Part shown: piece after piece, positions 1-64,000 of the stretch
Layout of the letters: the number at the start of each line of letters is the position of its first letter
How positions within the stretch are numbered: position 1 is the first letter of the stretch
DNA from: Escherichia coli
GTDB lineage: Bacteria; Pseudomonadota; Gammaproteobacteria; Enterobacterales; Enterobacteriaceae
Assembly (NCBI RefSeq): GCF_022846255.1
Contig: NZ_AP025682.1
Reading direction: 5' to 3' (one strand)
DNA: 64,000 nucleotides
The notes under the pieces: model-generated
What the model saw: the letters and a program-made list of their open reading frames with translations, nothing else
What the model was told of the DNA's origin: nothing
Database searches by the model: none
Made by a program: the position numbers and the translations under genes

Positions 1-8330: not shown

Positions 8331-10364
8331 TTATTTCACCTGATGACCCGGTTTAGCACCAGCATCCGGACTTAGCAGGAAAATATCTTTCCCGCCAGGA
8401 CCGGCAGCCATCACCATGCCTTCGGAGATACCGAAGCGCATTTTACGTGGTGCCAGGTTAGCCACCATAATGGTGTGACGACCAATTAGTGCCTGCGGAT
8501 CCGGGTAAGCAGAACGAATGCCGGAGAAGACATTGCGTTTTTCACCGCCGAGATCCAGCGTCAGGCGCAGCAGTTTGTCAGAACCTTCAACAAACTCTGC
8601 GTTTTCGATCAGCGCCACGCGCAGGTCAACTTTGGCGAAGTCGTCAAAGGTGATGGTTTCCTGAATCGGATCATCTGCCAGTGGGCCAGTAACTGGCGCG
8701 GCAGCTGCTTTCACTTCTTCTTTAGACGCTTCCACCAGTGCTTCAACCTGCTTCATATCGATGCGGTTATACAGCGCTTTGAACGGATTCACTTTGTGGC
8801 CCAGCAGCGGTTGCTGGATACCATCCCAGGTCAGTTCTGTATTGAGGAATGCTTCTGCGCGCTCGGTCAGTTTCGGCAGTACCGGCTTCAGGTAAGTCAT
8901 CAGCACGCGGAACAGGTTTATGCCCATTGAGCAAATTGCCTGCAGGTCGGCATCGCGGCCTTCCTGTTTTGCCACCACCCACGGAGCCTGTTCATCGACA
9001 TAGCGGTTAGCCAGATCAGCCAGCGCCATGATTTCGCGTACTGCTTTACCAAATTCGCGGCTTTCCCACGCCTCACCAATCACTTCAGCGGCATCAGTGA
9101 AGGTTTTGTACAACTGCGGGTCAGCCAGTTCGCTTGCCAGCACGCCGTCAAAACGCTTGTTGATAAAGCCCGCATTACGAGAGGCCAGGTTAACCACTTT
9201 GTTAACGATATCGGCATTCACGCGCTGAACGAAATCTTCCAGGTTGAGATCGATATCATCAATGCGCGAAGAGAGTTTCGCAGTGTAGTAGTAACGCAGG
9301 CTGTCGGCGTCAAAATGATTCAGCCAGGTGCTGGCCTTAATAAAGGTACCGCGAGACTTAGACATCTTCGCGCCGTTCACCGTCACATAGCCATGAACAA
9401 ACAGGTTGGTCGGCTTGCGGAAGTTGCTGCCTTCCAGCATTGCTGGCCAGAACAGGCTGTGGAAGTAAACAATATCTTTACCGATGAAGTGGTACAGCTC
9501 GGCGGTGGAGTCTTTCTTCCAGTATTCATCGAAGCTTACGCTGTCGCCGCGCTTGTCGCACAGATTCTTGAAAGAACCCATATAGCCAATCGGCGCATCC
9601 AGCCAGACGTAGAAATATTTACCCGGCGCGTTCGGAATTTCAAAACCGAAGTACGGCGCGTCGCGGGAGATATCCCATTGTTGCAGGCCAGATTCAAACC
9701 ACTCCTGCATTTTGTTTGCCACCTGCTCCTGCAACGCACCGCTGCGGGTCCATGCCTGCAGCATTTCGCTGAAAGAGGGCAGATCAAAGAAGAAGTGTTC
9801 AGAATCACGCATTACCGGGGTAGCGCCAGAAACCACCGATTTCGGCTCGATCAGTTCAGTCGGGCTGTAGGTCGCGCCGCAGACTTCGCAGTTATCGCCG
9901 TATTGATCCGGGGATTTACATTTCGGGCAGGTGCCTTTTACAAAACGGTCCGGCAGGAACATGCCTTTTTCCGGATCGTACAGCTGAGAGATGGTGCGGT
10001 TTTTAATAAAACCGTTTTCTTTCAGGCGAGAGTAGATAAGTTCTGACAACTGGCGGTTCTCTTCGCTGTGCGTCGAGTGATAGTTGTCATAGCTGATGTT
10101 AAAGCCTGCGAAATCAGTCTGATGCTCCTGACTCATTTCGCCAATCATCTGCTCCGGAGTGATACCAAGCTGCTGAGCTTTCAACATGATTGGTGTACCG
10201 TGGGCATCGTCGGCGCAGATGAAGTTGACCTCGTGGCCGCGCATTCGCTGGTAACGGACCCAGACATCAGCCTGGATGTGCTCCAGCATATGGCCGAGGT
10301 GGATTGAGCCGTTAGCGTACGGCAGTGCGCACGTCACCAGAATTTTCTTCGCGACTTGAGTCAT
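8331..10364 (-). CDS. metG: methionyl-tRNA synthetase
   Basis: Translation begins [31 protein letters not shown] (class I HIGH motif) and contains KMSKS; 677 aa from the second in-frame ATG. Confidence 0.97.
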
Positions 10365-10495
10365 AGTAGGCATTACTTCTTAATAGTGAAAAGGGGTTAG
10401 ATAGTACCAAATGGGAAAATGTTAAGTAAGTACTTCTCTATATTCTTCAGGTAAACTATCAACTGATGGTTTATCTATACAAAAAAGGAGTCGGG

Positions 10496-11605
10496 ATGAA
10501 CGAACAATCCCAGGCCAAATCACCAGAAGCCTTGCGCGCAATGGTCGCCGGGACACTGGCCAATTTTCAGCACCCAACCCTGAAGCATAACCTCACAACG
10601 CTGAAAGCGTTGCACCATGTCGCCTGGATGGACGACACGCTGCATGTGGAACTGGTTATGCCATTCGTCTGGCATAGCGCGTTCGAAGAGTTAAAAGAGC
10701 AATGTAGCGCCGAACTGCTGCGCATCACCGGAGCGAAAGCTATCGACTGGAAACTGTCGCATAACATAGCCACTCTGAAACGCGTGAAGAATCAGCCGGG
10801 AATTAACGGCGTGAAGAACATTATCGCGGTCAGTTCCGGTAAAGGTGGCGTGGGTAAATCCTCCACGGCGGTAAACCTGGCGTTGGCACTGGCGGCGGAA
10901 GGGGCGAAAGTCGGCATTCTGGACGCCGATATCTACGGCCCATCAATCCCTACCATGCTGGGCGCAGAAAATCAGCGTCCAACTTCGCCGGACGGTACCC
11001 ATATGGCACCGATTATGTCTCATGGCCTGGCAACTAATTCAATTGGTTATCTGGTGACAGACGACAATGCGATGGTGTGGCGTGGCCCAATGGCGAGCAA
11101 GGCGTTAATGCAAATGTTGCAGGAAACCTTGTGGCCGGATCTCGACTATCTGGTGCTTGATATGCCGCCAGGTACCGGTGACATTCAATTGACATTGGCA
11201 CAAAACATTCCAGTAACCGGTGCAGTCGTGGTCACCACCCCGCAGGACATCGCGTTGATCGATGCGAAAAAAGGCATTGTGATGTTCGAGAAAGTCGAAG
11301 TTCCGGTGCTCGGTATTGTCGAGAACATGAGTGTGCATATTTGCAGTAACTGTGGTCACCATGAACCGATTTTCGGTACCGGTGGTGCAGAGAAACTGGC
11401 CGAGAAATACCACACGCAGCTGCTGGGGCAGATGCCGTTACACATCTCCTTACGTGAGGATCTCGATAAAGGCACGCCAACGGTTATCAGCCGTCCTGAG
11501 AGCGAATTTACCGCTATCTACCGCCAGCTGGCTGACCGCGTTGCAGCTCAGCTCTACTGGCAGGGTGAAGTCATTCCAGGCGAGATTTCCTTCCGCGCGG
11601 TCTGA
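10496..11605 (+). CDS. mrp: Fe-S cluster carrier ATPase Mrp/ApbC
   Basis: MNEQSQAKSPEALRAMVAG...; P-loop SGKGGVGKS; CxxC near C-terminus; AAGGAG 7 nt upstream of ATG 10496. Confidence 0.95.
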   Translation: MNEQSQAKSPEALRAMVAGTLANFQHPTLKHNLTTLKALHHVAWMDDTLHVELVMPFVWHSAFEELKEQCSAELLRITGAKAIDWKLSHNIATLKRVKNQPGINGVKNIIAVSSGKGGVGKSSTAVNLALALAAEGAKVGILDADIYGPSIPTMLGAENQRPTSPDGTHMAPIMSHGLATNSIGYLVTDDNAMVWRGPMASKALMQMLQETLWPDLDYLVLDMPPGTGDIQLTLAQNIPVTGAVVVTTPQDIALIDAKKGIVMFEKVEVPVLGIVENMSVHICSNCGHHEPIFGTGGAEKLAEKYHTQLLGQMPLHISLREDLDKGTPTVISRPESEFTAIYRQLADRVAAQLYWQGEVIPGEISFRAV

Positions 11606-11867
11606 CGCGTATTAACCATTCTGGTTATTCTTCATACACCGCAGAGATGTTACATTGATGCGGTGTATTTGTTTTTGCAACATTAATGAACACTTATTTA
11701 ATGCTGCGAATATTCTGCGGACCTTCGTCCGAAACTCTACAAAGTCGATTGATCGTACCGGCGATGCTTCATTATCATCCTTCGTGGCTGTGTAGTGGAT
11801 GTACAGCTATAGTTTGTTATGCACTCATTCTTTCCAGGCATAACCTTTACTACAGGGATAACGTTCA

Positions 11868-12149
11868 ATGAATAAGTACTGGCTGTCAGGAATTATTTTT
11901 CTTGCCTATGGATTGGCTTCTCCCGCGTTCTCTTCAGAAACTGCCACATTAACGATTAATGGTAGGATCAGTCCCCCGACATGCAGTATGGCTATGGTTA
12001 ATGGTCAACCTCAACAGCATTGTGGTCAGTTAACGTATAATGTTGATACCCGTCATCAGGTTTCTTCGCCAGTTAAAGGTGTAACGACGGAAGTGATTGC
12101 TGCAGATAGCGATAGCAAACGTCGAATCGTGTTAAATCGCTACGATTAA
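11868..12149 (+). CDS. yehE: small secreted protein YehE (93 aa, signal peptide)
   Basis: ORF track; N-terminal signal peptide; position upstream of the yeh chaperone-usher genes. Confidence 0.75.
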   Translation: MNKYWLSGIIFLAYGLASPAFSSETATLTINGRISPPTCSMAMVNGQPQQHCGQLTYNVDTRHQVSSPVKGVTTEVIAADSDSKRRIVLNRYD

Positions 12150-12440
12150 TTTGCCACCCTGGTTTAATTGGATTTAGAAAGCTTAAATCATTTACGTGAA
12201 TGATTTAAGCTTTTTTATTGATATTAATAATACCATTTATAGAAATCTACATTAATTAATAGATTTGATAAATATTTAATGTGCTTAAGTATTTGTTGTG
12301 TTTATATTGCAATGGTTAATTTGCTTTAAATCAATAAAACAATGTGTTTACATTGCGGCAACTTTTTGGGTGTGAGAAATTTGTTTCCAAGAGATACAGA
12401 CTCTTAACAACCAAAAATAGATTTTATTAAGGAGCATATT

Positions 12441-12983
12441 ATGAAACGTTCAATTATTGCTGCCGCTGTTTTTTCTTCTTTTTTTATGAGCGCTGGGGTA
12501 TTTGCCGCAGACGTTGATACCGGAACATTAACCATTAAAGGGAATATTGCAGAATCTCCGTGTAAATTCGAAGCAGGTGGCGATTCAGTAAGTATTAATA
12601 TGCCAACTGTACCAACTACGGTCTTTGAAGGTAAAGCTAAATACTCGACCTATGATGGTGCAGTCGGTGTAACCAGCAGCATGTTAAAAATTAGCTGTCC
12701 GAAAGAAGTTGCTGGTGTAAAACTCTCGTTGATTACCAACGATAAAATAACCGGAAACGATAAGGCGATAGCCAGTAGCAACGATACCGTGGGGTATTAT
12801 CTCTATTTAGGTGATAACAGCGATGTCCTGGATGTTTCTGCACCTTTCAACATCGAGAGTTATAAAACAGCGGACGGTCAATATGCTATTCCGTTTAAAG
12901 CAAAATACCTGAAGCTGACAGATAATTCAGTGCAATCAGGTGATGTGTTATCTTCTCTGGTTATGCGTGTGGCGCAGGATTAA
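12441..12983 (+). CDS. yehD: fimbrial major subunit-like protein YehD
   Basis: Signal peptide, conserved Cys pair, typical pilin size (180 aa); first gene of the chaperone-usher cluster. Confidence 0.85.
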   Translation: MKRSIIAAAVFSSFFMSAGVFAADVDTGTLTIKGNIAESPCKFEAGGDSVSINMPTVPTTVFEGKAKYSTYDGAVGVTSSMLKISCPKEVAGVKLSLITNDKITGNDKAIASSNDTVGYYLYLGDNSDVLDVSAPFNIESYKTADGQYAIPFKAKYLKLTDNSVQSGDVLSSLVMRVAQD

Positions 12984-13063
12984 TAAATAAAATTATAAAT
13001 TTTCCCAGGTAATAAACATGGCCGCTATCCCCATGGCGGCCTTTTAATTTAAGAGGCATTAAG

Positions 13064-13738
13064 ATGAAAGGATTATTTGCTTTACTCATTTCTTCTATGG
13101 TCCTTCCTGCACATGCCGGTATTGTTATCTACGGGACGCGTATTATTTACCCGGCAGAAAATAAAGAAGTGATGGTGCAGTTGATGAATCAGGGAAACCG
13201 TTCTTCGCTGCTGCAGGCGTGGATTGATGATGGCGATACGTCGTTACCACCAGAAAAAATTCAGGTTCCTTTCATGTTAACGCCACCAGTGGCAAAAATA
13301 GGGGCAAATTCCGGGCAGCAAGTAAAAATTAAAATTATGCCGAATAAACTACCCACTAATAAAGAGAGTATTTTTTATCTGAATGTTCTGGATATTCCAC
13401 CAAATAGTCCAGAACAAGAAGGTAAGAATGCACTGAAGTTTGCGATGCAAAACAGAATTAAGTTGTTTTACCGGCCAGCGGGTATTGCTCCGGTAAATAA
13501 AGTGACCTTTAAAAAGTTACTGGTAAATCGCAGTGGCAATGGATTGGTGATAAAAAATGACTCAGCTAATTGGGTGACGATTTCGGATGTCAAAGCTAAT
13601 AATGTTAAAGTCAATTATGAAACTATTATGATTGCCCCCTTAGAAAGTCAGAGTGTTAATGTCAAAAGTAATAATGCAAATAACTGGCATCTGACCATTA
13701 TCGATGACCATGGCAATTATATTAGTGACAAAATTTAA
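13064..13738 (+). CDS. yehC: periplasmic fimbrial chaperone YehC (PapD-like)
   Basis: 224 aa with signal peptide; GTRIIYP / NRIKLFYRP chaperone signature motifs. Confidence 0.9.
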   Translation: MKGLFALLISSMVLPAHAGIVIYGTRIIYPAENKEVMVQLMNQGNRSSLLQAWIDDGDTSLPPEKIQVPFMLTPPVAKIGANSGQQVKIKIMPNKLPTNKESIFYLNVLDIPPNSPEQEGKNALKFAMQNRIKLFYRPAGIAPVNKVTFKKLLVNRSGNGLVIKNDSANWVTISDVKANNVKVNYETIMIAPLESQSVNVKSNNANNWHLTIIDDHGNYISDKI

Positions 13739-13753
13739 TTGCAGGAGCTGCCT

Positions 13754-16234
13754 ATGTTGAGAATGACCCCACTTGCATCAGCAATCGTAGCGTTATTGAT
13801 CGGCATTGAAGCTTATGCAGCTGAAGAAACCTTTGATACCCATTTCATGATAGGTGGAATGAAAGACCAGCAGGTTTCAAATATTCGTCTTGAAGATAAT
13901 CAGCCCTTGCCGGGGCAGTATGACATCGATATTTATGTCAATAAGCAATGGCGTGGGAAATATGAGATCTTTGTTAAAGACAACCCGCAAGAAACATGTT
14001 TATCAAGGGAAATGATCAAGCGGTTAGGCATTAATACCGATAGCTTTGCCAGCGGTAAGCAATGTTTAACATTTAAGCAACTTATTCAGGGCGGGAGCTA
14101 TACCTGGGATATCGGAGTTTTTCGTCTCGATTTCAGTGTCCCGCAGGCCTGGGTGGAAGAGCTGGAAAGTGGCTATGTTCCACCGGAAAACTGGGAGCGG
14201 GGTATTAATGCGTTTTATACCTCTTATTATGTGAGTCAGTATTACAGCGATTATAAAGCGTCCGGTAATAGCAAGAGTACATATGTACGTTTTAACAGCG
14301 GGTTAAATTTATTGGGGTGGCAACTGCATTCTGATGCCAGTTTCAGTAAAACAAATAACAATCCAGGGGGGTGGAAAAGCAATACCCTGTATCTGGAACG
14401 TGGATTTGCCCAACTTCTCGGCACGCTTCGTGTGGGTGATATGTACACATCAAGCGATATTTTTGATTCTGTTCGCTTCAGCGGTGTGCGGTTGTTTCGT
14501 GATATGCAGATGTTGCCTAACTCGAAACAAAATTTTACGCCACGGGTGCAGGGGATTGCTCAGAGTAACGCGCTGGTAACTATTGAACAGAATGGTTTTG
14601 TGGTTTATCAGAAAGAGGTTCCTCCTGGCCCGTTTGCGATTACAGATTTGCAGTTGGCCGGAGGTGGAGCAGATCTTGATATCAGCGTGAAAGAGGCGGA
14701 CGGTTCGGTAACCACCTATCTGGTGCCTTATGCAGCGGTACCAAATATGCTGCAACCCGGCGTGTCGAAATATGATTTTGCGGCGGGTCGTAGCCATATT
14801 GAAGGGGCGAGCAAACAAAGTGATTTTGTCCAGGCGGGTCATCAGTATGGTTTTAATAACTTATTAACGCTGTATGGTGGCTCGATGGTCGCGAATAATT
14901 ATTACGCGTTCACTTTGGGGACTGGCTGGAATACACGCATTGGTGCCATTTCCGTCGATGCCACGAAGTCGCATAGTAAACAAGACAACGGCGATGTGTT
15001 TGACGGGCAAAGTTATCAAATTGCCTACAACAAATTTGTGAGCCAAACGTCGACACGTTTTGGTCTGGCGGCCTGGCGTTATTCGTCGCGTGATTATCGG
15101 ACATTTAATGATCACGTATGGGCAAACAATAAAGATAATTATCGCCGTGATGAAAACGATATCTATGACATTGCCGATTATTACCAGAACGATTTTGGCC
15201 GTAAAAATAGCTTCTCTGCCAATATGAGTCAGTCATTGCCAGAAGGCTGGGGTTCTGTGTCCTTAAGTACGTTATGGCGAGATTACTGGGGGCGTAGCGG
15301 CAGCAGTAAGGATTATCAGTTGAGTTATTCCAACAACCTGCGAAGGATAAGCTATACCCTCGCGGCAAGCCATGCTTATGACGAGAATCATCATGAAGAG
15401 AAACGTTTTAATATTTTTATATCGATTCCCTTTGATTGGGGTGATGACGTTACGACGCCTCGTCGGCAAATATATATGTCTAACTCAACGACGTTTGATG
15501 ATCAGGGGGTTGCCTCAAATAATACGGGATTATCAGGAACCGTTGGAAGCCGGGATCAGTTTAACTATGGGGTCAACCTGAGTTATCAGTATCAGGGAAA
15601 TGAAACGACAGCTGGGGCGAATTTAACCTGGAACGCGCCGGTTGCGACAGTGAATGGCAGTTATAGTCAGTCGAGTGCTTATCGACAGGCTGGAGCCAGT
15701 GTTTCAGGGGGCATTGTCGCCTGGTCGGGTGGCGTTAATCTGGCAAACCGTCTTTCTGAAACGTTTGCTGTGATGAATGCGCCAGGAATTAAAGATGCTT
15801 ATGTCAATGGGCAAAAATATCGCACAACAAACCGTAATGGAGTGGTGGTATACGACGGAATGACACCTTATCGGGAAAATTACCTGATGTTGGATGTGTC
15901 ACAAAGCGATAGCGAAGCAGAATTACGTGGCAACCGGAAAATTGCCGCCCCTTATCGCGGCGCGGTTGTACTGGTTAATTTTGATACCGATCAGCGCAAG
16001 CCATGGTTTATAAAAGCATTAAGAGCGGATGGGCAACCATTAACGTTTGGTTATGAAGTCAATGATATCCATGGTCATAATATTGGTGTTGTCGGCCAGG
16101 GAAGCCAGTTATTTATTCGCACCAATGAAGTACCGCCATCGGTTAATGTGGCAATTGATAAGCAACAAGGGCTTTCATGCACAATCACCTTCGGTAAAGA
16201 GATTGATGAAAGTAAAAATTATATTTGCCAGTAA
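13754..16234 (+). CDS. yehB: fimbrial outer-membrane usher YehB
   Basis: About 826 aa, signal peptide MLRMTPLASAIVALLIGIEAYA, usher-size beta-barrel protein between chaperone and adhesin genes. Confidence 0.9.
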   Translation: MLRMTPLASAIVALLIGIEAYAAEETFDTHFMIGGMKDQQVSNIRLEDNQPLPGQYDIDIYVNKQWRGKYEIFVKDNPQETCLSREMIKRLGINTDSFASGKQCLTFKQLIQGGSYTWDIGVFRLDFSVPQAWVEELESGYVPPENWERGINAFYTSYYVSQYYSDYKASGNSKSTYVRFNSGLNLLGWQLHSDASFSKTNNNPGGWKSNTLYLERGFAQLLGTLRVGDMYTSSDIFDSVRFSGVRLFRDMQMLPNSKQNFTPRVQGIAQSNALVTIEQNGFVVYQKEVPPGPFAITDLQLAGGGADLDISVKEADGSVTTYLVPYAAVPNMLQPGVSKYDFAAGRSHIEGASKQSDFVQAGHQYGFNNLLTLYGGSMVANNYYAFTLGTGWNTRIGAISVDATKSHSKQDNGDVFDGQSYQIAYNKFVSQTSTRFGLAAWRYSSRDYRTFNDHVWANNKDNYRRDENDIYDIADYYQNDFGRKNSFSANMSQSLPEGWGSVSLSTLWRDYWGRSGSSKDYQLSYSNNLRRISYTLAASHAYDENHHEEKRFNIFISIPFDWGDDVTTPRRQIYMSNSTTFDDQGVASNNTGLSGTVGSRDQFNYGVNLSYQYQGNETTAGANLTWNAPVATVNGSYSQSSAYRQAGASVSGGIVAWSGGVNLANRLSETFAVMNAPGIKDAYVNGQKYRTTNRNGVVVYDGMTPYRENYLMLDVSQSDSEAELRGNRKIAAPYRGAVVLVNFDTDQRKPWFIKALRADGQPLTFGYEVNDIHGHNIGVVGQGSQLFIRTNEVPPSVNVAIDKQQGLSCTITFGKEIDESKNYICQ

Positions 16235-16249
16235 TAGTCAGGTGGTTCT

Positions 16250-17284
16250 ATGGAAATTCGCATAATGCTATTTATAGTAATGATGATGGTTATGCCTGTG
16301 AGCTATGCGGCATGTTATAGTGAGTTATCTGTTCAGCACAATTTGGTTGTTCAGGGGGATTTTGCACTTACTCAAACACAAATGGCGACCTATGAGCATA
16401 ATTTTAATGATTCGTCATGCGTGAGTACAAATACTATCACACCTATGAGCCCGTCGGATATTATTGTTGGACTTTATAACGATACCATTAAATTAAATTT
16501 ACATTTTGAATGGACCAATAAAAACAACATTACGTTGTCAAATAATCAGACCAGTTTCACCAGTGGTTATTCGGTGACGGTGACACCTGCGGCCAGTAAT
16601 GCAAAAGTGAATGTTTCTGCGGGGGGCGGGGGTTCAGTGATGATTAATGGAGTTGCGACATTATCCAGTGCTTCATCATCGACACGCGGGAGTGCCGCAG
16701 TACAATTTCTACTGTGTTTATTAGGTGGTAAGTCATGGGATGCATGTGTAAATAGCTACAGAAATGCATTGGCACAAAATGCAGGTGTCTATTCCTTTAA
16801 TCTGACATTGTCATACAACCCGATAACCACAACCTGCAAACCGGACGATTTATTAATTACGTTAGAGAGTATTCCCGTTTCACAATTACCAGCCACAGGT
16901 AACAAAACAACAATAAATAGTAAAAAAGGGGATATTATTCTGCGTTGTAAAAATTTATTAGGTCAACAAAATCAAACATCACGGAAAATGCAGGTGTATT
17001 TATCAAGTTCTGATTTGTTAGCCGGCAGTAACACGATCCTGAAAGGTGCAGAAGATAATGGAGTCGGATTTATGCTTGAAAGCAATAGTTCGCCAGTCAC
17101 ATTTTTAAATATCACTGATAACAGCAAAGGGTACACAAATTTAAAAGAAATTGCGGCGAAGTCAAAAATTACAGATACAACGGTCTCAATTCCAGTAACT
17201 GCCAGTTACTATGTTTATGATAAAAATAAAGTAAAATCTGGTGCAATACAGGCAACCGCATTAATCAACGTGAAATACGACTAA
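16250..17284 (+). CDS. yehA: fimbrial adhesin-like protein YehA
   Basis: 344 aa, signal peptide, last gene of the yeh cluster. Confidence 0.8.
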   Translation: MEIRIMLFIVMMMVMPVSYAACYSELSVQHNLVVQGDFALTQTQMATYEHNFNDSSCVSTNTITPMSPSDIIVGLYNDTIKLNLHFEWTNKNNITLSNNQTSFTSGYSVTVTPAASNAKVNVSAGGGGSVMINGVATLSSASSSTRGSAAVQFLLCLLGGKSWDACVNSYRNALAQNAGVYSFNLTLSYNPITTTCKPDDLLITLESIPVSQLPATGNKTTINSKKGDIILRCKNLLGQQNQTSRKMQVYLSSSDLLAGSNTILKGAEDNGVGFMLESNSSPVTFLNITDNSKGYTNLKEIAAKSKITDTTVSIPVTASYYVYDKNKVKSGAIQATALINVKYD

Positions 17285-17340
17285 TAACAAGCAAGACGAG
17301 CAAGTGGCTAATAATAAAAAATAACAAGGTGTCTGCATTT

Positions 17341-17367
17341 CCCCCTCATGATGAGGGGGCTTTTTTT
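17341..17367 (+). terminator. intrinsic terminator after yehA (CCCCCTCATGATGAGGGGG + T7)
   Basis: Perfect GC hairpin followed by TTTTTTT; the rcnB stop codon (17366-17368, minus) lies within the T-tract. Confidence 0.6.
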
Positions 17368-17704
17368 AGCGATGATAAAAAATCTCACCGTCGTAGGCTT
17401 TAATGATTTTACCGTCGGTGTCGCTGATCAACACGTACGCGCCACCCATATAGGTCCAGTGCGTCCCGGCATCAGGCGCGGGCAGGTTACGTAACTGCCA
17501 CTGCTTAATGTTGTACTCATCGGTACGGTACATTTCTGGTACGGTGTCACCTGGTTTGAAATGCTTAAAGTCAGCAATGAAACTGCTTAACTCATACTTA
17601 GAAATTCCCGAGGTATTGGTCGAACCCGCGGTGGCTGGTGCGGCCCAGGCGGCACTGGTAACCAGCAAAAGCGCACCCAGCAACATCTTATTTTTAATGG
17701 TCAT
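17366..17704 (-). CDS. rcnB: periplasmic Ni/Co homeostasis protein RcnB
   Basis: 112-aa product starting MTIKNKMLLGALLLVTSAAWA (signal peptide); the longer 172-aa ORF in the track is an upstream extension. Confidence 0.9.
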   Translation of the reverse strand: MTIKNKMLLGALLLVTSAAWAAPATAGSTNTSGISKYELSSFIADFKHFKPGDTVPEMYRTDEYNIKQWQLRNLPAPDAGTHWTYMGGAYVLISDTDGKIIKAYDGEIFYHR

Positions 17705-17922
17705 AAACTCTCCACTTTGGGGATCTGTAATATCAGTCGCATATCTTTCCTGCCATACAATATAACTGACAAGCGATATTTTGTTAGTGATCCCATGATT
17801 TCGTAAAAAGTGTAAATGAAAGGATGCCCTAAAAGCATCCTTAGCGAGCAGAGAGTCAGCGGAAATAGCTGATTTAAGAATCATCCTGGGCTGAAGATAA
17901 CATGCAAGCCTAAAGGATTGAG

Positions 17923-18747
17923 TTATCGCATTATGCCCATGAAGCCATGTACGCCCATATACACACCAACTAAGCCAATCAACAGACTGGAAAAATAGGG
18001 AGCGCGTTTAGCGAGAGTGTTAAATCCGCTCCAGCGTTTTGCGACCTGCTGAACGCTGATTGCTGCGCCAACGCCTACGGTGACAAGCGTTAACGCCAGG
18101 CCGAGGCTGAAACTGACGACCAGTGTTGCGCCCAGTGTCAGGGCTTTCAACTGAATGCAAATCAACAGCACGGTAATTGCTGCCGGGCAGGGGATAAGGC
18201 CACCGGTTAAGCCAAATAGCAAAATTTGCCAGTTGGTGACCTCTCTACCATCAAAGCGTCGTTTAATGTCATTGGCATGGGCTCGTGCATGGGCATCCTG
18301 ATACTCGCCATGTTCGTGATGGTGATGATGTCCATGGTCGTGGTGATCTTCGTGATCGTGGTGATGATGCTCATGATCATGCTCGTGCATATTCTCCAGC
18401 CAGTTGCGTTCGCCGCGCCAGGTACGCCAGAACATCCAGAACGCGGTGCTAATAATGATCACTGCGGAAATCAACTGGAGCCACGGTTCTGCTGATTGAG
18501 CAGTAAAGCGTTTGCTGATCACCATCCCGCCAAAGGCAATTAACCAGACCACTGCGGTATGCGAAATAGTTGCTGCCAGTCCGAGCATCACCGCCTGTTT
18601 AATGGTGCCTTTGATGGCGATGATAAACGCCGCCATCATCGCTTTTGAGTGCCCCGGTTCCAGGCCATGAAGCGCACCAAGTAAGATGGCGCTGGGGATG
18701 AAGAACCAGGCGTTTCCTTGCTGAAGAAGTGTTGTAAATTCGGTCAT
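17923..18747 (-). CDS. rcnA: nickel/cobalt efflux transporter RcnA
   Basis: 274 aa membrane protein with a His-rich loop (HEHDHEHHHHDHEDHHDHGHHHHHEH). Confidence 0.95.
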   Translation of the reverse strand: MTEFTTLLQQGNAWFFIPSAILLGALHGLEPGHSKAMMAAFIIAIKGTIKQAVMLGLAATISHTAVVWLIAFGGMVISKRFTAQSAEPWLQLISAVIIISTAFWMFWRTWRGERNWLENMHEHDHEHHHHDHEDHHDHGHHHHHEHGEYQDAHARAHANDIKRRFDGREVTNWQILLFGLTGGLIPCPAAITVLLICIQLKALTLGATLVVSFSLGLALTLVTVGVGAAISVQQVAKRWSGFNTLAKRAPYFSSLLIGLVGVYMGVHGFMGIMR

Positions 18748-18784
18748 GATAATAATTCTTAGTATTAATTCGGCAATCTGATTC

Positions 18785-18819
18785 TACTCCCCCCCAGTAC
18801 CTGATACTACCCCCCAGTA
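18785..18819. promoter_or_regulatory. two RcnR operator sites (TACT-G6/C7-N-AGTA type) in the rcnR-rcnA intergenic region
   Basis: TACTCCCCCCCAGTA (18785-18799) and TACTACCCCCCAGTA (18805-18819), matching the published RcnR G-tract operator pattern. Confidence 0.7.
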
Positions 18820-18867
18820 GATTAATAGTGCTATGATTTTTCATATTCTTGTTAACCAGGTGTTGCC

Positions 18868-19140
18868 ATGTCTCATACAATCCGTGATAAACAGAAACTG
18901 AAAGCGCGTGCCAGTAAGATTCAGGGCCAGGTCGTGGCGCTCAAGAAAATGCTCGACGAGCCGCACGAATGCGCTGCAGTTTTACAACAGATTGCTGCTA
19001 TCCGTGGCGCGGTGAACGGTCTGATGCGGGAAGTGATTAAAGGTCATCTGACGGAACACATCGTTCACCAGGGGGATGAGCTAAAACGTGAAGAAGATCT
19101 GGATGTCGTTCTGAAGGTGCTGGATTCATATATCAAATAA
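18868..19140 (+). CDS. rcnR: Ni/Co-responsive repressor RcnR (CsoR/RcnR family)
   Basis: 90 aa, [29 protein letters not shown]; divergent from rcnA. Confidence 0.95.
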
Positions 19141-19229
19141 TTTATTAACGCGATTGTAAAACTGCCGTTTTTCCTCGTTTACAACGCGTGCGCTGGACAT
19201 TACCATCCTCCTTTGCGATTTATCATCGC

Positions 19230-19360
19230 AACCAAACGACTCGGGGTGCCCTTCTGCGTGAAGGCTGAGAAATACCCGTATCACCTGATCTGGATAATGC
19301 CAGCGTAGGGAAGTCACGGACCACCAGGTCATTGCTTCTTCACGTTATGGCAGGAGCAAA
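19230..19360 (+). promoter_or_regulatory. TPP (thiamine pyrophosphate) riboswitch in the thiM leader
   Basis: CGACTCGGGGTGCCCTTCTGCGTGAAGGCTGAGAAATACCCGTATCACCTGATCTGGATAATGCCAGCGTAGGGAAGTCACGG matches the thiM aptamer (thi-box CUGAGA ... ACCUGAUCUGGAUAAUGCCAGCGUAGGGAA); the AGGAG SD just before the ATG is sequestered by the expression platform. Confidence 0.9.
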
Positions 19361-19362
19361 CT

Positions 19363-20151
19363 ATGCAAGTCGACCTGCTGAGTTCAGCGCAATCTGCGCA
19401 CGCGTTACACCTTTTTCACCAACATTCCCCTCTTGTGCACTGTATGACCAACGATGTGGTGCAAACCTTTACTGCCAATACCTTGCTGGCGCTCGGTGCA
19501 TCGCCAGCGATGGTTATCGAAACCGAAGAAGCCAGTCAGTTTGCGGCTATCGCCAGTGCGTTGCTGATTAACGTTGGCACACTGACGCAGCCACGAGCGC
19601 AAGCGATGAGTGCTGCCGTTGAGCAAGCAACACGATCACAAACGCCCTGGACGCTTGATCCGGTTGCGGTTGGTGCGCTCGATTATCGCCGCCGTTTTTG
19701 TGTGGAACTTCTGTCCCATAAGCCAACCGCCATACGTGGTAATGCTTCGGAAATCATGGCATTAGCTGGCGTTGCTAATGGTGGACGGGGAGTGGATACC
19801 ACTGATGCCGCAGCTAACGCGATACCCGCTGCACAAACACTGGCACGGGAAACTGGCGCAATCGTCGTGGTCACTGGCGAGGTGGATTATGTTACCGATG
19901 GACATCGTATCATTGGCATTCACGGTGGCGATCCGTTAATGACCAAAGTGGTAGGAACTGGCTGTGCACTATCGGCGGTTGTCGCTGCCTGTTGTGCGCT
20001 ACCAGGCGATACGCTGGAAAATATCGCATCTGCCTGTCACTGGATGAAACAAGCCGGAGAACGCGCAGTCGCCAGAAGCGAGGGGCCAGGTAGTTTTGTT
20101 CCACATTTCCTTGATGCGCTCTGGCAATTGGCGCAGGAGGTGCAGGCATGA
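19363..20151 (+). CDS. thiM: hydroxyethylthiazole kinase
   Basis: 262 aa; downstream of the TPP riboswitch; 4-bp overlap with thiD. Confidence 0.95.
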
Positions 20152-20948
20152 AACGAATTAACGCTCTGACGATTGCCGGTACTGATCCGAGTGGTGGTGC
20201 GGGGATTCAGGCCGATCTTAAAACCTTCTCGGCACTTGGCGCTTATGGTTGCTCAGTGATTACTGCACTAGTGGCGCAAAATACCCGTGGCGTACAGTCG
20301 GTGTATCGCATTGAGCTTGATTTTGTCGCCGCCCAGCTCGATTCGGTGTTCAGCGATGTGCGAATCGACACCACTAAAATCGGTATGTTGGCGGAAACCG
20401 ATATTGTTGAAGCGGTGGCAGAACGGTTGCAACGTTATCAGATCCAAAACGTGGTACTCGACACCGTTATGCTGGCAAAAAGCGGCGACCCGCTGCTTTC
20501 ACCTTCGGCAGTTGCCACGCTACGCAGTCGATTATTGCCACAGGTTTCATTAATAACGCCAAACTTGCCCGAAGCAGCCGCCTTGCTCGACGCGCCACAC
20601 GCGCGCACCGAACAGGAAATGCTGGAACAAGGGCGATCGCTGTTGGCGATGGGCTGTGGCGCAGTGCTAATGAAAGGTGGTCATCTGGATGATGAGCAAA
20701 GCCCGGACTGGCTGTTTACCCGCGAGGGTGAACAACGGTTTACCGCACAGCGCATTATGACCAAAAACACTCACGGCACTGGTTGTACGCTCTCTGCGGC
20801 GTTGGCTGCACTGCGCCCGCGCCATACAAACTGGGCTGACACCGTACAGGAGGCAAAAAGCTGGCTTTCATCGGCGTTAGCCCAGGCCGACACGCTGGAA
20901 GTTGGTCACGGTATTGGTCCGGTTCACCACTTCCACGCCTGGTGGTGA
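20148..20948 (+). CDS. thiD: hydroxymethylpyrimidine / phosphomethylpyrimidine kinase
   Basis: 266 aa, [34 protein letters not shown] (PfkB-like ThiD signature). Confidence 0.95.
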
Positions 20949-21003
20949 GCACCGTACTATAGCTGCTTTGGTTATTGTCAGCCTTTGGCACTGACATTCA
21001 GGG

Positions 21004-21834
21004 ATGAAACCAATGCAGCTAAGAATCACCAGTCGAAAAAAACTCATCGCTTTATTATGCGCTCTTGGGCTAATATCCATCGTTGCGATTCATCCGCGTC
21101 AGACGGTGAATTTTTTCTATTCGACAGCAGTTCAGATTAAAGACTACATCCACTTCTACGGTTATCGCCCGGTTAAATCTTTCGCTATTCGCATTCCTGC
21201 CAGTTACACCATTCACGGAATAGATGTTTCGCGCTGGCAGGAACGGATCGACTGGCAGCGGGTGGCAAAAATGCGCGATAACGGTATTCGCTTACAATTT
21301 GCCTTTATTAAGGCGACGGAAGGCGAAAAGCTGGTGGACCCCTATTTTTCGCGTAACTGGCAACTAAGCCGCGAAAATGGCCTGCTGCGCGGGGCGTATC
21401 ATTATTTTTCCCCGTCGGTATCCGCTTCAGTTCAGGCGCGATTATTTCTGCAAACGGTGGATTTCTCACAAGGCGATTTCCCTGCGGTACTGGACGTAGA
21501 AGAGCGAGGAAAATTATCGGCAAAAGAATTACGCAAGCGGGTAAGTCAGTGGCTAAAAATGGTCGAAAAACGTACGGGAAAAAAGCCAATTATTTACTCA
21601 GGAGCCGTTTTTTATCACACCAATCTGGCGGGCTATTTCAATGAATATCCGTGGTGGGTGGCTCACTATTATCAACGTCGCCCGGACAATGACGGCATGG
21701 CCTGGCGCTTCTGGCAGCATTCCGACCGTGGGCAGGTCGATGGCATTAATGGTCCGGTGGATTTTAATGTGTTTAATGGCACAGAGGAGGAGTTGAGGGA
21801 TTCGTTGATGGGATTAAAGAAACGCCTTAAATAA
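21004..21834 (+). CDS. yegX: GH25-family muramidase-like protein YegX with N-terminal membrane anchor
   Basis: N-terminal hydrophobic segment LIALLCALGLISIVAI; GIDVSRWQ / FAFIKATEG motifs typical of GH25 lysozymes; start could be 21004 or 21013. Confidence 0.85.
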   Translation: MKPMQLRITSRKKLIALLCALGLISIVAIHPRQTVNFFYSTAVQIKDYIHFYGYRPVKSFAIRIPASYTIHGIDVSRWQERIDWQRVAKMRDNGIRLQFAFIKATEGEKLVDPYFSRNWQLSRENGLLRGAYHYFSPSVSASVQARLFLQTVDFSQGDFPAVLDVEERGKLSAKELRKRVSQWLKMVEKRTGKKPIIYSGAVFYHTNLAGYFNEYPWWVAHYYQRRPDNDGMAWRFWQHSDRGQVDGINGPVDFNVFNGTEEELRDSLMGLKKRLK

Positions 21835-21881
21835 GAAGCAGTGATATACTCCTACCAGACTCCCCGGCAGGAAAAAGACAA

Positions 21882-22628
21882 ATGGAACAAGCGCATACCC
21901 AGCTGATTGCCCAACTGAACGAGCGTATTTTAGCGGCGGATAACACGCCGCTTTATATTAAGTTTGCCGAAACGGTAAAAAATGCCGTGCGCAACGGGGT
22001 GCTGGAGCATGGCAATATTTTGCCCGGTGAGCGTGATTTAAGTCAGTTAACCGGCGTTTCGCGCATTACGGTGCGCAAGGCGATGCAGGCGCTGGAAGAA
22101 GAGGGCGTGGTGACGCGTTCGCGTGGTTACGGCACGCAGATCAACAACATCTTCGAATACTCGTTGAAAGAAGCGCGAGGTTTTTCTCAGCAGGTGGTAT
22201 TGCGCGGGAAAAAGCCCGATACGCTATGGGTTAACAAGCGTGTCGTGAAATGTCCCGAAGAAGTCGCGCAGCAGCTGGCGGTCGAAGCAGGAAGTAATGT
22301 CTTTTTGCTTAAGCGTATTCGCTATGTCGATGAAGAGGCGGTATCGATTGAGGAATCGTGGGTTCCGGCGCATTTAATTCATGATGTTGATGCCATCGGA
22401 ATTTCTCTTTATGACTACTTCCGCAGCCAGCACATTTACCCACAACGTACGCGTTCCCGCGTTAGCGCCCGGATGCCGGATGCCGAGTTTCAGTCACATA
22501 TTCAGTTAGATAGCAAAGTACCGGTGCTGGTGATCAAGCAAGTGGCGCTTGACCAACAGCAACGGCCTATTGAGTACAGCATCAGCCACTGTCGCAGCGA
22601 TCTATACGTTTTTGTGTGCGAGGAGTAG
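21882..22628 (+). CDS. yegW: GntR/HutC-family transcriptional regulator YegW
   Basis: 248 aa; N-terminal GntR HTH (LPGERDLSQLTGVSRITVRKAMQALEEEGVV) plus UTRA-like C-terminus. Confidence 0.9.
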   Translation: MEQAHTQLIAQLNERILAADNTPLYIKFAETVKNAVRNGVLEHGNILPGERDLSQLTGVSRITVRKAMQALEEEGVVTRSRGYGTQINNIFEYSLKEARGFSQQVVLRGKKPDTLWVNKRVVKCPEEVAQQLAVEAGSNVFLLKRIRYVDEEAVSIEESWVPAHLIHDVDAIGISLYDYFRSQHIYPQRTRSRVSARMPDAEFQSHIQLDSKVPVLVIKQVALDQQQRPIEYSISHCRSDLYVFVCEE

Positions 22629-23567
22629 TTCCTCGCGCGTTGGCGCACAATCACCGCCCCGATGCCCGACAACCCACGACGCCACTGCATTGCCCAGTAA
22701 TACGGCATCCGCCAGTGGCAGACCAGAGGCCAGCCCGGCAAGTACGCCGCCGGCATGACTGTCGCCCGCCCCAATGGTGTCTACAACTTGCGTTGGAAAT
22801 GCCGGAATGCAGCCAGAAGCGTCGTTGCTGAAATACCATGCGCCCTCTTTATCGAGACGAACGATCAACGGCGCGGCAAATTTCTCCTGCCATTGCTTGC
22901 CTAGTGTTGTTATCTCTGCGGATAGAGCAAAACGTTCGGCGGCAATCTCAGCCTCCTGACGATTGAGTGATACTAAAGGTCGACAGGCCATGATCCGCGC
23001 CAGTAATGCATCCTGGATATCGCCAATACGTGGGCCAAAATCGATAAACGGCGTCACGTCTTGCAGCTTTTCCAGCCATTCCACTAACAATTCGCCGCAG
23101 GGCGAGGCCAGTTGATAACCGGAAAAATAGAGCAGGCTGCCAGGTGCAACGGTTAATCGCGCCAACCATTGGCGATTCCACTGATTTTCCACACCGCTGA
23201 ATGACATAAAAGTGCGTTCGCCATCAGGCTCAACCAGCGCCAGACACCAGCCGTTATCATCTTCGGCGTTATCGATCAGGCTGATTAAGTCCTCTTTTGC
23301 CATCCGGTTGCGAATAATCTCCGCCCACACCCCCTGACCGAGCGGCAAGGCATTACCCGCTTCGATGCCGAGGCGCTTTAATGCCACGGCAATATTCAGT
23401 GCACAGCCGCCAACGTTAACGCTCTGCTGTTTCAGTTCGATATCGCACCCACGCCAGGGGAGGGCATAAGCGTCGGCGATCACATCAATGACCGCCGCGC
23501 CGACGACCATCACCGGCTGACGCGTGGTTAATTCAGGCAGCAGCGTGTGTAATCGAGCGCTGCTCAT
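22602..23567 (-). CDS. yegV: PfkB-family sugar/nucleoside kinase YegV
   Basis: 321 aa; C-terminal DTIGAGDSHAGG PfkB signature; 4-bp overlap with yegU. Confidence 0.9.
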   Translation of the reverse strand: MSSARLHTLLPELTTRQPVMVVGAAVIDVIADAYALPWRGCDIELKQQSVNVGGCALNIAVALKRLGIEAGNALPLGQGVWAEIIRNRMAKEDLISLIDNAEDDNGWCLALVEPDGERTFMSFSGVENQWNRQWLARLTVAPGSLLYFSGYQLASPCGELLVEWLEKLQDVTPFIDFGPRIGDIQDALLARIMACRPLVSLNRQEAEIAAERFALSAEITTLGKQWQEKFAAPLIVRLDKEGAWYFSNDASGCIPAFPTQVVDTIGAGDSHAGGVLAGLASGLPLADAVLLGNAVASWVVGHRGGDCAPTREELLLAHKNV

Positions 23568-24568
23568 ACCGCCTCCCGTTGTTGGCGATACTTCGCCAGC
23601 GCTGTGGCATAGCGGTTGAAATCAAGCTGATTTACTGCATCCAGTTCCGCCTTTAACGCAGGATCGATAGCGTTAACGCCATGCAACGCGCCACAAATTG
23701 CCGTCGCCATAGCACCGATGGTGTCTGTGTCGCCGCCAAGGTTAGCGCAAAGGACGGCGCAACGGTTCGGATCGGTTTGTGCCAGTTCAACCAGCGCAAT
23801 GGCACACGGCACGGACTCAATGGTGCTGGTGCCTGCGCCAACGACCTGATAAAGCTGTTCGCTGGCGGATTCGGTGCCGTCGGCATTGCGCACTATTTTC
23901 AGCGCAATCTCCAGACGTGCCGCCAGTGAGGCGCTGAAGGTAGTGATGCGTTTTTGTTGAGCATGTCGCGCAATTGAGGGCAGTGAATCAACAATCGCTG
24001 ACCAGCTTTCTCCGTCAATGGCACGAGAAATCGCCCATGCGATGACTACCGCCCCCGCAACCGCCAGATCGGATTTATGGGTCGGGCTGGAGGCCAGCGC
24101 CACATCATCAATAAAAGAGTCAATATCGCGCGCCGGAAGCAAACAACCTAATGGCGAGACGCGCATCGCTGCGCCGTTGGTCACGCCGTTATTTTCCAGT
24201 TCAGCAACGGGTTTACCGTCGCGAATGGCGTTAAGCGCAATCTTCGAGGTCGGACCTAGTACGTTTTTGTTAAAGGCGTCGAAACGCAGCGCCCAGTCGA
24301 GAATATTACGCCCAATCAGATCCGGATCGATCTTGCCTTCACGTTCCAGTAACGCATCCGCCAGACACAGCGCCATCGAGGTATCGTCGGTGAATTCGGC
24401 GCGGTTAAAATAACAGGCTGCGTTATTCTCCTTTGGCCCAGGCAGAAAACGGTCAATCCAGCCAAAGTGTGCTTTAACGCGGCTGCGTGGCCAAAGCTCG
24501 GAGGGCATCCCCATCGCATCCCCTAACGCCTGCCCATAAAGAGCACCGAGAATACGTTCTGTTTTCAT
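23564..24568 (-). CDS. yegU: ADP-ribosylglycohydrolase-family protein YegU
   Basis: 334 aa; GALYGQALGDAMGMP N-terminus and GGDTDTIGAMA C-terminal motif of the ADP-ribosylglycohydrolase fold. Confidence 0.9.
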   Translation of the reverse strand: MKTERILGALYGQALGDAMGMPSELWPRSRVKAHFGWIDRFLPGPKENNAACYFNRAEFTDDTSMALCLADALLEREGKIDPDLIGRNILDWALRFDAFNKNVLGPTSKIALNAIRDGKPVAELENNGVTNGAAMRVSPLGCLLPARDIDSFIDDVALASSPTHKSDLAVAGAVVIAWAISRAIDGESWSAIVDSLPSIARHAQQKRITTFSASLAARLEIALKIVRNADGTESASEQLYQVVGAGTSTIESVPCAIALVELAQTDPNRCAVLCANLGGDTDTIGAMATAICGALHGVNAIDPALKAELDAVNQLDFNRYATALAKYRQQREAV

Positions 24569-25842
24569 TTAACTTCCCCTTGTGTCAACGCAATATCGCG
24601 ATCATCGACCTTGATAGCCGTAATTTCGTTGTCGGATTCGCGGAAAAAAATCATGAACAGCACGGCGATAATGGCAATCATCACCGCGCCGAAAGTCCAC
24701 ATCCCGGCCCAGTTGAAAGTCAGTCCGTTTACCGGTTCCTGATAAGCGAACATCTTTTCCATCATCACACCGCCAAGACGATAGCCGAGCAAACTGCCGA
24801 AGCCCTGGCAGCAGAGCGTGATCAGCCCCTGCGCAGCGGTACGCATATGCACGGGGGCTTTTTTATCGACATAGATGTAAGCGGTAACGTAGTAAAAATC
24901 GTAACTTACGCCGTGCAGCAAAATGCCGAGGAACAGTAACGCGTAGGTGAAATATTCATCCGCACTACCGTAAATAAAGAAGCCATAGCGGATCGCAGCG
25001 GTGACCAGACCAAGCAACAATACCTTTTTGATACCAAAGCGTTTGGTAAAAAACGGCAATGCCAGCATAAAGAAGATTTCAGAGAACTGGCCGAGCGTCA
25101 TCCAGCCAGTGGCGTTTTTCATGCCAACTTCGGTCAGATAACCGTTGGCAAAGATGTAATAGAACGCCAGTGGCATCGCAAACAGGAATGAACAGAAGAA
25201 AAAGACGAGGAAGTTCTTATCGCGCAGCAGGATCAGCGCATCCAGGCCGAGCATGACTTTAATATCCATTTTGCCGGTGCTTTTTGGTGGCGTGTCGGGC
25301 AGGAAAAACGCAAACACACCAAGCAGAGCAGAACTTCCGGCGGTAATCAGCAGCGGGATGTTAGTCGGAGAGATATCGGCATAACCCAGCATTTGCGGCA
25401 AAAATCCACATGCCAGACCGGAGGCAATCCAGCCGATAGTGCCCATCACACGAATGCGTGGGAAATCACGCTCCACATCCGGCACGTTGGCAAAAGCGAT
25501 ACTGTTAGTCAGCGCAATGGTCGGCATATAGGTTAGCGAGTAGGCCAGCAGTAACGGGAAGAACCCGGCAAAAGTGGTTTGTTGCGCGGCGAAATACATC
25601 AGCACCGCACCAGCGAACATCAATACCGCCAGCACTTTCTGCGCCGAGAAAAAGCGGTCAGTGATGGAGCCAACCAGAATCGGCGACAGGATCGCCGCAA
25701 TGGCGGTACAGGCATACGACCAGCCAATTTCTCCGGCACTAAAACCGCTTTTACTTAACCACAACCACAATGGCACAAACCACGCGCCCCAGATAAACCA
25801 TTCAACAAACATCATGAACGACAGCTTTGCTGTTGTTTTCAT
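24565..25842 (-). CDS. yegT: nucleoside:H+ symporter-family (MFS) transporter YegT
   Basis: 425 aa, polytopic membrane protein; first gene of yegT-yegU-yegV with 4-bp overlaps. Confidence 0.9.
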   Translation of the reverse strand: MKTTAKLSFMMFVEWFIWGAWFVPLWLWLSKSGFSAGEIGWSYACTAIAAILSPILVGSITDRFFSAQKVLAVLMFAGAVLMYFAAQQTTFAGFFPLLLAYSLTYMPTIALTNSIAFANVPDVERDFPRIRVMGTIGWIASGLACGFLPQMLGYADISPTNIPLLITAGSSALLGVFAFFLPDTPPKSTGKMDIKVMLGLDALILLRDKNFLVFFFCSFLFAMPLAFYYIFANGYLTEVGMKNATGWMTLGQFSEIFFMLALPFFTKRFGIKKVLLLGLVTAAIRYGFFIYGSADEYFTYALLFLGILLHGVSYDFYYVTAYIYVDKKAPVHMRTAAQGLITLCCQGFGSLLGYRLGGVMMEKMFAYQEPVNGLTFNWAGMWTFGAVMIAIIAVLFMIFFRESDNEITAIKVDDRDIALTQGEVK

Positions 25843-26098
25843 CTTTTAATTCCTTCATGACAGGTAATGTAAGGTACGCGATGACAATACCACTTAGTAA
25901 TACCTTTTAAATACCTTTGCGGTGAAAACTTGACCGCGGTAACATTTTTTCTGATGAATCGAGCCAACAGAAAACGCTGAAAAAACATCCAAAAGATGGA
26001 AAAACTCGCCCGTAACGACCAGGATTATGATTGCCCGCAAAAGGCGGGCCAGGACAATCCATAGCCGATATCCAATCGGAATTTACGGGAGCATAGTA

Positions 26099-27151
26099 AT
26101 GACAGATATTGCGCAGTTGCTTGGCAAAGACGCCGACAACCTTTTACAGCACCGTTGTATGACTATTCCTTCTGACCAGCTTTATCTCCCCGGACATGAC
26201 TACGTAGACCGCGTGATGATTGACAATAATCGCCCGCCAGCGGTGTTACGTAATATGCAGACGTTGTACAACACCGGGCGTCTGGCTGGCACAGGATATC
26301 TTTCTATTCTGCCGGTTGACCAGGGCGTTGAGCACTCTGCCGGAGCTTCATTTGCCGCTAACCCGCTCTACTTTGACCCGAAAAACATTGTTGAACTGGC
26401 GATCGAAGCGGGCTGTAACTGTGTGGCGTCAACTTACGGCGTGCTGGCATCGGTATCGCGGCGTTACGCGCATCGCATTCCATTCCTCGTCAAACTTAAT
26501 CACAACGAGACGCTAAGTTACCCGAATACCTACGATCAAACGCTGTATGCCAGCGTGGAGCAGGCGTTCAATATGGGCGCGGTGGCGGTTGGTGCGACTA
26601 TCTATTTTGGCTCGGAAGAGTCACGTCGCCAGATTGAAGAAATTTCTGCGGCTTTTGAACGTGCGCACGAGCTGGGCATGGTGACAGTGCTGTGGGCCTA
26701 TTTGCGTAACTCCGCCTTTAAGAAAGATGGCGTTGATTACCATGTTTCCGCCGACCTGACTGGTCAGGCGAACCATCTGGCGGCAACCATAGGTGCAGAT
26801 ATCGTCAAACAAAAAATGGCGGAAAATAACGGCGGCTATAAAGCGATTAATTACGGTTATACCGACGATCGAGTCTACAGCAAACTGACCAGTGAAAACC
26901 CGATTGACCTGGTGCGTTATCAGTTAGCTAACTGCTATATGGGCCGGGCCGGGTTGATAAACTCCGGCGGTGCTGCAGGCGGTGAAACTGACCTCAGCGA
27001 TGCAGTGCGTACTGCGGTTATCAACAAACGCGCAGGCGGAATGGGGCTGATTCTTGGACGTAAGGCGTTCAAGAAATCGATGGCTGACGGCGTGAAACTG
27101 ATTAACGCCGTGCAGGACGTTTATCTCGATAGCAAAATTACTATCGCCTGA
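26099..27151 (+). CDS. fbaB: class I fructose-bisphosphate aldolase
   Basis: 350 aa from [24 protein letters not shown]; the 374-aa ORF in the track is an upstream extension. Confidence 0.93.
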
Positions 27152-27180
27152 TGCGCTTCATACGAACAGCACTACCCCGT

Positions 27181-27214
27181 AGGCCGGAAAAGGCGTTAAC
27201 GCCACATCCGGCAT
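27181..27214. repeat. REP element
   Basis: GCCGGAAAAGGCGTTAACGCCACATCCGGC palindromic unit downstream of fbaB. Confidence 0.5.
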
Positions 27215-27235
27215 AAAACCACGCGTACTTTGTTA

Positions 27236-27263
27236 CGGCTTCCCCCGGGAGGCCGTTTTTTTT
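27236..27263 (+). terminator. intrinsic terminator after fbaB
   Basis: CGGCTTCCCCCGGGAGGCCG hairpin followed by T8. Confidence 0.55.
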
Positions 27264-27325
27264 GCCTTTCATTCCTCGAACAATTTTCACATTATCGTTT
27301 TTGTGATCGTTATCTCGACATTTAA

Positions 27326-29525
<2,200 letters not shown>

Positions 29526-29534
29526 GGACGGTAT

Positions 29535-29987
29535 ATGACTAACCTGTTTGTTCGTAGCGGAATTTCTTTTGTCGATCGTAGCGAAGTTTTAACCCATATC
29601 GGTAATGAGATGCTCGCGAAAGGTGTGGTTCATGATACCTGGCCACAGGCATTAATTACCAGAGAAGCAGAATTCCCTACCGGGATAATGCTTGAGCAGC
29701 ACGCCATTGCAATACCGCATTGTGAGGCGATTCATGCTAAGTCGTCAGCCATTTATCTGTTAAGGCCAACAAATAAAGTTCATTTTCAGCAAGCGGATGA
29801 TGATAACGACGTGGCGGTATCGTTGGTTATTGCGTTGATTGTGGAAAATCCGCAGCAGCAATTGAAACTTTTACGCTGTTTATTTGGCAAGTTACAACAG
29901 CCCGATATCGTCGAGACACTAATCACTCTTCCTGAAACCCAGTTAAAGGAATACTTCACAAAGTATGTTTTAGATTCAGACGAATAA
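29535..29987 (+). CDS. gatA: galactitol PTS EIIA component
   Basis: 150 aa; operon position. Confidence 0.95.
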   Translation: MTNLFVRSGISFVDRSEVLTHIGNEMLAKGVVHDTWPQALITREAEFPTGIMLEQHAIAIPHCEAIHAKSSAIYLLRPTNKVHFQQADDDNDVAVSLVIALIVENPQQQLKLLRCLFGKLQQPDIVETLITLPETQLKEYFTKYVLDSDE

Positions 29988-30017
29988 ATCCCTCTGTAAC
30001 AATAAAAAGGACTATTT

Positions 30018-30302
30018 ATGAAACGCAAGATTATTGTCGCTTGCGGAGGCGCGGTTGCGACCTCTACGATGGCGGCGGAAGAAATTAAAGAGTTGTGTCA
30101 GAGTCATAATATTCCTGTTGAATTAATCCAGTGTCGGGTTAATGAAATAGAAACCTATATGGATGGCGTGCATTTGATATGCACCACTGCCAGGGTGGAT
30201 CGTAGTTTTGGCAATATTCCGTTAGTTCACGGCATGCCTTTTGTTTCTGGTGTCGGTATCGAAGCATTACAAAATAAAATTCTGACTATCTTACAGGGGT
30301 GA
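30018..30302 (+). CDS. gatB: galactitol PTS EIIB component
   Basis: 94 aa, [16 protein letters not shown] (phospho-Cys motif). Confidence 0.95.
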
Positions 30303-30305
30303 CCT

Positions 30306-31661
30306 ATGTTTTCAGAAGTCATGCGTTATATTCTCGACCTCGGCCCTACGGTGATGCTGCCGATTGTCATCATTATTTTTTCTAAAATATTAGGCATGAA
30401 GGCAGGCGATTGCTTTAAAGCGGGTCTGCATATCGGGATTGGCTTTGTTGGCATTGGCCTTGTGATTGGCTTAATGCTGGATTCCATTGGCCCGGCGGCG
30501 AAAGCGATGGCGGAAAATTTCGACCTGAATCTGCATGTGGTCGATGTCGGCTGGCCGGGCTCTTCACCCATGACCTGGGCGTCGCAAATTGCGCTGGTGG
30601 CGATTCCGATTGCGATTCTGGTTAACGTGGCGATGTTACTGACCCGTATGACGCGGGTGGTAAATGTTGATATCTGGAATATCTGGCATATGACCTTCAC
30701 CGGCGCGTTGCTGCATCTGGCAACCGGTTCATGGATGATAGGGATGGCGGGTGTGGTTATTCACGCGGCGTTTGTTTATAAACTCGGCGACTGGTTTGCC
30801 CGCGATACCCGAAATTTCTTTGAGCTGGAAGGAATTGCTATTCCGCACGGTACATCGGCGTATCTGGGGCCGATAGCGGTGCTGGTGGATGCTATCATCG
30901 AGAAAATCCCAGGGGTTAACCGTATTAAATTTAGTGCCGACGATATCCAGCGCAAATTTGGTCCTTTTGGCGAGCCCGTCACCGTGGGTTTTGTGATGGG
31001 ACTGATTATCGGCATCCTCGCGGGTTACGATGTCAAAGGTGTATTGCAGCTGGCGGTAAAAACGGCGGCAGTTATGCTGCTGATGCCACGGGTGATTAAA
31101 CCCATCATGGATGGTTTAACGCCCATCGCTAAGCAGGCCCGTAGTCGTTTACAGGCGAAGTTCGGCGGTCAGGAGTTCCTGATTGGCCTTGATCCGGCGT
31201 TGCTGCTGGGACATACGGCGGTGGTATCGGCAAGCCTGATTTTTATTCCACTCACCATTTTAATTGCTGTTTGTGTGCCGGGTAATCAGGTGCTGCCGTT
31301 TGGCGACCTTGCCACCATCGGCTTCTTTGTGGTGATGGCGGTCGCGGTGCATCGTGGAAATCTGTTCCGCACCTTAATTTCGGGTGTCATCATTATGAGC
31401 ATCACCCTGTGGATCGCGACGCAAACTATTGGTTTGCACACCCAACTGGCGGCTAATGCGGGCGCGTTAAAAGCCGGGGGTATGGTGGCTTCAATGGATC
31501 AGGGCGGTTCTCCCATTACCTGGTTACTGATTCAGGTTTTCTCCCCGCAAAATATTCCCGGTTTCATTGTTATCGGCGCAATTTATCTTACCGGTATTTT
31601 CATGACCTGGCGTAGAGCGCGTGGCTTTATTAAACAAGAGAAAGCCGTTCTCGCAGAATAA
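30306..31661 (+). CDS. gatC: galactitol PTS EIIC permease
   Basis: 451 aa polytopic membrane protein. Confidence 0.95.
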   Translation: MFSEVMRYILDLGPTVMLPIVIIIFSKILGMKAGDCFKAGLHIGIGFVGIGLVIGLMLDSIGPAAKAMAENFDLNLHVVDVGWPGSSPMTWASQIALVAIPIAILVNVAMLLTRMTRVVNVDIWNIWHMTFTGALLHLATGSWMIGMAGVVIHAAFVYKLGDWFARDTRNFFELEGIAIPHGTSAYLGPIAVLVDAIIEKIPGVNRIKFSADDIQRKFGPFGEPVTVGFVMGLIIGILAGYDVKGVLQLAVKTAAVMLLMPRVIKPIMDGLTPIAKQARSRLQAKFGGQEFLIGLDPALLLGHTAVVSASLIFIPLTILIAVCVPGNQVLPFGDLATIGFFVVMAVAVHRGNLFRTLISGVIIMSITLWIATQTIGLHTQLAANAGALKAGGMVASMDQGGSPITWLLIQVFSPQNIPGFIVIGAIYLTGIFMTWRRARGFIKQEKAVLAE

Positions 31662-31708
31662 TTTTTACCTGAGGGGGAGGTTATCCCCCTTAACAATCAG
31701 GAGTTTTT

Positions 31709-32749
31709 ATGAAATCAGTGGTGAATGATACTGATGGTATCGTGCGCGTAGCAGAAAGCGTCATTCCTGAAATTAAACATCAGGATGAGGTGCGGGTAAA
31801 AATTGCCAGCTCGGGCTTATGTGGTTCCGATTTACCCAGGATATTTAAAAATGGTGCACATTATTATCCAATAACGTTAGGCCATGAATTTAGTGGCTAT
31901 ATTGATGCGGTGGGATCCGGTGTTGATGATTTACACCCCGGCGATGCGGTTGCCTGTGTGCCGTTATTACCCTGTTTTACTTGTCCAGAGTGTCTGAAAG
32001 GGTTTTATTCCCAGTGCGCAAAATATGATTTTATTGGCTCACGGCGTGATGGTGGATTTGCCGAATATATTGTCGTTAAGCGAAACAATGTCTTTGCACT
32101 ACCTGCGGATATGCCTATTGAGGATGGCGCTTTTATTGAACCGATTACTGTTGGCCTGCATGCGTTCCATTTAGCGCAAGGATGTGAGAATAAAAACGTT
32201 ATTATTATTGGTGCCGGAACCATTGGCCTGCTGGCAATTCAGTGCGCTGTCGCGTTGGGAGCAAAGAGTGTGACGGCTATCGACATTAGCTCAGAAAAAC
32301 TGGCACTGGCAAAATCTTTCGGTGCGATGCAAACATTTAACAGCCGTGAAATGAGCGCGCCGCAAATACAGGGCGTTTTACGCGATCTGCGCTTTAATCA
32401 GCTTATCCTCGAGACGGCTGGCGTCCCGCAAACCGTCGAACTGGCGGTAGAGATTGCCGGTCCTCATGCCCAACTGGCGCTGGTAGGCACGTTGCATCAG
32501 GATCTGCATTTAACATCGGCAACGTTTGGCAAAATATTGCGTAAAGAGCTGACGGTTATCGGCAGTTGGATGAACTACTCCAGCCCTTGGCCGGGGCAGG
32601 AGTGGGAAACGGCGAGCCGGTTGCTGACAGAACGTAAGTTAAGCCTGGAGCCATTAATCGCTCACCGTGGAAGCTTTGAAAGCTTCGCCCAGGCGGTGCG
32701 TGACATCGCTCGTAATGCCATGCCGGGCAAAGTGTTGCTCATTCCCTGA
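31709..32749 (+). CDS. gatD: galactitol-1-phosphate 5-dehydrogenase (Zn-dependent MDR)
   Basis: 346 aa; GHEFSG zinc-ADH motif and GAGTIG Rossmann motif. Confidence 0.95.
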   Translation: MKSVVNDTDGIVRVAESVIPEIKHQDEVRVKIASSGLCGSDLPRIFKNGAHYYPITLGHEFSGYIDAVGSGVDDLHPGDAVACVPLLPCFTCPECLKGFYSQCAKYDFIGSRRDGGFAEYIVVKRNNVFALPADMPIEDGAFIEPITVGLHAFHLAQGCENKNVIIIGAGTIGLLAIQCAVALGAKSVTAIDISSEKLALAKSFGAMQTFNSREMSAPQIQGVLRDLRFNQLILETAGVPQTVELAVEIAGPHAQLALVGTLHQDLHLTSATFGKILRKELTVIGSWMNYSSPWPGQEWETASRLLTERKLSLEPLIAHRGSFESFAQAVRDIARNAMPGKVLLIP

Positions 32750-32848
32750 AACCGCGGGCCAGCGTGATGCTGGCCCGGTATTGTGCAAAACAGATCATTC
32801 ACCAATGGTCCCCCTTCGTTTACACTAGCCACAATTGAATATGGGTAA

Positions 32849-33628
32849 ATGACGATGAATTCATTCGAGCGAAGGAATAAGATCATCCAATTAGTGAATG
32901 AACAGGGAACCGTGCTTGTTCAGGATCTGGCGGGAGTATTTGCTGCCTCGGAAGCGACAATCCGTGCCGATTTGCGCTTTCTCGAACAAAAAGGCGTGGT
33001 TACGCGCTTTCATGGCGGTGCGGCGAAAATAATGTCCGGTAATAGTGAAACCGAGACCCAGGAAGTCGGGTTTAAAGAGCGATTTCAGCTCGCCAGCGCG
33101 CCAAAAAACAGAATAGCGCAGGCGGCAGTCAAAATGATCCACGAAGGGATGACCGTTATTCTCGACAGCGGAAGTACGACAATGCTTATCGCCGAAGGAT
33201 TAATGACCGCCAAAAATATCACGGTGATTACCAACAGTCTCCCGGCAGCATTTGCCCTTTCCGAAAATAAAGACATTACTCTGGTCGTCTGCGGTGGGAC
33301 CGTCCGCCATAAAACACGCTCGATGCATGGCTCCATTGCTGAGCGTTCATTGCAGGATATTAATGCCGATTTAATGTTTGTCGGTGCTGATGGTATTGAT
33401 GCGGTTAATGGTATTACGACCTTTAATGAAGGCTATTCGATTAGCGGGGCGATGGTCACAGCCGCAAATAAAGTGATTGCCGTTCTCGATTCATCGAAAT
33501 TTAATCGTCGCGGTTTTAATCAGGTACTGCCAATCGAAAAAATTGACATTATTATTACCGATGATGCTGTGTCTGAGGTGGATAAACTGGCATTGCAGAA
33601 GACACGGGTAAAGTTAATTACGGTGTAG
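32849..33628 (+). CDS. gatR: DeoR-family repressor of the gat operon, intact
   Basis: 259 aa uninterrupted ORF with N-terminal DeoR HTH (RRNKIIQLVNEQGTVLVQDLAGVFAASEATIRADLRFLE); start may be 32855. Confidence 0.9.
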   Translation: MTMNSFERRNKIIQLVNEQGTVLVQDLAGVFAASEATIRADLRFLEQKGVVTRFHGGAAKIMSGNSETETQEVGFKERFQLASAPKNRIAQAAVKMIHEGMTVILDSGSTTMLIAEGLMTAKNITVITNSLPAAFALSENKDITLVVCGGTVRHKTRSMHGSIAERSLQDINADLMFVGADGIDAVNGITTFNEGYSISGAMVTAANKVIAVLDSSKFNRRGFNQVLPIEKIDIIITDDAVSEVDKLALQKTRVKLITV

Positions 33629-33641
33629 TATTGTTCTGTAT

Positions 33642-33671
33642 GCCGGATAAGGTGTTTACACCGCATCCGGC
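33642..33671. repeat. REP element
   Basis: GCCGGATAAGGTGTTTACACCGCATCCGGC between convergent gatR and yegS. Confidence 0.5.
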
Positions 33672-33709
33672 ATTACGGATTCTCCCTGGTTCAACAGAGA
33701 ATAGTTTGA

Positions 33710-34609
33710 TTAACGCAATAATGGACAATCTGGTGGTAATCGACAACGCAACGCCGCCGGAAGTATTTCAATATGGAAGTTTTGCCCACTCAACGGTTCG
33801 CCATCAAGATTAAAAGTGATTTCGTGTGGGGCTTGTATATCAAACCACGACGAAGCGCCTTCGATAATATTCGGGTTATCTTCGTCAGATTTTAATGTTG
33901 ATACGAGAGCCGGAAGAATTTCATCGCCGGTAAAAATGCGCAGTTGCAGCAAGCCATCGTTAATTAACGCGTTCGGGCACAATTGCTGACCGCCACCGGC
34001 CTGACGCCCGTTACCAATACCAATGACCAGGGCGTCACCTTGCCAGTGAAAGTTTTCACCGCGGATTTCACAACGGTCCGGTTGCAGAGTATCCATGCGC
34101 ATTAAGCCATGAATGATGTAAGAGACGCCACCCAGCGCGGCTTTTAATTTTTCCGGCGTTTCTGTGGTAATACGCGTCCCAAATCCGCCTGTCGCCATAT
34201 TAATAAAACAGGTTTGTTTGTTGACCTGCGCCATATCTATCGCAATGGCGTTACCGGCAATTGCCAGTTTCAGCGCCTTATCCAGTGCCTCAGGAATCCC
34301 TACACTGGTGGCAAAATCATTGGCGGTTCCTAATGGCAAAATTCCCAGCGCGGGTATGTCATCCCCCTCACACTGAATCAACGCCGTAGAAACTTCATTA
34401 ATGGTGCCATCGCCACCACCGGCAATCACCGTTGCGACGCCCAACTTCCGGGCCTCCTCTACATATCGTGCGGCATCGCCTTTCTCCCAGGTGACCCGCA
34501 CATGGATCGTCATTCCTTCCTCACGCAACAGCATAATTGCTTCGCGCAAGGGTAAATTGTCAGTACTTTTGCCATTAAGAATCAGTAAGCTGGCGGGAAA
34601 TTCTGCCAT
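33710..34609 (-). CDS. yegS: lipid kinase YegS (DAG-kinase-like fold)
   Basis: 299 aa, [15 protein letters not shown]...; GGDGT motif. Confidence 0.93.
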
Positions 34610-35023
34610 GATCGTATGTGCCTTTATGATTGGTCTGTAGATAGTGTAGAGCAGAAAAGAAAAGGTAGAGTCAGAACAGGATGAAAGTCGGAGGATAAAA
34701 AGTCAGTTCAAGTATGGAAGATTCAGTGGTTACCACCAGGAGCTTGCAATGGGGACAGCGAATACTAACGGCAGCCACCGATAAATTTCAAAAAAGAGCA
34801 TATACCTAATATTCAACTAAACAGTGGCATCTTCAATATACTATTAAAAATATATTAACCCCCCCATGGGGTTACCCGGAAGGGCATCCGTGTATGTAAT
34901 TCCTACTTATGTAGGAAATGTTGTACAGAACATTTATTATAATCCTATTCAAATATAATAATCATGCCATTATTATATTTAAACACCAGAGCGTGTCGTT
35001 GGTATTTAATGGGGGAAGGTAAG

Positions 35024-35341
35024 ATGAAAAAGATAGCTGCTATATCATTAATTAGTGTTTTTCTTATGTCTGGTTGTGCTGTGCATAATGATGAGACAAG
35101 TATCGGTAAATTTGGCCTTGCATATAAAAGTAATATTCAGCGTAAACTCGATAACCAATACTACACCGAAGCCGAAGCTTCTTTAGCCAGGGGCAGAATT
35201 TCTGGTGCAGAAAATATAGTAAAAAATGATGCAGCTCATTTCTGTGTTACTCAGGGAAAAAAAATGCAGATAGTTGACCTGAAGACAGAAGGTGCAGGAT
35301 TACATGGCGTCGCTCGTCTGACATTCAAATGTGGAGAGTGA
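35024..35341 (+). CDS. yegR: small lipoprotein YegR
   Basis: 105 aa from MKKIAAISLISVFLMSGC (lipobox LMSGC); SD GGAAGG upstream; the 125-aa track ORF is an extension. Confidence 0.8.
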   Translation: MKKIAAISLISVFLMSGCAVHNDETSIGKFGLAYKSNIQRKLDNQYYTEAEASLARGRISGAENIVKNDAAHFCVTQGKKMQIVDLKTEGAGLHGVARLTFKCGE

Positions 35342-35498
35342 GAATATTTTTTGGTAAGCGTCAAACATGCGCGTTCTGGCTGTGCGTAACCGGAACCTGT
35401 GCGAGCACGATGCCAATAAGTGAAAGGCATCGTGCTATGAGGGGAGATTCTATCGATGTGGTCAATGGAAGACGGTTACCAGGATACGGCTTATGCAT

Positions 35499-35585
35499 AA
35501 AAAATAAGCCCGTGTAAGGGAGATTACACAGGCTAAGGAGGTGGTTCCTGGTACAGCTAGCATTTTATGGGTTATGTTTTTCAGC
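35499..35585 (-). ncRNA. cyaR: CyaR (RyeE) Hfq-dependent sRNA
   Basis: Minus strand reads GCTGAAAAACATAACCCATAAAATGCTAGCTGTACCAGGAACCACCTCCTTAGCCTGTGTAATCTCCCTTACACGGGCTTATTTTTT, matching CyaR including the terminator hairpin and U-tract. Confidence 0.85.
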
Positions 35586-35669
35586 GAAACGGATGATAAC
35601 CTTAATAAATGCAGCTGTATGTGATCGGTTTCTAAGAATTTTCCATCCGGGAAAAATAATCGAAATTAA

Positions 35670-37031
35670 TCACTTACCGTGGGGGTTACGCGTGGTTTCC
35701 CCGGAGAAATTACGCATCAGCAGCGCGTAATTTAGCTCAAGATCCTGCGGCACCGGGATCCACACAGTATAACCATCGCCCGGTGCGACCGGCATTGCTT
35801 CGCCTTTGGCGTTTTCCATATGCTCAAGGGTAAAGTTAATGTTCCCTTGCGGCGTCATCAGCTCAAGGCTGTCGCCAACGGAGAATTTATTTTTCACCGC
35901 TACCGCCGCGAGGTCGCCCTTGCGCTCACCGGTAAACTCACCAACAAACTGCTGGCGGTCAGAAACTGAATAACCGTATTCGTAGTTCTGATAATCGTCG
36001 TGAGTATGACGACGCAGGAAACCTTCGGTATAGCCACGATGCGCCAGACCTTCCAGAGTTTCCAGCAGGCTGGTATCGAACGGTTTGCCCGCAGCGGCAT
36101 CATCGATAGCTTTACGGTAAACCTGCGCGGTGCGTGCGCAATAGTAGAAAGATTTGGTACGACCTTCGATTTTCAGCGAATGCACGCCCATTTTGGTCAG
36201 GCGTTCTACATGGGCGATGGCGCGCAGATCTTTCGAGTTCATGATGTAAGTGCCGTGCTCATCTTCAAACGCGGTCATATACTCGCCCGGACGCTGGGCT
36301 TCTTCGATCATAAACACTTTGTCGGTTGGCGCGCCGATACCCAGCGTCGGCTCAACATTTTGCACCGGAATCGGCTCGTACTTGTGTACGATGTTGCCAA
36401 CGTCATCTTCTTTCCCTTCCTGGACGTTGTACTCCCAGCGGCAGGCGTTGGTGCAGGTACCCTGGTTCGGGTCGCGCTTGTTGATATAGCCAGAGAGCAG
36501 GCAGCGACCGGAGTAGGCCATGCACAGCGCGCCGTGAACGAAGATCTCGATCTCCATATCCGGCACCTGATTGCGGATCTCTTCAATCTCTTCCAGCGAC
36601 AGCTCGCGAGAGAGGATCACGCGGGTCAGTCCCATTTGCTGCCAGAATTTCACCGTCGCCCAGTTCACGGCGTTAGCCTGTACCGAGAGATGGATCGGCA
36701 TTTCAGGGAAGTGCTCGCGCACCAGCATAATCAGCCCCGGATCGGACATAATCAGCGCATCCGGCCCCATTTCCACCACCGGTTTCAGGTCACGGATAAA
36801 GGTTTTCAGCTTGGCGTTGTGCGGTGCAATGTTGACCACAACATAAAACTTTTTCCCCAGCGCGTGGGCTTCATTGATGCCGAGCTGAAGATTTTCGTGG
36901 TTGAATTCGTTGTTGCGCACACGCAGGGAGTAACGCGGCTGGCCCGCATAAACAGCATCTGCGCCATAAGCGAAAGCGTAACGCATATTTTTCAGCGTTC
37001 CCGCCGGGGAAAGGAGTTCCGGTTTAAACAT
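35670..37031 (-). CDS. yegQ: U32-family protein YegQ/TrhP (tRNA U34 hydroxylation)
   Basis: 453 aa, MFKPELLSPAGTLKNMRYAFAYGADAVYAG (U32 family). Confidence 0.93.
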   Translation of the reverse strand: MFKPELLSPAGTLKNMRYAFAYGADAVYAGQPRYSLRVRNNEFNHENLQLGINEAHALGKKFYVVVNIAPHNAKLKTFIRDLKPVVEMGPDALIMSDPGLIMLVREHFPEMPIHLSVQANAVNWATVKFWQQMGLTRVILSRELSLEEIEEIRNQVPDMEIEIFVHGALCMAYSGRCLLSGYINKRDPNQGTCTNACRWEYNVQEGKEDDVGNIVHKYEPIPVQNVEPTLGIGAPTDKVFMIEEAQRPGEYMTAFEDEHGTYIMNSKDLRAIAHVERLTKMGVHSLKIEGRTKSFYYCARTAQVYRKAIDDAAAGKPFDTSLLETLEGLAHRGYTEGFLRRHTHDDYQNYEYGYSVSDRQQFVGEFTGERKGDLAAVAVKNKFSVGDSLELMTPQGNINFTLEHMENAKGEAMPVAPGDGYTVWIPVPQDLELNYALLMRNFSGETTRNPHGK

Positions 37032-37133
37032 AATTCTCTCGTTCTGATGACAGGTCAGATCCGCTTCACCTGATGAAGCGGTTAGGGGAGTGCCCCCACT
37101 TTAAGGGCGGGCATTGTAGCGCAATCGGCGGGT

Positions 37134-37430
37134 TTAGCTCCAGTGTAAATGTCTGGAGGCGTCCTGGTTTTGGTTAAGGATACGAATGACGATAATTTCC
37201 TCTGGTGATTGCAGGAAATAAATTACGTGGCGTTCAAAAGGAAGAACAAAAATACCTTCGCCTAATTCAGGTCTGGGTGTACCTATATTATTGTTACTCA
37301 GAATCTGGAGAACGTCTGAAAGATGTTCCACATATCTGTCGGCTTGTGGTTCGCCGAAATGGTGATAGCTGTAATACCAGATGCCTTCTAAATCCTCATT
37401 GGCTTTTGGCATGAGTTTTATAGTACGCAC
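37134..37430 (-). CDS. ParE/RelE-superfamily toxin (type II TA)
   Basis: 98 aa; pattern A..DL..I..Y ... HVIYF ... IIVIRIL typical of ParE toxins; start 1 nt after the stop of the upstream RHH antitoxin gene. Confidence 0.75.
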   Translation of the reverse strand: MRTIKLMPKANEDLEGIWYYSYHHFGEPQADRYVEHLSDVLQILSNNNIGTPRPELGEGIFVLPFERHVIYFLQSPEEIIVIRILNQNQDASRHLHWS

Positions 37431-37431
37431 A

Positions 37432-37683
37432 TTATTTCCTTATCCCTGCTTTCACCTTCCGTAAAAACGCGTCCTTTTCCCACGGCTGAGCTTCACCACT
37501 ACTCAACCCTTCAGCGAGCATGTCACGTAACGCTTGCAGGCGAGACTCTGCTTGCTTTTCTCGAAGTAAGCGCAGCGACTCACGGATCACTTCGCTTTGG
37601 GTGCGATAGTCGCCGGATTCAATTAAGGACTCGATAAATTCACGCAACTCATCGCCGAGATCAACCGTCATCGTTCTGGCCAT
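37432..37683 (-). CDS. ParD-like (RHH/CopG, COG3609-type) antitoxin
   Basis: About 83 aa from MARTMTVDLGDELREFIESLIESGDYRTQSEVIRESLRLLREKQ (ribbon-helix-helix fold pattern); immediately upstream of the ParE-like gene. Confidence 0.75.
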   Translation of the reverse strand: MARTMTVDLGDELREFIESLIESGDYRTQSEVIRESLRLLREKQAESRLQALRDMLAEGLSSGEAQPWEKDAFLRKVKAGIRK

Positions 37684-37696
37684 TTTACGCCCGCCT

Positions 37697-37713
37697 GTAA
37701 GTAAAAATCTTAC
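37697..37713. promoter_or_regulatory. candidate autoregulatory operator palindrome of the TA promoter (GTAAG-N7-CTTAC)
   Basis: Inverted repeat 14 bp upstream of the antitoxin ATG; the operator assignment is inference. Confidence 0.3.
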
Positions 37714-37936
37714 ATCAGTGTATTTCATAAACCGGATAGCGTCACGAAAGTATTAGAAGATATTTTGGCATATGAACATGTTCAGGAAGATAAGTATGGG
37801 ATGGTAAACAAAGAAAGCACAACGAGTGCTTGTCAGTGCCCACTATTTTAATGGCGGAGGTTAATCTTAATTATCAATAACTAAGAGTTGTTTTGATATA
37901 AAGCCGGACGCCAACAACCCACGCCCGGCATCGTAA

Positions 37937-38269
37937 TTACGTATTGTCTTTTACCGTCTGACTTGTGCCATTGGCTTTAACGGAGGCAATTCCGGTTTCA
38001 CGAGATTGCGCGGTGGCGTACATCTGGCTGGAGCCGATAATTTGATGATTGGCGGCTTTCAGATTGAAATAGAATTTGCCGTTGCTTGCCGTTTTTTTCT
38101 CATAGCGTTCTTCTTGCGGGCTGTTGCTACGTACCGACGCGATGCCCTTTTCCGCAGAGGCTTTTGAGGTATACAGCTCGCTGGTGAGGATAGTCTCACC
38201 ATTGCCCGCTTTTAGCACAAACCGGAACTGATTATCACTGCTCTTACTGAGTTCAAACCAACCAGCCAT
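37937..38269 (-). CDS. yegP: YegP (UPF0339, tandem DUF1508 repeats)
   Basis: 110 aa from MAGWFELSKSSDNQFRFVLKAGNGETI; internal repeat (FVLKAGNGE.. / YFNLKAANHQ..). Confidence 0.85.
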   Translation of the reverse strand: MAGWFELSKSSDNQFRFVLKAGNGETILTSELYTSKASAEKGIASVRSNSPQEERYEKKTASNGKFYFNLKAANHQIIGSSQMYATAQSRETGIASVKANGTSQTVKDNT

Positions 38270-38448
38270 AATGACTCCTTGATTGAAATTGCGTATCGAA
38301 AACAGCATCTAAAGGTACTGTTTGCCAATTAAAGTATGAGCGATTTTCTGGTGCCTGCCAGGGCGGAGAGATAATGTCAGTTTGCTGACCATGCGTGGGA
38401 TAATGTTGCCGGATCTGGTCTGAAGGCCATCTCCGGCAGGTAAAAATG

Positions 38449-39171
38449 TTAAACGATGCGGCAGGCATCGGCTTCCCAGCGGTAACCGACGCCGTAAACG
38501 GCGCGGATAAATGACTGTTCGGCGTCGAGAGATTCCAGCTTGCGGCGCAGGTTTTTAATGTGGCTGTCGATGGTACGGTCAGTTACCACGCGGTAGTCGT
38601 CATAAAGATGGTTCAGCAACTGCTCGCGGGAGAACACTTTTCCTGGTTCATGAGAGAGCGTTTTCAGCAGACGAAATTCTGCAGGCGTCAGGTCAAGCAT
38701 TTTACCGCGCCATGAAGCCTGAAAACGACCTTCGTCGATAATCAACGGGCTTTCAGCATCCTGTTGCTGCAACTCACGCTGCGGTTTGCAACGGCGCAAA
38801 ATGGTTTTGACGCGCGCTACCACTTCCCGTGGGCTGTACGGTTTGCAGATGTAGTCATCTGCGCCAATCTCCAGCCCGAGCAGGCGGTCGATCTCTTCGA
38901 TTTTTGCTGTCACCATCACGATCGGAATGTCAGAAAAACGACGAATCTCCCGACACAACGTCAGGCCATCGGTGCCAGGGAGCATCAGATCCAACAGGAT
39001 CAGATCCGGTGGTGTCTGGCGCACATATGGCAGTACCTGATCGCCGTGGCTGATAAGCGTCGGCGCATAGCTCGCAGCACGCAGATAATCAATGAGTAAC
39101 TGTCCCAGCTTCGGTTCATCTTCCACGATCAAAATACGCGGTGTGTTTTCGTCGATTGGTAACTCGGTCAT
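38449..39171 (-). CDS. baeR: OmpR-family response regulator BaeR
   Basis: 240 aa; receiver domain (ILIVEDEPK ... [10 protein letters not shown]) plus winged-helix C-terminus; overlaps baeS. Confidence 0.95.
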
Positions 39172-40571
39172 ACTTCTCTCTGTAAATCCCGTTCCAGCGG
39201 TAACTCTACTGTAATGCTTACCCCGCCAAAAGGCGAATGGGCAGCAATAATGCGACCATTATGTGCTTCAACAATGTTCAGGCAAATCGCCAGCCCCAGC
39301 CCGGAACCGCCGCTGGCTCGGTTGCGGGAGCCTTCGGTGCGATAAAAACGTTCAAACAATTTTTGTAGCTGATCGTCACTGACGCCCGGCGCGCTGTCGG
39401 CAAAGGTCAGGCGCACCGTTTTGTCGTGCTGCTCGGCAGAGATTATCAGGCTACCGCCGCTGTCAGTGTAGCGCAGGCTGTTTTCCAGTAAGTTATTGAA
39501 TAACTGCATTAAACGGTCGCGATCGCCAAATACGGTAATACTGTCTGGCAGGGAAAATTGCAGTTTCAGGCCACGGCTGGCGAATCGTTCGCGAAATGCG
39601 CCGCCCGCCACTTCCAGCAGTGGGATCAAATCTACCGGTGCTTTTTGATAGGCGAGAGCGCCTTCATCAGACATCGACAACTGATGGAGATCGTCAACCA
39701 GTTTGGTCAGTGTACCGACCTCCGCCTGTAAAGACGCCACCGTCTCCGGCGTGAATTTACGCACGCCATCCTGAATGGCTTCCAGTTCACCGCGCAGCAC
39801 CGCTAATGGCGTACGCAGTTCGTGAGAAATATCGGCCATAAAATCGCGCCGCATTTGCTGGTTTTTCTCCAGCGTGCTGGCAAGCTGGTTGAAGTCTTGC
39901 GCCAGTTTGCCCAATTCATCTTCACTGGTGGGCGTCACGCGAGTAGTGAAATCGCCCGCTGCCAGTTTGTGTGTACCGTCCACCAGTCGTTTGACCGGAG
40001 CCAGCAAACCGCGCGCCAGTGGGAATGTCGCCAGCGCCGCTAACAAGGTAGATAAAGCGACAATCAGCCAACTGGTTTGCCTCTGTTGTCTGTCAAAATT
40101 GATATCGGTATTGCGGGTCAGTCGTTCAACAGGGGAGGCGATCACCGCACCCACTTCCGCCCCATTGACCATAATGGGCCGCCGTGTGCCGTCTGGTGGA
40201 ATCGGTGCTCGCGGGCCAACCAGCACTTTGTTGTTTTGATCAACCACCCAGAATTGCGTGCGCCAACCGTGTGGCGGCATACCGGGGCCGGGCTTATCTT
40301 CGTTGTTATCATGCTCCAGCGAACGTAGGATCTGAAATACAAAGCGATCGTTATTACGCAGGAAGCGCCAGTTCCCGTGCTGGGCGTACTGCTCACCAAG
40401 CGCATCGCCGAGCATTTGCAGCCGTTGTTCATTACCATGCTTGATGTAATCAATAAAGCCACGCTCAAAACTGATACGCACCGCCCAGTGCATACTGATC
40501 AGCAAGACAATGCAGGTGGCGAAAATCGCCAGAAACAGTTTGCCGGTAATACCGGGTCGCCAGAACTTCAT
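39168..40571 (-). CDS. baeS: envelope-stress sensor histidine kinase BaeS
   Basis: 467 aa; two TM segments, HAMP, H-box ISHELRTPL, HATPase_c. Confidence 0.95.
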
Positions 40572-41983
40572 TGCGCGCTCCTTTTTCGCCGCGAAATAGC
40601 GACATTTTGATGCGTATCGTTCGGCACTCTGGCAAAGATGAACGCCGGAAGGGCGATGATAAACGCCATGCTAAGCCAGGTGTACATAAAGACGGTTTGT
40701 GTGGTGCCGCTGTCGACGCTGACATGCTGTGAACCAAAAAGTCCCAGCAACAGCCCGGCGATAGTGACGCCGATACTCATCGACAATTGCATAATCATCG
40801 ACAGCAGGCTGTTTCCGCTGCTCGCCAGATTGTCCGGGAGATCTTTCAGCGTCAGGGTGTTCATGGAGGAGAAACGCGTTGAGTTGACCATTCCTTGTAA
40901 AAACAGGACGAACGGTAAAACGTAGTACCAGCCCAGCAGCGCGGTGGTCATAAACAACATGGTGACCAGCGACAGACCCAGCGTGGTCGCTACCAGTACC
41001 CGACGATAACCAAAGCGATTCACCACCTGTACCACAATTCGCTTCATTCCCATGCTGCCAAGCACCATCGGGATCATCATCAGTCCGGCATGAAAAGGCG
41101 AGAAACCGAGGCCAATTTGCAGGAAAACCGGCGTCATAAAGGGCAACATGCCGCTACCGATACGTCCGGCAAAGCTCCCCGCCAGGCCCAGTGAAAAGGT
41201 ACGAGTGCGGAACAGTTTCAGACTGAAAAGAGCGCGGTTGTTATTTCTGGCGTGCAGCAGATAAAGCACCAGTGCCACCACACCAACTGTGACCAGGCCA
41301 GCAATCGCCAGCGGCGATAAACCTGTACCTTTACTGCCGTCCAGCGCCAGGGTTAATACCGCCATGCCAACCGCCAGCAATAAAAAGCCGGAGAGATCAA
41401 AGCACCGCGTCTGCATGGTGTAGTTCGGCATTAACATCAGTGTGGCGATCGCGCCAATAATCCCCACCGGAATGTTGATCAAAAAGATCCAGTGCCACGA
41501 TGCGTACTCCACCAGCAGACCGCCGAGCGCCGGGCCAAGCAGCGGCCCGACCTGACCGGGCAGCGTGACAAAGGTCATCGCCGCCATATATTGCTCGCGC
41601 GGTACGATTTTCATCACCGTCAACCTACCGACCGGCACCATCATCGCGCCGCCAACGCCCTGTAACGCGCGTGCCAGCAACAGTTCGTTCAGCGTGCCGG
41701 AAAGCGCGCAAAACAGTGAACCGAGAGTAAACAGCACGATGGCGGTAAAGAAAATATTGCGCACGCCGACTTTGTCCGCCAGCCAGCCGCTGGCGGGCAG
41801 CATCACCGCCACGGTCAGTACATAAGAGACAATGACCATGTGCATATGCAACGGACTTTCCCCGAGGCTTTGCGCCATTGAGGGAAGCGCGGTGTTAACG
41901 ATGGTGGTGTCCAGCGACTGCATAAAGAAGCCGAAAGCCACAATCCACAATTGCCAGCGGGTGCTGTCGGGAAGATCTGTCAT
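40568..41983 (-). CDS. mdtD: MFS transporter MdtD
   Basis: 471 aa, 14-TM type MFS; operon position. Confidence 0.95.
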
Positions 41984-44900
41984 TTACTCGGTTACCGCTT
42001 GTTTAGGTTTACGCGAAAAACGCAGCCGCAGACGGTCGAAAAAGAGATACACCACCGGCGTGGTATACAGCGTCAGAAGCTGGCTCATGACCAGACCGCC
42101 GACAATGGTGATCCCCAATGGTTGGCGCAACTCCGAGCCGTCACCGCCCGACAATACCAGCGGTAGCGCACCAAACAGCGCCGCCAGGGTAGTCATCATA
42201 ATCGGGCGAAAACGCAGCAGACAGGCCTGGAAAATAGCTTCCTGCGGCGTCAGGTTACCGTGCCGTTGGGCTTCAAGCGCAAAATCGACCATCATAATGG
42301 CGTTTTTCTTCACGATGCCGATTAATAACATGATCCCTATCAGCGCAATTAGGCTGAACGGGGCATTGAACAGCTCCAGCGCCAACAGCGCTCCGACGCC
42401 CGCCGAGGGTAGGGTGGAGAGAATCGTCAGTGGATGCACATAACTCTCGTAAAGGATACCCAGTACGATATATACCGTGGCGATGGCGGCGATAATCAGG
42501 ATCACCTGTGAGTTCATCGTCTCCTGGAACACTTGCGCTGTTCCGGCAAAACTGCCGCGCACCGTCGAAGGCACACCAAGCTGGGTCATTGCGCGATCGA
42601 TCGCCGCACTGGCGTCCGAGAGCGATTTCCCGGTCGGCAGGTTGAACGAAATGGTCGAGGCCGCCGATAATCCCTGATGATTCACCGACAGTGGAGCGTT
42701 CGCCGGTTGCCATTTAGCGAAATACGACAGCGGGATCGCTTTTCCTTCGTTATTGATAACGAACATTTTTTCCAGTGCACTGATGTCCTGGGTATAGCGC
42801 GGATCCACTTCCATCACCACTTTGTACTGGTTCATCGGCTGGTAAATGGTCGAGATTTGCCGCTGACCGAAGGCGTTATTTAACAGGCTGTTGGCGGCTT
42901 GCACGTCAATTCCCAATCGCGCCATAGTGTCGCGATCGTAAATAAGGTTCATCTCCGCGCCATTATCTTCCTGATCGGAGTTAACATCAGCCAGCTCTGG
43001 CAATGTCGCCAGTTTTTTGCGGATTTTCGGCTCCCATTCGCGCAGTGCCGCCAGGTCGTCGGATAACAACGTGTACTGGTAACTGGCGTTAGCCTGACGT
43101 CCGCCAACGCGAATATCCTGTACCGCCATCAGGAACAGATTCGCTCCCGGTTCTTTCGCCAGTTTTTTACGCAAGCGATCGATAATCTGTTGGGCCGTTT
43201 CGCTCCGCTCGCCGCGTGGTTTAAGGGTGATAAACATCATTCCACTGTTCACCCGTGAACCGCCGGTAAAGCCGGTGACATTATCCACCGCCGGATCGTC
43301 ACGGATAATTTTCATGAAGTCCTGCAACTTACCGCGCATCGCCTGAAACGAAATACTCTGGTCAGCCTGTATCCCGCCCATCAGTACGCCGGTATCCTGC
43401 TCCGGGAAGAAGGTTTTCGGGATCGAGATATACAGCCAGATATTCAGCGCAATGGTGCCAAGCAGCACCACGCCCACCAGACGGGTATGATTGAGCACCC
43501 ATTTCAGCGACTTGCCATAGCCTTGTTGCAGGGCTACCAACATGCGACCAAAGCCACGCAGTCGCTTTTGCTCGCGCGGCTTGCTGGCTTTTAGCATCCA
43601 GCCGCACATCATCGGCGTTAACGTCAGGGAAACCAGCAGCGAAATACCAATGGCGACAGAAAGCGTCACGGCAAACTCGCGTAACAGGCGACCCGGCAAT
43701 CCGCCCATCAACAGCAGCGGCAGGAACACCGCCACCAGTGACAGACTCATCGACAGCACTGTAAAGCCGACTTCACGAGTACCTTGCAGCGCGGCCTGTA
43801 GCGGTTTCATCCCCGCCTCCAGATGACGGGCAATGTTTTCCAGCACCACGATGGCGTCATCCACCACAAAGCCAGTGGCGATGGTGAGCGCCATTAACGA
43901 AAGATTATTGAGACTGAAACCACACAGGTACATCGCCGCAAACGTACCAATCAGCGAAACCGGCACCGCAACGGCGGGAATAATGGTGGCGCGACCCGAA
44001 CGCAGGAACAAAAACACCACCAGAATCACCAGTGCAACTGAGATTACCAGCGTCTGCTCAACCTCTTCCAGCGACGCGCGGATAGTAGGGGAGCGATCCT
44101 GGGCAATTTGCAGATCAATTGCTGCCGGGATGGTGGATTGTAATTCCGGCAGACGGGCGCGGATGCTGTCTACCGTCTGGATAATATTGGCTTCCGGCAG
44201 CTTGCGGATCATCAGCAAAATAGCCGGTTTGGCGTTGGTCATCCCGGCGTTACGTACATCTTGTACAGAGTCGGTCACCGTCGCCACATCGCCCAGACGA
44301 ACCGCGCCGCCGTTGTTGTAATGAATAATCAGCGGCTGATATTCAGCGGCGGTTTTCAGTTCATCGTTAGTCTGGATCTGCCAGCGGTGAGTACCATCTT
44401 CCAGCGCCCCCTGCGGTTTACGCACGTTGGCATTGCTGATGGCGGTGCGTACGTCGTCCAGCGAGACGCCCTGATTAAACAGCGCCTGCGGATTCAGCCC
44501 GACGCGTACGGCGGGCAGCGAGCTGCCGCCAACATCGACATCACCGACACCGTCGATTTGCGAAATCGTCGGAGCCAGCTGTGTCGAGGCGAAATCGTAC
44601 AGTTCACCCTGCGAATAAGTATCGGATGTCAGCGTGAGGATCATAATTGGCGCATCCGACGGGTTCGCTTTGCGATAGGTCGGACGGCTGGGCATCCCGC
44701 TGGGTAGCAGACTTTGCGCGGCGTTGATCGCCGCCTGCACATCGCGCGCTGCGCCGTTGATATCCCGGTCAAAATCAAACTGCAAAATAATGCGCGTGCT
44801 GCCGAGCGAACTGCTGGAGGTCATTTCGCTGACTCCGGCAATGCGCCCAAGTGAGCGCTCCAGCGGCGTGGCAACGGAAGACGCCATTGTTTCTGGTGAC

Positions 44901-45061
44901 GCACCGGGCAGCGAGGCGCTGACCATGATCACCGGAAAATCGACCTGCGGCAGCGGGGCGACTGGCAGCATACGGAAACCCAGTATGCCGCACAGGGTAA
45001 TGGCGACCGACAGTAAAATCGTCGCCACCGGGCGGTAAATGAAGAGGGCAAAAAACTTCAC
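41984..45061 (-). CDS. mdtC: RND multidrug efflux pump subunit MdtC
   Basis: 1025 aa RND permease. Confidence 0.95.
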
Positions 45062-48000
45062 TTACGCCTCCTCTTCATGACGGGCAAAGCGGCTTTTGGT
45101 CCACAATGCCAGACGGTCGAACAGCAGATAAATCACCGGCGTGGTAAACAGCGTCAGCACCTGGCTGACAATCAGACCGCCGACCATGCCGATACCTAAC
45201 GGACGACGCAGTTCCGCGCCGACCCCGGTACTCAACATCAGCGGCAGCGCACCAAGCAGAGCCGCCAGAGTGGTCATCAGGATCGGACGAAAACGCAACA
45301 GACAAGCCTGGTAAATAGCTTCGCGCGGCGACATGCCTTGCTCGCGCTCAGCAGCCAGCGCGAAGTCGATCATCATGATGGCGTTCTTCTTCACGATACC
45401 GATCAGCAAAATAATGCCGATAATGGCAATCACATCCAGTTCGCTACCGGCAATCATTAACGCCAGCAGCGCGCCGACCCCTGCGGTGGGTAGCGTCGAG
45501 AGAATGGTGATCGGGTGAATAAAGCTCTCGTACAGAATGCCGAGCACGATATACATCGCCACCACCGCCGCGACAATCAGCCAGACAGTGCTGCCCAGCG
45601 CTGACTGGAAGGCGAGGGTGCTGCCCTGGAACTGCGTGGTGATATCCACCGGCAGATTCAGCGTCTTCTCTGTGTCCATAATCGCTTGCACCGCATCGCC
45701 CAGCGAATAGTTATCCGGCACGTTAAAGGAGATAGTCGTTACCGGGAACTGATCCAGATGGTTGATGGAAAGCGGCGCAAAACGCTGCTCAATTTTGGCA
45801 ATTGAGCTTAACGGCACCACGCCACCGTCGCTGCTGGTCAGGCGAATGGTATCCAGCGCCGCGAGGCCTGGGGTATTTTCGGTGTTGTGTTCCAGTACCA
45901 CGCGATACTGGTTAGCCTGAGTATAAATAGTGGAAATCAGTCGCTGACCAAACGCGTTGTACAGGGCGTTATCGACATCCGCCATGCTGATCCCTAGGCG
46001 GCTGGCGCTGTCCCTGTCGACATTGACATACGCCACCAGCCCTTTGTCCTGCCAGTCGCTGGAGACATCAGAAAGCTGTGGCAGCTGCTGGAGTTTTTCC
46101 ATCAACTGTGGCACCCAGGTACTGAGCGCATCCAGTGACGTGGCCTGCAAGGTAAACTGGTACTGGGTGCGGCTGACCTGAGTATCAATAGTCAGGTCCT
46201 GCGTTGGTTGCAGGAAGAGATCGACGCCCGGCACTTTATCTACCGCCGTTTGCAGACGGGCGATGACTTTTTGCACCCGGTCATCTCGTTCATCCAGTGG
46301 TTTGAGATTGATCTGTAAACGCGCACTGTTCAGCGACGGGTTAGTGCCATCAACGCCAACAAATGAGGTCAAACTTTGCACTGCCGGATCCTGCAAAATC
46401 ACGTCCGCGACCTGGCGTTGCCGCTGGGCCATATTCGCAAAGGAGCTGGATTGCGGTGCCTGCAAAGTGCCCTGAATAATGCCGTTGTCCTGCACCGGGA
46501 AGAAACCTTTCGGAATGAACACCCACAGCAGCACGCTAAGCAGCAGCGTGCTGAGCGCCACGCTTAAGGTCAGCCACGGATGATTCAGCACTTTCGCCAG
46601 CCCACGACCATAGGCGGCGATTATCCTGTCGAACATTTTCTCCGAGGCACGGGAGAAGCGGTTCTGTTTACGCAGCGACTCCTGGCTGAGCATCCGCGCG
46701 CACATCATCGGTGTCAGGGTCAGCGACACCACCGCCGAGATCAAAATCGCGACTGCCAGGGTAATAGCAAATTCGCGGAACAGTCGCCCGACGATATCGC
46801 CCATAAACAGCAGGGGGATCAACACCGCAATCAGCGAGAAGGTCAGCGAGATAATGGTAAAGCCGATTTCACCCGCGCCTTTGAGCGCCGCCGCCAACGG
46901 TTTTTCGCCTTTTTCGATATAGCGGGAAATATTTTCGATCACCACGATGGCGTCATCGACCACGAATCCGGTGGCGATAGTTAACGCCATCAGCGTCAGG
47001 TTATTGATTGAAAAATCGAGAAACACCATGACCGCAAAGGTGCCAATTAACGACAGCGGTACAGCAACACCGGGAATGATGGTCGCCGGAATATTGCGCA
47101 AAAACAGGTAGATAATCATGACTACCAGCGCGATAGCCATCATCAGCTCAAACTGGGTATCGTCGACCGATGCGCGGATATTGGTGGTACGGTCAGAAAG
47201 TACCGTCACCTTCACCGATTTCGGCAGACTCTCGGTGAGCTGTGGTAGCATCTGCCGGATGCTGTCGGCGGTGGAGATAATGTTAGCACCGGGCTGGCGC
47301 TGGACATTCATCACAATGGCCTGTTCTTTGTTCGCCCATGCGCCGAGCCAGCTGTTTTCTGCTCCTTGCTCTACAGTAGCGACATCGCCCAGACGAATTG
47401 GTGCGCCGTTCTGGTAGGCGATGATTAGCTGGCGATACTCTTCGGCGGATTGCATCTGGTCGTTAGCGGAAAGCGTGACCGCGCGGGAAGGGCCGTCGAG
47501 GCTACCTTTTGCCGAGTTAACGTTAGCGCCGGTAATAGCGGTGCGTACGGTTTCGCTGGTCAGGCCGAGGGCGGCAATCGCCTGAGCGTTAAGTTTGACG
47601 CGAACAGCCGGACGCTGGCCGCCGGAAAGTGTGACCAGCCCTACGCCGGAAATCTGCGAGATTTTCTGCGCGACGCGGGTTTCCACCATATCTTCCACCT
47701 GGGTCATCGGCATGGCGGTTGAGGTGACGGCGAGCGTCATGATCGGTGGATCTGCCGGGTTCACTTTGCTGTAAACCGGCGGGTTAGGCAGATCGCTCGG
47801 TAGCAGGTTAGTGGCAGCGTTAATCGCGGCCTGCACTTCCTGCTCGGCGACATCCAGCGGCAATGTTAGCTGGAACTGTAAAGTGATAACTGACGCACCG
47901 CCGGAACTTTGCGACGACATCTGTTTCAGGCCAGACATCTGCCCGAACTGGCGTTCGAGCGGCGCGGTAACGGCAGAGGTCATGACATCCGGGCTTGCAC

Positions 48001-48184
48001 CTGGATAAAGCGTGACCACCTGAATGGTTGGATAGTCCACTTCCGGCAGCGCCGAAACGGGCAGGGCGCGATAACCGATAATCCCGGCGAGTAAGATCGC
48101 CACCATCAGCAGCGTGGTGGCGACAGGACGCATAATAAACAGGCGCGACGGGCCGCCTGTGCTGCTCGGGGGTAACACCTGCAT
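45062..48184 (-). CDS. mdtB: RND multidrug efflux pump subunit MdtB
   Basis: 1040 aa RND permease, paralog of MdtC. Confidence 0.95.
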
Positions 48185-49431
48185 CAGGAGCGCGCTCCTT
48201 TTTTCGCGTATTCGCGGCTGGTGGCTTTATCTTCCGGGGTAGTGGCGCTCTGGGCTTCCACGACTTCCACTTTCGCCCCTTCGGTCAGGCGATCAATGCC
48301 GTCCGTCACTACGCGGTCGCCCGCAGAAATACCTGCACGGATCACCACTTTCTGACTGTCCTGAATGCCCGGTGTCACCAGATGTTTGCTGACTTTGTTT
48401 TCGCTATTCAGTACCCAGACAAAATGGCCTTCGTTGCCCATTTGCAGTGCGGCGGTGGGGATCACCACGGCGTTTTGTTCGGTATCGACTAACATGCGAG
48501 CGTTAACAAACTGATTAGGGAAAAGCGCATCATCCTGATTATTAAAGCGAGCTTTCACTTTAATCGTACCGGTAGTGGCATCGATTTGGTTATCGAGACT
48601 TAACAGCGTGCCTTCACTTAACTTCTTCGAGTTGGTGCGATCCCAGGCTTCTACCACCAGCGGTTTTCCGGCTTTTTGCGCCTGTACAACGGTGGCGATA
48701 TCGCTTTCCGGCAGAGTAAAGACCAGATCGATAGGATGCGTCTGGGTGATCACCACAATCCCGGTGGTGTCGCCACTGGAGATTTGGTTACCAACATCAA
48801 CCTGCTTGAGACCAACGCGACCATCAACTGGTGCGGTGATACGGCTCCAGTCGAGTTGCAGCTGTGCGCTGGCGACGCTTGCTTCATCAGCCTTAATGGT
48901 ACCTTCGGTTTCACTGACCAGCGCTTGTTGGGCATCCAGTTCCTGACGAGATACGAGATTGGTTTTTGCCAGTTGTTGATAACGCGCCAGGTCACGGCGG
49001 GCGTTGGCGAGCGTGGCTTTATCTTTTGCCAGTTGGCCCTGGGCTTGTGCTAATGCAACTTTGAACTGGCTTGGGTCAATTTCTGCCAGTAAATCGCCTG
49101 CTTTGACCTGCTGGCCTTCCTGGAAATGTAACGCCATCAGTTGACCGTCCACGCGGCTGCGCACCGTAACAGTATTAGCGGCGGTAATGGTGCCAAGCCC
49201 GGTGAGGTAACGCGGAACAGCCTGTTCTACTGCGGTCGCCGCCTGAACCGGAGCTAATGGGCCGGCACGCATACCACGGCGACCACCCGCTGGCGATTGC
49301 TGCGCTTGTTTCGTCGCCCCAGGGGCTGCACTCTGGGAGTCATTGCGGCCTTGCCAGAACCAGAATGCGGCGATGGCGGCGATAACCACCACGATTACGA
49401 TTACCCAACGGGATTTATAACTGCCTTTCAT
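48184..49431 (-). CDS. mdtA: RND membrane fusion protein MdtA
   Basis: 415 aa from [26 protein letters not shown]; the 464-aa track ORF is an upstream extension. Confidence 0.9.
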
Positions 49432-49475
49432 CGTTAAGAGTTTCTCTTCCTGAAACGTTTCGCGGAATGATACTA

Positions 49476-49493
49476 GTGTAGCCAGCCAATAAG
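49476..49493 (-). promoter_or_regulatory. candidate BaeR box upstream of mdtA
   Basis: Minus strand reads TTTTTCTCCCTTATTGGC, 17/18 match to the published BaeR consensus TTTTTCTCCATDATTGGC (recalled from memory). Confidence 0.4.
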
Positions 49494-49663
49494 GGAGAAA
49501 AATGGAGGAATTATGAAACACTGTCGGGAATCGTCTGAATGACGGGCACATTTGCGAGCACGCATCCAGTAATAACACATGAAACTATTTTATCTACGCG
49601 TTAGCGATAGACTGCTTGCATGGCGAAAGGAGATAAGCCGACGATTTCAGCGGGACGCTGAAA

Positions 49664-49805
49664 CGGAAAAGCCCCTCCCGAGGAAGGGGCCTTAAATAAG
49701 GAAAGGGTCATGATGAAGTGGATCATCATCGTGGTGCTCTTAGTGATTAGCTACCCAGCATACTAAGACTACCAGGGCGGGGGAAACCCCGCTCTACCCT
49801 CACTC
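49664..49805 (-). ncRNA. Sib-family antisense sRNA (antitoxin RNA); boundaries approximate
   Basis: Antisense to the ibs ORF; minus-strand terminator hairpin CCCCTTCC-TC-GGGAGGGG followed by CTTTTCC at about 49664-49690. The 5' end is estimated from the usual Sib length of about 140 nt. Confidence 0.45.
49710..49766 (+). CDS. Ibs-family type I toxin, 18 aa (MMKWIIIVVLLVISYPAY)
   Basis: Short hydrophobic ORF with SD AAGGAAAGGG; Ibs family signature MMK...LLVIS..AY. A or B assignment not attempted. Confidence 0.7.
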   Translation: MMKWIIIVVLLVISYPAY

Positions 49806-49991
49806 CTGAAAGTATGCCTTCACGGTCCAATTGTCAATCCGCAGACTTTGCAGTCTGCGATCCTGCCAGCAAATATTCTTTGCGAGTCGTTACGCAATAA
49901 TCACACTTGAAACTATTTTATCCGCAAGTCAGCGATAGACTGCATACAGGGCGAAAGGAGGTAAGCCGAAGATTTCAGCGGGACGCTGAAA

Positions 49992-50133
49992 CGGGAAAGC
50001 CCCTCCCGAGGAAGGGGCCTTAAATAAGGAAAGGGTCATGATGAAGCTACTCATCATCGTGGTGCTCTTAGTCATTAGCTGGCCAGCTTACTAAGACTAC
50101 CAGGGCGGGGGAAACCCCGCTCTACCCTCACTC
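49992..50133 (-). ncRNA. Sib-family antisense sRNA, second copy; boundaries approximate
   Basis: Same hairpin and terminator, offset by about 328 bp from copy 1. Confidence 0.45.
50038..50094 (+). CDS. Ibs-family type I toxin, 18 aa (MMKLLIIVVLLVISWPAY)
   Basis: Second copy within repeat unit 2; same SD and context. Confidence 0.7.
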   Translation: MMKLLIIVVLLVISWPAY

Positions 50134-50311
50134 CTGAAATTATGTCACTCCGCCCTTAGTGTCAATCGACGGCTCTCCGTTCTTGCGAGGCGAATAGCAA
50201 AATTTTCTGCGCCGCCGGGCCTAATTCTGAAAGTTTCTTCGTTTGCTCTTATTTCATTATTGCAATCGGTATGATACCGGACCTCAATAATTCTCTAAGA
50301 AAGGATTTCTT

Positions 50312-50971
50312 ATGAGCGAACAAATCACGTTTGCCACCAGCGATTTTGCCAGTAACCCGGAACCACGTTGCCCCTGCATTTTGCTGCTGGATGTTTCTGG
50401 CTCGATGAGCGGCAGACCCATTAATGAACTTAACGCCGGATTGGTTACCTTTCGCGATGAGCTGCTTGCCGACCCGCTGGCCTTAAAAAGAGTGGAACTC
50501 GGTATTGTGACGTTCGGCCCAGTGCATGTGGAACAACCCTTTACCAGCGCCGCTAATTTTTTCCCGCCCATCCTGTTTGCCCATGGGGATACACCAATGG
50601 GCGCCGCCATTACCAAAGCCCTGAATATGGTTGAGGAGCGCAAACGTGAGTATCGCGCCAATGGTATTTCCTATTATCGTCCGTGGATTTTCCTGATTAC
50701 CGATGGCGCACCAACCGATGAGTGGCAGGCTGCTGCCAACAAGGTGTTTCAGGGGGAAGAAGATAAGAAGTTTGCCTTCTTTTCCATCGGTGTTCAGGGG
50801 GCGGATATGAAGACGCTGGCCCAAATCAGCGTTCGTCAGCCTTTGCCATTGCAGGGATTACAATTCCGTGAACTGTTTAGCTGGTTATCCAGTTCGCTGC
50901 GTTCGGTTTCCCGCTCCACGCCGGGAACGGAAGTTGTGCTGGAAGCGCCAAAAGGCTGGACGTCAGTGTGA
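50312..50971 (+). CDS. yegL: vWA-domain protein YegL (TerY-like)
   Basis: 219 aa; MIDAS motif DVSGSMSG and downstream ITDGAPTD; 4-bp overlap with the next gene. Confidence 0.9.
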
Positions 50972-51729
50972 GCTGGCGTCTGGTCTATGCATCAACCGTT
51001 GGAACGTCGCACATCAGCGCGGACTTGCCTTGCCAGGATGCCTGCCAGATGCAGGTTGCCTGGTTAAATGACCAGCAGCCATTATTGTCGGTATTTGTCG
51101 CTGATGGCGCAGGCAGTGTCTCGCAGGGTGGCGAAGGTGCGATGCTCGCCGTCAATGAAGCGATGGCTTATATGTCGCAAAAAGTGCAGGGCGGGGAATT
51201 GGGGCTTAATGATGTCCTCGCAACGGACATTGTGCTGACCATTCGTCAGCGACTTTTTGCCGAGGCGGAAGCCAAAGAATTAGCGGTTCGCGATTTTGCC
51301 TGCACGTTTTTGGGATTGATTTCATCAGCTAATGGCACCTTGATTATGCAGATTGGCGATGGCGGCGTGGTGGTAGATTTGGGTCACGGTTTGCAACTGC
51401 CGCTCACGCCGATGGTGGGGGAATATGCCAATATGACGCACTTCATTACCGATGACGATGCTGTTTCCAGACTGGAAACTTACACCAGTACTGAGCGTGC
51501 GCATAAAGTTGCAGCATTTACGGATGGTATTCAGCGACTGGCGTTAAATATGCTGGATAATTCTCCGCATGTGCCTTTCTTTACCCCGTTTTTCAATGGA
51601 CTGGCGTCAGCAACGCAGGAACAACTCGATTTATTACCTGAATTGTTAAAGCAGTTTTTGTCCAGCCCGACGGTAAACGAGCGTACCGATGATGATAAAA
51701 CGTTGGCACTGGCGCTGTGGTTACCATGA
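50968..51729 (+). CDS. pphC: PP2C-like protein phosphatase PphC (YegK)
   Basis: 253 aa; conserved Asp-rich segments (VADGAGS, QIGDGG, FTDG) of PP2C-like phosphatases; overlaps yegI by 13 bp. Confidence 0.9.
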
Positions 51730-53666
51730 AACCCACTTTATATACTGCTACTGGTGAGTGCGTTACGCCTGGCCGTGAACTGGGCAAAGGCGGTGAAGGT
51801 GCGGTTTATGATATCGAGGAGTTTGCCGATAGCGTCGCCAAGATTTATCACACGCCGCCACCCGCCTTAAAACAGGACAAACTTGCCTTTATGGCTGCGA
51901 CAGCTGACGCGCAGTTGTTGAATTATGTCGCCTGGCCGCAGGCAACGCTTCACGGTGGACGAGGCGGAAAAGTTATCGGTTTTATGATGCCAAAAGTTTC
52001 TGGTAAAGAACCGATTCATATGATCTATAGCCCGGCACATCGTCGCCAGAGTTACCCTCATTGTGCGTGGGATTTTCTACTCTATGTTGCGCGCAATATT
52101 GCTTCATCTTTTGCTACTGTTCATGAGCACGGGCACGTCGTGGGTGACGTAAACCAGAACAGCTTTATGGTAGGTCGCGACAGCAAAGTGGTGTTGATTG
52201 ATAGCGACTCCTTTCAGATTAATGCCAATGGTACACTGCATTTATGCGAAGTCGGCGTGTCGCATTTTACGCCGCCAGAGCTGCAAACCATGCCATCATT
52301 TGTCGGCTTTGAACGCACAGAAAATCACGATAATTTTGGCCTTGCGTTGCTGATATTTCACATCTTGTTTGGTGGGCGGCATCCTTATTCCGGTGTACCG
52401 CTTATCTCTGATGCGGGTAATGCGCTGGAGACGGATATTGCCCATTTCCGTTATGCCTACGCGTCAGATAATCAGCGACGTGGTTTAAAACCGCCGCCAC
52501 GATCGATTCCGCTGTCGATGTTACCGGGCGATGTTGAAGCCATGTTTCAGCAGGCATTCACGGAAAGTGGCGTGGCAACCGGGCGTCCGACGGCAAAAGC
52601 GTGGGTAGCGGCACTTGATTTACTACGCCAACAGTTAAAGAAATGTACCGTTTCGGCAATGCATGTTTACCCCGCTCATTTGACTGACTGCCCGTGGTGT
52701 GCGCTGGATAATCAAGGCGTTATCTATTTTATTGATCTCGGCGAAGAGGTCATTACCACCGGCGGTGATTTTGTGCTGGCGAGAGTCTGGGCGATGGTGA
52801 TGGCGTCAGTAGCACCGCCAGCATTGCAATTACCATTACCCGATCATTTCCAACCGACTGGCAGGCCGCTTCCTTTAGGCCTGTTAAGGCGTGAATACAT
52901 CATTCTGATTGAGATCGCACTGTCAGCGTTATCGCTGCTGCTTTGCGGCCTTCAGACAGAACCACGTTATATTATTTTGGTTCCTGTGCTGTCGGCTATC
53001 TGGATTATTGGCAGCCTGACAAGCAAAGCGTACAAAGCAGAAATCCAGCAACGCCGTGAGGCGTTTAATCGTGCGAAAATGGACTATGACCATTTAGTCA
53101 GCCAGATCCAACAGTTGGGCGGGCTGGAAGGTTTTATCGCCAAACGGACGATGCTCGAAAAAATGAAGGACGAAATTCTTGGGTTACCGGAAGAAGAAAA
53201 GCGCGATCTGGCAGCACTTCAGGACACCGCAAGGGAACGGCAGAAGCAGAAGTTTCTGGAGGGATTTTTTATTGATGTTGCCTCTATTCCCGGCGTTGGC
53301 CCTGCGCGTAAAGCGGCGTTACGGTCCTTTGGTATTGAAACAGCAGCGGATGTTACCCGACGGAGCGTTAAGCAAGTGAAAGGTTTTGGTGATCATCTGA
53401 CCCAGGCGGTTATCGACTGGAAAGCGAGCTGTGAACGCCGTTTTTTGTTCAGGCCGAACGAAGCGGTAACGCCTGCAGACAGACAAGCGGTAATGGCAAA
53501 AATGGCCGCCAAACGACATCGGCTGGAATCGGCGCTGACTGTCGGTGCGACAGAGTTGCAGCGATTCCGCCTTCATGCTCCAGCACGGACCATGCCGTTG
53601 ATGGAACCGCTACGTCAGGCGGCAGAAAAACTGGCTCAGGCGCAGGCTGATTTAAGCCGTTGCTGA
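51717..53666 (+). CDS. yegI: atypical membrane-associated Ser/Thr protein kinase YegI
   Basis: 649 aa; Gly-rich loop GKGGEGAVY, Lys in VAKIYH, catalytic-loop-like HVVGDVNQNSF, LIDSDSF; two hydrophobic segments; C-terminal HhH-like IPGVGPARKAALRSFGIETAADV. Confidence 0.9.
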   Translation: MVTMKPTLYTATGECVTPGRELGKGGEGAVYDIEEFADSVAKIYHTPPPALKQDKLAFMAATADAQLLNYVAWPQATLHGGRGGKVIGFMMPKVSGKEPIHMIYSPAHRRQSYPHCAWDFLLYVARNIASSFATVHEHGHVVGDVNQNSFMVGRDSKVVLIDSDSFQINANGTLHLCEVGVSHFTPPELQTMPSFVGFERTENHDNFGLALLIFHILFGGRHPYSGVPLISDAGNALETDIAHFRYAYASDNQRRGLKPPPRSIPLSMLPGDVEAMFQQAFTESGVATGRPTAKAWVAALDLLRQQLKKCTVSAMHVYPAHLTDCPWCALDNQGVIYFIDLGEEVITTGGDFVLARVWAMVMASVAPPALQLPLPDHFQPTGRPLPLGLLRREYIILIEIALSALSLLLCGLQTEPRYIILVPVLSAIWIIGSLTSKAYKAEIQQRREAFNRAKMDYDHLVSQIQQLGGLEGFIAKRTMLEKMKDEILGLPEEEKRDLAALQDTARERQKQKFLEGFFIDVASIPGVGPARKAALRSFGIETAADVTRRSVKQVKGFGDHLTQAVIDWKASCERRFLFRPNEAVTPADRQAVMAKMAAKRHRLESALTVGATELQRFRLHAPARTMPLMEPLRQAAEKLAQAQADLSRC

Positions 53667-53678
53667 GCCAGTTTTCAA

Positions 53679-55031
53679 TTAACGAAACACCACTTCCGCC
53701 CAGCGTGCCAGCCCGGCGGTGACGGAGCCAAAGTCATCGCCACCTGCAATCGGAATGCCCGGCAACTGTTCTGTCAGCGCTTTTTTAATCAGCGGTGAAC
53801 GGGCGCTACCGCCGGTCAGATAGATAACATCCGGTTTTTCCTGGGCGTTATCCAGCGCCAGTTGCACCTGTTCCAGAATCCGCGCCAGTGGCTGGTTGAG
53901 GGCGCTTTCCAGCCCTTGCTGGCTAATCAGCGTAGCCAGTTCATCGCTGATAAACGGCAGTGAGGCGCGGGTTTCCGCTACGCTTGAAAGCGCAATTTTG
54001 CTCTCTTCTGCGCTACGTACCAGGCGATAGCTTAAACGCTGACGCCAGACTTTCTGTAACAGGGCCACTTTTTCCGGTTCGCGGGCATCGCGTACCAGAT
54101 CGTTAAGCAGACGACCGTTGGCACTACTGTAGAAATCACTTTGCGCAGGTACGTCGTTGATGGCAACCGCATTCCACCACGGCAGAATCGGCAGGGCGAT
54201 GCCTTTTTCGGTTTCGCCACCCATGCCCAGTAACGGCATCAGGTTCTTAAACGCCAGTGCGATATCCAGATCGTTACCACCAATACGGCAACCACTGTGA
54301 CCCAGCAGGCTGGCTTCACGATCGAGACGCGAACGCCACTGCGGCCCCATCAGCAGCAATGAACAGTCAGTCGTACCACCGCCGATATCCACCACCAGCA
54401 CCCGTTTTTCTTCCTGCAAGGTGGCTTCGTAATCCAGCCCAGCCGCCACCGGCTCGTACTGGAATACCACGTCCTTAAACCCGGCACGCTTCGCTGCGCG
54501 CTCCAGAATCCCTTGTGCCTGGGCGTTTGCTTCATCGCCGCCCAGCCCCTGGAAGTTGATCGGGCGACCAATCACCGCCTGGGTAATTGCCTCCGGCAAT
54601 TGCGCCTGCGCCTGCTGGCGAATGTGCAACATCATTGCGCAGACCAGATCCTCAAACAGCGCTACCTGCTGCGGTTTTAAGCCGCTGGCACCGAGGAACG
54701 ATTTTGGTGATTTCACAAACCACACTTCTTCTGGATCATCAATGTACTGTGCCAGTGAGGAAAGACCGAACTGCACGCTTTTCGCCGTAACATCGATATC
54801 TTCTTCGCGGTTATAACGAATCGCCCGACGCAGCAGCGCCTGCGTTTCATCGTCGTCTGCCGGAACATCATGATAGCGGTACAGCCATTCGCTTACCGCT
54901 TCACGCGTTGGCGCGCAAAGCATTGAAGGCAGCAGCGTGCTGTCGTTTTCCATTTTCAGTAATTGCGGCTTACCGTCGCGCATGACCGCCACTGAACAGT
55001 TTGCTGTACCGTAATCAAAACCAATAAACAC
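53679..55031 (-). CDS. yegD: Hsp70/actin-fold ATPase YegD
   Basis: 450 aa from a GTG start (VFIGFDYGTANCSVAV, DnaK-type phosphate-1 motif); the 471-aa track ORF is an extension. Confidence 0.88.
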   Translation of the reverse strand: MFIGFDYGTANCSVAVMRDGKPQLLKMENDSTLLPSMLCAPTREAVSEWLYRYHDVPADDDETQALLRRAIRYNREEDIDVTAKSVQFGLSSLAQYIDDPEEVWFVKSPKSFLGASGLKPQQVALFEDLVCAMMLHIRQQAQAQLPEAITQAVIGRPINFQGLGGDEANAQAQGILERAAKRAGFKDVVFQYEPVAAGLDYEATLQEEKRVLVVDIGGGTTDCSLLLMGPQWRSRLDREASLLGHSGCRIGGNDLDIALAFKNLMPLLGMGGETEKGIALPILPWWNAVAINDVPAQSDFYSSANGRLLNDLVRDAREPEKVALLQKVWRQRLSYRLVRSAEESKIALSSVAETRASLPFISDELATLISQQGLESALNQPLARILEQVQLALDNAQEKPDVIYLTGGSARSPLIKKALTEQLPGIPIAGGDDFGSVTAGLARWAEVVFR

Positions 55032-55164
55032 GAAATAATCCCCATGCCGGTGAAGAAGGGGCGAGACTTTAGCGAAATGTTGCCGTCGCGACAACCGGAA
55101 TATGAAAGCAAAGCGTAGCGTCTGAATAACGTTTATGCTGAAAGCGGATTAAAAAGGAGATGCG

Positions 55165-56013
55165 ATGTATACCCTGAACTGGCAGCCGCCATATGACTGG
55201 TCGTGGATGTTGGGATTTCTCGCCGCCCGTGCGGTGAGCGGTGTGGAAACGGTTGCGGACGATTATTATGCCCGTAGTCTGGCGATGGGCGAATATCGCG
55301 GCGTGGTGACTGCTATTCCGGATATAGCCAGCCATACTCTGCACATAAATTTAAGTGCAGGTTTAGAACCTGTTGCCGCTGAGTGTCTGGCGAAAATGAG
55401 CCGCCTGTTTGATTTGCAATGTAACCCGCAGATTGTTAACGGTGCGTTGGGCAAGTTAGGCGCGGCGCGGCCCGGATTGCGTTTACCCGGCAGTGTTGAT
55501 GCTTTTGAGCAGGGCGTGCGGGCGATTTTAGGCCAACTGGTGAGCGTGGCGATGGCGGCAAAATTGACCGCCAGAGTGGCACAGCTTTATGGCGAAAGGC
55601 TGGATGATTTTCCGGATTATGTCTGCTTCCCCACGCCTCAGCGGCTGGCAGCAGCAGATCCGCAGGCATTAAAAGCGTTAGGTATGCCGTTGAAACGGGC
55701 AGAGGCGCTGATTCATCTGGCAAATGCGGCGCTGGAGGGCACCTTACCAATGACAATACCGGGCGATGTGGAGCAGGCGATGAAAACGCTGCAAACTTTT
55801 CCGGGTATCGGGCGCTGGACGGCGAATTATTTCGCCTTGCGCGGCTGGCAGGCGAAAGATGTTTTCCTGCCGGATGATTATCTGATTAAACAGCGATTTC
55901 CGGGAATGACACCGGCACAAATCCGCCGTTATGCCGAACGCTGGAAGCCCTTGCGTTCTTATGCGCTGTTGCATATCTGGTATACGGAAGGCTGGCAACC
56001 AGACGAAGCATGA
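55165..56013 (+). CDS. alkA: DNA-3-methyladenine glycosylase II
   Basis: 282 aa, MYTLNWQPPYDWSWMLGFLAARAVSGVETV; HhH-GPD segment (FPGIGRWTANYFALRG). Confidence 0.95.
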   Translation: MYTLNWQPPYDWSWMLGFLAARAVSGVETVADDYYARSLAMGEYRGVVTAIPDIASHTLHINLSAGLEPVAAECLAKMSRLFDLQCNPQIVNGALGKLGAARPGLRLPGSVDAFEQGVRAILGQLVSVAMAAKLTARVAQLYGERLDDFPDYVCFPTPQRLAAADPQALKALGMPLKRAEALIHLANAALEGTLPMTIPGDVEQAMKTLQTFPGIGRWTANYFALRGWQAKDVFLPDDYLIKQRFPGMTPAQIRRYAERWKPLRSYALLHIWYTEGWQPDEA

Positions 56014-56020
56014 CGTTGGT

Positions 56021-56104
56021 CGCCGGATGCGGTGCGAGCGCCTTATCCGGCCTGGGGAATGAGCGATTTGTAGGCATGATAAGACGCGTTAGCGTCGCAT
56101 CAGG
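56021..56104. repeat. two REP elements
   Basis: GCCGGATGCGGTGCGAGCGCCTTATCCGGC and GCATGATAAGACGCGTTAGCGTCGCATCAGGC. Confidence 0.5.
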
Positions 56105-56121
56105 CAATGGGCAACGCTCCC

Positions 56122-59100
56122 TCAGTTAATCGCGAAATAACTGCTATTCACCAGCAAATCCAGTGGTTGGGCATCGGCAATCATATCGCCATAAATCAGA
56201 TCGACGCCGATGCCAGAAAGCGTATCCATCACCAGGGGTAAAACTACTGGCCCGGCGATGGTCTTCATCCCGAGCCGCTGAGCGTGCCCCTGAATGATCG
56301 TAATCAGCATCTCATCCATCAAATTTCCCTGCACATTGGCGCATAACTCACCATCAAGTAGCAGGTAATCTGCCATATTCGCTTTCAGCGAGTTGAAGAT
56401 TTGCAGATCGCGGCCCACCTGACTGAATACGATCCGACATCCCGCCAGCCGCAGTTTTTGCACGCTTTCTGCGTGATCTAAAATCGCGTCTGCCGGAATA
56501 ATCAGATGTAATAACCGTGGGGGTAGAGGGCTATTTTCCAGCTGCTCAATTAGTTCATTCACCAGCGTGGCGCTACTCAAACCGGCAACGGAAAGGGGGA
56601 GGGCGATACTTAAGCCTTTACTGGCAATCGCTTTTGCGGCCTGCTGGAAAAAATCGTGGAATACCCGTCGGTCAAGAGCATGGCTAAGTGCCGGATCGCT
56701 GAAGCTACGACGAAATGTTTGTTCATCAATAATCTCGCCTTCGCAACTCCAGAGCTTAAGTGAAATCAGCCACAAATTACGTGCTTCCGGGATCCGCGGC
56801 GAAGCGACACCGTGGGCGATCATCATCAACTGATTTTCTTTAATCATCCGCCACTGTTCATCAAGCGATATCGCCGCCCGTTCGCTATGTGTGGCAGCTT
56901 GCTGCGGTTCGTAAATCGTCACCCGGCCCCGTCCACCATTTTTGGAGGCATAACAGGCGATATCAGCCTGCGACATCACTTCAGCTGCCTGATGATTGTT
57001 GTCATCAATCAAGGTAATCCCGGCACTGGCACCTACCCGATGTACTCGTCCTTCCCAGATAAAGTGATAGTCATTAACGGCGCTGATAATGCGTGTAGCG
57101 ATAAAACGCGCACTTTCGACATTACAGTCTGGCAGCAGCAGACCAAATTCATCGCCACCGAGTCGCGCCAGCACGTCGCTGGAGCGCAGCATACTCAGCA
57201 TCAATGACGCCAGTTCGCGCAACAAAGCGTCGCCAGCGGCGTGCCCGGCGCTGTCATTCACCGCTTTAAAGCGATCAAGATCGATAAACACCAGTGCATG
57301 TCGCTGATGTGTACTGTTTACCGTTTGCAGCAGGATGCGTAGTTGCTTCTCAAAACTGGCGCGATTGGCGAGATGCGTCAGTGCATCATGGGAGGCGCTG
57401 TAGCTCAGCTGGCGCAGCATTTTACGTGATTCGGTGACGTCCTGAATCACCAGAACCGAGCCTATATTGCTGCCGTCCAGAGTACTTAACGGCGTAATAC
57501 TGTAATGCACGTCGTAGCTGCCGCCGCTTCGGCAGTGCAACACCACATCTTGTTCAATCGCGGAACGTGAGGTGTCGGCACTGTAAATGTTCTCCATTAA
57601 TGGTCCGTTGTCGCCAAAAGTAATATGCAACACCGTCAGGAGCGGAACACCTAACGCTTCTTCCTGCGTCCAGCCGCTCATCTTCTCCGCCACCGGATTC
57701 ATAAAGGTAATTTTCATTGCCATATCAATACAGACCACGGCTTCGCCGATGGAATCAAGCGTAATGTGCAGGCGCTCTTTTTCCTGAAACAATGCCTCGT
57801 TAAGCTGTTTCACTTCGGTCATATCCATATTAATGCCGAGCAGGCGTTCGACTTCGCCTTCTTTATTCAGTACCCGGTTGGCGAGGGCGCGGATATGGCG
57901 AATGCCGTCTTTCACGGTAATGCGAAATTCCAGTTTAAAGGGAGAGCGTGATTGCAATGAATCGCGAATCACTTTTTCGGCGTGCTGGCGATCTTCCGGC
58001 AGTACGCACTCGTACCACACCTGCCAGTTCGGTTTGATATGCGGAGGAATTTCATACAGCTCGAACATCCGCTTATCCCAGCTAAAAATATTCGGCTTTA
58101 GCTCCCACTCCCAGATGCCAATCCCGCCCGCTTCGTTAGCCAGCGTGATGCGCTCCATCAGTTGCTGGTTCACCTGTTCGGTGCGTTTTAGCTCGTTAAT
58201 GTCTTCAATCTGAGCGATAAAATAGAGCGGCGTACCATCGGTGTGGCGCACCAGTGAGACGGCAAGCAACGCCCAGACAACATCGCCATTGCGGTTGTAG
58301 TAGCGTTTTTCCATTGAATAGGTGTTTATTTCACCGCTGATCAGCTTTTCAACCTGTTGCAGATCTTTATTGAGATCCTCCGGCCAGGTCAGTTGCTGAA
58401 AGGTGAGTCCGCGCAGCTCTTCCTGACTGTAACCGAGAAACTGGCAGAGTGCTTTGTTGGATTGCAGCCATTGTCCCTCGGTGCCCACTAATGCCATGCC
58501 GATGGCGGAATATTCCATGGCATTACGAAAACGGGTTTCGCTTTCGGAAATGTGTTTGCGTTCCGCACGAAAGGCATACATCACCATGGTCATGATGTTG
58601 GCGGGCAGCAGGATCAGCAAAAACGGTAGCCACGGCATATGGCTCATCAGGTATGTACGCGGCGTAGCAAGCAGGGAGGGATCCGCGGCCATCATCAGTG
58701 ACACCATCATCACCGTGGTAAGGAAGATCAAAAAGGCTTCCATTCGTGGCAGGCGCACGGCGCTCCACATCAACAGCACAATAATGAAAGTAAAAGGCCA
58801 CGGCAGATACAGCATCGAAAGCCAGCTTAACGTCAGTGTGATGGCTAACGTGAGCAGCGACTCAAAAAGCAACCGTGGGTTGCGATGGCGCAGCAGATAG
58901 TGTGGTTTAAATAACAATCCCAGCGGCACCAGTGCCAGTGCGCCGATGGATTCTGACAGTACCCATATCAAAAATGCCCTGAGAGGATCGTCTCCGGGCG
59001 TCAGCAGGACAACCAGAACACCCCCCAACAGAGGCGGAATAATGGCGCTGCCGAGTGCCAGACGCAGCCAGTCAGCCAGATTTTGCAAGGGGTTATACCA

Positions 59101-59439
59101 CGGCAGCAATTTACGTAGCAGCACTGCCCCGACCACGGCTTCAACAATATTGATGGTCGTCCAGGTCATGTTCAGCGAGCTGGTGGAAAAAAGCAGGATG
59201 GATGCGGCGATATTTCCCAGCGAGCAGCTCAGCGCAATTCCCGGCCACATGCGCCCGGCATGGCGATAAAACGCCACCATCATGATGGACGTCGGGAACC
59301 ACAGTGGGGCGAGTTGGGTGCCAAACTGCGAAAGCTCAAGTGAGAAAAGGGTGAAGATAAACGAGACTAAACCTAAACTGACCAGGTGAAGCAGCGGGTG
59401 GGGCAGGGCAATTAATACATGCTGTGATTGTTTGCTCAT
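56122..59439 (-). CDS. dgcE: diguanylate cyclase DgcE (YegE): MASE1 - PAS x3 - GGDEF - degenerate EAL
   Basis: 1105 aa; N-terminal polytopic domain, PAS repeats, RLGGDEF motif (ARLGGDEFGLL), C-terminal EAL-like domain. Confidence 0.95.
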   Translation of the reverse strand: MSKQSQHVLIALPHPLLHLVSLGLVSFIFTLFSLELSQFGTQLAPLWFPTSIMMVAFYRHAGRMWPGIALSCSLGNIAASILLFSTSSLNMTWTTINIVEAVVGAVLLRKLLPWYNPLQNLADWLRLALGSAIIPPLLGGVLVVLLTPGDDPLRAFLIWVLSESIGALALVPLGLLFKPHYLLRHRNPRLLFESLLTLAITLTLSWLSMLYLPWPFTFIIVLLMWSAVRLPRMEAFLIFLTTVMMVSLMMAADPSLLATPRTYLMSHMPWLPFLLILLPANIMTMVMYAFRAERKHISESETRFRNAMEYSAIGMALVGTEGQWLQSNKALCQFLGYSQEELRGLTFQQLTWPEDLNKDLQQVEKLISGEINTYSMEKRYYNRNGDVVWALLAVSLVRHTDGTPLYFIAQIEDINELKRTEQVNQQLMERITLANEAGGIGIWEWELKPNIFSWDKRMFELYEIPPHIKPNWQVWYECVLPEDRQHAEKVIRDSLQSRSPFKLEFRITVKDGIRHIRALANRVLNKEGEVERLLGINMDMTEVKQLNEALFQEKERLHITLDSIGEAVVCIDMAMKITFMNPVAEKMSGWTQEEALGVPLLTVLHITFGDNGPLMENIYSADTSRSAIEQDVVLHCRSGGSYDVHYSITPLSTLDGSNIGSVLVIQDVTESRKMLRQLSYSASHDALTHLANRASFEKQLRILLQTVNSTHQRHALVFIDLDRFKAVNDSAGHAAGDALLRELASLMLSMLRSSDVLARLGGDEFGLLLPDCNVESARFIATRIISAVNDYHFIWEGRVHRVGASAGITLIDDNNHQAAEVMSQADIACYASKNGGRGRVTIYEPQQAATHSERAAISLDEQWRMIKENQLMMIAHGVASPRIPEARNLWLISLKLWSCEGEIIDEQTFRRSFSDPALSHALDRRVFHDFFQQAAKAIASKGLSIALPLSVAGLSSATLVNELIEQLENSPLPPRLLHLIIPADAILDHAESVQKLRLAGCRIVFSQVGRDLQIFNSLKANMADYLLLDGELCANVQGNLMDEMLITIIQGHAQRLGMKTIAGPVVLPLVMDTLSGIGVDLIYGDMIADAQPLDLLVNSSYFAIN

Positions 59440-59756
59440 TACCGCTTTATCCGCAAGGCCAGGTCGCCAGTATTCGTTTCTGTGTTTATGCTAGTACAAA
59501 AGTTTTACATTTTATATGCGAATTGCTCATAAAGTGACGTAAAGGCGGATAATTTGCGCAACTGCGTATAACATTTTTTACCTTGTATAAAACTGATCAA
59601 CGTAATTTGCCACCGGGAATTCTTCGTCAACAATTAACTCTGAGCGCGCGGCAACGCTATTCGACTGGTATCAGGCGGATGAAATCCCTATAATTGCCGC
59701 GTTTGGCGCTTCGTCGCCCCCTTCCTAACATCCAGGTTAATCAGGTCGCTAAATAT

Positions 59757-60398
59757 ATGACTGATCAGTCTCATCAGTGCGTCATTATCGGTATCGCTGG
59801 CGCATCGGCTTCCGGCAAGAGTCTTATTGCCAGTACCCTTTATCGTGAATTACGTGAGCAAGTCGGTGATGAACACATCGGCGTAATTCCCGAAGACTGC
59901 TATTACAAAGATCAAAGCCATCTGTCGATGGAAGAACGCGTTAAGACCAACTACGACCATCCCAGCGCGATGGATCACAGCCTGCTGCTTGAGCATTTAC
60001 AAGCGTTGAAACGCGGCTCGGCAATTGACCTGCCGGTTTACAGCTATGTTGAACATACGCGTATGAAAGAAACGGTGACGGTTGAGCCGAAGAAGGTCAT
60101 CATTCTCGAAGGCATTTTGTTGCTGACGGATGCGCGTTTGCGTGACGAACTTAACTTCTCCATTTTCGTTGATACCCCGCTGGATATCTGCCTGATGCGC
60201 CGCATCAAGCGTGACGTTAACGAGCGTGGGCGTTCAATGGATTCAGTGATGGCGCAATATCAAAAAACCGTGCGTCCGATGTTCCTGCAATTCATTGAGC
60301 CTTCTAAACAATATGCGGACATTATCGTGCCGCGCGGCGGGAAAAACCGCATCGCCATCGATATATTGAAAGCGAAAATAAGTCAGTTCTTTGAATAA
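59757..60398 (+). CDS. udk: uridine/cytidine kinase
   Basis: 213 aa from [23 protein letters not shown] (P-loop). Confidence 0.95.
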
Positions 60399-60489
60399 GC
60401 TTGATAAATTGTGTACCGTTCAGTGATAACCTGGTATGCCCTTGACGTAATTGGCGTTAAGGGAGTGATGCGCGAAAGGAGAAAATGCC

Positions 60490-61071
60490 ATGCGTCTGTG
60501 TGACCGAGATATTGAAGCCTGGCTTGATGAAGGCCGTTTGTCGATCAACCCACGTCCGCCAGTGGAGCGTATTAACGGCGCGACGGTGGATGTGCGCCTG
60601 GGCAATAAATTTCGTACCTTCCGTGGTCACACGGCTGCGTTTATCGATCTGAGCGGTCCCAAAGATGAAGTGAGCGCCGCGCTTGACCGCGTGATGAGCG
60701 ATGAGATCGTACTCGATGAAAGCGAGGCGTTTTATCTTCACCCAGGAGAGCTGGCGCTGGCGGTGACGCTGGAGTCGGTGACGCTGCCAGCCGATCTGGT
60801 GGGATGGCTGGACGGTCGTTCCTCACTGGCGCGTCTGGGGCTTATGGTGCACGTCACCGCGCACCGTATCGATCCGGGCTGGTCTGGCTGTATTGTGCTG
60901 GAGTTCTACAACTCCGGTAAGCTGCCGCTGGCGCTGCGTCCGGGCATGTTAATTGGTGCGCTGAGCTTTGAGCCGCTTTCCGGCCCGGCGGCGCGACCTT
61001 ACAACCGCCGTGAAGATGCGAAATATCGCAACCAGCAGGGCGCGGTAGCCAGTCGAATCGATAAAGACTAA
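60490..61071 (+). CDS. dcd: dCTP deaminase
   Basis: 193 aa, [23 protein letters not shown]. Confidence 0.95.
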
Positions 61072-61092
61072 TTCAGGCCCATTGAGGATACC

Positions 61093-62946
61093 ATGAGACG
61101 ATTTCTGACGACGCTGATGATACTCCTGGTCGTGCTGGTGGCCGGGTTATCTGCGTTAGTGTTGCTGGTGAATCCGAATGATTTCCGCGACTATATGGTC
61201 AAGCAAGTTGCTGCACGTAGCGGTTATCAATTGCAGCTCGACGGGCCACTGCGTTGGCACGTCTGGCCGCAGCTTAGTATCCTCTCCGGGCGAATGTCTC
61301 TCACTGCCCAGGGCGCGAGCCAGCCACTGGTTCGCGCAGACAACATGCGTCTGGACGTGGCGCTTTTACCACTGCTGAGTCATCAACTGAGCGTTAAGCA
61401 GGTGATGCTAAAAGGGGCAGTGATCCAACTGACGCCGCAGACGGAAGCGGTGCGCAGTGAAGACGCTCCGGTTGCACCGCGCGACAATACCTTGCCGGAT
61501 CTGTCAGACGATCGCGGATGGTCGTTTGATATATCCAGTCTTAAGGTGGCGGACAGCGTGCTGGTGTTCCAGCATGAAGATGACGAGCAGGTGACAATCC
61601 GCAATATCCGCCTGCAAATGGAACAAGATCCCCAACATCGTGGCTCATTTGAGTTTTCCGGGCGGGTTAATCGCGATCAGCGCGATCTCACGATATCCCT
61701 TAACGGTACGGTGGATGCTTCTGATTATCCGCATGATTTAACGGCGGCTATTGAACAAATTAACTGGCAGTTGCAGGGTGCCGATTTACCAAAACAAGGT
61801 ATTCAGGGGCAGGGGAGTTTCCAGGTCCAGTGGCAGGAGTCACATAAACGCCTTTCATTTAACCAAATTAGTTTGACCGCCAATGACAGTACGCTGAGCG
61901 GGCAAGCACAGGTCACGTTGACAGAGAAACCGGAATGGCAGCTGAGACTGCAATTCCCGCAACTGAATCTTGACAACCTCATCCCCCTTAATGAAACAGC
62001 GAATGGTGAGAACGGTGCCGCGCAGCAAGGGCAGAGCCAATCAACGTTGCCGCGCCCGGTCATTTCTTCGCGTATTGATGAACCGGCCTATCAGGGACTG
62101 CAAGGCTTTACGGCTGATATTTTGTTGCAGGCCAGTAACGTGCGCTGGCGCGGAATGAATTTTACAGATGTTGCCACGCAAATGACCAACAAGTCGGGTT
62201 TGCTGGAAATTACTCAACTGCAGGGCAAACTTAACGGTGGACAGGTTTCACTGCCGGGCACGCTGGACGCGACATCAATAAATCCGCGGATAAACTTCCA
62301 GCCACGGCTGGAAAACGTTGAGATTGGCACCATTCTGAAGGCGTTTAACTATCCGATTTCGTTGACCGGAGAGATGTCACTGGCTGGTGATTTCTCCGGT
62401 GCTGACATAGATGCCGACGCATTCCGCCACAACTGGCAAGGACAGGCACATGTCGAAATGACCGACACACGCATGGAAGGGATGAACTTCCAGCAGATGA
62501 TTCAGCAAGCGGTAGAACGTAATGGTGGTGATGTGAAGGCCGCTGAAAACTTCGATAACGTGACGCGTCTTGACCGCTTTACCACCGATTTGACGTTGAA
62601 GGATGGCGTCGTGACGTTAAACGACATGCAAGGTCAATCGCCAGTGCTGGCGCTGACAGGGGAAGGCATGTTGAATCTGGCAGATCAAACCTGTGACACC
62701 CAGTTTGATATTCGGGTCGTGGGTGGCTGGAACGGGGAAAGCAAACTGATTGATTTCCTCAAAGAAACGCCAGTACCGCTGCGGGTTTATGGCAACTGGC
62801 AGCAACTTAATTACAGCCTGCAAGTGGATCAGTTACTGCGTAAACATCTACAGGATGAAGCAAAACGCCGTCTTAACGACTGGGCCGAGCGGAATAAAGA
62901 TTCCCGCAATGGCAAAGATGTGAAGAAGTTGCTGGAGAAGATGTAG
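61093..62946 (+). CDS. asmA: AsmA (outer-membrane assembly / lipid transport, AsmA-like family)
   Basis: 617 aa with N-terminal TM anchor MRRFLTTLMILLVVLVAGLSALVLLV. Confidence 0.95.
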   Translation: MRRFLTTLMILLVVLVAGLSALVLLVNPNDFRDYMVKQVAARSGYQLQLDGPLRWHVWPQLSILSGRMSLTAQGASQPLVRADNMRLDVALLPLLSHQLSVKQVMLKGAVIQLTPQTEAVRSEDAPVAPRDNTLPDLSDDRGWSFDISSLKVADSVLVFQHEDDEQVTIRNIRLQMEQDPQHRGSFEFSGRVNRDQRDLTISLNGTVDASDYPHDLTAAIEQINWQLQGADLPKQGIQGQGSFQVQWQESHKRLSFNQISLTANDSTLSGQAQVTLTEKPEWQLRLQFPQLNLDNLIPLNETANGENGAAQQGQSQSTLPRPVISSRIDEPAYQGLQGFTADILLQASNVRWRGMNFTDVATQMTNKSGLLEITQLQGKLNGGQVSLPGTLDATSINPRINFQPRLENVEIGTILKAFNYPISLTGEMSLAGDFSGADIDADAFRHNWQGQAHVEMTDTRMEGMNFQQMIQQAVERNGGDVKAAENFDNVTRLDRFTTDLTLKDGVVTLNDMQGQSPVLALTGEGMLNLADQTCDTQFDIRVVGGWNGESKLIDFLKETPVPLRVYGNWQQLNYSLQVDQLLRKHLQDEAKRRLNDWAERNKDSRNGKDVKKLLEKM

Positions 62947-62965
62947 GTTACCAGGTGACCTGTCC

Positions 62966-63008
62966 TGTAGGCCTGATAAGACGCGTAAAGCGTCGCATCA
63001 GGCCTACA
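62966..63008. repeat. REP-type palindromic element
   Basis: TGTAGGCCTGATAAGACGCGTAAAGCGTCGCATCAGGCCTACA. Confidence 0.5.
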
Positions 63009-63013
63009 TGCCA

Positions 63014-64000
63014 TCACACCTCGTACTCCATCTCGCCATCCTTATGCAGCGGAATAATCTGTACCTTCTGCACGCGATGGCTTTCCACCTGCAACGTTTT
63101 AAGCAAATAATTCCCCACCTGAACTTCTTCGCCAGGTTTTGGAATACGTTGCAAATATTCCATCAATAGCCCGGCAATGGTGTGATATTCACGTTTTTCA
63201 TCCAGCGGCAACGGCACATATTGCACCAGATCTTCCAGCGGCATATGACCATTCGCCGTCCAGGAACCGTCCGCATTCTTCTGAATATCATGGCGGGCGT
63301 CGATCTCTTCCACTTCGTTCGGTAAGTTACCGGCAATGGTTTCAGTGACGTCACTTAATGTCACAATCCCTTCCACCGAGCCAAACTCATCCACCACAAA
63401 AGCAAAGTGTGTGCGGGCATTACGGAACTGCTCCAGGGCAGGTAACAACGGCAAGGTTTCCGGGAACACCAGCGGCTGACGAATCAACACCCGCAGGTTG
63501 AGCGGTTCGCCGCGCAGTGACTGTTGTAACAGGTCGATAACGTGAACAACACCGAGCAAATCTTCTGCGTCATCGCCATCAGTAACAACAAGCCGCGTAT
63601 GCTGATTTCGCTCCAGTAACTGGCGGATCTCGTCTTCCGGCGCGTTGAGATCGATATGCTCAATATCGTGGCGCGACGTCATAATGCTGCTGACGGTACG
63701 CTGGTTAAGATTAAGTACCCGCTCAATCATCCGCCGTTCCTGCGGATTAAAGATCTGCTGGTTACCATGATCCACCAGCATGGACGCGGTTTCGGCGTCC
63801 AGTTCCGCATCTTCTTTTTGCCCGCTAAGCAGGCGCATTACCGCTTCGGTAGTCCGCTGGCGCAGTGTCTGGTTAGCGGAAAGAAAACGTCGCCGGTTAA
63901 AGATAGCCAACTGATTGAGTGCCTCGATCATCACCGAGAAACCAATGGCAGCGTACAGGTAGCCTTTCGGAATGACGAAGCCGAAACCTTCCGCCACCAG
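63014..64000 (-). CDS. yegH: YegH, C-terminal part only (CBS pair plus CorC/HlyC transporter-associated domain); the gene continues beyond the window
   Basis: Open frame runs to the window edge; the leading Met in the track ORF is internal. CBS-like and CorC_HlyC-like C-terminus; position next to asmA. Confidence 0.85.
   Translation of the reverse strand: MVAEGFGFVIPKGYLYAAIGFSVMIEALNQLAIFNRRRFLSANQTLRQRTTEAVMRLLSGQKEDAELDAETASMLVDHGNQQIFNPQERRMIERVLNLNQRTVSSIMTSRHDIEHIDLNAPEDEIRQLLERNQHTRLVVTDGDDAEDLLGVVHVIDLLQQSLRGEPLNLRVLIRQPLVFPETLPLLPALEQFRNARTHFAFVVDEFGSVEGIVTLSDVTETIAGNLPNEVEEIDARHDIQKNADGSWTANGHMPLEDLVQYVPLPLDEKREYHTIAGLLMEYLQRIPKPGEEVQVGNYLLKTLQVESHRVQKVQIIPLHKDGEMEYEV

Follow-up and report, generated by a model that had tools for sequence, protein, structure and literature searches.

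The DNA between yegR and cyaR in the 64,000-nt stretch of Escherichia coli sequence analyzed here (the window) is, we conclude with high confidence, best explained as an unoccupied phage P2 attachment site (attB) in the terminator of the CyaR small RNA gene, accompanied by an older P2/186-like prophage relic that we infer to reach from yegS to the att core. The variation of this interval among strains has a specific cause, namely that the CyaR terminator is the P2 attB core. We found nothing substantial that argues against the statement that the window carries an unoccupied P2 site. The presence of a P2 site at cyaR and the strain variation there are already known and ordinary, and the older relic is the only part of the account that might be new.

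The gene order in the window is gatD, gatR, yegS, yegR, cyaR, yegQ (trhP), parDE, yegP, and baeR, inverted relative to K-12. The lipid kinase gene yegS was located as an ORF at 33710-34609 on the minus strand, and yegR as an ORF of 105 codons at 35024-35341 on the plus strand (stop codon at 35339-35341); the start of yegR is an internal ATG of the listed ORF 34964-35341 and agrees with the 318-nt yegR of K-12. The cyaR (ryeE) gene, mapped from the K-12 annotation to 35499-35585 on the minus strand, is identical to its K-12 counterpart at 87 of 87 positions, and the Rfam CyaR_RyeE model RF00112 matches 35587-35502 of the same strand with 100.7 bits (gathering score 47, E = 6e-19) over the full model, positions 1-85 of 85. 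A terminator scan placed the intrinsic terminator of cyaR, also on the minus strand, at a stem spanning 35534-35507 followed by a T-tail. The minus-strand promoter region (35586-35669) ends at the yegQ stop codon and is identical to K-12 at 84 of 84 positions. With yegQ upstream (35670-37031, minus strand; an ORF, and so annotated in matching genomes), an intrinsic terminator, and the promoter region of the characterized K-12 gene, the locus belongs to CyaR/RyeE. The preliminary description had reported a CyaR gene about 160 bp from the yegR stop, and both statements were borne out by the Rfam score, the complete identity to K-12, and a measured gap of 157 nt (K-12 annotation) or 160 nt (Rfam end) between the yegR stop codon and the 3' end of CyaR. 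The whole yegR-yegQ spacer is 328 bp and contains an intact cyaR. Elsewhere in the window, gatR is intact (32849-33628) and is split by IS3E in K-12; matches above the Rfam gathering scores include two copies of the Sib antitoxin RNA at 49695-49837 and 50023-50165 on the minus strand (137 and 141 bits) and, at 19232-19328 on the plus strand, the TPP riboswitch that precedes thiM.

The last 27 nt of cyaR, comprising the descending half of the terminator stem and the U-tail, coincide with the 27-bp P2 att core. On the plus strand, positions 35499-35525 (AAAAAATAAGCCCGTGTAAGGGAGATT) match AF063097 24356-24382, a segment annotated as 'attP' and 'Int, attP core', at 27 of 27 positions. This attB core in the CyaR terminator is the site named locI in the P2 literature. 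Its identity as P2 attB is also borne out by natural prophages, whose junctions with the host fall exactly at these 27 bp, int being at one end and ogr at the opposite end: in O157:H7 Z1835, a complete P2-like prophage starts exactly after the core and has its int 80 nt away, toward yegR, and in strain elppa10, gene D and ogrK abut cyaR. Separately, the Z1835 prophage at cyaR (L003, 26976-29459) carries a retron-like gene of the reverse-transcriptase family in the cargo interval between gpA and the portal gene. A published table gives cyaR among the P2 insertion sites, listing Wphi2 for W, ogr-D' for K-12, P2*B for B, and an empty site for Crooks (PMC3032704), and another paper names ryeE as an already known target of phages (PMC3603311).

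From these sequences, a P2-type integrase would recombine the 27-bp core of attP with the identical core at the cyaR 3' end. Since phage and host share one core sequence, integration restores the CyaR 3' end, so that lysogens keep a working cyaR, and this accounts for the unchanged cyaR of K-12. In the window strain, nothing is integrated at the core. The terminator stem itself (35507-35534) has a 3' half that is exactly the P2 core and for this reason contains one G-U pair in the window and in K-12. In ST131-type genomes, an A replaces a G in the stem, the core matches at 26 of 27 positions, and the stem is perfect; E. albertii and Citrobacter have another stem variant, which agrees with the cores of their own prophages. 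Past phage crossovers may set the CyaR terminator allele.

The evidence for an older relic lies in an 808-nt block (34691-35498) that holds yegR in the window and is absent from the divergent Escherichia genome CP089930.1 (labelled E. coli E69; L071). That genome is 89% identical to the window over gatR-yegS and has the order yegS, core, and cyaR. When the two were compared by blastn, homology covered 32800-34690 and resumed at 35499, the right edge of the block being exactly the first base of the core. The positions before the block (34610-34690) are common to the yegR-less E69 and, on alignment with E69 and E. albertii, represent the ancestral upstream region of yegS and the true bacterial arm. 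A CyaR motif scan covering one genome per species yielded 80 Enterobacterales loci, in which genes were placed by tblastn. In 30 of the 44 outgroup loci that hold both genes, the yegS start lies 78-227 nt past the CyaR 3' end, with no yegR between them. A clean, unoccupied junction is thereby found in one Escherichia example, CP089930.1 (yegS-core-cyaR), and in these 30 outgroup loci. The strain counts given here come from junction-specific queries of 5,426 complete E. coli genomes, among which no yegR-less junction of the E69 type was found. The single high-coverage match, FDAARGOS_1077, was rejected as such a junction and instead has an internal yegR deletion; this E. coli genome (L138) lacks most of the gene (window 35081-35374) and keeps both att-like ends.

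The similarities of the block to phage were found in two steps. A blastn comparison of the spacer with phages using 11-base words missed the P2 and 186 similarities, both of which were shown by local Smith-Waterman alignment. Because the similarities had surfaced only by the latter method, an unbiased tile scan with controls was run as a guard against cherry-picking: positions 34610-35560 were tiled against all of phage 186 and against P2 23655-33593 on both strands, with control tiles drawn from yegS and yegQ. Only four matches exceeded the control maximum of 17: the real core with a score of 29, the right end of 186 with 24, and, with 21 each, the P arm and a core plus P' arm. They all lie on one strand, in the order of an integrated P2-family genome.

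Starting from the yegS side, the first of these elements, 6 nt into the block, is a degenerate version of the 27-bp P2 att core (34697-34723, plus strand; the putative fossil attL core). It matches at 19 of 27 positions, and in the 64-kb window no other position on either strand, apart from the real core, has at least 19/27 core matches. Adjoining it is a decayed P' arm (34724-34752, plus strand), the int-proximal arm of a P2-type attP, in register with P2 just after the core and with the attL of E. albertii. The segment 34696-34749 scored 21 against P2 24355-24409 in the tile scan (control-tile maximum 17); taken alone, the P' arm similarity is modest, with 11 of 2000 shuffles reaching its score when register is ignored. 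The AT-rich stretch that follows, upstream of yegR (34753-35023), gave no tile-scan match above the control level, and neither tblastx nor the tile scan detected int or another phage coding remnant within it. The GC content is 0.37 over 34691-35024 and 0.40 over the whole block versus 0.51 for the window. A terminator-like hairpin (TAACCCCATGGGGGGGTTA) with a T-run occurs in this AT-rich DNA at 34856-34874 on the minus strand and serves no obvious gene.

On the cyaR side of yegR, positions 35346-35403 (plus strand) align locally with phage 186 30517-30574 on the same strand, a stretch located 50-108 nt from the 186 cohesive end, and thus resemble a fossil of the cos-proximal right end. The alignment scored 24-26, compared with 9.1 +/- 1.3 (maximum 16) for shuffled sequences and a maximum of 17 for the control tiles. 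It is followed at 35404-35436 by a hairpin with an 11-bp stem (AGCACGATGCC / GGCATCGTGCT) that has no T-run and was not called as a terminator; the hairpin may derive from the region of cos or of the ogr terminator, although it aligns only tentatively with P2/186 cos sequence. A decayed P arm of a P2-type attP (35438-35482, plus strand) completes the series. Its local score against P2 24278-24322 was 21, compared with 8.0 +/- 1.3 (maximum 14) for shuffles, none of 2000 of which reached 21, and 15 nt of it (35453-35467) match exactly the annotated P2 Int arm-binding site ('Int, P arm', 24293-24320). The motif GGGGAGATT at 35441-35449 was considered as a relic of the core 3' end and not counted as evidence, as it gives only 14/27 in register and fits the 3' half of the ogr terminator about equally well.

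The block is thus bounded by direct repeats of the att core (34697-34723, 19/27, and 35499-35525, 27/27), with a P' arm after the left core and a P arm before the right core, both scoring above the control maximum. Neither tblastx nor the tile scan picked up any trace of phage coding sequence (from int, A, D, ogr, or others) in the block, the 186 homology being confined to non-coding cos-proximal sequence. The arms are P2-like versus a 186-like cos-proximal piece, so a mosaic donor has to be assumed. We propose that an older P2/186-like prophage integrated at the same core and left 34691-35498, including yegR, behind. The relic would have lost nearly everything else by two large deletions, from int through A and from cos through ogr, and would then have become fixed in E. 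coli; the 'empty' attB would formally be the attR of this fossil prophage. On balance we consider it fairly likely that the site preferred by P2 in E. coli originated as attR of an ancient, species-fixed P2/186-like prophage that has decayed to ∼0.8 kb, with yegR and the ST131-type fragment of a partner gene as its surviving cos-proximal cargo. The Int arm half-site kept beside the core could add to the site preference of P2.

The proposed cargo gene encodes a predicted lipoprotein of 105 aa and is an orphan. YegR gave no significant family match in Pfam, NCBIfam, or PADLOC, the precomputed PF27694 label 'YegR' being the only one. Homologues with 44-82% identity occur in other bacteria as isolated genes at unrelated loci, one of which is IS-rich, and yegR is absent from E69 and from the outgroup cyaR loci. 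In another enterobacterium (L140), the yegR homologue is followed by a gene for a 110-aa lipoprotein (3322-3654). The junction 35346/35347 in the window is the point at which 947 of the 5,426 genomes, ST131 among them, carry an extra 170 bp after the yegR stop (blastn versus L002, 1947-2117), and the translation of this extra DNA is a fragment resembling the second lipoprotein gene of L140. By this comparison, the window and K-12 have lost the partner-gene fragment, slightly more of the cassette being gone.

In the window, yegR is positioned directly upstream of the cos-proximal fossil and is oriented like orf97 of phage 186. It would thereby occupy the place, shortly before cos, at which accessory genes are carried by P2-like phages; a hotspot for such cargo is documented in the cos-proximal gpA-gpQ interval of these phages (PMC9122126). 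YegR could be a domesticated phage-exclusion function. A phage-database search found no yegR in genuine phage genomes and returned only two records, both with host flank. These records, ON470606.1 and 'Phage TP' AY639599.1, were rejected as phages carrying yegR or the bacterial arm on the grounds that they include flanking host genes (gatR-yegS-yegR, or yegR-ogr-cyaR-yegQ), and a strong match of YegR to PHROG phrog_21109 was set aside as probably reflecting host flank likewise. No link between yegR and a prophage was found in the literature searched, a set that lay outside the primary P2 att-site papers.

The alternative that survives best accepts the fossil att ends and holds that yegR came between them later by an unrelated insertion, never having been phage cargo. 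DNA homology between the window and L140 is confined to the coding sequence (35024-35344), and the yegR homologues stand isolated at several unrelated loci, including the IS-rich one, as such an insertion would suggest. Against it, yegR and the ST131-type partner fragment lie immediately upstream of the cos-proximal fossil in the same orientation, the position and direction of yegR are those of orf97/tum in phage 186 and of the P2-like cargo hotspot, and a non-exhaustive search saw no IS ends or target duplications around yegR. We therefore regard a late arrival of yegR as unlikely.

Less probable still, and in our judgment quite doubtful, is that the whole block is ordinary ancestral Escherichia DNA, that its likeness to P2 and 186 is due to chance or to host flank taken up by phages, and that the yegR-less genome lost the block. 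The block does lack any phage gene remnant, every similarity is short (25-58 nt), and it is established that phages can capture host flanks by imprecise excision. However, three separate similarities exceed the control maximum on one strand, in prophage order and at the exact edges of the indel, and the P arm match takes in a functional Int arm-binding site that is annotated in P2. The same P arm is shared by P2-like prophages at cyaR in Citrobacter (L039, L040, and L044), and the cos-proximal region, not being adjacent to att in the phage, could not be captured by aberrant excision. In addition, yegS stands directly beside cyaR in outgroup genera, and the GC content of the block is low.

The comparison with K-12 concerns the later history of the same core. 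In MG1655, the yegR-cyaR interval is 788 nt (2167201-2167988), where the annotation lists 'cryptic prophage PR-X' (2167183-2167811) together with ogrK and the pseudogene yegZ; Barreiro and Haggard-Ljungquist reportedly described the P2 attachment sites and the K-12 remnant in 1992. By blastn, K-12 differs from the window by a single insertion of 630 nt, and the alignments on its two sides share 26 nt, as is characteristic of a duplicated att core. The insert is 96.7% identical to P2 over 641 aligned nt, extending from inside gene D through ogr to attP. At the K-12 attL junction, the first 19 nt of the core (AAAAAAATAAGCCCGTGTA) are fused straight to gene D sequence on the yegR side, and K-12 thus keeps the right end of P2 after a deletion that began inside attL. 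A later P2 integration in K-12 has accordingly decayed to 630 nt (ogrK and the end of gene D) by deletion from inside the attL core into gene D. Alignment of the window with K-12 revealed no ogrK or yegZ sequence between cyaR and yegR, which places the window outside PR-X. The preliminary description had placed a P2-like remnant in K-12 and noted its absence here. K-12 does carry ogrK and yegZ, within the 630 nt and at exactly this point, neither was found in the window, and the spacings are far from equal (157-160 nt versus 788 nt). The wider wording of that claim, that no P2-like remnant is present, holds for ogrK and yegZ and fails for the spacer itself, the 157 nt of which are, by the local alignments and the tile scan, largely older decayed P2/186-like sequence.

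Among the 5,426 genomes, 4,147 (76%) have the uninterrupted att junction of the window, a state seen in many sources and lineages. A K-12-type yegZ/attL remnant junction occurs in 358 genomes, which include, among the matches listed, the K-12-type laboratory strains O16:H48, ER1709, and K1508; a P2-type integrase junction occurs in 747, and about 170 show another state. The remnant-free state is the commoner one, and K-12 represents a minority state. It is very improbable that a K-12-like ancestor lost ogrK-yegZ by deletion or excision and that the short spacer is derived: direct repeats of most of the core do flank the K-12 remnant (the 26-nt overlap), and homologous recombination could in principle remove it, but the K-12-type junction is limited to those 358 genomes, with K-12-type strains among the matches listed, the uninterrupted junction extends over 4,147 genomes of many lineages (O157, ST131, and O145 included), and precise Int-mediated excision is not expected because the remnant attL core stops after 19 nt, fused to gene D. 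Beyond the att junction, the parE/parD toxin-antitoxin cassette of the window (37134-37728, minus strand; ORFs, with ParD/RelE-ParE in the GF131 annotation) lies in the yegQ-yegP interval. parDE is present between these genes in 1,843 of the 5,426 genomes and missing from K-12, which has a 146-nt spacer there. The att junction, the extra 170 bp, and parDE thus vary independently across these genomes, in agreement with the earlier description of yegS-yegP as a hotspot of strain variation.

An empty site at cyaR is textbook prophage-driven variation at an sRNA gene and by itself adds little. As a point of annotation, P2 should be able to lysogenise the window strain at the site that the phage prefers, and K-12 makes an atypical reference. 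The older relic, if true, would provide an origin for yegR, an orphan gene that occurs E. coli-wide, and would reveal a layered reuse of one att site by the fossil, PR-X in K-12, cdtABC in E. albertii, and the live prophages of ∼14% of genomes. It would also mean that the sequence studied as the bacterial arm at locI has a phage origin and retains part of an Int arm-binding site. We regard the relic as probable and of modest interest.

When compared with known systems, the window agrees with P2 locI and with the K-12 ogr-D' (PR-X) locus in having a core identical to P2 attP within the CyaR terminator, the site itself showing no difference. The prophage, remnant, and empty states found among strains agree with the published table for W, K-12, B, and Crooks (PMC3032704), in which the window simply corresponds to the unoccupied state. 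The arrangement is also like the integration of other phages at the 3' ends of tRNA, tmRNA, and sRNA genes, as exemplified by phage 186 at ileY, in that the phage copy of the RNA 3' end keeps the gene intact; the attP of phage 186 holds a truncated tRNA-Ile. Whereas the 186 target is a tRNA gene, the P2 target here encodes an Hfq-binding regulatory sRNA. P2-like prophages are found at cyaR in Citrobacter genomes as well. A stretch beside cyaR in L058 (labelled E. coli SCPM-O-B-8794; 3480-3702) consists of P-arm-like sequence followed by inverted sequence of the 186 right-end type, which suggests, from a short contig piece, another rearranged P2-family remnant at this gene.

With respect to cargo, P2-like phages are described as carrying old and tin (P2), tum and orf97 (186), or defence systems in the cos-proximal position (Rousset et al. 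2022). yegR likewise directly precedes the cos-proximal fossil and points in the same direction as orf97. Unlike the defence cargo of that hotspot, YegR matches no known defence family in PADLOC, and no extant carrier phage was found. The closest parallel is in E. albertii NBRC 107761 (L012, 4906-8413), where the cdtABC toxin operon lies between cyaR and yegS. This operon is bounded by an attL beside yegS (core 23/27 plus P' arm) and an attR in cyaR (P arm plus core 25/27). The E. albertii island and the yegR block share the same att core and the same flanks (yegQ-cyaR and yegS), and in both the cargo is kept and the phage genes are gone. E. albertii has well-preserved att ends and a known toxin operon as cargo, whereas in E. 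coli the left core matches at 19 of 27 positions, both arms show heavy decay, and the surviving gene, yegR, is without a known function. To judge from these sequences, cdtABC of E. albertii would be a younger stage of the same decay, a P2-like prophage that has been reduced to its cargo.

Follow-up and report, generated by a model that had tools for sequence, protein, structure and literature searches.

The spacer between yegP and yegQ in this Escherichia coli genome most probably holds a type II toxin-antitoxin operon, chromosomal and of the ParD/ParE family, in which the antitoxin ParD would repress the operon and neutralise ParE, a putative gyrase poison. The module most likely persists at this chromosomal site as a selfish or near-neutral addiction element. 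Both genes are intact and under purifying selection, as measured by dN/dS relative to Escherichia whittamii (0.02 for parD; 0.11-0.15 for parE).

The gene pair and its products

An earlier note on this DNA had described two small minus-strand genes, 1 nt apart, between yegQ and yegP, and both the open reading frames and the sequence bear this out. The range that it assigned to them, 37032..37936, is that of the whole yegQ-yegP spacer, but alignment of the junction, which it had proposed, confines the cassette-specific part to 37123..37902. Positions are those of the window, the whole 64-kb stretch of DNA that was analysed, and the features are the following:

37032..37122, minus strand: conserved yegQ (trhP) leader, from alignments; outside the cassette
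37123..37902: cassette-specific segment, 780 bp, edges good to about 5 nt, from alignments with K-12 MG1655, EDL933 and ETEC4070
37134..37430, minus strand: parE toxin gene, 98 aa, ParE family, GTG start
37432..37683, minus strand: parD antitoxin gene, 83 aa, ribbon-helix-helix, starting at the ATG at 37683
37696..37714: palindrome TGTAAG-N7-CTTACA, probably the operator of ParD; the expected transcription start falls within it
37717..37745, minus strand: inferred sigma-70 promoter of parDE, with -35 GTGACG (37745..37740), a 17-nt spacer and -10 TACACT (37722..37717)
37815..37831, minus strand: terminator-like hairpin from a consensus scan, in the upstream non-coding part of the cassette
37903..37929, minus strand: yegP terminator hairpin, from sequence, scan and alignments; common to all alleles

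The variable segment is bounded on its left by the yegP terminator hairpin, and the yegQ leader is common to cassette-bearing, empty and island-bearing alleles. The layout is that of a type II operon, with the antitoxin gene upstream and the toxin gene tightly coupled to it on the same strand: a single nucleotide (37431) separates the parD stop codon TAA (37434..37432) from the parE GTG (37430), and a Shine-Dalgarno-like AAGGA for parE lies at about 37437..37441, within the end of parD. An Rfam search of 35300..38400 returned CyaR only, and nothing in the cassette.

The ribbon-helix-helix, ParD-like character that had been read from the upstream gene is confirmed by profiles and by relatives in the PDB. 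ParD matches Pfam ParD_antitoxin (PF03693) at 4.7e-19 over residues 1-78, from the first residue of the short form, and NCBIfam TIGR02606 with 88.4 bits (cut-off 46.2). Its PDB sequence matches range from 1.9e-27 for the best, PrpA (7YCS), to 9e-11 and comprise PrpA, VcParD2, CcParD1 and MtbParD1, covering residues 2-78 of PrpA, 1-77 of VcParD2 and 3-76 of CcParD1; the N-terminal ribbon-helix-helix DNA-binding domain and the C-terminal toxin-binding region are both homologous to those of solved ParD proteins. Weaker profile matches were to RHH_1 and the NikR N-terminal domain.

The parD open reading frame extends over 37432..37728 and contains a further in-frame ATG at 37683, and the RefSeq/PGAP product is a 98-aa protein that begins at the ATG at 37728. 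That upstream ATG sits between the inferred -35 and -10 elements, and in E. whittamii a 1-nt insertion places it out of frame, so that the parD open reading frame there encodes 83 aa. The 98-aa form is probably an over-extension, with its start about 15 codons too far upstream.

The downstream gene, which had been called ParE/RelE-like, lived up to that description. ParE matches Pfam ParE_toxin (PF05016) at 7.7e-14 over residues 4-90, a model that also covers RelE-like toxins and alone places the protein only in the RelE/ParE superfamily; no NCBIfam model matched the toxin, even at E<=10. Its PDB sequence matches were PrpT (6e-13) and, at about 2e-7, M. tuberculosis ParE1, Caulobacter ParE1 and V. 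cholerae ParE2; the significant matches at E<=1 were ParE toxins only, and a sixth, unrelated chain appeared at E 0.91. An AlphaFold2 model (pLDDT 93.9) has the order strand-helix-helix-three strands (E3-6, H8-25, H27-46, E60-65, E68-74, E78-86), which corresponds to the ParE fold, where a hairpin of two N-terminal helices packs on an antiparallel sheet of three strands, and solved ParE proteins are its nearest structures. A lack of ParD/ParE profile matches, which the earlier note had named as telling against its reading, is thus not what was found: PF03693, TIGR02606 and PF05016 all match.

A probable operator and promoter, conserved across cassettes

The palindrome that had been noticed upstream of the antitoxin gene, GTAAG-N7-CTTAC, is real and extends to TGTAAG-N7-CTTACA, but its reported spacing of 14 bp is off by one or two, since it ends 13 nt before the ATG at 37683 (12 nt counting the extended arms). 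With one mismatch allowed, the pattern occurs once in the window, where 0.05 occurrences are expected by chance. We aligned eight homologous upstream regions, taken from E. coli, E. whittamii, a Pluralibacter chromosome and Klebsiella/Salmonella IncF plasmids, and found GTAAGA and CTTA invariant and the spacer and flanks variable. The palindrome is the most conserved block upstream of the homologous cassettes on IncF plasmids and in Pluralibacter, and among the loci compared it was found upstream of parD only. Adjoining it, the -35-like hexamers and their 17-nt spacing to the -10 are conserved across the eight regions, with TACACT, TAAACT, TATAAT and TATCAT as the aligned -10 hexamers. Because it is the most conserved upstream block and adjoins this conserved arrangement, the palindrome is very probably the ParD operator.

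The putative parDE promoter is likewise proposed from conservation across cassettes. A consensus promoter scan with a threshold of 9-of-12 gave no site on the minus strand; the proposed promoter scores 8/12. A search for direct and inverted repeats (pairs up to 60 bp apart) returned only two small unrelated palindromes; the 6-nt arms and 7-nt spacer of the operator palindrome are below the settings of that search.

Distribution and age of the cassette

The cassette is present in 1845 of the 5426 complete E. coli genomes, always as one chromosomal copy at the same site and never on a plasmid. As the earlier note had stated, K-12 has no gene between yegP and yegQ: in MG1655, 21 bp stand in place of the 780-bp segment. 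The note had further taken the locus for a strain-variable insertion into a conserved backbone, a reading to be given up if K-12 and all E. coli had the same two genes at this position. Variability among strains holds, with MG1655 and O157:H7 EDL933 both lacking the cassette; insertion into a conserved backbone does not fare as well.

An intact cassette occupies the same yegP-yegQ site in the sister species E. whittamii, where its non-coding DNA is only 82.5% identical to that of E. coli and dS is about 0.2, and two allele groups about 2.6% apart are found within E. coli. At this site a related species, Escherichia sp. E1V33, has an internally deleted, decayed remnant of the cassette. In CFT073, Nissle 1917 and UTI89, which we take to be B2 as well-known strains of that group, a 5.2-kb island replaces window positions 37153..37840 and is flanked by about 62 nt of the upstream end of the cassette and the last approximately 19 nt of parE. 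The site is a variable hotspot, with different cargo in its place in other lineages. Local alignments place the starts of the B2 island and of the E1V33 deletion no more than 2 nt apart, at 37839-37841, just upstream of the terminator-like hairpin, and this near coincidence hints at a site-specific replacement mechanism at the hotspot.

Two other readings were rejected. A partial match in strain HS-01 (28% coverage) is a cassette copy full of homopolymer runs, most likely an assembly artefact and not a fourth allele. The 21-bp K-12 filler, considered as a remnant of the parE 3' end, aligned with the cassette no better than shuffled sequences did (1438 of 2000 shuffles anywhere in the cassette; 1516 of 2000 against the last 45 nt) and is therefore no evidence that the empty allele of the K-12 type derives from the cassette.

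We considered that a plasmid-derived toxin-antitoxin cassette might have been inserted recently, by horizontal transfer, into an otherwise conserved backbone. The empty alleles of K-12 and EDL933 would fit such an event, relatives are common on conjugative IncF plasmids (2640 matching plasmid records, 562 of them at 60-80% identity), and parDE has a lower dS (0.2) in the comparison of E. coli with E. whittamii than either yegQ (0.38) or yegP (about 1), which would fit some later exchange by recombination. However, no true plasmid copy exceeds 80% identity (two 96% matches come from records of chromosome size that are filed under plasmids), identity to the nearest plasmid toxins is only about 66%, and nothing in phage records exceeds 43% coverage, reached by one fragment in a 2-kb Salmonella record. 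The marks of a mobile insertion are also missing: the yegP-yegQ interval has no integrase, transposase or recombinase open reading frame, a search within 37100..37950 for short-range direct repeats (pairs no more than 60 bp apart) found none, and comparison of the junction sequences by eye revealed no duplicated target beyond a shared TTTA. Occupation of the same site in E. whittamii with so diverged a non-coding part, the persistence of cassette ends around the B2 island, the E1V33 remnant and the two E. coli allele groups all speak against recent arrival as well, and we regard it as improbable. Given the E. whittamii copy, the E1V33 remnant, the B2 ends, the lack of mobile-element marks and the distance of the plasmid toxins, the cassette is more likely old at its site, with loss or replacement elsewhere; the module would be old in Escherichia, lost in lineages of the K-12 type and overwritten by the island in B2.

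Relatives, proposed mechanism and alternatives

The best match to both proteins, in sequence and in fold, is PrpT/PrpA of Pseudoalteromonas rubra (7YCS, 7YCU; PMC9731233). PrpA and ParD have an identical beta-strand, RTMTVD, and PrpT superimposes on ParE with a TM score of 0.87 and an rmsd of 1.1 Å, although the two are only 33% identical in the structural alignment. The PrpA recognition motif, (G/A)TTTG(T/A)AAT(A/G), weakly resembles the half-site TGTAAG (PMC9731233). In contrast to the chromosomal E. coli cassette, which has no replicon nearby, PrpTA is carried by a plasmid, and control of plasmid replication is ascribed to PrpA (PMC9731233).

The systems of characterised gyrase-poisoning ParE toxins, V. 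cholerae ParDE2 (7R5A), M. tuberculosis ParDE1 (8C24) and Caulobacter ParDE1 (3KXE), have the same fold (TM 0.83-0.85), operon order, ribbon-helix-helix antitoxin and conserved C-terminal RILxQxxD...HL region as the cassette. Their toxins are 26-31% identical to ParE and have Trp where the cassette toxin has Phe25, at the position of VcParE2 Trp25, at which PrpT, too, has Phe; the V. cholerae operator consists of three GGTA motifs, whereas the putative operator of the cassette is a single 19-bp palindrome. For two enterobacterial ParDE modules, Yersinia pYV ParDE (PMC10203498) and the IncI/IncF ParDE-I (PMC6614396), experiments support toxicity, filamentation or SOS induction, and a role in plasmid maintenance. 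We rejected both as the closest characterised relatives because both are distant: the pYV proteins are 30% (ParE) and 37% (ParD) identical to those of the cassette and have a different palindrome, and ParDE-I, which falls in another subgroup, has a described identity to Caulobacter ParE1 of only 15% (PMC6614396).

By analogy with characterised systems, a single sigma-70 promoter would co-transcribe parD and parE, ParD dimers bound to TGTAAG-N7-CTTACA over the transcription start would repress the operon, and the ParE:ParD ratio would tune repression; ratio-dependent autoregulation is known for V. cholerae parDE2 (PMC10776004). The disordered C-terminal half of ParD would wrap and so neutralise ParE; RK2 parDE is activated by ClpAP (PMC6191456). 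Gyrase poisoning by ParE would lead to double-strand breaks, the SOS response and filamentation. Such inhibition or poisoning is predicted from V. cholerae ParE2, a gyrase poison (PMC3001019; preprint 10.1101/2025.07.24.666505), and from M. tuberculosis ParE1, a gyrase inhibitor (PMC10899793). Several points run against this account as a whole: Phe25, the missing NCBIfam toxin model, the promoter that the consensus scan passed over and the weak or absent toxicity of some chromosomal ParE toxins under the conditions tested (PMC6813445). In addition, the structure paper of PrpT, the closest solved relative, reports nothing on gyrase, a word that it does not contain (PMC9731233).

The toxin could instead be a RelE-like, ribosome-dependent mRNA endonuclease, since PF05016 and the RefSeq product name ('RelE/ParE family toxin') span the whole superfamily and the fold is common to both kinds of toxin. 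In a Foldseek search of the PDB, however, ranks 1-23 were all ParE-type toxins (TM up to 0.87; 0.83-0.87 to PrpT, MtbParE1, VcParE2 and CcParE1), as was every significant PDB sequence match, and RelE, YoeB and YafQ appeared among the fold matches only from rank 24, with TM <=0.66. The model also has the long N-terminal alpha-hairpin typical of ParE, BLASTP of the toxin against E. coli RelE gave no match even at E<=1000, the PDB sequence search at E<=10 returned no RelE-type chain, and the partner is a ParD-type antitoxin, not RelB. From this lack of similarity and the fold ranking, no alignment having been obtained on which the RelE catalytic residues could be compared, the toxin is predicted not to be a RelE-type RNase, and we consider an endonuclease highly improbable. 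A role in abortive-infection defence against phage, which is compatible with the ParDE operon that we favour, is very unlikely. Some type II toxin-antitoxin systems do defend against phage, and the hotspot with its alternative cargo is in keeping with such a role; but PADLOC matched neither protein, and the neighbours are baeSR, yegP and yegQ, with no other defence genes adjoining. On the four proteins of the B2 island, PADLOC gave one marginal match (E 0.0014).

The module might also be domesticated or attenuated, with a weakly toxic or non-toxic ParE, the pair serving mainly as a regulator or as an anti-addiction and cross-regulatory partner of parDE homologues on IncF plasmids. Phe25 fits this possibility, as a Phe substitution at Trp25 lowered toxicity in the VcParE2 context, and so do the equal numbers of non-synonymous and synonymous changes in parE within E. 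coli (three of each) and the report that several chromosomal ParE toxins showed no toxicity in the conditions used (PMC6813445). The proteins have also diverged unequally from those encoded beside the RepB (FIB-type) replication gene in Klebsiella, Salmonella and Citrobacter plasmids of the IncFIB/IncFII type: chromosome-plasmid identity is 87-90% for ParD versus only 66-67% for ParE. These plasmid modules have the same TGTAAG-N7-CTTACA, promoter layout and ParE length, but their genes overlap by 14 nt, their ParD has a 5-residue C-terminal extension, and they adjoin a site-specific recombinase as well as RepB, unlike the cassette. Against attenuation, the two E. coli alleles and E. whittamii all have an intact parE, at the low dN/dS given above. 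Moreover, on the E. coli plasmid p89_MLI108-3, where the antitoxin has been lost, the toxin homologue is disrupted by a premature stop and by frameshifts, as expected if the toxin were active. We hold attenuation to be unlikely.

Significance of a chromosomal parDE locus

As a discovery the cassette carries little weight: it is an ordinary pair from a well-studied family, both proteins are already named in RefSeq, and the exact proteins occur on at least 1000 contigs in public databases under ParD and RelE/ParE names. RefSeq probably annotates the antitoxin with 15 codons too many at its start. K-12-centred reviews of E. coli toxin-antitoxin systems treat ParDE as a plasmid system only, and a literature search via the flanking genes, the RefSeq protein accessions, and ParDE with phylogroup found no study of the E. 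coli yegP-yegQ cassette. A third of complete E. coli genomes carry a chromosomal parDE that is apparently unstudied.

That the chromosomal module serves the parDE modules of IncFIB/FII plasmids as a partner in anti-addiction and cross-regulation is doubtful. Between chromosome and plasmid, the DNA-binding domain of ParD (residues 1-45) reaches 100% identity, as with the Klebsiella aerogenes plasmid pC9_001, the toxin-binding half is 79-82% identical, and the operator is the same, which makes cross-talk between chromosome and plasmid testable. If it occurred, chromosomal ParD could both shut down the plasmid operon and counteract plasmid ParE in the cassette-bearing third of E. coli, and the stability of IncFIB/FII resistance and virulence plasmids would be altered. 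An old resident that has been lost or replaced in other lineages bears, in turn, on the turnover of chromosomal toxin-antitoxin loci.

The parDE gene pair and its family

The earlier note had placed two small minus-strand genes, 1 nt apart, between yegQ and yegP, and both open reading frames and the 1-nt gap are indeed present, with the gap between the parD stop codon and the parE GTG and an AAGGA a few bases ahead of that GTG.

Features of the yegQ-yegP interval (window coordinates)
35670..37031, minus: yegQ (trhP), neighbour downstream of parE
37123..37902: cassette-specific segment, 780 bp
37134..37430, minus: parE open reading frame, 98 aa, from GTG at 37430 to 37134
37432..37728, minus: parD open reading frame, from ATG 37728 or the second in-frame ATG 37683 to TAA 37434..37432
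37937..38269, minus: yegP, neighbour upstream of parD

On the far side of yegQ, between it and yegR, lies the CyaR/RyeE small RNA (35502..35587, minus; Rfam RF00112 at 100.7 bits, where the gathering score is 47).

The note had described the upstream product as ParD-like and the downstream one as ParE/RelE-like, and both proteins match ParD/ParE profiles. The short form of ParD (83 aa, beginning MARTMTVDLGDE) matches Pfam ParD_antitoxin (PF03693) at 4.7e-19 from its first residue and the NCBIfam 'ParD family antitoxin' model TIGR02606 at 88.4 bits (curated cut-off 46.2). The toxin matches Pfam ParE_toxin (PF05016) at 7.7e-14 and none of the NCBIfam models. Since both PF05016 and the RefSeq product name span the entire RelE/ParE superfamily, we examined the distinction between ParE and RelE further. 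In a sequence search of the PDB, the toxin found five ParE toxins at E<0.05 (PrpT, 6e-13; M. tuberculosis ParE1, Caulobacter ParE1 and V. cholerae ParE2, ~2e-7; Mesorhizobium ParE, 0.04) and no RelE-type chain even at E<=10; by BLASTP, it had no similarity to E. coli RelE. The antitoxin's closest solved relatives are the ParD partners in these same ParE complexes (PrpA, 1.9e-27; VcParD2, CcParD1 and MtbParD1, 3e-12 to 9e-11). A confident AlphaFold2 model of the toxin, built from 100 diverse homologues (pLDDT 93.9, pTM 0.85), predicts a short strand, a hairpin of two long helices and three strands. When this model was compared with the PDB by Foldseek, ranks 1-23 were all ParE-type chains, with TM scores of 0.83-0.87 for PrpT, MtbParE1, VcParE2 and CcParE1, while RelE, YoeB and YafQ first appeared at rank 24 with TM <=0.66. 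Thus, every feature that can be computed places the pair in the ParD/ParE family, and the cassette is very probably a ParD/ParE toxin-antitoxin operon. The gene pair is genuine and intact, and it is well conserved within an already known family.

Both proteins are already annotated, as RefSeq names each of them, and at least 1000 contigs in public databases carry identical sequences. ParDE is given among plasmid loci only in a review from 2025 on the type II systems of E. coli. A figure in a 2020 review lists TAfinder predictions for E. coli W and other strains; outside that figure, our literature search turned up no study devoted to the present cassette.

Probable operator, putative promoter and ParD start codon

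The palindrome reported upstream of parD exists and is slightly longer than described (TGTAAG-N7-CTTACA, 37696..37714), and its distance from the start is 12-13 nt to ATG 37683 rather than 14 bp. The 64-kb window contains a single match to it even at one mismatch, compared with 0.05 expected. Eight homologous cassettes were compared by aligning their upstream regions. Three are from Escherichia (the present cassette, a second E. coli allele and that of E. whittamii), one is a decayed copy on the Pluralibacter gergoviae chromosome, between alr and tyrB, and four are on IncF-type plasmids (from Klebsiella aerogenes, K. pneumoniae, Salmonella enterica and S. bongori). The cassettes from outside Escherichia lie in unrelated contexts and encode toxins just 63-69% identical to those of Escherichia. 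All eight regions keep the GTAAGA and CTTA(C) parts of the palindrome unchanged and differ in its spacer and flanks.

A TAnnnT hexamer stands 3 nt upstream of the palindrome (TACACT in the window; TAAACT, TATAAT or TATCAT in the others), and a -35-like hexamer 17 nt above it (GTGACG in the window; TGGACG or TAGCCA in the others). We infer from this alignment a putative sigma-70 promoter of parDE at 37745..37717, which scored below threshold in a simple consensus promoter scan. Its transcription start would lie within the left palindrome arm, such that bound ParD would block initiation.

The 98-aa ParD of RefSeq begins at ATG 37728, between the inferred -35 and -10 elements, and in E. whittamii a 1-nt insertion throws this upstream ATG out of frame, leaving a parD open reading frame of 83 aa. 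Thus, the true product is likely the 83-aa protein from ATG 37683, and the RefSeq/PGAP annotation would carry an extra stretch (37684..37728, minus). Both forms are present in public databases.

States and history of the yegP-yegQ spacer

The spacer between yegP and yegQ is a hotspot that exists in several states. Of 5426 complete E. coli genomes, 1845 contain the 780-bp segment, without exception as a single, chromosomal, ParD/ParE-annotated copy. A wider query with flanks was covered over its whole length in 1843 genomes. The 780-bp segment occurs in two allele groups (188 genomes at >=99% identity to the window; 1655 at 95-99%, mostly 97.4%). The cassette is absent from K-12 MG1655, O157:H7 EDL933 and ETEC4070, which have one common junction with a 21-22-bp filler (21 bp in MG1655) and thus a single empty allele; alignment of this junction bounds the variable segment at 37123..37902. 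The statement in the earlier note that K-12 has no genes here, and its view of the cassette as strain-variable, are therefore both borne out. One sampled genome (E. coli BKQWHE, L016 6288..7450) carries an IS3-family element in the empty spacer. Unlike K-12 MG1655, an assembly labelled 'DH5alpha' (NZ_CM135829.1, hit H45) contains the cassette (97.9% identity); this record is probably mislabelled or not K-12-derived. In E. coli HS-01 (NZ_CP172817.1, L013 874..1755) the cassette region has many long homopolymer stretches of A, T and G, and no genes are annotated in it; most likely this reflects an error of sequencing or assembly and not a biological allele.

A different cargo occupies the site in 298 of the 5426 genomes, including Nissle 1917, CFT073, UTI89 and ATCC 25922. 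This 5.2-kb island encodes four proteins (a 201-aa hypothetical protein and DUF4034, DUF1266 and PcfJ-domain proteins), among which PADLOC gave just one marginal match (E 0.0014). We call it the B2 island, taking its lineage to be B2 from the well-known strains CFT073, UTI89 and Nissle 1917. In ATCC 25922 (L005 16625..21950), cassette sequence survives on both sides of the island: ~62 nt from the upstream end, reaching 37841, on the yegP side, and the final ~19 nt of parE with the 11 nt that follow (from 37152) on the yegQ side. Thus, the island replaced 37153..37840 of a pre-existing cassette.

The earlier note had taken the cassette for an insertion into a conserved backbone, as its absence from K-12 might suggest. 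Several results argue against a recent insertion, in addition to the cassette ends that surround the island. E. whittamii has an intact cassette at the same site (baeR-yegP-parD-parE-yegQ), 94-96% identical to the window in coding sequence and just 82.5% in the non-coding upstream part; parDE dS is ~0.2, with dN/dS of 0.02 (parD) and 0.11-0.15 (parE), a sign that the two cassettes have long evolved apart, with purifying selection acting on them. Its relative Escherichia sp. E1V33 (yegQ 95.6% and yegP 97.9% identical) retains a remnant at the same site, consisting of the upstream end to 37839 followed by the part of parE that begins near codon 56, which is frameshifted and has lost its stop codon. 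There is no recombinase or transposase in the segment, a short-range search found no flanking repeats, and phage records yielded nothing relevant. The nearest true plasmid toxins are only 66-67% identical, as two 96% 'plasmid' matches are chromosome-sized records. Thus, the direction of change is probably the reverse of that proposed, with the cassette as the old resident. The K-12 filler has no significant similarity to the cassette, so that the origin of the empty allele by deletion is an argument from parsimony.

The left breakpoints of the B2 island and the E1V33 deletion lie at most 2 nt apart (window 37839..37841; E1V33, L008 ~1452..1466; ATCC 25922, L005 ~16721), which may reflect one replacement event common to both, or else a mechanism specific to this site. 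A 14-nt filler in E1V33, AGGATAAGCTTCAT, resembles the opening bases of the island, AAATAAGTTTCAG, although sequences of this length are too short for a judgement.

The recombination or divergence history is uneven along yegQ-parDE-yegP. Between E. coli and E. whittamii, dS rises from 0.2 in parDE to 0.38 in yegQ, 0.5-0.7 in baeR and ~1 in yegP. Since parDE falls below its neighbours, it may have been exchanged by homologous recombination after speciation. yegP itself (37937..38269 against L006 3160..3492 of E. whittamii) is unusually diverged (dS ~0.9-1.05).

Toxin mechanism and plasmid relatives

Among systems with a solved structure, the nearest is PrpT/PrpA of Pseudoalteromonas rubra (PMC9731233). 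Among toxins whose mechanism has been characterised, the nearest are V. cholerae ParE2, M. tuberculosis ParE1 and Caulobacter ParE1 (26-31% identity); Yersinia pYV ParDE and IncI/IncF ParDE-I are more distant. We consider it fairly likely that the cassette acts by gyrase poisoning combined with palindrome-mediated autorepression. One residue calls for caution in the gyrase reading: toxin Phe25 aligns with Trp25 of VcParE2, a reported key gyrase contact for which, in the VcParE2 context, Tyr alone is a full substitute (preprint 10.1101/2025.07.24.666505). PrpT also has Phe at this position.

The toxin matches 2640 plasmid records, mostly from Klebsiella and mostly conjugative plasmids, and in the copies inspected the module adjoins a site-specific recombinase and a RepB replication gene. 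Some homologous cassettes, on plasmids and on a chromosome, have decayed. In p89_MLI108-3, an E. coli IncFIA/FIB/FIC plasmid (L018 2217..2600), IS1 has removed parD, and the leftover parE homologue has a premature stop codon and frameshifts; several other E. coli plasmids give the same broken, unannotated match. The Pluralibacter gergoviae ATCC 33028 copy (L007 3717..4300) keeps its palindrome intact, with ATA in place of the parD ATG and parE interrupted after 43 codons. The decay in p89_MLI108-3 and Pluralibacter fits what is expected of such modules.

In the comparison of chromosomal with plasmid proteins, conservation is strikingly higher for ParD (87-90% identity) than for ParE (66-67%). 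Residues 1-45 of ParD are 100% identical to those of K. aerogenes pC9_001, the toxin-binding half is 79-82% identical to that of the plasmid proteins, and the palindrome is common to both groups. Thus, judged by this conservation, cross-repression between the chromosomal cassette and its plasmid homologues is plausible, and the two may possibly cross-neutralise.

Follow-up and report, generated by a model that had tools for sequence, protein, structure and literature searches.

Activators of the PhoB/OmpR family bind sites composed of direct repeats, and activation is of the class II type, with the site replacing the -35 element of the promoter. BaeR was reportedly seen by Baranova and Nikaido, in 2002, to shift the promoter of yegM (mdtA) in gels, and the gene is reportedly co-regulated by CpxR. 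Only four BaeR sites had been reported, those of spy, mdt-bae, acrD and ycaC, according to Choudhary et al. (2020; PMC7657598). The consensus for BaeR, 5'-TTTTTCTCCATDATTGGC-3', comes from Nishino et al. (2005), as quoted by three papers that cite it. In E. coli K-12, two BaeR peaks were detected upstream of mdtA by ChIP-exo (Choudhary et al., 2020; PMC7657598, Data Set S2), namely peak_5 at 2153931-2153967, with a signal-to-noise value of 11, and peak_6 at 2153972-2153998, with a value of 15. Deletion of baeR changed the expression of mdtA in 5% ethanol by a log2 value of -4.0 (a fall of about 16-fold), and the values for mdtA, mdtB, mdtC, mdtD and baeS in the deletion strain treated with ethanol ranged from -3.4 to -4.6 (PMC7657598).

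We analysed the mdtA promoter in a 64 kb stretch of E. coli DNA, referred to here as the window. The minus strand of the promoter region has the sequence 5'-...TGTTTCATAATTCCTCCATTTTTCTCCCTTATTGGCTGGCTACACTAGTATCATTCCGCGAAACGTTTCAGGAAGAGAAACTCTTAACGATGAAAGGC...-3'. Upstream of mdtA, on the same strand and in the same orientation as the gene, lies the sequence TTTTTCTCCCTTATTGGC, which agrees with the consensus TTTTTCTCCATDATTGGC at 17 of 18 positions, the sole mismatch being C for A at position 10. This was the only match in the window even when up to three mismatches were allowed. At the same threshold, 100 shuffled windows contained a mean of 0.16 matches, and at least one match was found in 14 of them. 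A chance match was ruled out, since the single match in the window precedes a known target gene and is identical in K-12. A preliminary description of this DNA had reported a BaeR box with a 17/18 match, and the box is indeed present on the minus strand; it is the mdtA site defined in the literature, and a BaeR ChIP-exo peak published for identical K-12 sequence encloses it. The distance of about 45 bp between box and start codon given there has to be corrected to 53 nt, measured between the 3' end of the box (49485) and the ATG of mdtA (A at 49431), with the centre of the box about 62 nt upstream.

The strain of the window belongs to phylogroup B2 of E. coli. Its mdtA promoter is base-for-base identical to that of K-12, and data obtained in K-12 are therefore applicable here. 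Alignment to K-12 MG1655 over 220 bp upstream of and into mdtA revealed three SNPs, all of them outside the box, and zero differences between position 49525 and the ATG. A 341-bp query around the site was 100% identical in E. coli ATCC 11775, UM146 and other strains of phylogroup B2, and was matched in 5416 of 5426 complete E. coli genomes; the 81-bp core promoter was at least 95% identical in 5416 of the 5426. Downstream of mdtA, the genes mdtB, mdtC and mdtD and then baeS and baeR are all found on the mdtA strand, in the same operon. The three proteins tested, MdtA, BaeR and BaeS, all scored above their NCBIfam equivalog cut-offs (Table 1), and the next-best families for BaeR were CreB, PhoB and OmpR, which places the regulator in the OmpR/PhoB family. 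Since its last genes, baeS and baeR, encode the regulator that binds the box, the operon regulates itself.

Table 1. Features of the mdtA promoter and its operon, in window coordinates
Feature	Position	Strand	Basis
Published 18-bp BaeR box of mdtA, TTTTTCTCCCTTATTGGC	49502..49485 (K-12 2153945..2153962)	minus	consensus match
Half-site h1, TTTCAT	49518..49513	minus	in block TTTCATAWTTCCTCCATTTTT; direct repeat, 11 bp upstream of h2
Half-site h2, CTCCAT, family-wide conserved BaeR core	49507..49502	minus	80/80 orthologous promoters
Half-site h3, CTCCCT, core of the 18-mer	49497..49492	minus	10 bp downstream of h2; Escherichia and Citrobacter only
Predicted -10, TACACT	49480..49475	minus	fixed 21-nt spacing from h2; inferred as -10
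Alternative -10, TATCAT	49472..49467	minus	5/6 match to TATAAT; in block CTAMACTAGTATCATT
Predicted transcription start, A	49468 (K-12 2153979)	minus	inferred, 7 nt downstream of TACACT; 37-nt leader
Alternative predicted start	49460 (K-12 2153987)	minus	goes with TATCAT; 29-nt leader
Start codon of mdtA, ATG	49431..49429	minus	RefSeq; conserved ATGAAAGGC; upstream frame-breaking indels
Conserved upstream block CATTCAGACGATTCCCGACAGTG	49541..49519	minus	conservation profile and alignment
Conserved leader block GTTTCAGGAAGAGA	49456..49443	minus	most columns at least 95% conserved in 80 orthologues
mdtA, 415 aa, first gene of mdtABCD-baeSR	48184..49431	minus	RefSeq; NCBIfam MdtA/MuxA equivalog, 724 bits
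baeS	39168..40571	minus	ORF; NCBIfam BaeS equivalog, 931 bits
baeR	38449..39171	minus	ORF; NCBIfam BaeR equivalog, 450 bits (cut-off 380)

The ChIP-exo peaks were mapped onto the window by anchoring on the ATG at K-12 2154016, and with a possible offset of 1 nt, the published table being 0-based, peak_5 corresponds to 49516..49480 and peak_6 to 49475..49449. Peak_5 contains the 18-mer and the conserved sequence directly upstream, so that h1 and h2 are covered, and peak_6 covers the -10 and start region. The occupancy was recorded in vivo in K-12, a strain other than that of the window, on identical sequence. ChIP-exo cannot tell the contacts of BaeR from those of cross-linked polymerase, and peak_6 is most simply explained by polymerase cross-linked together with BaeR. 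With +1 placed at 49468, peak_5 extends from -48 to -12 and peak_6 from -7 to +20, which is about where an open complex usually ends.

We consider it very probable that the box is part of an operator from which phosphorylated BaeR activates a sigma-70 promoter of mdtABCD-baeSR, with a start of transcription near 49468. Phosphorylated BaeR would bind the tandem direct repeats at about 49518..49485, in which TTTCAT is followed 11 bp on by CTCCAT, 10 bp further on by CTCCCT, and then by ATTGGC. The operator would overlap the position expected for a -35 element, in a promoter without a -35 consensus, and BaeR would recruit RNA polymerase to the -10 element, most likely TACACT. Transcription would then begin at about 49468, so that some 37 nt of leader would precede the ATG. 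A position upstream of this start is the proper one for an activator site, and a box this close to the ATG is typical of an activator of the OmpR/PhoB type. An anomaly had been suspected in the preliminary description, in the form of either a very short leader or a misassigned start codon or promoter. The start codon is in fact correct, and the predicted leaders of 29-37 nt fall within the preferred range in E. coli of 20-40 nt. What the mdtABCD-baeSR promoter contains here is its already known BaeR operator, arranged in the ordinary way, and no anomaly remains. Overlap of the site with the -35 region is the usual situation for activators of the OmpR/PhoB type.

A phylogenetic footprint was obtained from 80 mdtA promoters of Enterobacteriaceae, 77 of them unique; the Salmonella mdtA promoter was neither among these 80 loci nor among the best 120 protein matches. 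Apart from the gene start, three blocks were nearly invariant, TTTCATAWTTCCTCCATTTTT (49518..49498), CTAMACTAGTATCATT (49481..49466) and GTTTCAGGAWGAGA (49456..49443). The approximately 17 nt between TTTCATAWTTCCTCCATTTTT and CTAMACTAGTATCATT vary freely, and most of the 18-mer falls there. The complete 18-mer is kept only in Escherichia and Citrobacter, and unrelated sequence occupies the place of h3 in other genera; the adjacent h1-h2 repeat is found in all 80 orthologues. The conserved part of the operator is thus TTTCAT-N5-CTCCAT (49518..49502), directly upstream of the 18-mer, with spacings of 11 bp between h1 and h2 and 10 bp between h2 and h3. Together with the two bases on its 5' side, h2 follows the pattern [TC][TC]C[TC][TC]CAT in 80/80 promoters and reads TCCTCCAT in 73. 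The gap from h2 to a TAnAnT hexamer is exactly 21 nt in every one of the 80, with a variable sequence. The composite motif CTCCAY-N21-TANANT occurred once in the window, at the mdtA promoter, against 0.18 occurrences expected. This recognition core, conserved across the family and adjoining the 18-mer on its 5' side, had been missed in the preliminary description.

Which of these elements constitutes the operator proper may be read in more than one way. Activation through h1-h2, through h2-h3 or through all three half-sites may each be compatible with the sequence. It is quite plausible, if a little short of probable, that the primary and ancestral operator is TTTCAT-N5-CTCCAT, and that the 18-mer is a lineage-specific third half-site which at most adds affinity. 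Conservation favours this, as only h1 and h2 are kept in all 80 promoters, and the 3' two-thirds of the 18-mer are replaced outside Escherichia and Citrobacter; to judge from this distribution, CTCCCT and ATTGGC look like a third half-site gained in those two genera. The same is indicated by peak_5, which begins at 49516 and covers h1 and h2 as well, and by the invariant CTCCTT-N5-CTCCAC repeat of acrD. On the other side, the 18-mer matches the consensus, itself derived from spy and acrD, at 17 of 18 positions including ATTGGC. Since such a match is far beyond chance, the 18-mer is very likely bound too.

The spy and acrD promoters bear directly on this point. In both, as at mdtA, a core (CTCCAT or CTCCAC) followed by NWTT stands exactly 21 nt from a TAnAnT hexamer, and the core is preceded at a distance of 11 bp by a weaker half-site (TTTCAT in mdtA, CTCCTT in acrD and TTTCTT in spy). 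The K-12 sequences are CTCCAT-N21-TACACT for spy and CTCCAC-N21-TACAGT for acrD. Across three genera the spy promoter retained the N21 geometry, with the hexamer TATACT in Salmonella and TACACT in Citrobacter. Across seven genera the acrD hexamer followed TA[CAG]A[GT]T, with positions 1, 2, 4 and 6 invariant, positions 3 and 5 varying and the spacing constant, a pattern that would be expected of a -10 element. The core in the 21-nt register forms part of the published 18-mer of spy and acrD. At mdtA, by contrast, the 18-mer is shifted 10 bp towards the hexamer, and directly 5' to this 18-mer stands the core that is in register. The 21-nt spacing thus holds for h2 and for the spy and acrD cores. 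It could well be, with a likelihood not quite reaching one half, that the mdtA box is one helical turn out of register with respect to those of spy and acrD, and that the ancestral operator is YTYCWT-N5-CTCCAY-NWTT, exactly 21 nt from TAnAnT. The third half-site would then have been taken as 'the' mdtA box because it carries the ATTGGC tail. If this is true, the BaeR motif in databases should be redefined, and prediction of the regulon could improve.

The choice of TACACT as the -10 hexamer is based on its fixed distance from h2. The corresponding position reads TAAACT in most genera and TAAAAT, a better -10, in Enterobacter sp. JUb54 alone. With the start at 49468, h1 would occupy -50..-45, h2 -39..-34 and h3 -29..-24, and the 18-mer would extend over -34..-17, reaching farther into the spacer than is usual for an activator. 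A consensus scan identified no TTGACA-like hexamer properly spaced from either candidate -10. It is possible but rather doubtful that TATCAT serves as the -10 instead, with a start near 49460 and a 29-nt leader, or that both hexamers are used. TATCAT agrees with TATAAT at five of six positions, against four of six for TACACT, is kept in nearly all orthologues (TATTAT in 5/80), and is covered by peak_6. It would place the 18-mer at -42..-25, with 12 nt between the 18-mer and the -10, similar to the 10 nt of PhoB boxes; a PhoB-like position of this kind also speaks against a merely accessory role for the 18-mer. Against TATCAT, spy and acrD are without a -10-like hexamer at its offset but have TACACT and TACAGT at N21, and a 1-nt insertion between the two hexamers in Entomohabitans leaves N21 intact for TACACT and not for the second hexamer; the TAAAAT of Enterobacter sp. 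JUb54 likewise weighs in favour of the first hexamer. Both candidate leaders, of 37 and 29 nt, lie inside the 20-40 nt range. A proximal start of mdtA transcription was not found in the accessible E. coli data sets of transcription starts. There were no entries for mdtA, spy or acrD in SMRT-Cappable-seq, and the sole mdtA start in the survey of Kim (2012) is 646 nt upstream, in the sib region, with no start for the K. pneumoniae orthologue.

A further reading would have mdtA transcribed from a constitutive promoter, TTCAGA-N18-CATAAT (49539..49510), with a start near 49503 and the box within the leader, or, as a variant, by read-through from SibB; we regard it as highly improbable. The TTCAGA/CATAAT pair does score 9 of 12 matches in the consensus scan, both hexamers lie in conserved sequence, and SibB is encoded on the mdtA strand and ends about 230 nt upstream. 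However, the scan yielded one site where chance alone predicts 1.0, TTCAGA and CATAAT move by 1 nt relative to each other in Klebsiella and Raoultella, and the conservation of CATAAT is accounted for by its overlap with h1 and with the spacer between h1 and h2. Bound at +1..+18, BaeR would act as a repressor, yet it activates mdtA about 16-fold. The survey of Kim (2012) contains no start near 49503, and a terminator-like hairpin (49688..49672) follows SibB.

Between yegL and mdtA, as in K-12, the window encodes two antitoxin RNAs of the Sib type (Rfam SIB_RNA, 137 and 141 bits), at 49695..49837 and 50023..50165, both on the minus strand. Ibs toxin ORFs lie opposite the Sib RNAs, including an ibs ORF at 49710..49766 on the plus strand, and two Ibs toxin genes precede mdtA in RefSeq. 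Upstream of the sib repeats, again as in K-12, the region 50312..53666 (plus strand) encodes yegL (vWA-domain), pphC/yegK (PP2C-type phosphatase) and yegI, a kinase-like ORF of 649 aa.

Two other conserved segments flank the operator and the promoter. The upstream block CATTCAGACGATTCCCGACAGTG overlaps the -35-like TTCAGA of the promoter-like match, which scores no better than chance. It holds a TTCAGAC / TCCNGACAGT repeat that is kept in most of the 80 orthologous promoters, and might represent another site for BaeR or CpxR, or the -35 of a basal promoter. No CpxR box with two or fewer mismatches was found in 49432..49700, and the counts over the whole window were no higher than chance. The nearly invariant leader block GTTTCAGGAAGAGA is probably a distant Shine-Dalgarno-like region. 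Its AGGA, 16 nt ahead of the ATG, is rather remote for a Shine-Dalgarno sequence. The leader block reads AGGATGAGA in many genera, with an out-of-frame ATG.

The annotated start of mdtA is correct. The RefSeq start was identical in a genome of identical sequence, the K-12 record likewise gives a 415-aa protein, and ATGAAAGGC is found at the start in all 80 orthologous loci. From the hexamer to the ATG, the spacer measures 41, 42, 43, 44, 45 or 46 nt depending on the genus, and because these differences are not multiples of three, an upstream extension of the reading frame is broken among the orthologues. Conservation 5' of the ATG is confined to discrete, promoter-like blocks without a codon pattern. 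That mdtA instead starts at the in-frame ATG at 49551, giving a 455-aa product with the box inside the coding sequence, is scarcely credible: the E. coli frame is open back to 49578, and 455-aa protein clusters with thousands of members (P0244 and P0246) are present in databases, but the upstream frame is not conserved, the blocks are not those of codons, RefSeq and K-12 agree on the shorter protein, and the MdtA family profile aligned from residue 4 of the 415-aa form. Conservation argues that the 455-aa form is a mis-annotation. The long form in P0244 and P0246 begins 40 codons upstream (ATG 49551..49549); for K-12, the accession of the protein has reached version 2.

Through this site, the MdtABC-TolC efflux pump and BaeSR itself are induced under envelope stress caused by indole, metals, tannins or ethanol, and the site thus bears on intrinsic tolerance to drugs and bile salts. 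The box itself brings nothing new, since it has been described in K-12 and has the same sequence here. What is added is solely the comparative result, a sharper grammar of BaeR promoters, in which a direct repeat is followed at a fixed 21-nt spacing by a -10 hexamer, and which also yields a specific predicted start of transcription. The refinement of the register relative to the published 18-mer may be new.

Among the systems described, the mdtA (yegM) box of K-12 has the same sequence in the same place, and the site itself is without differences. Hexamer and ATG are 43 nt apart in mdtA, as against 50 nt in acrD and 118 nt in spy. For spy in K-12, Kim (2012) reported a single transcription start, located 215 nt ahead of the ATG between CATA and ATCTCTGCAAAA, which coincides with BaeR ChIP-exo peak_2. 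The published spy 18-mer is positioned between the two ChIP-exo peaks. With the conserved TACACT as the -10, the leader would measure about 111 nt, so that spy may be served by more than one promoter. The acrD repeat and its N21-TAnAnT geometry are invariant in seven genera, K-12 included, yet no BaeR ChIP-exo peak was seen at acrD, and its regulation was called indirect (PMC7657598). In the ycaC-ycaD intergenic region of K-12, neither a match to the 18-mer with up to five mismatches nor a core of the CTCCAY type was present. We therefore dropped ycaC as a fourth reference promoter; it is cited as one of the four reported BaeR binding sites despite having no consensus match.

A similar arrangement occurs in the DzrR box upstream of desAB in Dickeya and Burkholderia (5'-CTCCATC-N2-A-N-CTCCAT-3'), defined by a DNase I footprint, where an OmpR-family activator of an RND efflux operon recognises two CTCCAT repeats with an 11-bp period (PMC10052836). 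DzrR is a different, AdeR-like regulator from other genera, reportedly phosphorylation-independent (PMC10052836), and is tied to BaeR by analogy only. The BaeR half-site CTCCAT differs from the CTGTCAT of PhoB, and a contact of BaeR with sigma region 4 or the alpha-CTD is putative. The pho boxes of PhoB and the tandem repeats of OmpR likewise have a period of 10-11 bp, and abut or overlap the -35 position of promoters without a recognisable -35 hexamer.

Follow-up and report, generated by a model that had tools for sequence, protein, structure and literature searches.

The window analysed here is a 64,000-nucleotide stretch of Escherichia coli DNA. Its mdtA-yegL intergenic region (49432-50311, 880 nt) almost certainly contains two intact tandem ibs/sib type I toxin-antitoxin modules. 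The locus is the one annotated in E. coli K-12 as sibA/ibsA and sibB/ibsB, carries annotation in thousands of genomes, and is in that sense already known, as is the tandem duplication of ibs-sib (Fozo et al. 2010, PMC2887945). The flanking genes, identified from the list of open reading frames (ORFs) and from RefSeq annotation at homologous loci, and the repeat units between them are as follows.

48184-49431, minus strand: mdtA, with its start codon at 49431-49429
49551-49878: repeat unit 1, 328 bp, mdtA-proximal, in the slot of K-12 sibB/ibsB
49879-50206: repeat unit 2, 328 bp, yegL-proximal, in the slot of K-12 sibA/ibsA, with a B-type core (mosaic)
50312-50971, plus strand: yegL

A repeat search aligned 49551-49839 with 49879-50167 as a gapless direct repeat of 289 nt with 86% identity and a spacing of 328, and Tandem Repeats Finder reported 49570-50167 with a period of 328, 1.8 copies, 88% matches, and zero indels. 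An earlier note on this DNA had described two tandem units of about 328 bp between mdtA and yegL; the period of 328 returned by both searches agrees with that description, and the repeat is now defined as two 328-bp units over 49551-50206. Identity between the units is uneven, amounting to 95 to 100% in the core that is predicted to be transcribed and to about 50% in the final 70 nt. Over the complete 328-nt register it is 81%, because the final ~70 nt of each unit diverge.

The ibs reading frames

Each unit carries a short ORF on the plus strand, preceded by a Shine-Dalgarno region that was read from the sequence. These are the 18-codon Ibs ORFs that the earlier note had placed on this strand, one to a unit.

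49698-49707, plus strand: Shine-Dalgarno region of ibs 1, AAGGAAAGGG
49710-49766, plus strand: ibs ORF 1, 18 codons and stop, MMKWIIIVVLLVISYPAY
50026-50035, plus strand: Shine-Dalgarno region of ibs 2, AAGGAAAGGG
50038-50094, plus strand: ibs ORF 2, 18 codons and stop, MMKLLIIVVLLVISWPAY

The Shine-Dalgarno sequence AAGGAAAGGG is conserved in every K-12 ibs gene. Between the two ORFs, 8 of the 57 nt are different, and two of these changes are synonymous. Three of the 18 peptide residues are different (W/L at position 4, I/L at position 5, and Y/W at position 15), which corrects the count of four given previously. Ibs 1 is identical to K-12 IbsB (MMKLLIIVVLLVISFPAY) at 15 of 18 residues and Ibs 2 at 17 of 18, residues 4, 5, and 15 reading WI..Y in Ibs 1, LL..W in Ibs 2, and LL..F in K-12 IbsB. 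There is no resemblance of either peptide to IbsA, which has 19 residues. Both peptides display the traits of the Ibs family, namely, a length of 18 to 19 residues, strong hydrophobicity, an MMK/MMR start, an aromatic C-terminal end, and homology to IbsA-E.

Among complete E. coli genomes, a 66-nt stretch of ORF 1 is found with at least 99% identity in 129 (100% in 12 of the 12 matches listed), and the ORF 2 allele is found with at least 99% identity in 402. For the two alleles, all 18 of the 18 matches listed are 100% identical and annotated as "type I toxin-antitoxin system Ibs family toxin"; ORF 1 corresponds to WP_100249716.1 (strain 7/2) and ORF 2 to WP_100249772.1. The identity to K-12 IbsB and the RefSeq names of the identical ORFs thus point to membership of both peptides in the Ibs family. 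RefSeq uses the name "ibsA" for the A-type ORF only, B-type ORFs being given the generic "Ibs family toxin," and in all RefSeq records examined apart from K-12 the Sib RNAs are unannotated.

In K-12, overproduction of Ibs peptides of 18 to 19 residues is lethal, and the peptides damage the envelope (PMC2943612). Salmonella IbsA is reported to be toxic as well and to inhibit the F_oF_1 ATP synthase, which is a possible target (2025 preprint, 10.1101/2025.05.26.656083). The K-12 record describes IbsB only as a "putative toxic peptide," and the two peptides of the window would be toxic by homology.

The 5' termini mapped for the ibsC and ibsD transcripts, when aligned onto the window, fall at approximately 49646-49648 in unit 1 and 49974-49976 in unit 2, and 49608-49613 holds a conserved TAGACT that could serve instead as the -10 element of ibs. 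In alignments, the A/B-type upstream sequence showed no homology to the mapped ibsC and ibsD promoters, nor to the C/D/E units.

The antisense Sib RNAs

On the minus strand, the Rfam SIB_RNA model (RF00113) was matched over its full length (1-147 of 147) at 49695-49837, with 137 bits and an E value of 4e-28, and at 50023-50165, with 141 bits and an E value of 4e-29. The gathering score of this family is 56, and the two matches are far beyond chance; the same model gave no further Sib match in the window. The antisense Sib-like RNA that had been proposed for each unit is therefore recovered as a full-length family member in both. Another repeat family and a chance pair of ORFs were considered as well and are ruled out by the Rfam scores and by synteny in more than 5,000 genomes.

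The Rfam model extends from the -35 box to a point before the terminator, and the RNA ends were therefore taken from the annotated genes of the K-12 reference (NC_000913.3), where sibA measures 144 nt and sibB 136 nt. The resulting features, with putative promoters, are as follows.

49666-49801, minus strand: Sib RNA 1, 136 nt, ends by alignment to annotated K-12 sibB
49668-49693, minus strand: Sib 1 terminator hairpin, 11-bp stem and 4-nt loop
49809-49837, minus strand: putative Sib 1 promoter, TTGACA (49837-49832), 17-nt spacer, TACTTT (49814-49809)
49994-50129, minus strand: Sib RNA 2, 136 nt, ends by alignment to annotated K-12 sibB
49996-50021, minus strand: Sib 2 terminator hairpin, stem as in Sib 1, followed by UUUCC as in K-12 SibB
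50137-50165, minus strand: putative Sib 2 promoter, TTGACA (50165-50160), 17-nt spacer, TAATTT (50142-50137)

Each Sib spans the entire cognate ibs ORF together with its translation initiation region. In both, position +1 is a G located 7 nt past the -10 element: that of Sib 1 is at 49801, in a layout that matches K-12 sibB, and that of Sib 2 is at 50129, downstream of a promoter flank equal to that of K-12 sibA. The predicted folds have energies of -60.1 kcal/mol for Sib 1 (z of -4.3 versus shuffles) and -60.5 kcal/mol for Sib 2 (z of -4.4) and in both, a closing stem is combined with three internal hairpins, an unpaired linker, and the terminator. The 3' arm of the Sib 1 terminator extends into the U-tract, leaving UC unpaired at the 3' end. 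An intrinsic terminator for each Sib, as claimed in the earlier note, is thus present as a predicted 11-bp hairpin with a U-tract at the K-12-aligned 3' ends. By homology to the mapped K-12 ends, each Sib would have its own promoter and intrinsic terminator and would be transcribed as an RNA of about 136 to 145 nt.

Generic scans, whose promoter and terminator counts equalled the shuffled expectation, recovered few of these signals. The sigma-70 scan called neither Sib promoter, the -10 elements TACTTT and TAATTT being weak matches, and the terminator scan called one of the two Sib terminators, that of Sib 2 going unreported because its U-run is short.

Two other RNA elements of the window were found with Rfam models. 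The CyaR/RyeE small RNA is matched over its full length at 35502-35587 on the minus strand (100.7 bits, gathering score of 47) and is the expected neighbor of yegQ in E. coli. A TPP riboswitch aptamer at 19232-19328 on the plus strand (71.2 bits, gathering score of 54.3) is presumably the leader of a thiamine operon.

B-type cores, a mosaic unit, and variation among strains

Both units were compared with all five K-12 sib/ibs pairs. Sib 1 is 91.9% identical to K-12 SibB and 74.3% identical to SibA, and Sib 2 is 96.3% (131/136) identical to SibB and 75.0% identical to SibA; identity to SibC-E is 56 to 70% for each. At the sequence level, both units are of the SibB/IbsB type, and an A-type unit is absent from the window. 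The alignment with K-12 that the earlier note had put forward as a check thus gives the expected Sib/Ibs match but not a pair of sibA and sibB, as both cores are B-type.

Unit 1 lies in the same slot as K-12 sibB/ibsB (b4437/b4668) and resembles that unit throughout, with segment-wise identities of 98% and 92% in the flanks and 93% in the core. Both Sibs share with K-12 SibB the length of 136 nt, the ends, the helices, and the terminator, but the copy closer to SibB is the one in the sibA slot and not the one in the sibB slot. This copy, unit 2, takes the place of K-12 sibA/ibsA (b4436/b4667) and has the position of that subtype, being yegL-proximal with sibA-type flanks and promoter. Its left flank, upstream of ibs, has 88% identity with the sibA unit of K-12 and 79% with the sibB unit, the right flank has 85% and 53%, respectively, and the Sib promoter flank is identical to that of sibA (TTGACA-17-TAATTT) through +1. 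For the core of unit 2, in contrast, identity is 96.8% with the K-12 sibB unit and 77.6% with the sibA unit. This core is 75% identical to SibA itself and has 18 rather than 19 codons, without the MMKHVIILVI of IbsA. Neither unit contains the core of the sibA/ibsA subtype, which comprises the 144-nt SibA and the 19-codon MMKHVIILVILLVISFQAY. Judged by these segment-wise identities, unit 2 is a mosaic in which sibA-type flanks and promoter enclose a B-type core.

Over the 951-nt region 49400-50350, the window differs from strain A37 at a single place, a block of four consecutive bases that reads TGGA in the window and ATAC in A37.

49719-49722: 4-nt variable block, TGGA in unit 1; CTAC at the equivalent 50047-50050 in unit 2

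This block corresponds to the P6 hairpin loop of the Sib RNA (Sib +80 to +83) and to ibs codons 4 and 5. The earlier note implied that the units are direct orthologues of K-12 sibB/ibsB and sibA/ibsA that accumulated point mutations after an old duplication. Position agrees with such an origin, as do the flanks (98% and 92% to the sibB unit for unit 1, 88% and 85% to the sibA unit for unit 2) and the identical, sibA-type promoter of unit 2. The reading is nevertheless improbable, given that the core of unit 2 sides with sibB, with 18 codons and a B-type 5' hairpin, and that the affinity switches sharply at both boundaries of this core, which is unlike drift. Furthermore, the lone difference from A37 consists of adjacent bases, and trees of core and flanks on nine loci are incongruent. 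The mosaic unit 2 and the single 4-nt block relative to A37 instead point to sequence exchange, by recombination or conversion, between units and between strains. The divergence after duplication that had been proposed therefore holds insofar as the copies differ but is too simple an account of how they came to do so.

Of 5,426 complete genomes of E. coli, 5,419 contain a match to the same 951-nt region, flanked by mdtA and yegL. The number of units between these genes is one in strain 100248, two in K-12, O18, A37, A42, and the window, and three in O157:H7 86-24 and strain 7/2. The arrangement with two B-type units is common to the window, O18 (phylogroup B2-type), A37, and A42. The three-unit arrays hold B-type units as the window does: in strain 7/2 the unit 1 ORF is identical to that of unit 1 in the window, and on the left side, unit 2 of the window has a flank similar to those of O157 units 2 and 3. 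In these arrays, unlike in the window, an A-type unit adjoins yegL, and the window resembles such an array from which the A core is missing and the outer flank and promoter are kept.

The most likely origin of the mosaic is unequal crossing-over or gene conversion inside an array of two or three units. By one route, unequal crossing-over in a B, B', A array such as those of O157 and strain 7/2 would have deleted the A core; by another, the A core would have been converted by a B core. The data would fit either direction of the event.

Alleles of the 4-nt block across nine loci are TGGA, ATAC, CTAC, CGAC, and CACG, and they combine freely with TAC, TGG, or TTC at codon 15. On the sequences compared, this pattern suggests an exchange of cassettes more than drift by point mutation. 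A broader reading, tentative and rather less probable than not, is that allelic variation at the locus is combinatorial, with cassettes for the P6 loop and codons 4 and 5 and for codon 15 and the TRD1 loop being reshuffled on a near-invariant background.

An 8-bp hairpin, CGCAGACT-TTGC-AGTCTGCG, is located at 49841-49860 in the inter-unit spacer, immediately upstream of the -35 box of Sib 1. This hairpin is kept after every unit that precedes another unit (K-12 unit 1, O157 units 1 and 2, and A37 unit 1) and absent after the last, yegL-proximal unit, and it has a U-run on neither strand.

Across 48 kb (14000-62000), the window is collinear with E. coli, and the best identity among the 5,426 complete RefSeq E. 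coli genomes is 98.1 to 98.5%, the nearest being the B2 strains O18, PMV-1, and ABU 83972. Complete genomes therefore include no close representative of the source lineage. The intergenic region itself diverges from O18 by 0.57%, compared with 1 to 3% for mdtA, yegL, and pphC, and this high conservation is consistent with constraint acting on both strands.

Specificity elements and the relationship between the units

K-12 Sib RNAs are about 140 nt long, are constitutive, and repress their cognate ibs (Han et al. 2010, PMC2943612); SibB is a ligand of ProQ (Pandey et al. 2020, PMC7192607). In SibC, TRD1 (+46 to +68), in a hairpin loop, pairs within the ORF, and TRD2 (+99 to +115), which forms the single-stranded linker, targets the translation initiation region. 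Either element alone suffices for repression, and jointly they set cognate specificity (PMC2943612).

By analogy with K-12, each unit of the window would specify an 18-residue hydrophobic membrane Ibs peptide from the plus strand and a constitutive 136-nt Sib from the minus strand, the latter complementary throughout to both the ibs ORF and the ribosome-binding region of ibs. The Sib would pair with the ibs mRNA via TRD1 in the ORF and TRD2 in the translation initiation region, and this pairing would lead to a translation block and mRNA decay; toxin would be made only when the level of Sib drops. It is from the K-12 homologues that we infer repression of the cognate ibs by Sib 1 and Sib 2.

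The specificity elements were placed on the two Sibs by alignment. Sib 1 and Sib 2 show nine differences in total, four of which fall in the TRD1-equivalent (+42, +48, +49, and +57), four in the P6 hairpin loop (+80 to +83), and one in the 3' tail (+135); in the predicted fold, none of them breaks a helix. The three amino acid differences between the peptides come from these changes in Sib, because Sib and ibs share the same DNA, and relative to K-12 sibB/ibsB the peptide changes at positions 4, 5, and 15 likewise map to the P6 loop and the TRD1-equivalent loop. A run of 51 nt (49668-49718, Sib +84 to +134) is identical between the units and contains the full TRD2-equivalent (+92 to +111).

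Such a distribution of differences bears on whether the units are decaying, non-expressed relics, one or both of them hitch-hiking in the intergenic region. That copies can be lost is evident from the existence of single-unit strains. Here, however, both units retain the start codon, Shine-Dalgarno sequence, open frame, -35 TTGACA, -10 element, helices, and terminator, the differences between them lie in loops outside the structural helices, and the region is better conserved than the adjacent coding genes, all of which makes relics highly improbable. Decay of one copy was likewise rejected, since all signals are intact.

With two intact modules as the preferred explanation, a sub-hypothesis compatible with it concerns their relationship, namely, that the units are functionally redundant, each Sib repressing both ibs mRNAs, so that they amount to one toxin-antitoxin system at doubled dosage. 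The balance of the evidence tips slightly toward this possibility. Cross-repression by each Sib is predicted from the criteria of Han et al. because the TRD2-equivalent is identical: the 51-nt run covers all of it, one TRD suffices, and contiguous helices of 22 to 25 bp at a TRD repress (PMC2943612), whereas the non-cognate K-12 pairs SibA/SibB and SibC/SibD share runs of only 14 to 17 nt at most. On the other hand, four of the nine differences fall in the TRD1-equivalent and four in the P6 loop, which was suggested as a possible auxiliary element for TRD2 function (Han et al., PMC2943612), and the difference in this loop may weaken cross-repression. In addition, a run of 36 nt is common to K-12 SibD and SibE, which are reported not to cross-react (PMC2943612); in that pair, the variable part of TRD2 differs.

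Two other type I systems, the ldr/rdl long direct repeats and zorO-orzO/zorP-orzP, likewise have a small, hydrophobic toxin that is countered by an antisense RNA and are likewise duplicated inside one intergenic region (PMC2887945, PMC3919570). Neither has any sequence relation to ibs/sib, and the mode of pairing differs, as the ibs/sib antitoxin covers the functional mRNA over its whole length, while the target of Rdl and OrzO is the 5' untranslated region.

Gene callers often overlook genes as tiny as ibs and the RNAs antisense to them, and their confirmation aids annotation here. Beyond correct annotation the finding is of little importance, a modest addition being that the lineage has two SibB-type modules and no SibA-type module. 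With differences on the specificity elements and an identical translation initiation target, the two units are convenient natural material for tests of antitoxin cross-talk. If the combinatorial reading of the allelic variation were true, selection or recombination would diversify the determinants of RNA-RNA specificity and the toxin residues along with them. The two B-type modules, sharing TRD2, would then cross-protect and would constitute a natural experiment on the evolution of antisense specificity.

Follow-up and report, generated by a model that had tools for sequence, protein, structure and literature searches.

Organisation of the yegL-pphC-yegI locus

The window, a 64,000-nucleotide stretch of an Escherichia coli genome (contig NZ_AP025682.1), harbours the already named and biochemically studied operon yegL-pphC-yegI, with yegD on the opposite strand. 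The features are listed in Table 1. The three genes are consecutive and overlapping, at the coordinates read from the sequence in the original prediction, and their reading frames are intact. The yegL/pphC overlap is 4 bp (GTGA), as claimed. The second overlap had been put at 13 bp, a figure that rests on the choice of start codon. The longest yegI reading frame starts at GTG 51717 and overlaps pphC by 13 bp, whereas ATG 51726, the start that RefSeq gives for the closest genome and that Rajagopalan and Dworkin also used, results in a 4-bp overlap (ATGA) and a product of 646 aa, the commonest length among homologues; with either start the two frames overlap. The start codon, strand and spacing of yegD were as predicted, with 12 bp between the convergent yegI and yegD stop codons (the latter at 53679-53681, minus strand). 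RefSeq annotates pphC under that name and also has the 450-aa YegD, which is matched end to end by NCBIfam PRK11678 (2e-243).

Table 1. Features of the yegL-pphC-yegI locus, in window coordinates.
Feature	Position	Strand	Description	Basis
Escherichia-specific 3.5-kb insert	50149..53678	+	Whole triad and upstream region	BLAST against Salmonella/Citrobacter
yegL	50312..50971	+	ATG start 50312, stop 50969-50971; 219 aa; TerY-type vWA protein	
pphC (yegK)	50968..51729	+	GTG start 50968; 253 aa; PP2C-type Ser/Thr phosphatase	
yegI	51726..53666	+	ATG start 51726; 646 aa; membrane-anchored atypical Ser/Thr kinase	
YegI kinase domain	51726..52640	+	Residues 1-305; G-loop G20-G25, K39, catalytic D141, N143	
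YegI predicted zinc knuckle/ribbon	52644..52700	+	C307, H313, C322-P-W-C325, after kinase domain	
YegI two-helix membrane hairpin	52890..53033	+	Residues about 389-436	Hydropathy, AF2, published topology
YegI long helical (coiled-coil-like) stalk	53034..53261	+	Residues about 437-512	AF2 helices
YegI (HhH)2 domain	53262..53441	+	Residues about 513-572; two G-h-G hairpins, G523-V-G525-P and G553-F-G555	
YegI C-terminal long helix	53472..53660	+	Residues 583-645; ends with conserved AQAxADL motif	AF2 helix 583-645, alignment A2 consensus
yegD	53679..55031	-	GTG start 55031; 450 aa; Hsp70/actin-fold ATPase; outside cassette	

Domain composition of the three proteins

YegL had been described as a TerY-like vWA protein with an intact MIDAS, and this was borne out by matches to Pfam VWA (1e-9) and VWA_2 (7e-7) and by a pairwise alignment with a canonical TerY of the ter island (33% identity over 181 aa, E = 6e-28). 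The motif DVSGSMSG lies at residues 27-34 (nt 50390-50413). The MIDAS is complete (D27, S29, S31, T94, D131), and none of its residues varies in alignment A3, where three plasmid TerY paralogues are included. The Ser-rich tail of YegL (W191-S202) is conserved too, and of the three proteins YegL shows the strongest conservation (dN/dS of yegL 0.03-0.08). PphC, predicted to be a PP2C-like phosphatase, matched Pfam PP2C_2 at 8e-52 and the ter-island PP2C protein at E = 1e-5 (dN/dS of pphC 0.11-0.15); its phosphatase activity and the dephosphorylation of YegI have been published (Rajagopalan, Nagle and Dworkin; 10.1101/303594, 10.1101/819920).

YegI is an atypical Ser/Thr kinase of the Hanks fold, in agreement with its earlier description as a divergent membrane kinase. 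In the profile-HMM search that had been proposed, VWA and PP2C_2 were significant and Pfam Pkinase gave no match with YegI itself, but was matched by 15 of 18 longer relatives. A YegI family profile matched solved kinases among the PDB sequences at about 1e-5. In a Foldseek search of the PDB, the AF2 model (pLDDT 94.2) retrieved BRAF, PknA, PknB and LCK at E about 1e-7, with target-normalised TM scores of 0.6-0.73. The DFG motif is replaced by D159-S-D161-S162, and G22, K39, D141, N143, D159, D161 and S162 are invariant among 105-110 family representatives. Alignment A1 shows no variation at C307, H313, C322, W324 or C325, and the CPWC aligns with CPYC in the match to the ter-island TerY-P kinase (E = 7e-5). 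The membrane hairpin is marked by hydropathy maxima at 389-393 and 413-417 (19-residue windows) and by AF2 helices at 389-409 and from 415 onwards. The PhoA-LacZ fusions of Rajagopalan and Dworkin place the hairpin in the inner membrane with both ends cytoplasmic (N-in, C-in). The stalk is poorly conserved in sequence, with AF2 helices at 415-465, 467-485, 487-500 and 502-512.

According to Rajagopalan and Dworkin, purified YegI and PphC are both active; YegI prefers Mn2+ and autophosphorylates the serines of the D-S-D-S loop with second-order kinetics, and PphC removes these phosphates. K39, D141, the D-S-D-S loop, S153, S160 and S162 are all present in the YegI of the window (dN/dS of yegI 0.11-0.24). 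Since the kinase and phosphatase activities were already published, most of the checks proposed with the original prediction had been done.

Distribution and variation in Escherichia coli

At least 80% of the region was present in 5153 of 5426 complete E. coli genomes (about 95%), and the triad is annotated alike in near-identical E. coli loci in RefSeq, so the arrangement is not due to chance. The products of the window's alleles share 96-98% identity with E. coli proteins in the database. The triad also occurs in other Escherichia species, and across these, purifying selection comparable to that on yegD acts on each of the three genes (dN/dS 0.03-0.24, dS up to 0.3-0.8). The window has the arrangement of B/REL606 and O157, without yegJ and with the ATGA overlap between pphC and yegI. 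In K-12 strains yegJ is inserted; it separates pphC from yegI in 1925 of the 5426 genomes (35%). IS1 and other IS elements were found at the locus in some genomes, and shortened YegI proteins occur in the protein database. A simple scan upstream of yegL found no sigma-70 promoter. Published work detected no expression of the triad in any laboratory condition tried; weak stationary-phase expression is also reported.

An Escherichia-specific insert and triads in other bacteria

The homology to the syntenic loci of Salmonella and Citrobacter, which have the order alkA-yegD-ibs-mdtA, spans yegD down to its stop codon (window position 53679) and resumes at ~50148 in the sib/ibs region. One boundary thus coincides exactly with the yegD stop codon. 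The triad was not found at this site in either genus, and no flanking repeats of the 3.5-kb insert (GC 0.512) were found. YegD is 88-90% identical in Salmonella and Citrobacter, whereas the nearest YegI outside Escherichia is 62% identical. From these comparisons yegL-pphC-yegI would have entered the Escherichia ancestor as a 3.5-kb insert between the yegD stop codon and the ibs/sib-mdtA region. The adjoining mdtABC efflux genes and ibs/sib belong to the backbone and occur in triad-free genera too.

Co-conservation as a unit outside Escherichia, set beforehand as a decisive point, was found throughout: at 10 of 10 such loci the triad was intact and in the same order. At seven of the ten, a sample taken without a formal background model, the triad adjoins restriction, Abi, Mokosh or BrxR/Wadjet genes: GmrSD, a type I S subunit, SymE and BrnA (L008); an SLFN-like helicase, ScoMcrA_N/NOV_C, BrxR and JetB (L010); AbiH, a KAP NTPase and TniQ/TniB (L011); a complete type I R-M system and Mrr (L013); an integrase and MkoC (E = 0; L020); AbiJ_NTD5 (L022); and GmrSD_N and HsdR (L023). 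The triad travels as a unit across phyla, usually beside such genes or an integrase; the nearest relatives outside Escherichia come from a scatter of unrelated taxa, at no more than 62% identity and in defence or integrase contexts, a pattern that points to a mobile accessory module.

Possible function of the cassette

The reading that we consider probable is that yegL-pphC-yegI is a TerY-P-type phospho-signalling cassette, inserted in the Escherichia ancestor and kept by purifying selection, which may serve as a conflict (anti-phage or anti-mobile-DNA) module, and that yegD has no part in it. An immune role is plausible because the triad adjoins anti-phage genes in other bacteria. A membrane signal, perhaps DNA to which the (HhH)2 domain binds, would lead to dimerisation and trans-autophosphorylation of YegI. 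YegI would then phosphorylate an output, the best candidate being YegL via its Ser-rich tail, and/or phage or host proteins, while PphC would hold the system off in uninfected cells.

Several observations sit less easily with defence. The near-core status of the triad in E. coli is unusual for defence systems; its expression went undetected in the laboratory conditions tried, with no sigma-70 promoter by simple scan and a yegJ split in 35% of genomes; the cassette has no gene for an effector enzyme; PADLOC recognised none of the three proteins; and the neighbourhood sample is ten loci, of which one (L012) has purely housekeeping neighbours. On the other side stand the precedent of phage-protective TerY-P triads and a link to DNA, in that separate overproduction of YegL or YegI raises endogenous DNA damage (Xia et al.).

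It is possible, although we think it rather unlikely, that YegI and PphC instead form a housekeeping signalling pair which regulates ordinary Escherichia physiology, such as stationary phase or envelope stress, via host substrates, with YegL as adaptor and no immunity involved. That about 95% of complete E. coli genomes and also other Escherichia species have the triad would suit such a pair, as would selection like that on yegD, the weak stationary-phase expression, the repeated mutation of yegI in the long-term evolution experiment and the about 100 E. coli proteins with pSer or pThr and no known kinase (Rajagopalan and Dworkin). The absence from the syntenic site of the sister genera and the scattered, divergent relatives in defence and integrase contexts argue against it, and published work has found no phenotype or substrate.

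A metal- or tellurite-type stress sensor, in which the YegL MIDAS would detect a metal ion and pass the signal on through kinase and phosphatase, appears improbable. YegL is clearly homologous to the TerY of ter islands and its MIDAS is conserved in full, YegI prefers Mn2+, and a metal-sensing switch was proposed for TerY-P (Anantharaman et al., as relayed in PMC11090510). However, no TerD, TerZ, TerC, TerB, TerW or associated biosynthetic genes were found in 11 contexts (E. coli and the ten others), and the E. coli neighbours mdtABC and ibs/sib are backbone.

That the cassette is a once-mobile, now silent relic which E. coli is losing or breaking up is very improbable: the lack of detectable transcription, the yegJ and IS insertions, the shortened YegI proteins and the loss from E. 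coli YegI of the D+5 catalytic-loop Asn, kept in 83 of 110 relatives, are set against purifying selection on all three genes, intact window frames and active purified enzymes. The convergent Hsp70-like neighbour yegD was correctly predicted, but its role as kinase substrate or partner, suggested by the 12-bp spacing and by the induction of yegD upon yegJ overexpression in K-12, is scarcely credible, as yegD is vertically inherited in triad-free Salmonella and Citrobacter, the insert ends exactly at its stop codon and no Hsp70-family gene neighbours any of the 10 foreign triads; yegD is an incidental backbone neighbour.

Comparison with known systems

The threonine-phosphorylation pathway PpkA/PppA/Fha1 of P. 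aeruginosa type VI secretion resembles the triad in having a membrane Hanks kinase, a PP2C phosphatase and a vWA domain in signal perception, and is activated by dimerisation. Unlike the triad, the pathway has its vWA domain within PpkA itself, joined to the kinase and periplasmic, and uses an FHA protein as output. No sequence relationship past the shared superfamilies is known, and no T6SS genes are known near yegL-pphC-yegI.

The YegL, PphC (YegK) and YegI of Rajagopalan, Nagle and Dworkin (J Bacteriol 2018; FEBS Lett 2020; 10.1101/303594, 10.1101/819920) are the same genes, with no essential difference. Operon identity, the kinase and phosphatase activities and the YegI topology were thus known before (Rajagopalan and Dworkin); new here are the Escherichia-specific insert, the ten intact foreign loci lacking an Hsp70 neighbour, the seven defence contexts, the purifying selection and the non-recognition by PADLOC.

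By sequence comparison, yegL-pphC-yegI is a TerY-P-type triad of a distinct subfamily, and the predicted architecture was upheld by homology of all three proteins and by gene order. The TerY-P of ter islands on IncHI plasmids (Anantharaman, Iyer and Aravind 2012, outlined in PMC11090510 and PMC4978471) has the same three families in the order vWA-PP2C-kinase, an identical MIDAS and likewise a Cys-rich knuckle after the kinase. The ter island differs in that a TerD-family gene is interleaved and TerY is present as three paralogues, one of them extended by a metal-binding TerY-C. The PP2C protein there has 577 aa, compared to 253 aa for PphC, and the kinase is soluble (499 aa), without the membrane hairpin, stalk or HhH domain of YegI. 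Around the ter-island triad lie terZABCDE, terW and biosynthetic genes, none of which is near the YegLKI type.

In the CnuB/C/H/E operons (2024, PMC11090510) a triad of vWA, PP2C and kinase-zinc-ribbon proteins acts as a signalling accessory next to defence genes that target nucleic acids. It is integrated in large operons, whereas YegLKI is a free-standing three-gene unit whose kinase carries extra membrane and HhH modules.

With the PADLOC TerY-P models, YegL scored E = 0.017, PphC gave no match and YegI matched generic kinase models alone. Canonical ter-island TerY proteins also fail the PADLOC TerY models, which are therefore narrow. The anti-phage tests mentioned in the original prediction concern TerY-P subfamilies other than YegLKI: the stand-alone TerY-P of Gao 2020 (via PMC7699616; PADLOC 'TerY' models) and the P. 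aeruginosa variant of Costa 2024 (PMC10889362), three genes of the same domain families in defence islands, protect against T7-like or Autographiviridae phages. The Gao-type kinase is fused to an OB fold (per Bell et al.), where YegI has a membrane hairpin, coiled coil and (HhH)2 instead.

Anatomy and prevalence of the locus

The original prediction described three translationally coupled genes, yegL, pphC (also yegK) and yegI, facing a convergent Hsp70-like gene, yegD. This anatomy was borne out by the ORF listing and by direct reading of the sequence, including the 12 bp that separate yegI from yegD and the MIDAS string DVSGSMSG, found at residues 27-34 of YegL. The proposed 13-bp overlap between pphC and yegI holds for the longest ORF, which opens at GTG 51717, and not for the ATG start at 51726, where the two genes overlap by ATGA; the latter start is the RefSeq choice in the closest genome and the one given by Rajagopalan and Dworkin.

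By megablast, 5153 of the 5426 complete E. coli genomes contained at least 80% of the region 49579-55200, with a top identity of 97.9%, and E. coli genomes annotate the region identically. The gene yegJ (153 aa, opposite strand) splits pphC from yegI in 1925 of the 5426 genomes, the arrangement known from K-12, and is itself broken by IS1 in some genomes.

Coordinates of the features discussed. Positions without a locus handle are those of the window.
Feature	Location	Strand	Description
yegL	50312-50971	+	ATG start, 219 aa
pphC	50968-51729	+	GTG start, 253 aa; 4-bp overlap with yegL (GTGA)
yegI	51726-53666	+	ATG start, 646 aa; ATGA overlap with pphC
yegD	53679-55031	-	GTG start at 55031, 450 aa; stop codon at 53679
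SIB RNAs	49695-49837; 50023-50165	-	Rfam RF00113, 137 and 141 bits (gathering score 56)
Ibs ORFs	49710-49766; 50038-50094	+	19 codons (18 aa), antisense to SIB; RefSeq CDSs at homologous positions
yegJ	L002 (K-12-type E. coli locus) 3721-4182		Window 51726-51729 without yegJ (uninterrupted arrangement)
pphC of E. coli E69	L006 2980-3738		Compared with window 50968-51726
69-70-aa protein/SNase region	L010 4719-5474; L014 5700-6501; L013 6075-6284		Upstream of triads outside Escherichia
Mokosh type II gene (MkoC)	L020 10281-13685		Downstream of a triad outside Escherichia
DUF4236-domain protein	L014 1962-3182		Few kb from a triad outside Escherichia
YegI membrane hairpin	residues 389-436 (about)		After a weakly conserved linker; AF2 model
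YegI helical stalk	between hairpin and compact domain		AF2 model
YegI compact domain	residues 513-572 (about)		AF2 model
YegI final helix	C-terminal		60 residues; AF2 model

Insertion of the triad beside yegD

Homologues of YegD with 88-90% identity occur in Salmonella and Citrobacter, and YegD matched NCBIfam PRK11678 over residues 1-450 of 450 with 808 bits (cut-off 331). In both genera the gene order is asmA-dcd-udk-dgcE-alkA-yegD-ibs-mdtABC and the triad is absent. BLAST of the intergenic regions showed that homology to the window stops exactly at the yegD stop codon and restarts at about 50148. This synteny and these boundaries identify the triad as a 3.5-kb Escherichia-specific insert, at about 50149-53678, which was also found in E. 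whittamii, E. marmotae and further Escherichia species. Neither attachment-site-like repeats in the flanks of the insert nor a GC anomaly within it was present. As judged from sequence comparison, yegD is a backbone gene that adjoins the triad only by chance, through the site at which the insert landed.

Between mdtA and yegL, flanking the triad and outside it, are two Ibs/Sib type I toxin-antitoxin units in tandem. At this site Salmonella and Citrobacter carry only one ibs, so the unit is duplicated in Escherichia, adjoining the insertion point.

Kinase fold and domains of YegI

The label of atypical kinase given to YegI proved accurate. Pfam Pkinase did not match the E. coli protein even at E<=10, its sole Pfam match being HHH_5 at residues 515-551 (7.6e-4), yet the fold is that of a kinase. 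Residues 113-238 gave weak matches to the LanL and LanKC kinase domains, MkoA and PD-T4-6. A profile of 105 YegI homologues searched against PDB sequences matched solved kinases at about 1e-5, and the AlphaFold2 (AF2) model, with a mean pLDDT of 94.2, superposed in Foldseek on BRAF, PknA, PknB and LCK with target-normalised TM scores of 0.6-0.73. Pfam Pkinase was passed by 15 of 18 longer relatives on their own. Rajagopalan and Dworkin reported that autophosphorylation of YegI prefers Mn2+, is abolished by K39D or D141N, depends on the D-S-D-S loop and follows second-order kinetics, and that the protein has a two-pass, N-in/C-in topology. The kinase fold is thereby established by the profile, the model, the Pkinase matches of the relatives and the published enzymology.

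The G-loop (G20-G25), the beta-3 lysine K39 and the catalytic D141 are invariant in the family, and among 105-110 representatives of 35-63% identity the invariant kinase residues were G22, K39, D141, N143, D159, D161 and S162. Canonical HRD and DFG are lacking; the catalytic loop reads H-V-V-G-D-V-N-Q-N-S and D-S-D-S replaces DFG, the family consensus at the DFG position being D-C-D-S. The absence of the catalytic-loop Asn from E. coli YegI has been published already. Residue 146, at D+5, is Ser in E. coli, whereas 83 of 110 relatives have the canonical Asn, and the missing Asn is thus a lineage-specific change and not a family trait.

Beyond the kinase domain C307, H313, C322, W324 and C325 were invariant in the same 105-110 representatives, and C307-x5-H313-x8-C322-P-W-C325 is predicted to form a zinc knuckle of C-H-C-C type, a short element unlike a four-Cys ribbon. 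After residue 330 the AF2 model is all-helical, with a membrane hairpin, a stalk, a compact domain and a long final helix. The assignment of the compact domain needed fold comparison, as the profile of the C-terminus returned only coiled-coil noise and sub-threshold HhH matches from PDB sequences. It may have a SAM-like oligomerisation role instead of binding DNA, but the conservation of two G-h-G hairpins in it, G523-x-G525 and G553-F-G555, speaks rather for a genuine (HhH)2 module that binds DNA, as modelled. A search of long YegI variants for fusions to effector enzymes found TPR and SH3 domains only.

YegL and PphC

Pfam assigned YegL to the vWA proteins, as proposed (VWA 1e-9, plus a VWA_2 match). 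Its MIDAS residues D27, S29, S31, T94 and D131 were invariant in an alignment including three plasmid TerYs, and W191, S193, S195, S200 and S202 of a Ser-rich tail were common to YegL-type proteins and the TerYs of ter islands. At the non-Escherichia loci YegL was the most conserved component, with 57-85% identity against 35-65% for PphC and 37-62% for YegI. PphC is a PP2C-like phosphatase (Pfam PP2C_2 8e-52) with published activity, including the dephosphorylation of YegI (Rajagopalan and Dworkin).

Compared with the window, pphC of E. coli E69 had a dS of 0.82 and an amino-acid identity of 82.6%, whereas the flanking yegL and yegI of that strain were much less divergent (dS about 0.29). This far greater divergence of the phosphatase gene suggests that pphC alone has an old class of recombining alleles.

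The triad outside Escherichia

Full-length relatives of YegI with 56-62% identity were found in Klebsiella spallanzanii, K. aerogenes, Piscinibacter, Chromobacterium and many metagenomes. An exhaustive search with a limit of E<=1e-30 yielded 3245 family clusters (50% identity), mostly of proteins about 645 aa long. A single-sequence YegI scan of genome contigs, too narrow a query, had returned Escherichia loci only and one contaminant. The latter, a low-coverage 559-bp contig labelled 'Streptomyces sp. A1136' (NZ_SSBJ01000306.1), encodes part of a protein with 97% identity to E. coli YegI and almost certainly derives from E. coli DNA contaminating the Streptomyces assembly.

Ten non-Escherichia loci, with YegI identities from 62% down to 35%, were examined. 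The triad was conserved as a unit in the same order in all ten, with a vWA protein of about 219 aa and a PP2C_2 protein of about 253 aa; Spo0E-like genes place one locus probably in Bacillota. No Hsp70-family neighbour was found at any of the ten, and ter genes were absent from both the E. coli and the ten foreign contexts.

The foreign neighbours of the triad were GmrSD, a type I S subunit, SymE and BrnA at L008; an SLFN-like helicase, MazG, ScoMcrA_N/NOV_C, BrxR and JetB at L010; AbiH, a KAP NTPase and TniQ/TniB at L011; a full type I R-M system and Mrr at L013; AbiJ_NTD5 at L022; and GmrSD_N and HsdR at L023. A tyrosine integrase was the neighbour at L019 and, together with MkoC (E=0), at L020. 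Only housekeeping genes accompanied the triad at L012, and the neighbours at L014 were uninformative. Restriction, Abi, Mokosh or Wadjet-related neighbours thus occurred at seven of the ten foreign loci and nowhere beside the triad in E. coli. This enrichment, in a small sample without a formal background model, is suggestive.

At L020 the integrase precedes the triad, and the gene directly downstream of the triad is a Mokosh type II gene of full length (MkoC, 1227 bits); in P. aeruginosa, Mokosh type I co-occurs strongly with TerY-P (Costa et al., PMC10889362). At three loci a basic protein of 69-70 aa, 83-87% identical between loci, is encoded directly upstream of the triad, followed in two of them by an SNase-family nuclease with a signal peptide. 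Such an upstream element is absent from E. coli and could be an accessory to the triad or a module linked with it. Both proteins were weighed as candidate effectors, and the nuclease was left out of the system, given its signal peptide and its presence at only two of ten loci.

Phage carriage

The triad proteins (window 50312-53666) were near-identical over their full length to the 'viral' PHROGs families phrog_28389, phrog_37072 and phrog_37888, all without assigned function. These matches were not taken as evidence for phage carriage, since the phage genome collection contained no real homologue of the triad proteins and the triad was rare in IMG/VR (three loci only). The three families are probably artefacts of over-extended prophage boundaries.

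Selection, expression and phenotypes

Nei-Gojobori dN/dS values, calculated for the window against four further Escherichia loci, were 0.03-0.08 for yegL, 0.11-0.15 for pphC, 0.11-0.24 for yegI and 0.035-0.08 for yegD, and these low values indicate that the triad genes are maintained by selection. Other observations point the other way. In published attempts triad expression was none or very weak; a simple sigma-70 scan upstream of yegL found no consensus promoter, with counts at shuffle level. This weak expression, the missing promoter and the insertion of yegJ in 1925 of 5426 genomes are evidence against function in Escherichia. A simple terminator scan between yegI and yegD likewise found none, counts again being at shuffle level.

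Mutations of yegI arose repeatedly in the long-term evolution experiment, as published, and overexpression of YegL or YegI, each alone, raises endogenous DNA damage, strongly for YegL and at least 5-fold for YegI (Xia et al.). Both fit a costly, DNA-linked activity.

Proposed role

Autophosphorylation activates YegI, a kinase anchored in the membrane, PphC removes this phosphorylation, and the three genes are conserved together as a unit. We infer that the triad would act as a conflict module as follows: At the membrane, the stalk and (HhH)2 domain of YegI, both cytoplasmic, would perceive a ligand that may be DNA, leading to dimerisation and trans-autophosphorylation. The signal would pass to YegL, to phage or host proteins, or to both, YegL being a candidate recipient by virtue of its MIDAS and conserved Ser-rich tail, and PphC might set the threshold of activation.

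Taken as a whole, a TerY-P-type triad working by this mechanism appears somewhat probable. Its parts differ in strength: The identity and the TerY-P-type architecture of the triad are close to certain, a role in defence is evenly balanced, and DNA sensing by YegI is rather unlikely. The broader proposal, that the YegLKI type is a distinct, very widespread TerY-P immunity subtype missed by defence tools, in which the membrane kinase detects foreign DNA through (HhH)2 and signals through YegL, is put forward tentatively and with some doubt. If true, E. coli carries an unrecognised, nearly core and normally silent anti-phage or anti-plasmid system, which would also explain the mutation of yegI in the long-term lines and the DNA damage on overproduction of YegL or YegI.

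The functional question is narrowed by these results. The triad is a mobile cassette and not enterobacterial backbone, yegD need no longer be considered as a partner, YegL is under the strongest constraint of the three, and relatives elsewhere adjoin restriction, Abi and Mokosh genes; the function of the triad is therefore directly testable.

Relation to known systems

To our knowledge, E. coli has no pair of a Hanks-type kinase and a PP2C phosphatase other than YegI and PphC.

YegI and PphC were characterised in 2018-2020 (Rajagopalan and Dworkin; 10.1101/303594, 10.1101/819920). The literature already covers the genes, the enzymology, the uninterrupted (B) versus yegJ-split (K) arrangements and the concept of TerY-P, so the finding is not new, and the triad is no new kind of system. 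The present analysis contributes the precise placing of both ends of the insert, the removal of yegD from the possible partners, an invariant C-H-C-C knuckle, the assignment of the compact domain to (HhH)2, an estimate of how large the YegLKI-type subfamily is and how well it holds together across phyla, its contexts in defence islands and the blindness of PADLOC to it.

The TerY-P architecture was defined by Anantharaman 2012, as relayed by Bell et al. and Uchiyama et al. (PMC11090510, PMC4978471). Of its elements, a vWA protein with MIDAS, an adjacent PP2C phosphatase, an adjacent kinase and their conservation as a unit were found, and on sequence grounds yegL-pphC-yegI is a TerY-P triad by this architectural definition, as originally predicted. 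The architecture also has a zinc ribbon joined to the C-terminal side of the kinase, at which place YegI has the predicted short C-H-C-C knuckle, and goes with ter genes or with DNA-processing or restriction modules; ter genes were seen in none of the contexts, and restriction or other defence neighbours at seven foreign loci but not in E. coli. A tblastn search of plasmids with YegL recovered three TerY paralogues of IncHI ter islands. An intact island, L016, has the order TerY, TerD-family gene, TerY, TerY-C, PP2C (577 aa) and kinase (499 aa). In pairwise comparison with ter-island proteins, YegL had 33% identity to TerY over 181 aa (E=6e-28), PphC 28% to the PP2C (E=1e-5) and YegI 22% to the kinase (E=7e-5), in an alignment that spans the C-lobe into the Cys motif and sets CPWC opposite CPYC. 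In the IncHI ter islands L015 and L016 a protein of some 400 aa with a DUF4236 domain adjoins terW upstream; such a protein was also found near the triad of L014, and could be a second component common to Ter-related neighbourhoods.

The PADLOC TerY-P HMMs matched YegL only at E=0.017 (PDLC02224) and PphC not at all, and YegI drew generic kinase matches only (MkoA, PD-T4-6). This failure was rejected as evidence against TerY-P membership, since the genuine ter-island TerY, PP2C and kinase, run as a control, fail PADLOC too; the models are narrow, and only the subfamily of Gao 2020 and PADLOC is excluded. The triad is thus outside the TerY-P subfamily modelled by defence-finding tools. Related TerY-P triads are reported to guard against T7-like and Autographiviridae phages without cell killing (PMC7699616, PMC10889362). 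The literature search found no published phage-protection test of yegL-pphC-yegI. The kinase of the Gao 2020 type is fused to a C-terminal OB fold, as described by Bell et al. (PMC11090510), whereas YegI is without an OB fold and has in its place the membrane hairpin, the stalk, the putative (HhH)2 module and the long helix.

Follow-up and report, generated by a model that had tools for sequence, protein, structure and literature searches.

The window, a stretch of 64,000 nucleotides of Escherichia coli DNA, carries an intact orthologue of dgcE (yegE), which encodes a membrane-anchored diguanylate cyclase. The encoded protein very probably combines a MASE1 domain, three PAS domains, a GGDEF domain with its active site and a C-terminal EAL fold that is catalytically dead (EALdeg), and works by the mechanism described for DgcE of K-12, here extended to the window allele. 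In E. coli biofilms, DgcE is the top-level trigger of the curli and cellulose matrix. Its architecture, with the degenerate EAL domain as one part of it, is already known and published from the genetic dissection by Pfiffer et al. (2019, PMC6510439). The additions made by the present analysis are modest: a residue-by-residue table of the former catalytic positions, an estimate of how far constraint on EALdeg is relaxed (about tenfold), and the demonstration of a clade-wide degeneracy in MASE1-PAS-GGDEF-EAL proteins. For the strain itself, an intact dgcE means that the curli/cellulose c-di-GMP pathway has probably been kept, and nothing more.

The coding sequence was identified from the list of open reading frames (ORFs) and its translation. 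Exactly one long ORF, running from ATG to TGA on the minus strand and encoding 1105 amino acids, fills the interval listed for dgcE in Table 1, and translation of the plus strand over the same interval gives many stops. The initial annotation had given no strand for the gene. The protein was matched by the NCBIfam equivalog model NF007298 with 2066.7 bits against a cutoff of 1135 (residues 1–1105 on profile positions 1–1111), and a gap-free alignment with K-12 DgcE (YegE, b2067), a protein of equal length, resulted in 1088 identical residues out of 1105 (98%). Because the profile matches are strong and the identity to a named protein is this high, a chance match is excluded, and the initial annotation of the gene as a 1105-residue DgcE is confirmed. 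The two proteins share their length, domain order, GGDEF and RSSD motifs, the residues at the former EAL catalytic positions and the flanking genes. They differ by 17 substitutions, all of them conservative and none within a motif, and 14 of these are located after residue 840, in the linker and EALdeg. At the nucleotide level, the window and K-12 alleles are 99% identical in the MASE1-coding part and 93–97% identical (about 95.5%) downstream, a difference that could stem from recombination within the gene, exchanging input and output modules among E. coli lineages. Of 5426 complete E. coli genomes, 5400 carry the gene at a coverage of at least 80%, and 5401 match the surrounding 5.5 kb over 80% or more of its length; in every match listed, the features annotated under these 5.5 kb are dgcE, alkA, udk, yegD, and dcd. 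In S. flexneri and a number of pathogenic E. coli, dgcE is a pseudogene (PMC11327459); the window copy is intact.

Table 1. Features of the dgcE locus and residues of the encoded protein, in coordinates of the window
Feature	Residues	Positions	Strand	Basis
dgcE (yegE) coding sequence	1–1105	56122..59439	-	1105 codons and TGA stop; ORF list, translation, K-12 identity, NF007298
MASE1 membrane domain	19–294	58558..59385	-	Pfam PF05231, profile positions 2–298 of 299, 124.4 bits (cutoff 29.8), E=6e-36
PAS1	303–414	58198..58533	-	Pfam PAS/PAS_3/PAS_9
PAS2	452–537	57829..58086	-	Pfam PAS_3, 44.6 bits, residues 420–550 scanned alone
PAS3	555–672	57424..57777	-	Pfam PAS_4 and PAS_8
GGDEF diguanylate cyclase domain	682–838	56926..57396	-	Pfam PF00990, profile positions 1–160 of 161, 155.7 bits, E=1e-45
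I-site RSSD (RxxD)	752–755	57175..57186	-	Regular expression and translation
A-site GGDEF motif	761–765	57145..57159	-	Regular expression and translation
EALdeg, degenerate EAL domain	859–1098 (fold model)	56146..56865	-	Partial Pfam EAL match, AlphaFold2, Foldseek
Q of QP	S880			MAFFT; H877 by phmmer; position ambiguous, neither is Gln
E of EAL (motif position reads ISL)	I892 (I892-S893-L894)	56758..56766	-	MAFFT --add; phmmer alignment to P. aeruginosa FimX EVLLR agrees
R two residues after EAL motif	L896			Alignment to active phosphodiesterases
Conserved N	P948			Alignment to active phosphodiesterases
First and second E of ExTE	I980, A983			Alignment to active phosphodiesterases
Metal-binding DDFG (reads SQVG)	DD = S1006, Q1007; through G1009	56413..56424	-	Phosphodiesterase and RbdA/PA0861 alignments
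K of KxD	L1027			Alignment to active phosphodiesterases
Two E of EGVE	G1063, V1066			Alignment to active phosphodiesterases
Q of QG	Y1083			Alignment to active phosphodiesterases
alkA	neighbour, convergent	55165..56013	+	ORF; annotation of matching E. coli records
udk	neighbour, divergent (213 aa from ATG)	59757..60398	+	ORF; annotation
alkA-dgcE convergent spacer		56014..56121	.	Inverted repeats: imperfect palindromes at 56022–56051 and 56072–56105
dgcE-udk divergent control region		59440..59756	.	317 bp

The domains upstream of the EAL-like part were assigned with Pfam HMMs, which gave an N-terminal, full-length MASE1 match followed by three PAS domains, in agreement with the MASE1 domain and PAS repeats proposed from the letters alone; the TIGR00229 model likewise matched three stretches of DgcE. 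The GGDEF domain matched its Pfam model over nearly the full length of the profile, and all of the hallmarks examined (DALTHLANR, DLDRFKAVND, GHAAGD, and ADIACYASKNGGR) were found by regular-expression search and translation. The string RLGGDEFGLL, from which the domain had first been called active-looking, is located at residues 759–768. A GG(D/E)EF A-site and the GTP/Mg2+-binding motifs, the sequence features expected of an active diguanylate cyclase, are thus present in the PF00990 domain. The RSSD motif is followed by VLARL and then by GGDEF, which places RxxD five residues upstream of GGDEF, as in diguanylate cyclases regulated through an I-site; Table 1 of PMC11327459 gives this I-site for dgcE as well. 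With both the A-site and the RxxD product-inhibition site intact, the GGDEF domain of DgcE looks active. The motif is needed in K-12, where a GGAAF mutant is reported to lose output (PMC6510439).

The C-terminal domain was then compared with the EAL domains of seven active phosphodiesterases of K-12 (PdeL, PdeR, DosP, PdeK, PdeF, PdeC, and PdeH), which served as references. A profile was made from these seven domains and the C-terminus of DgcE was aligned to it with MAFFT --add. None of the 13 EAL signature positions is retained in DgcE (Table 1), where the first four (Q, E, L, and R) were mapped by MAFFT and, independently, by phmmer against FimX, and local hmmsearch/hmmalign to the active-EAL profile leaves these four unaligned in all DgcE-like sequences. 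In contrast, the active enzymes PdeR, PdeF, DosP, PdeL, RbdA, and RocR keep 12–13 of the 13. HMMER alignments to solved structures (the active RbdA/PA0861, and FimX) resulted in the same residue mapping, with the exception of the Gln of QP. An alignment of only three sequences (EALdeg, PdeH, and PdeL) made with MAFFT was unreliable near the motif and was replaced by the seven-enzyme profile. A regular-expression search found neither E-x-L-x-R nor DDFG anywhere in the DgcE protein; in the control enzymes, the same search found DDFG in all seven and E-x-L-x-R in six, the exception being PdeH, with its known variant ELL of the EAL motif. The match to the Pfam EAL model is restricted to residues 898–1088 (56176–56748) and profile positions 39–234 of 236, with 72.3 bits against a gathering threshold of 31.3, and because it begins at profile position 39, the motif, which lies in the N-terminal part of the profile, is unaligned. 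The initial annotation had described an EAL-like domain without an obvious EAL motif and had named an intact motif on alignment as its refutation; instead, ISL occupies the motif position, and every catalytic, metal and substrate position is substituted. Judged from these alignments, the C-terminal domain has lost every residue required for metal binding, c-di-GMP binding, and hydrolysis, a loss that excludes phosphodiesterase activity as far as sequence can. According to the K-12 study, too, hardly any of the EAL residues that bind c-di-GMP or metal or act in catalysis are conserved in DgcE (PMC6510439).

The fold of the domain was modelled with AlphaFold2. For residues 846–1105, the model has a mean pLDDT of 83.2 and a pTM of 0.83, values obtained with a shallow input alignment of two DgcE alleles and seven canonical EAL domains that biases the model toward the EAL fold. 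The model contains a helix and β-strands within the stretch left unaligned by Pfam. A Foldseek search superposed more than 100 solved EAL domains on it with TM-scores of 0.73–0.83 over approximately 240–260 columns, among them FimX, LapD, RbdA, RocR, and TBD1265; the active RbdA and RocR share the EAL fold with the C-terminal domain of DgcE at TM-scores of 0.77–0.83. As modelled, EALdeg has kept its fold while losing its chemistry. In FimX and LapD, c-di-GMP is contacted by QP, EVLxR, and KxD and the GGDEF domains are degenerate; the GGDEF domain of DgcE, in contrast, is of the active kind. If EALdeg were a catalytically dead receptor of this type, it would sense the product of DgcE itself, and the likeness is appreciable: FimX (from P. 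aeruginosa and Xanthomonas) and LapD also place a catalytically dead EAL fold after a GGDEF-type domain, the EAL domains of FimX are the best matches in the PDB by both sequence and fold, LapD is matched as well, and the change of DD to SQ is common to DgcE and FimX. We nevertheless regard such a receptor as very unlikely, as the residues that FimX keeps for its ligand are missing from DgcE. The QP, EVLLR, and KID of FimX align to H-G (or S-P), ISLKL, and LLD, so that the ligand contacts are not found in DgcE, and the Glu of EGVE and the Gln of QG are also substituted. The c-di-GMP-binding positions are reported as unconserved in the K-12 study (PMC6510439), and the RSSD I-site already provides product feedback.

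Selection on the gene was estimated from the window and K-12 alleles, which gave a dN/dS of 0.015 for residues 1–842 and of 0.159 for residues 843–1105 (Fisher p=5e-5), a contrast that represents essentially one deep allele split, with the third allele, DETEC-S792, being nearly identical to that of the window downstream of MASE1. By this estimate, the EAL-like part is approximately tenfold less constrained, yet still under purifying selection (dN/dS <1). To place the degeneracy among relatives, EALdeg was searched exhaustively against 1.84 billion cluster representatives. This search resulted in 3234 matches, just 15 of which reached E<=1e-30, and the 117 matches of at least 230 amino acids that matched the active-EAL profile were scored for the 13 positions. 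In the closest representatives (P0001 to P0035), 0–4 of the 13 survive, with replacements that differ in each; the only one common to them is Gly at the first Glu of EGVE. Nearly all of the more distant matches among the 117 keep 12–13. In the nine nearest full-length relatives, all of them degenerate, MASE1, PAS, GGDEF, and a partial EAL match were present without exception, the GGDEF motif was intact in all nine and RxxD in eight. Identity to these relatives is highest in the GGDEF domain (53–64%) and among the lowest in EALdeg (25–41%). The EAL degeneracy is thus ancient and shared by a whole DgcE-like clade, and EALdeg is retained for something different from the chemistry it once performed.

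What that something is can be asked beyond the generic steric brake described below. EALdeg evolves approximately tenfold faster than the rest of DgcE under purifying selection, its former catalytic residues are specific to each relative, and identity to the K-12 allele drops downstream of the MASE1-coding part. The domain could therefore offer a rapidly evolving interaction surface, tuned in each lineage to a partner protein or to some ligand that is not c-di-GMP, although we consider this improbable. The same rapid evolution, together with the low identity among relatives and the free variation of the former catalytic positions, would also be expected of a functionless remnant drifting toward loss. 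This explanation has little to recommend it, as purifying selection is still clear from a dN/dS of 0.16, the reading frame and full fold are kept, all nine of the distant relatives checked have the domain, and its deletion in K-12 is reported to have a phenotype (PMC6510439). A bifunctional DgcE, in which the EAL-like domain still degrades c-di-GMP via a non-canonical active site, would fit the predicted retention of a complete EAL fold and a Pfam score above the gathering threshold, but is hardly credible given that all four acidic metal ligands, along with the catalytic Lys and the general-base Glu, are among the lost signature positions, that the varying replacements among relatives leave no alternative catalytic set conserved, and that the rise in output on deletion of the domain in K-12 is credited by its authors to altered oligomerisation and not to hydrolysis (PMC6510439).

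The preferred reading is a DgcE in which an apparently active GGDEF domain is joined to a dead EAL fold, and by analogy we infer that the K-12 mechanism applies unchanged to the 98%-identical allele of the window. MASE1 and PAS3 are both described as activating in K-12, where the PAS3 region dimerises (Pfiffer et al. 2019, PMC6510439), and the GGDEF domains of the window protein would make c-di-GMP once it dimerises or oligomerises through PAS3. RdcA together with RdcB is reported to bind MASE1 and to activate DgcE, probably as GTP drops on entry into stationary phase (PMC6510439); low GTP would thus lead this dynamin-like GTPase, with RdcB, to dock on MASE1 and promote the assembly of DgcE. 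The interaction of RdcA/RdcB with DgcE is known just from two-hybrid and genetic work in K-12 (PMC6510439); rdcA and rdcB are located outside the window. MASE1 also drives continuous N-to-C proteolysis in K-12 and would likewise mark the window protein for continuous proteolysis (PMC6510439). Deletion of EALdeg in K-12 resulted in higher output, a stabilised protein, and the formation of higher oligomers, and because EALdeg itself dimerises, it was proposed to interfere sterically with productive oligomerisation (PMC6510439). In the window allele, EALdeg would correspondingly be an inhibitory, self-dimerising module that opposes productive oligomers. The c-di-GMP made by DgcE would then relieve the inhibition of DgcM/MlrA by PdeR and so turn on csgD, curli, and cellulose (PMC6510439).

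The genomic context agrees with this assignment. The gene had been described at the outset as adjoining alkA and divergent from udk, and both neighbours are placed as in annotated E. coli genomes, each on the plus strand. The gene order of alkA (convergent), dgcE, udk (divergent), dcd, and asmA is that of K-12, and dgcE occupies the orthologous udk-dgcE-alkA-yegD position, collinear with K-12 and strain DETEC-S792. The dgcE promoter is reported to be sigma-S dependent (PMC6510439); a promoter and terminator scan of 55900–59800 found no promoter for dgcE, with no more hits than in shuffled sequence, and Rfam gave no match inside or adjoining the gene. The sole sigma-70-like site found in the dgcE-udk control region points toward udk. 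On the other side of the gene, the spacer shared with alkA contains imperfect palindromes that are presumably REP-like.

Comparison of dgcE with its K-12 allele showed that divergence across the gene is mosaic. Codons 1–300, which encode MASE1 (window 58540..59439), are 99% identical to K-12 with a dS of 0.03; codons 301–1105 (window 56125..58539) are 93–97% identical with a dS of 0.14–0.25, and the flanks of the gene are ~97% identical. Recombination within the gene, with a breakpoint close to where MASE1 meets PAS1, could have produced this pattern, as could unusual conservation of the MASE1-coding part. In another strain, E. coli CFS3273, the dgcE locus is truncated: the match (H40, NZ_CP026932.2 3559849-3560972) is limited to the first 34% of the gene and carries the annotation 'MASE1 domain-containing protein', in agreement with the dgcE pseudogenes reported in pathogenic E. 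coli (PMC11327459).

The nearest relatives with the canonical 13/13 EAL signature, in which all 13 signature positions are retained, are P0033 (1142 aa) and P0040 (1003 aa). Because both combine this signature with a length similar to that of DgcE and a GGDEF or GADEF motif, these proteins are candidates for a non-degenerate sister lineage.

No close match to the window was found among complete RefSeq E. coli genomes, the top match being 97.8% over window 1–25000 and, at the dgcE locus only, 99.0–99.3%, for strain DETEC-S792. A lineage-specific 36-mer of the window was not found in any species-representative genome. The window comes from an under-sampled E. coli-group lineage. It also has no counterpart of K-12 2150935–2151720, a 785-bp segment that includes yegJ, which lies on the opposite strand and encodes a DUF2314 protein. 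At the corresponding site (window 51720..51770), a pphC-like phosphatase ORF (50968..51729) and a yegI-like Ser/Thr kinase ORF (51717..53666) overlap directly, and yegL-pphC-yegI therefore forms an uninterrupted same-strand run.

No canonical terminator was called by the terminator scan in the convergent alkA-dgcE spacer (56014..56121), which contains two imperfect palindromes that we take to resemble REP/BIME elements. Among the RNA elements identified elsewhere in the window, the two Sib RNAs are the sibA/sibB-ibs toxin-antitoxin pair of K-12.

RNA elements and spacer palindromes located in the window
Feature	Position	Strand	Basis
TPP riboswitch	19232..19328	+	Rfam, gathering threshold
CyaR sRNA	35502..35587	-	Rfam, gathering threshold
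Sib antitoxin RNA	49695..49837	-	Rfam, gathering threshold
Sib antitoxin RNA	50023..50165	-	Rfam, gathering threshold
Imperfect palindrome	56022-56051		Sequence and inverted repeats
Imperfect palindrome	56072-56105		Sequence and inverted repeats
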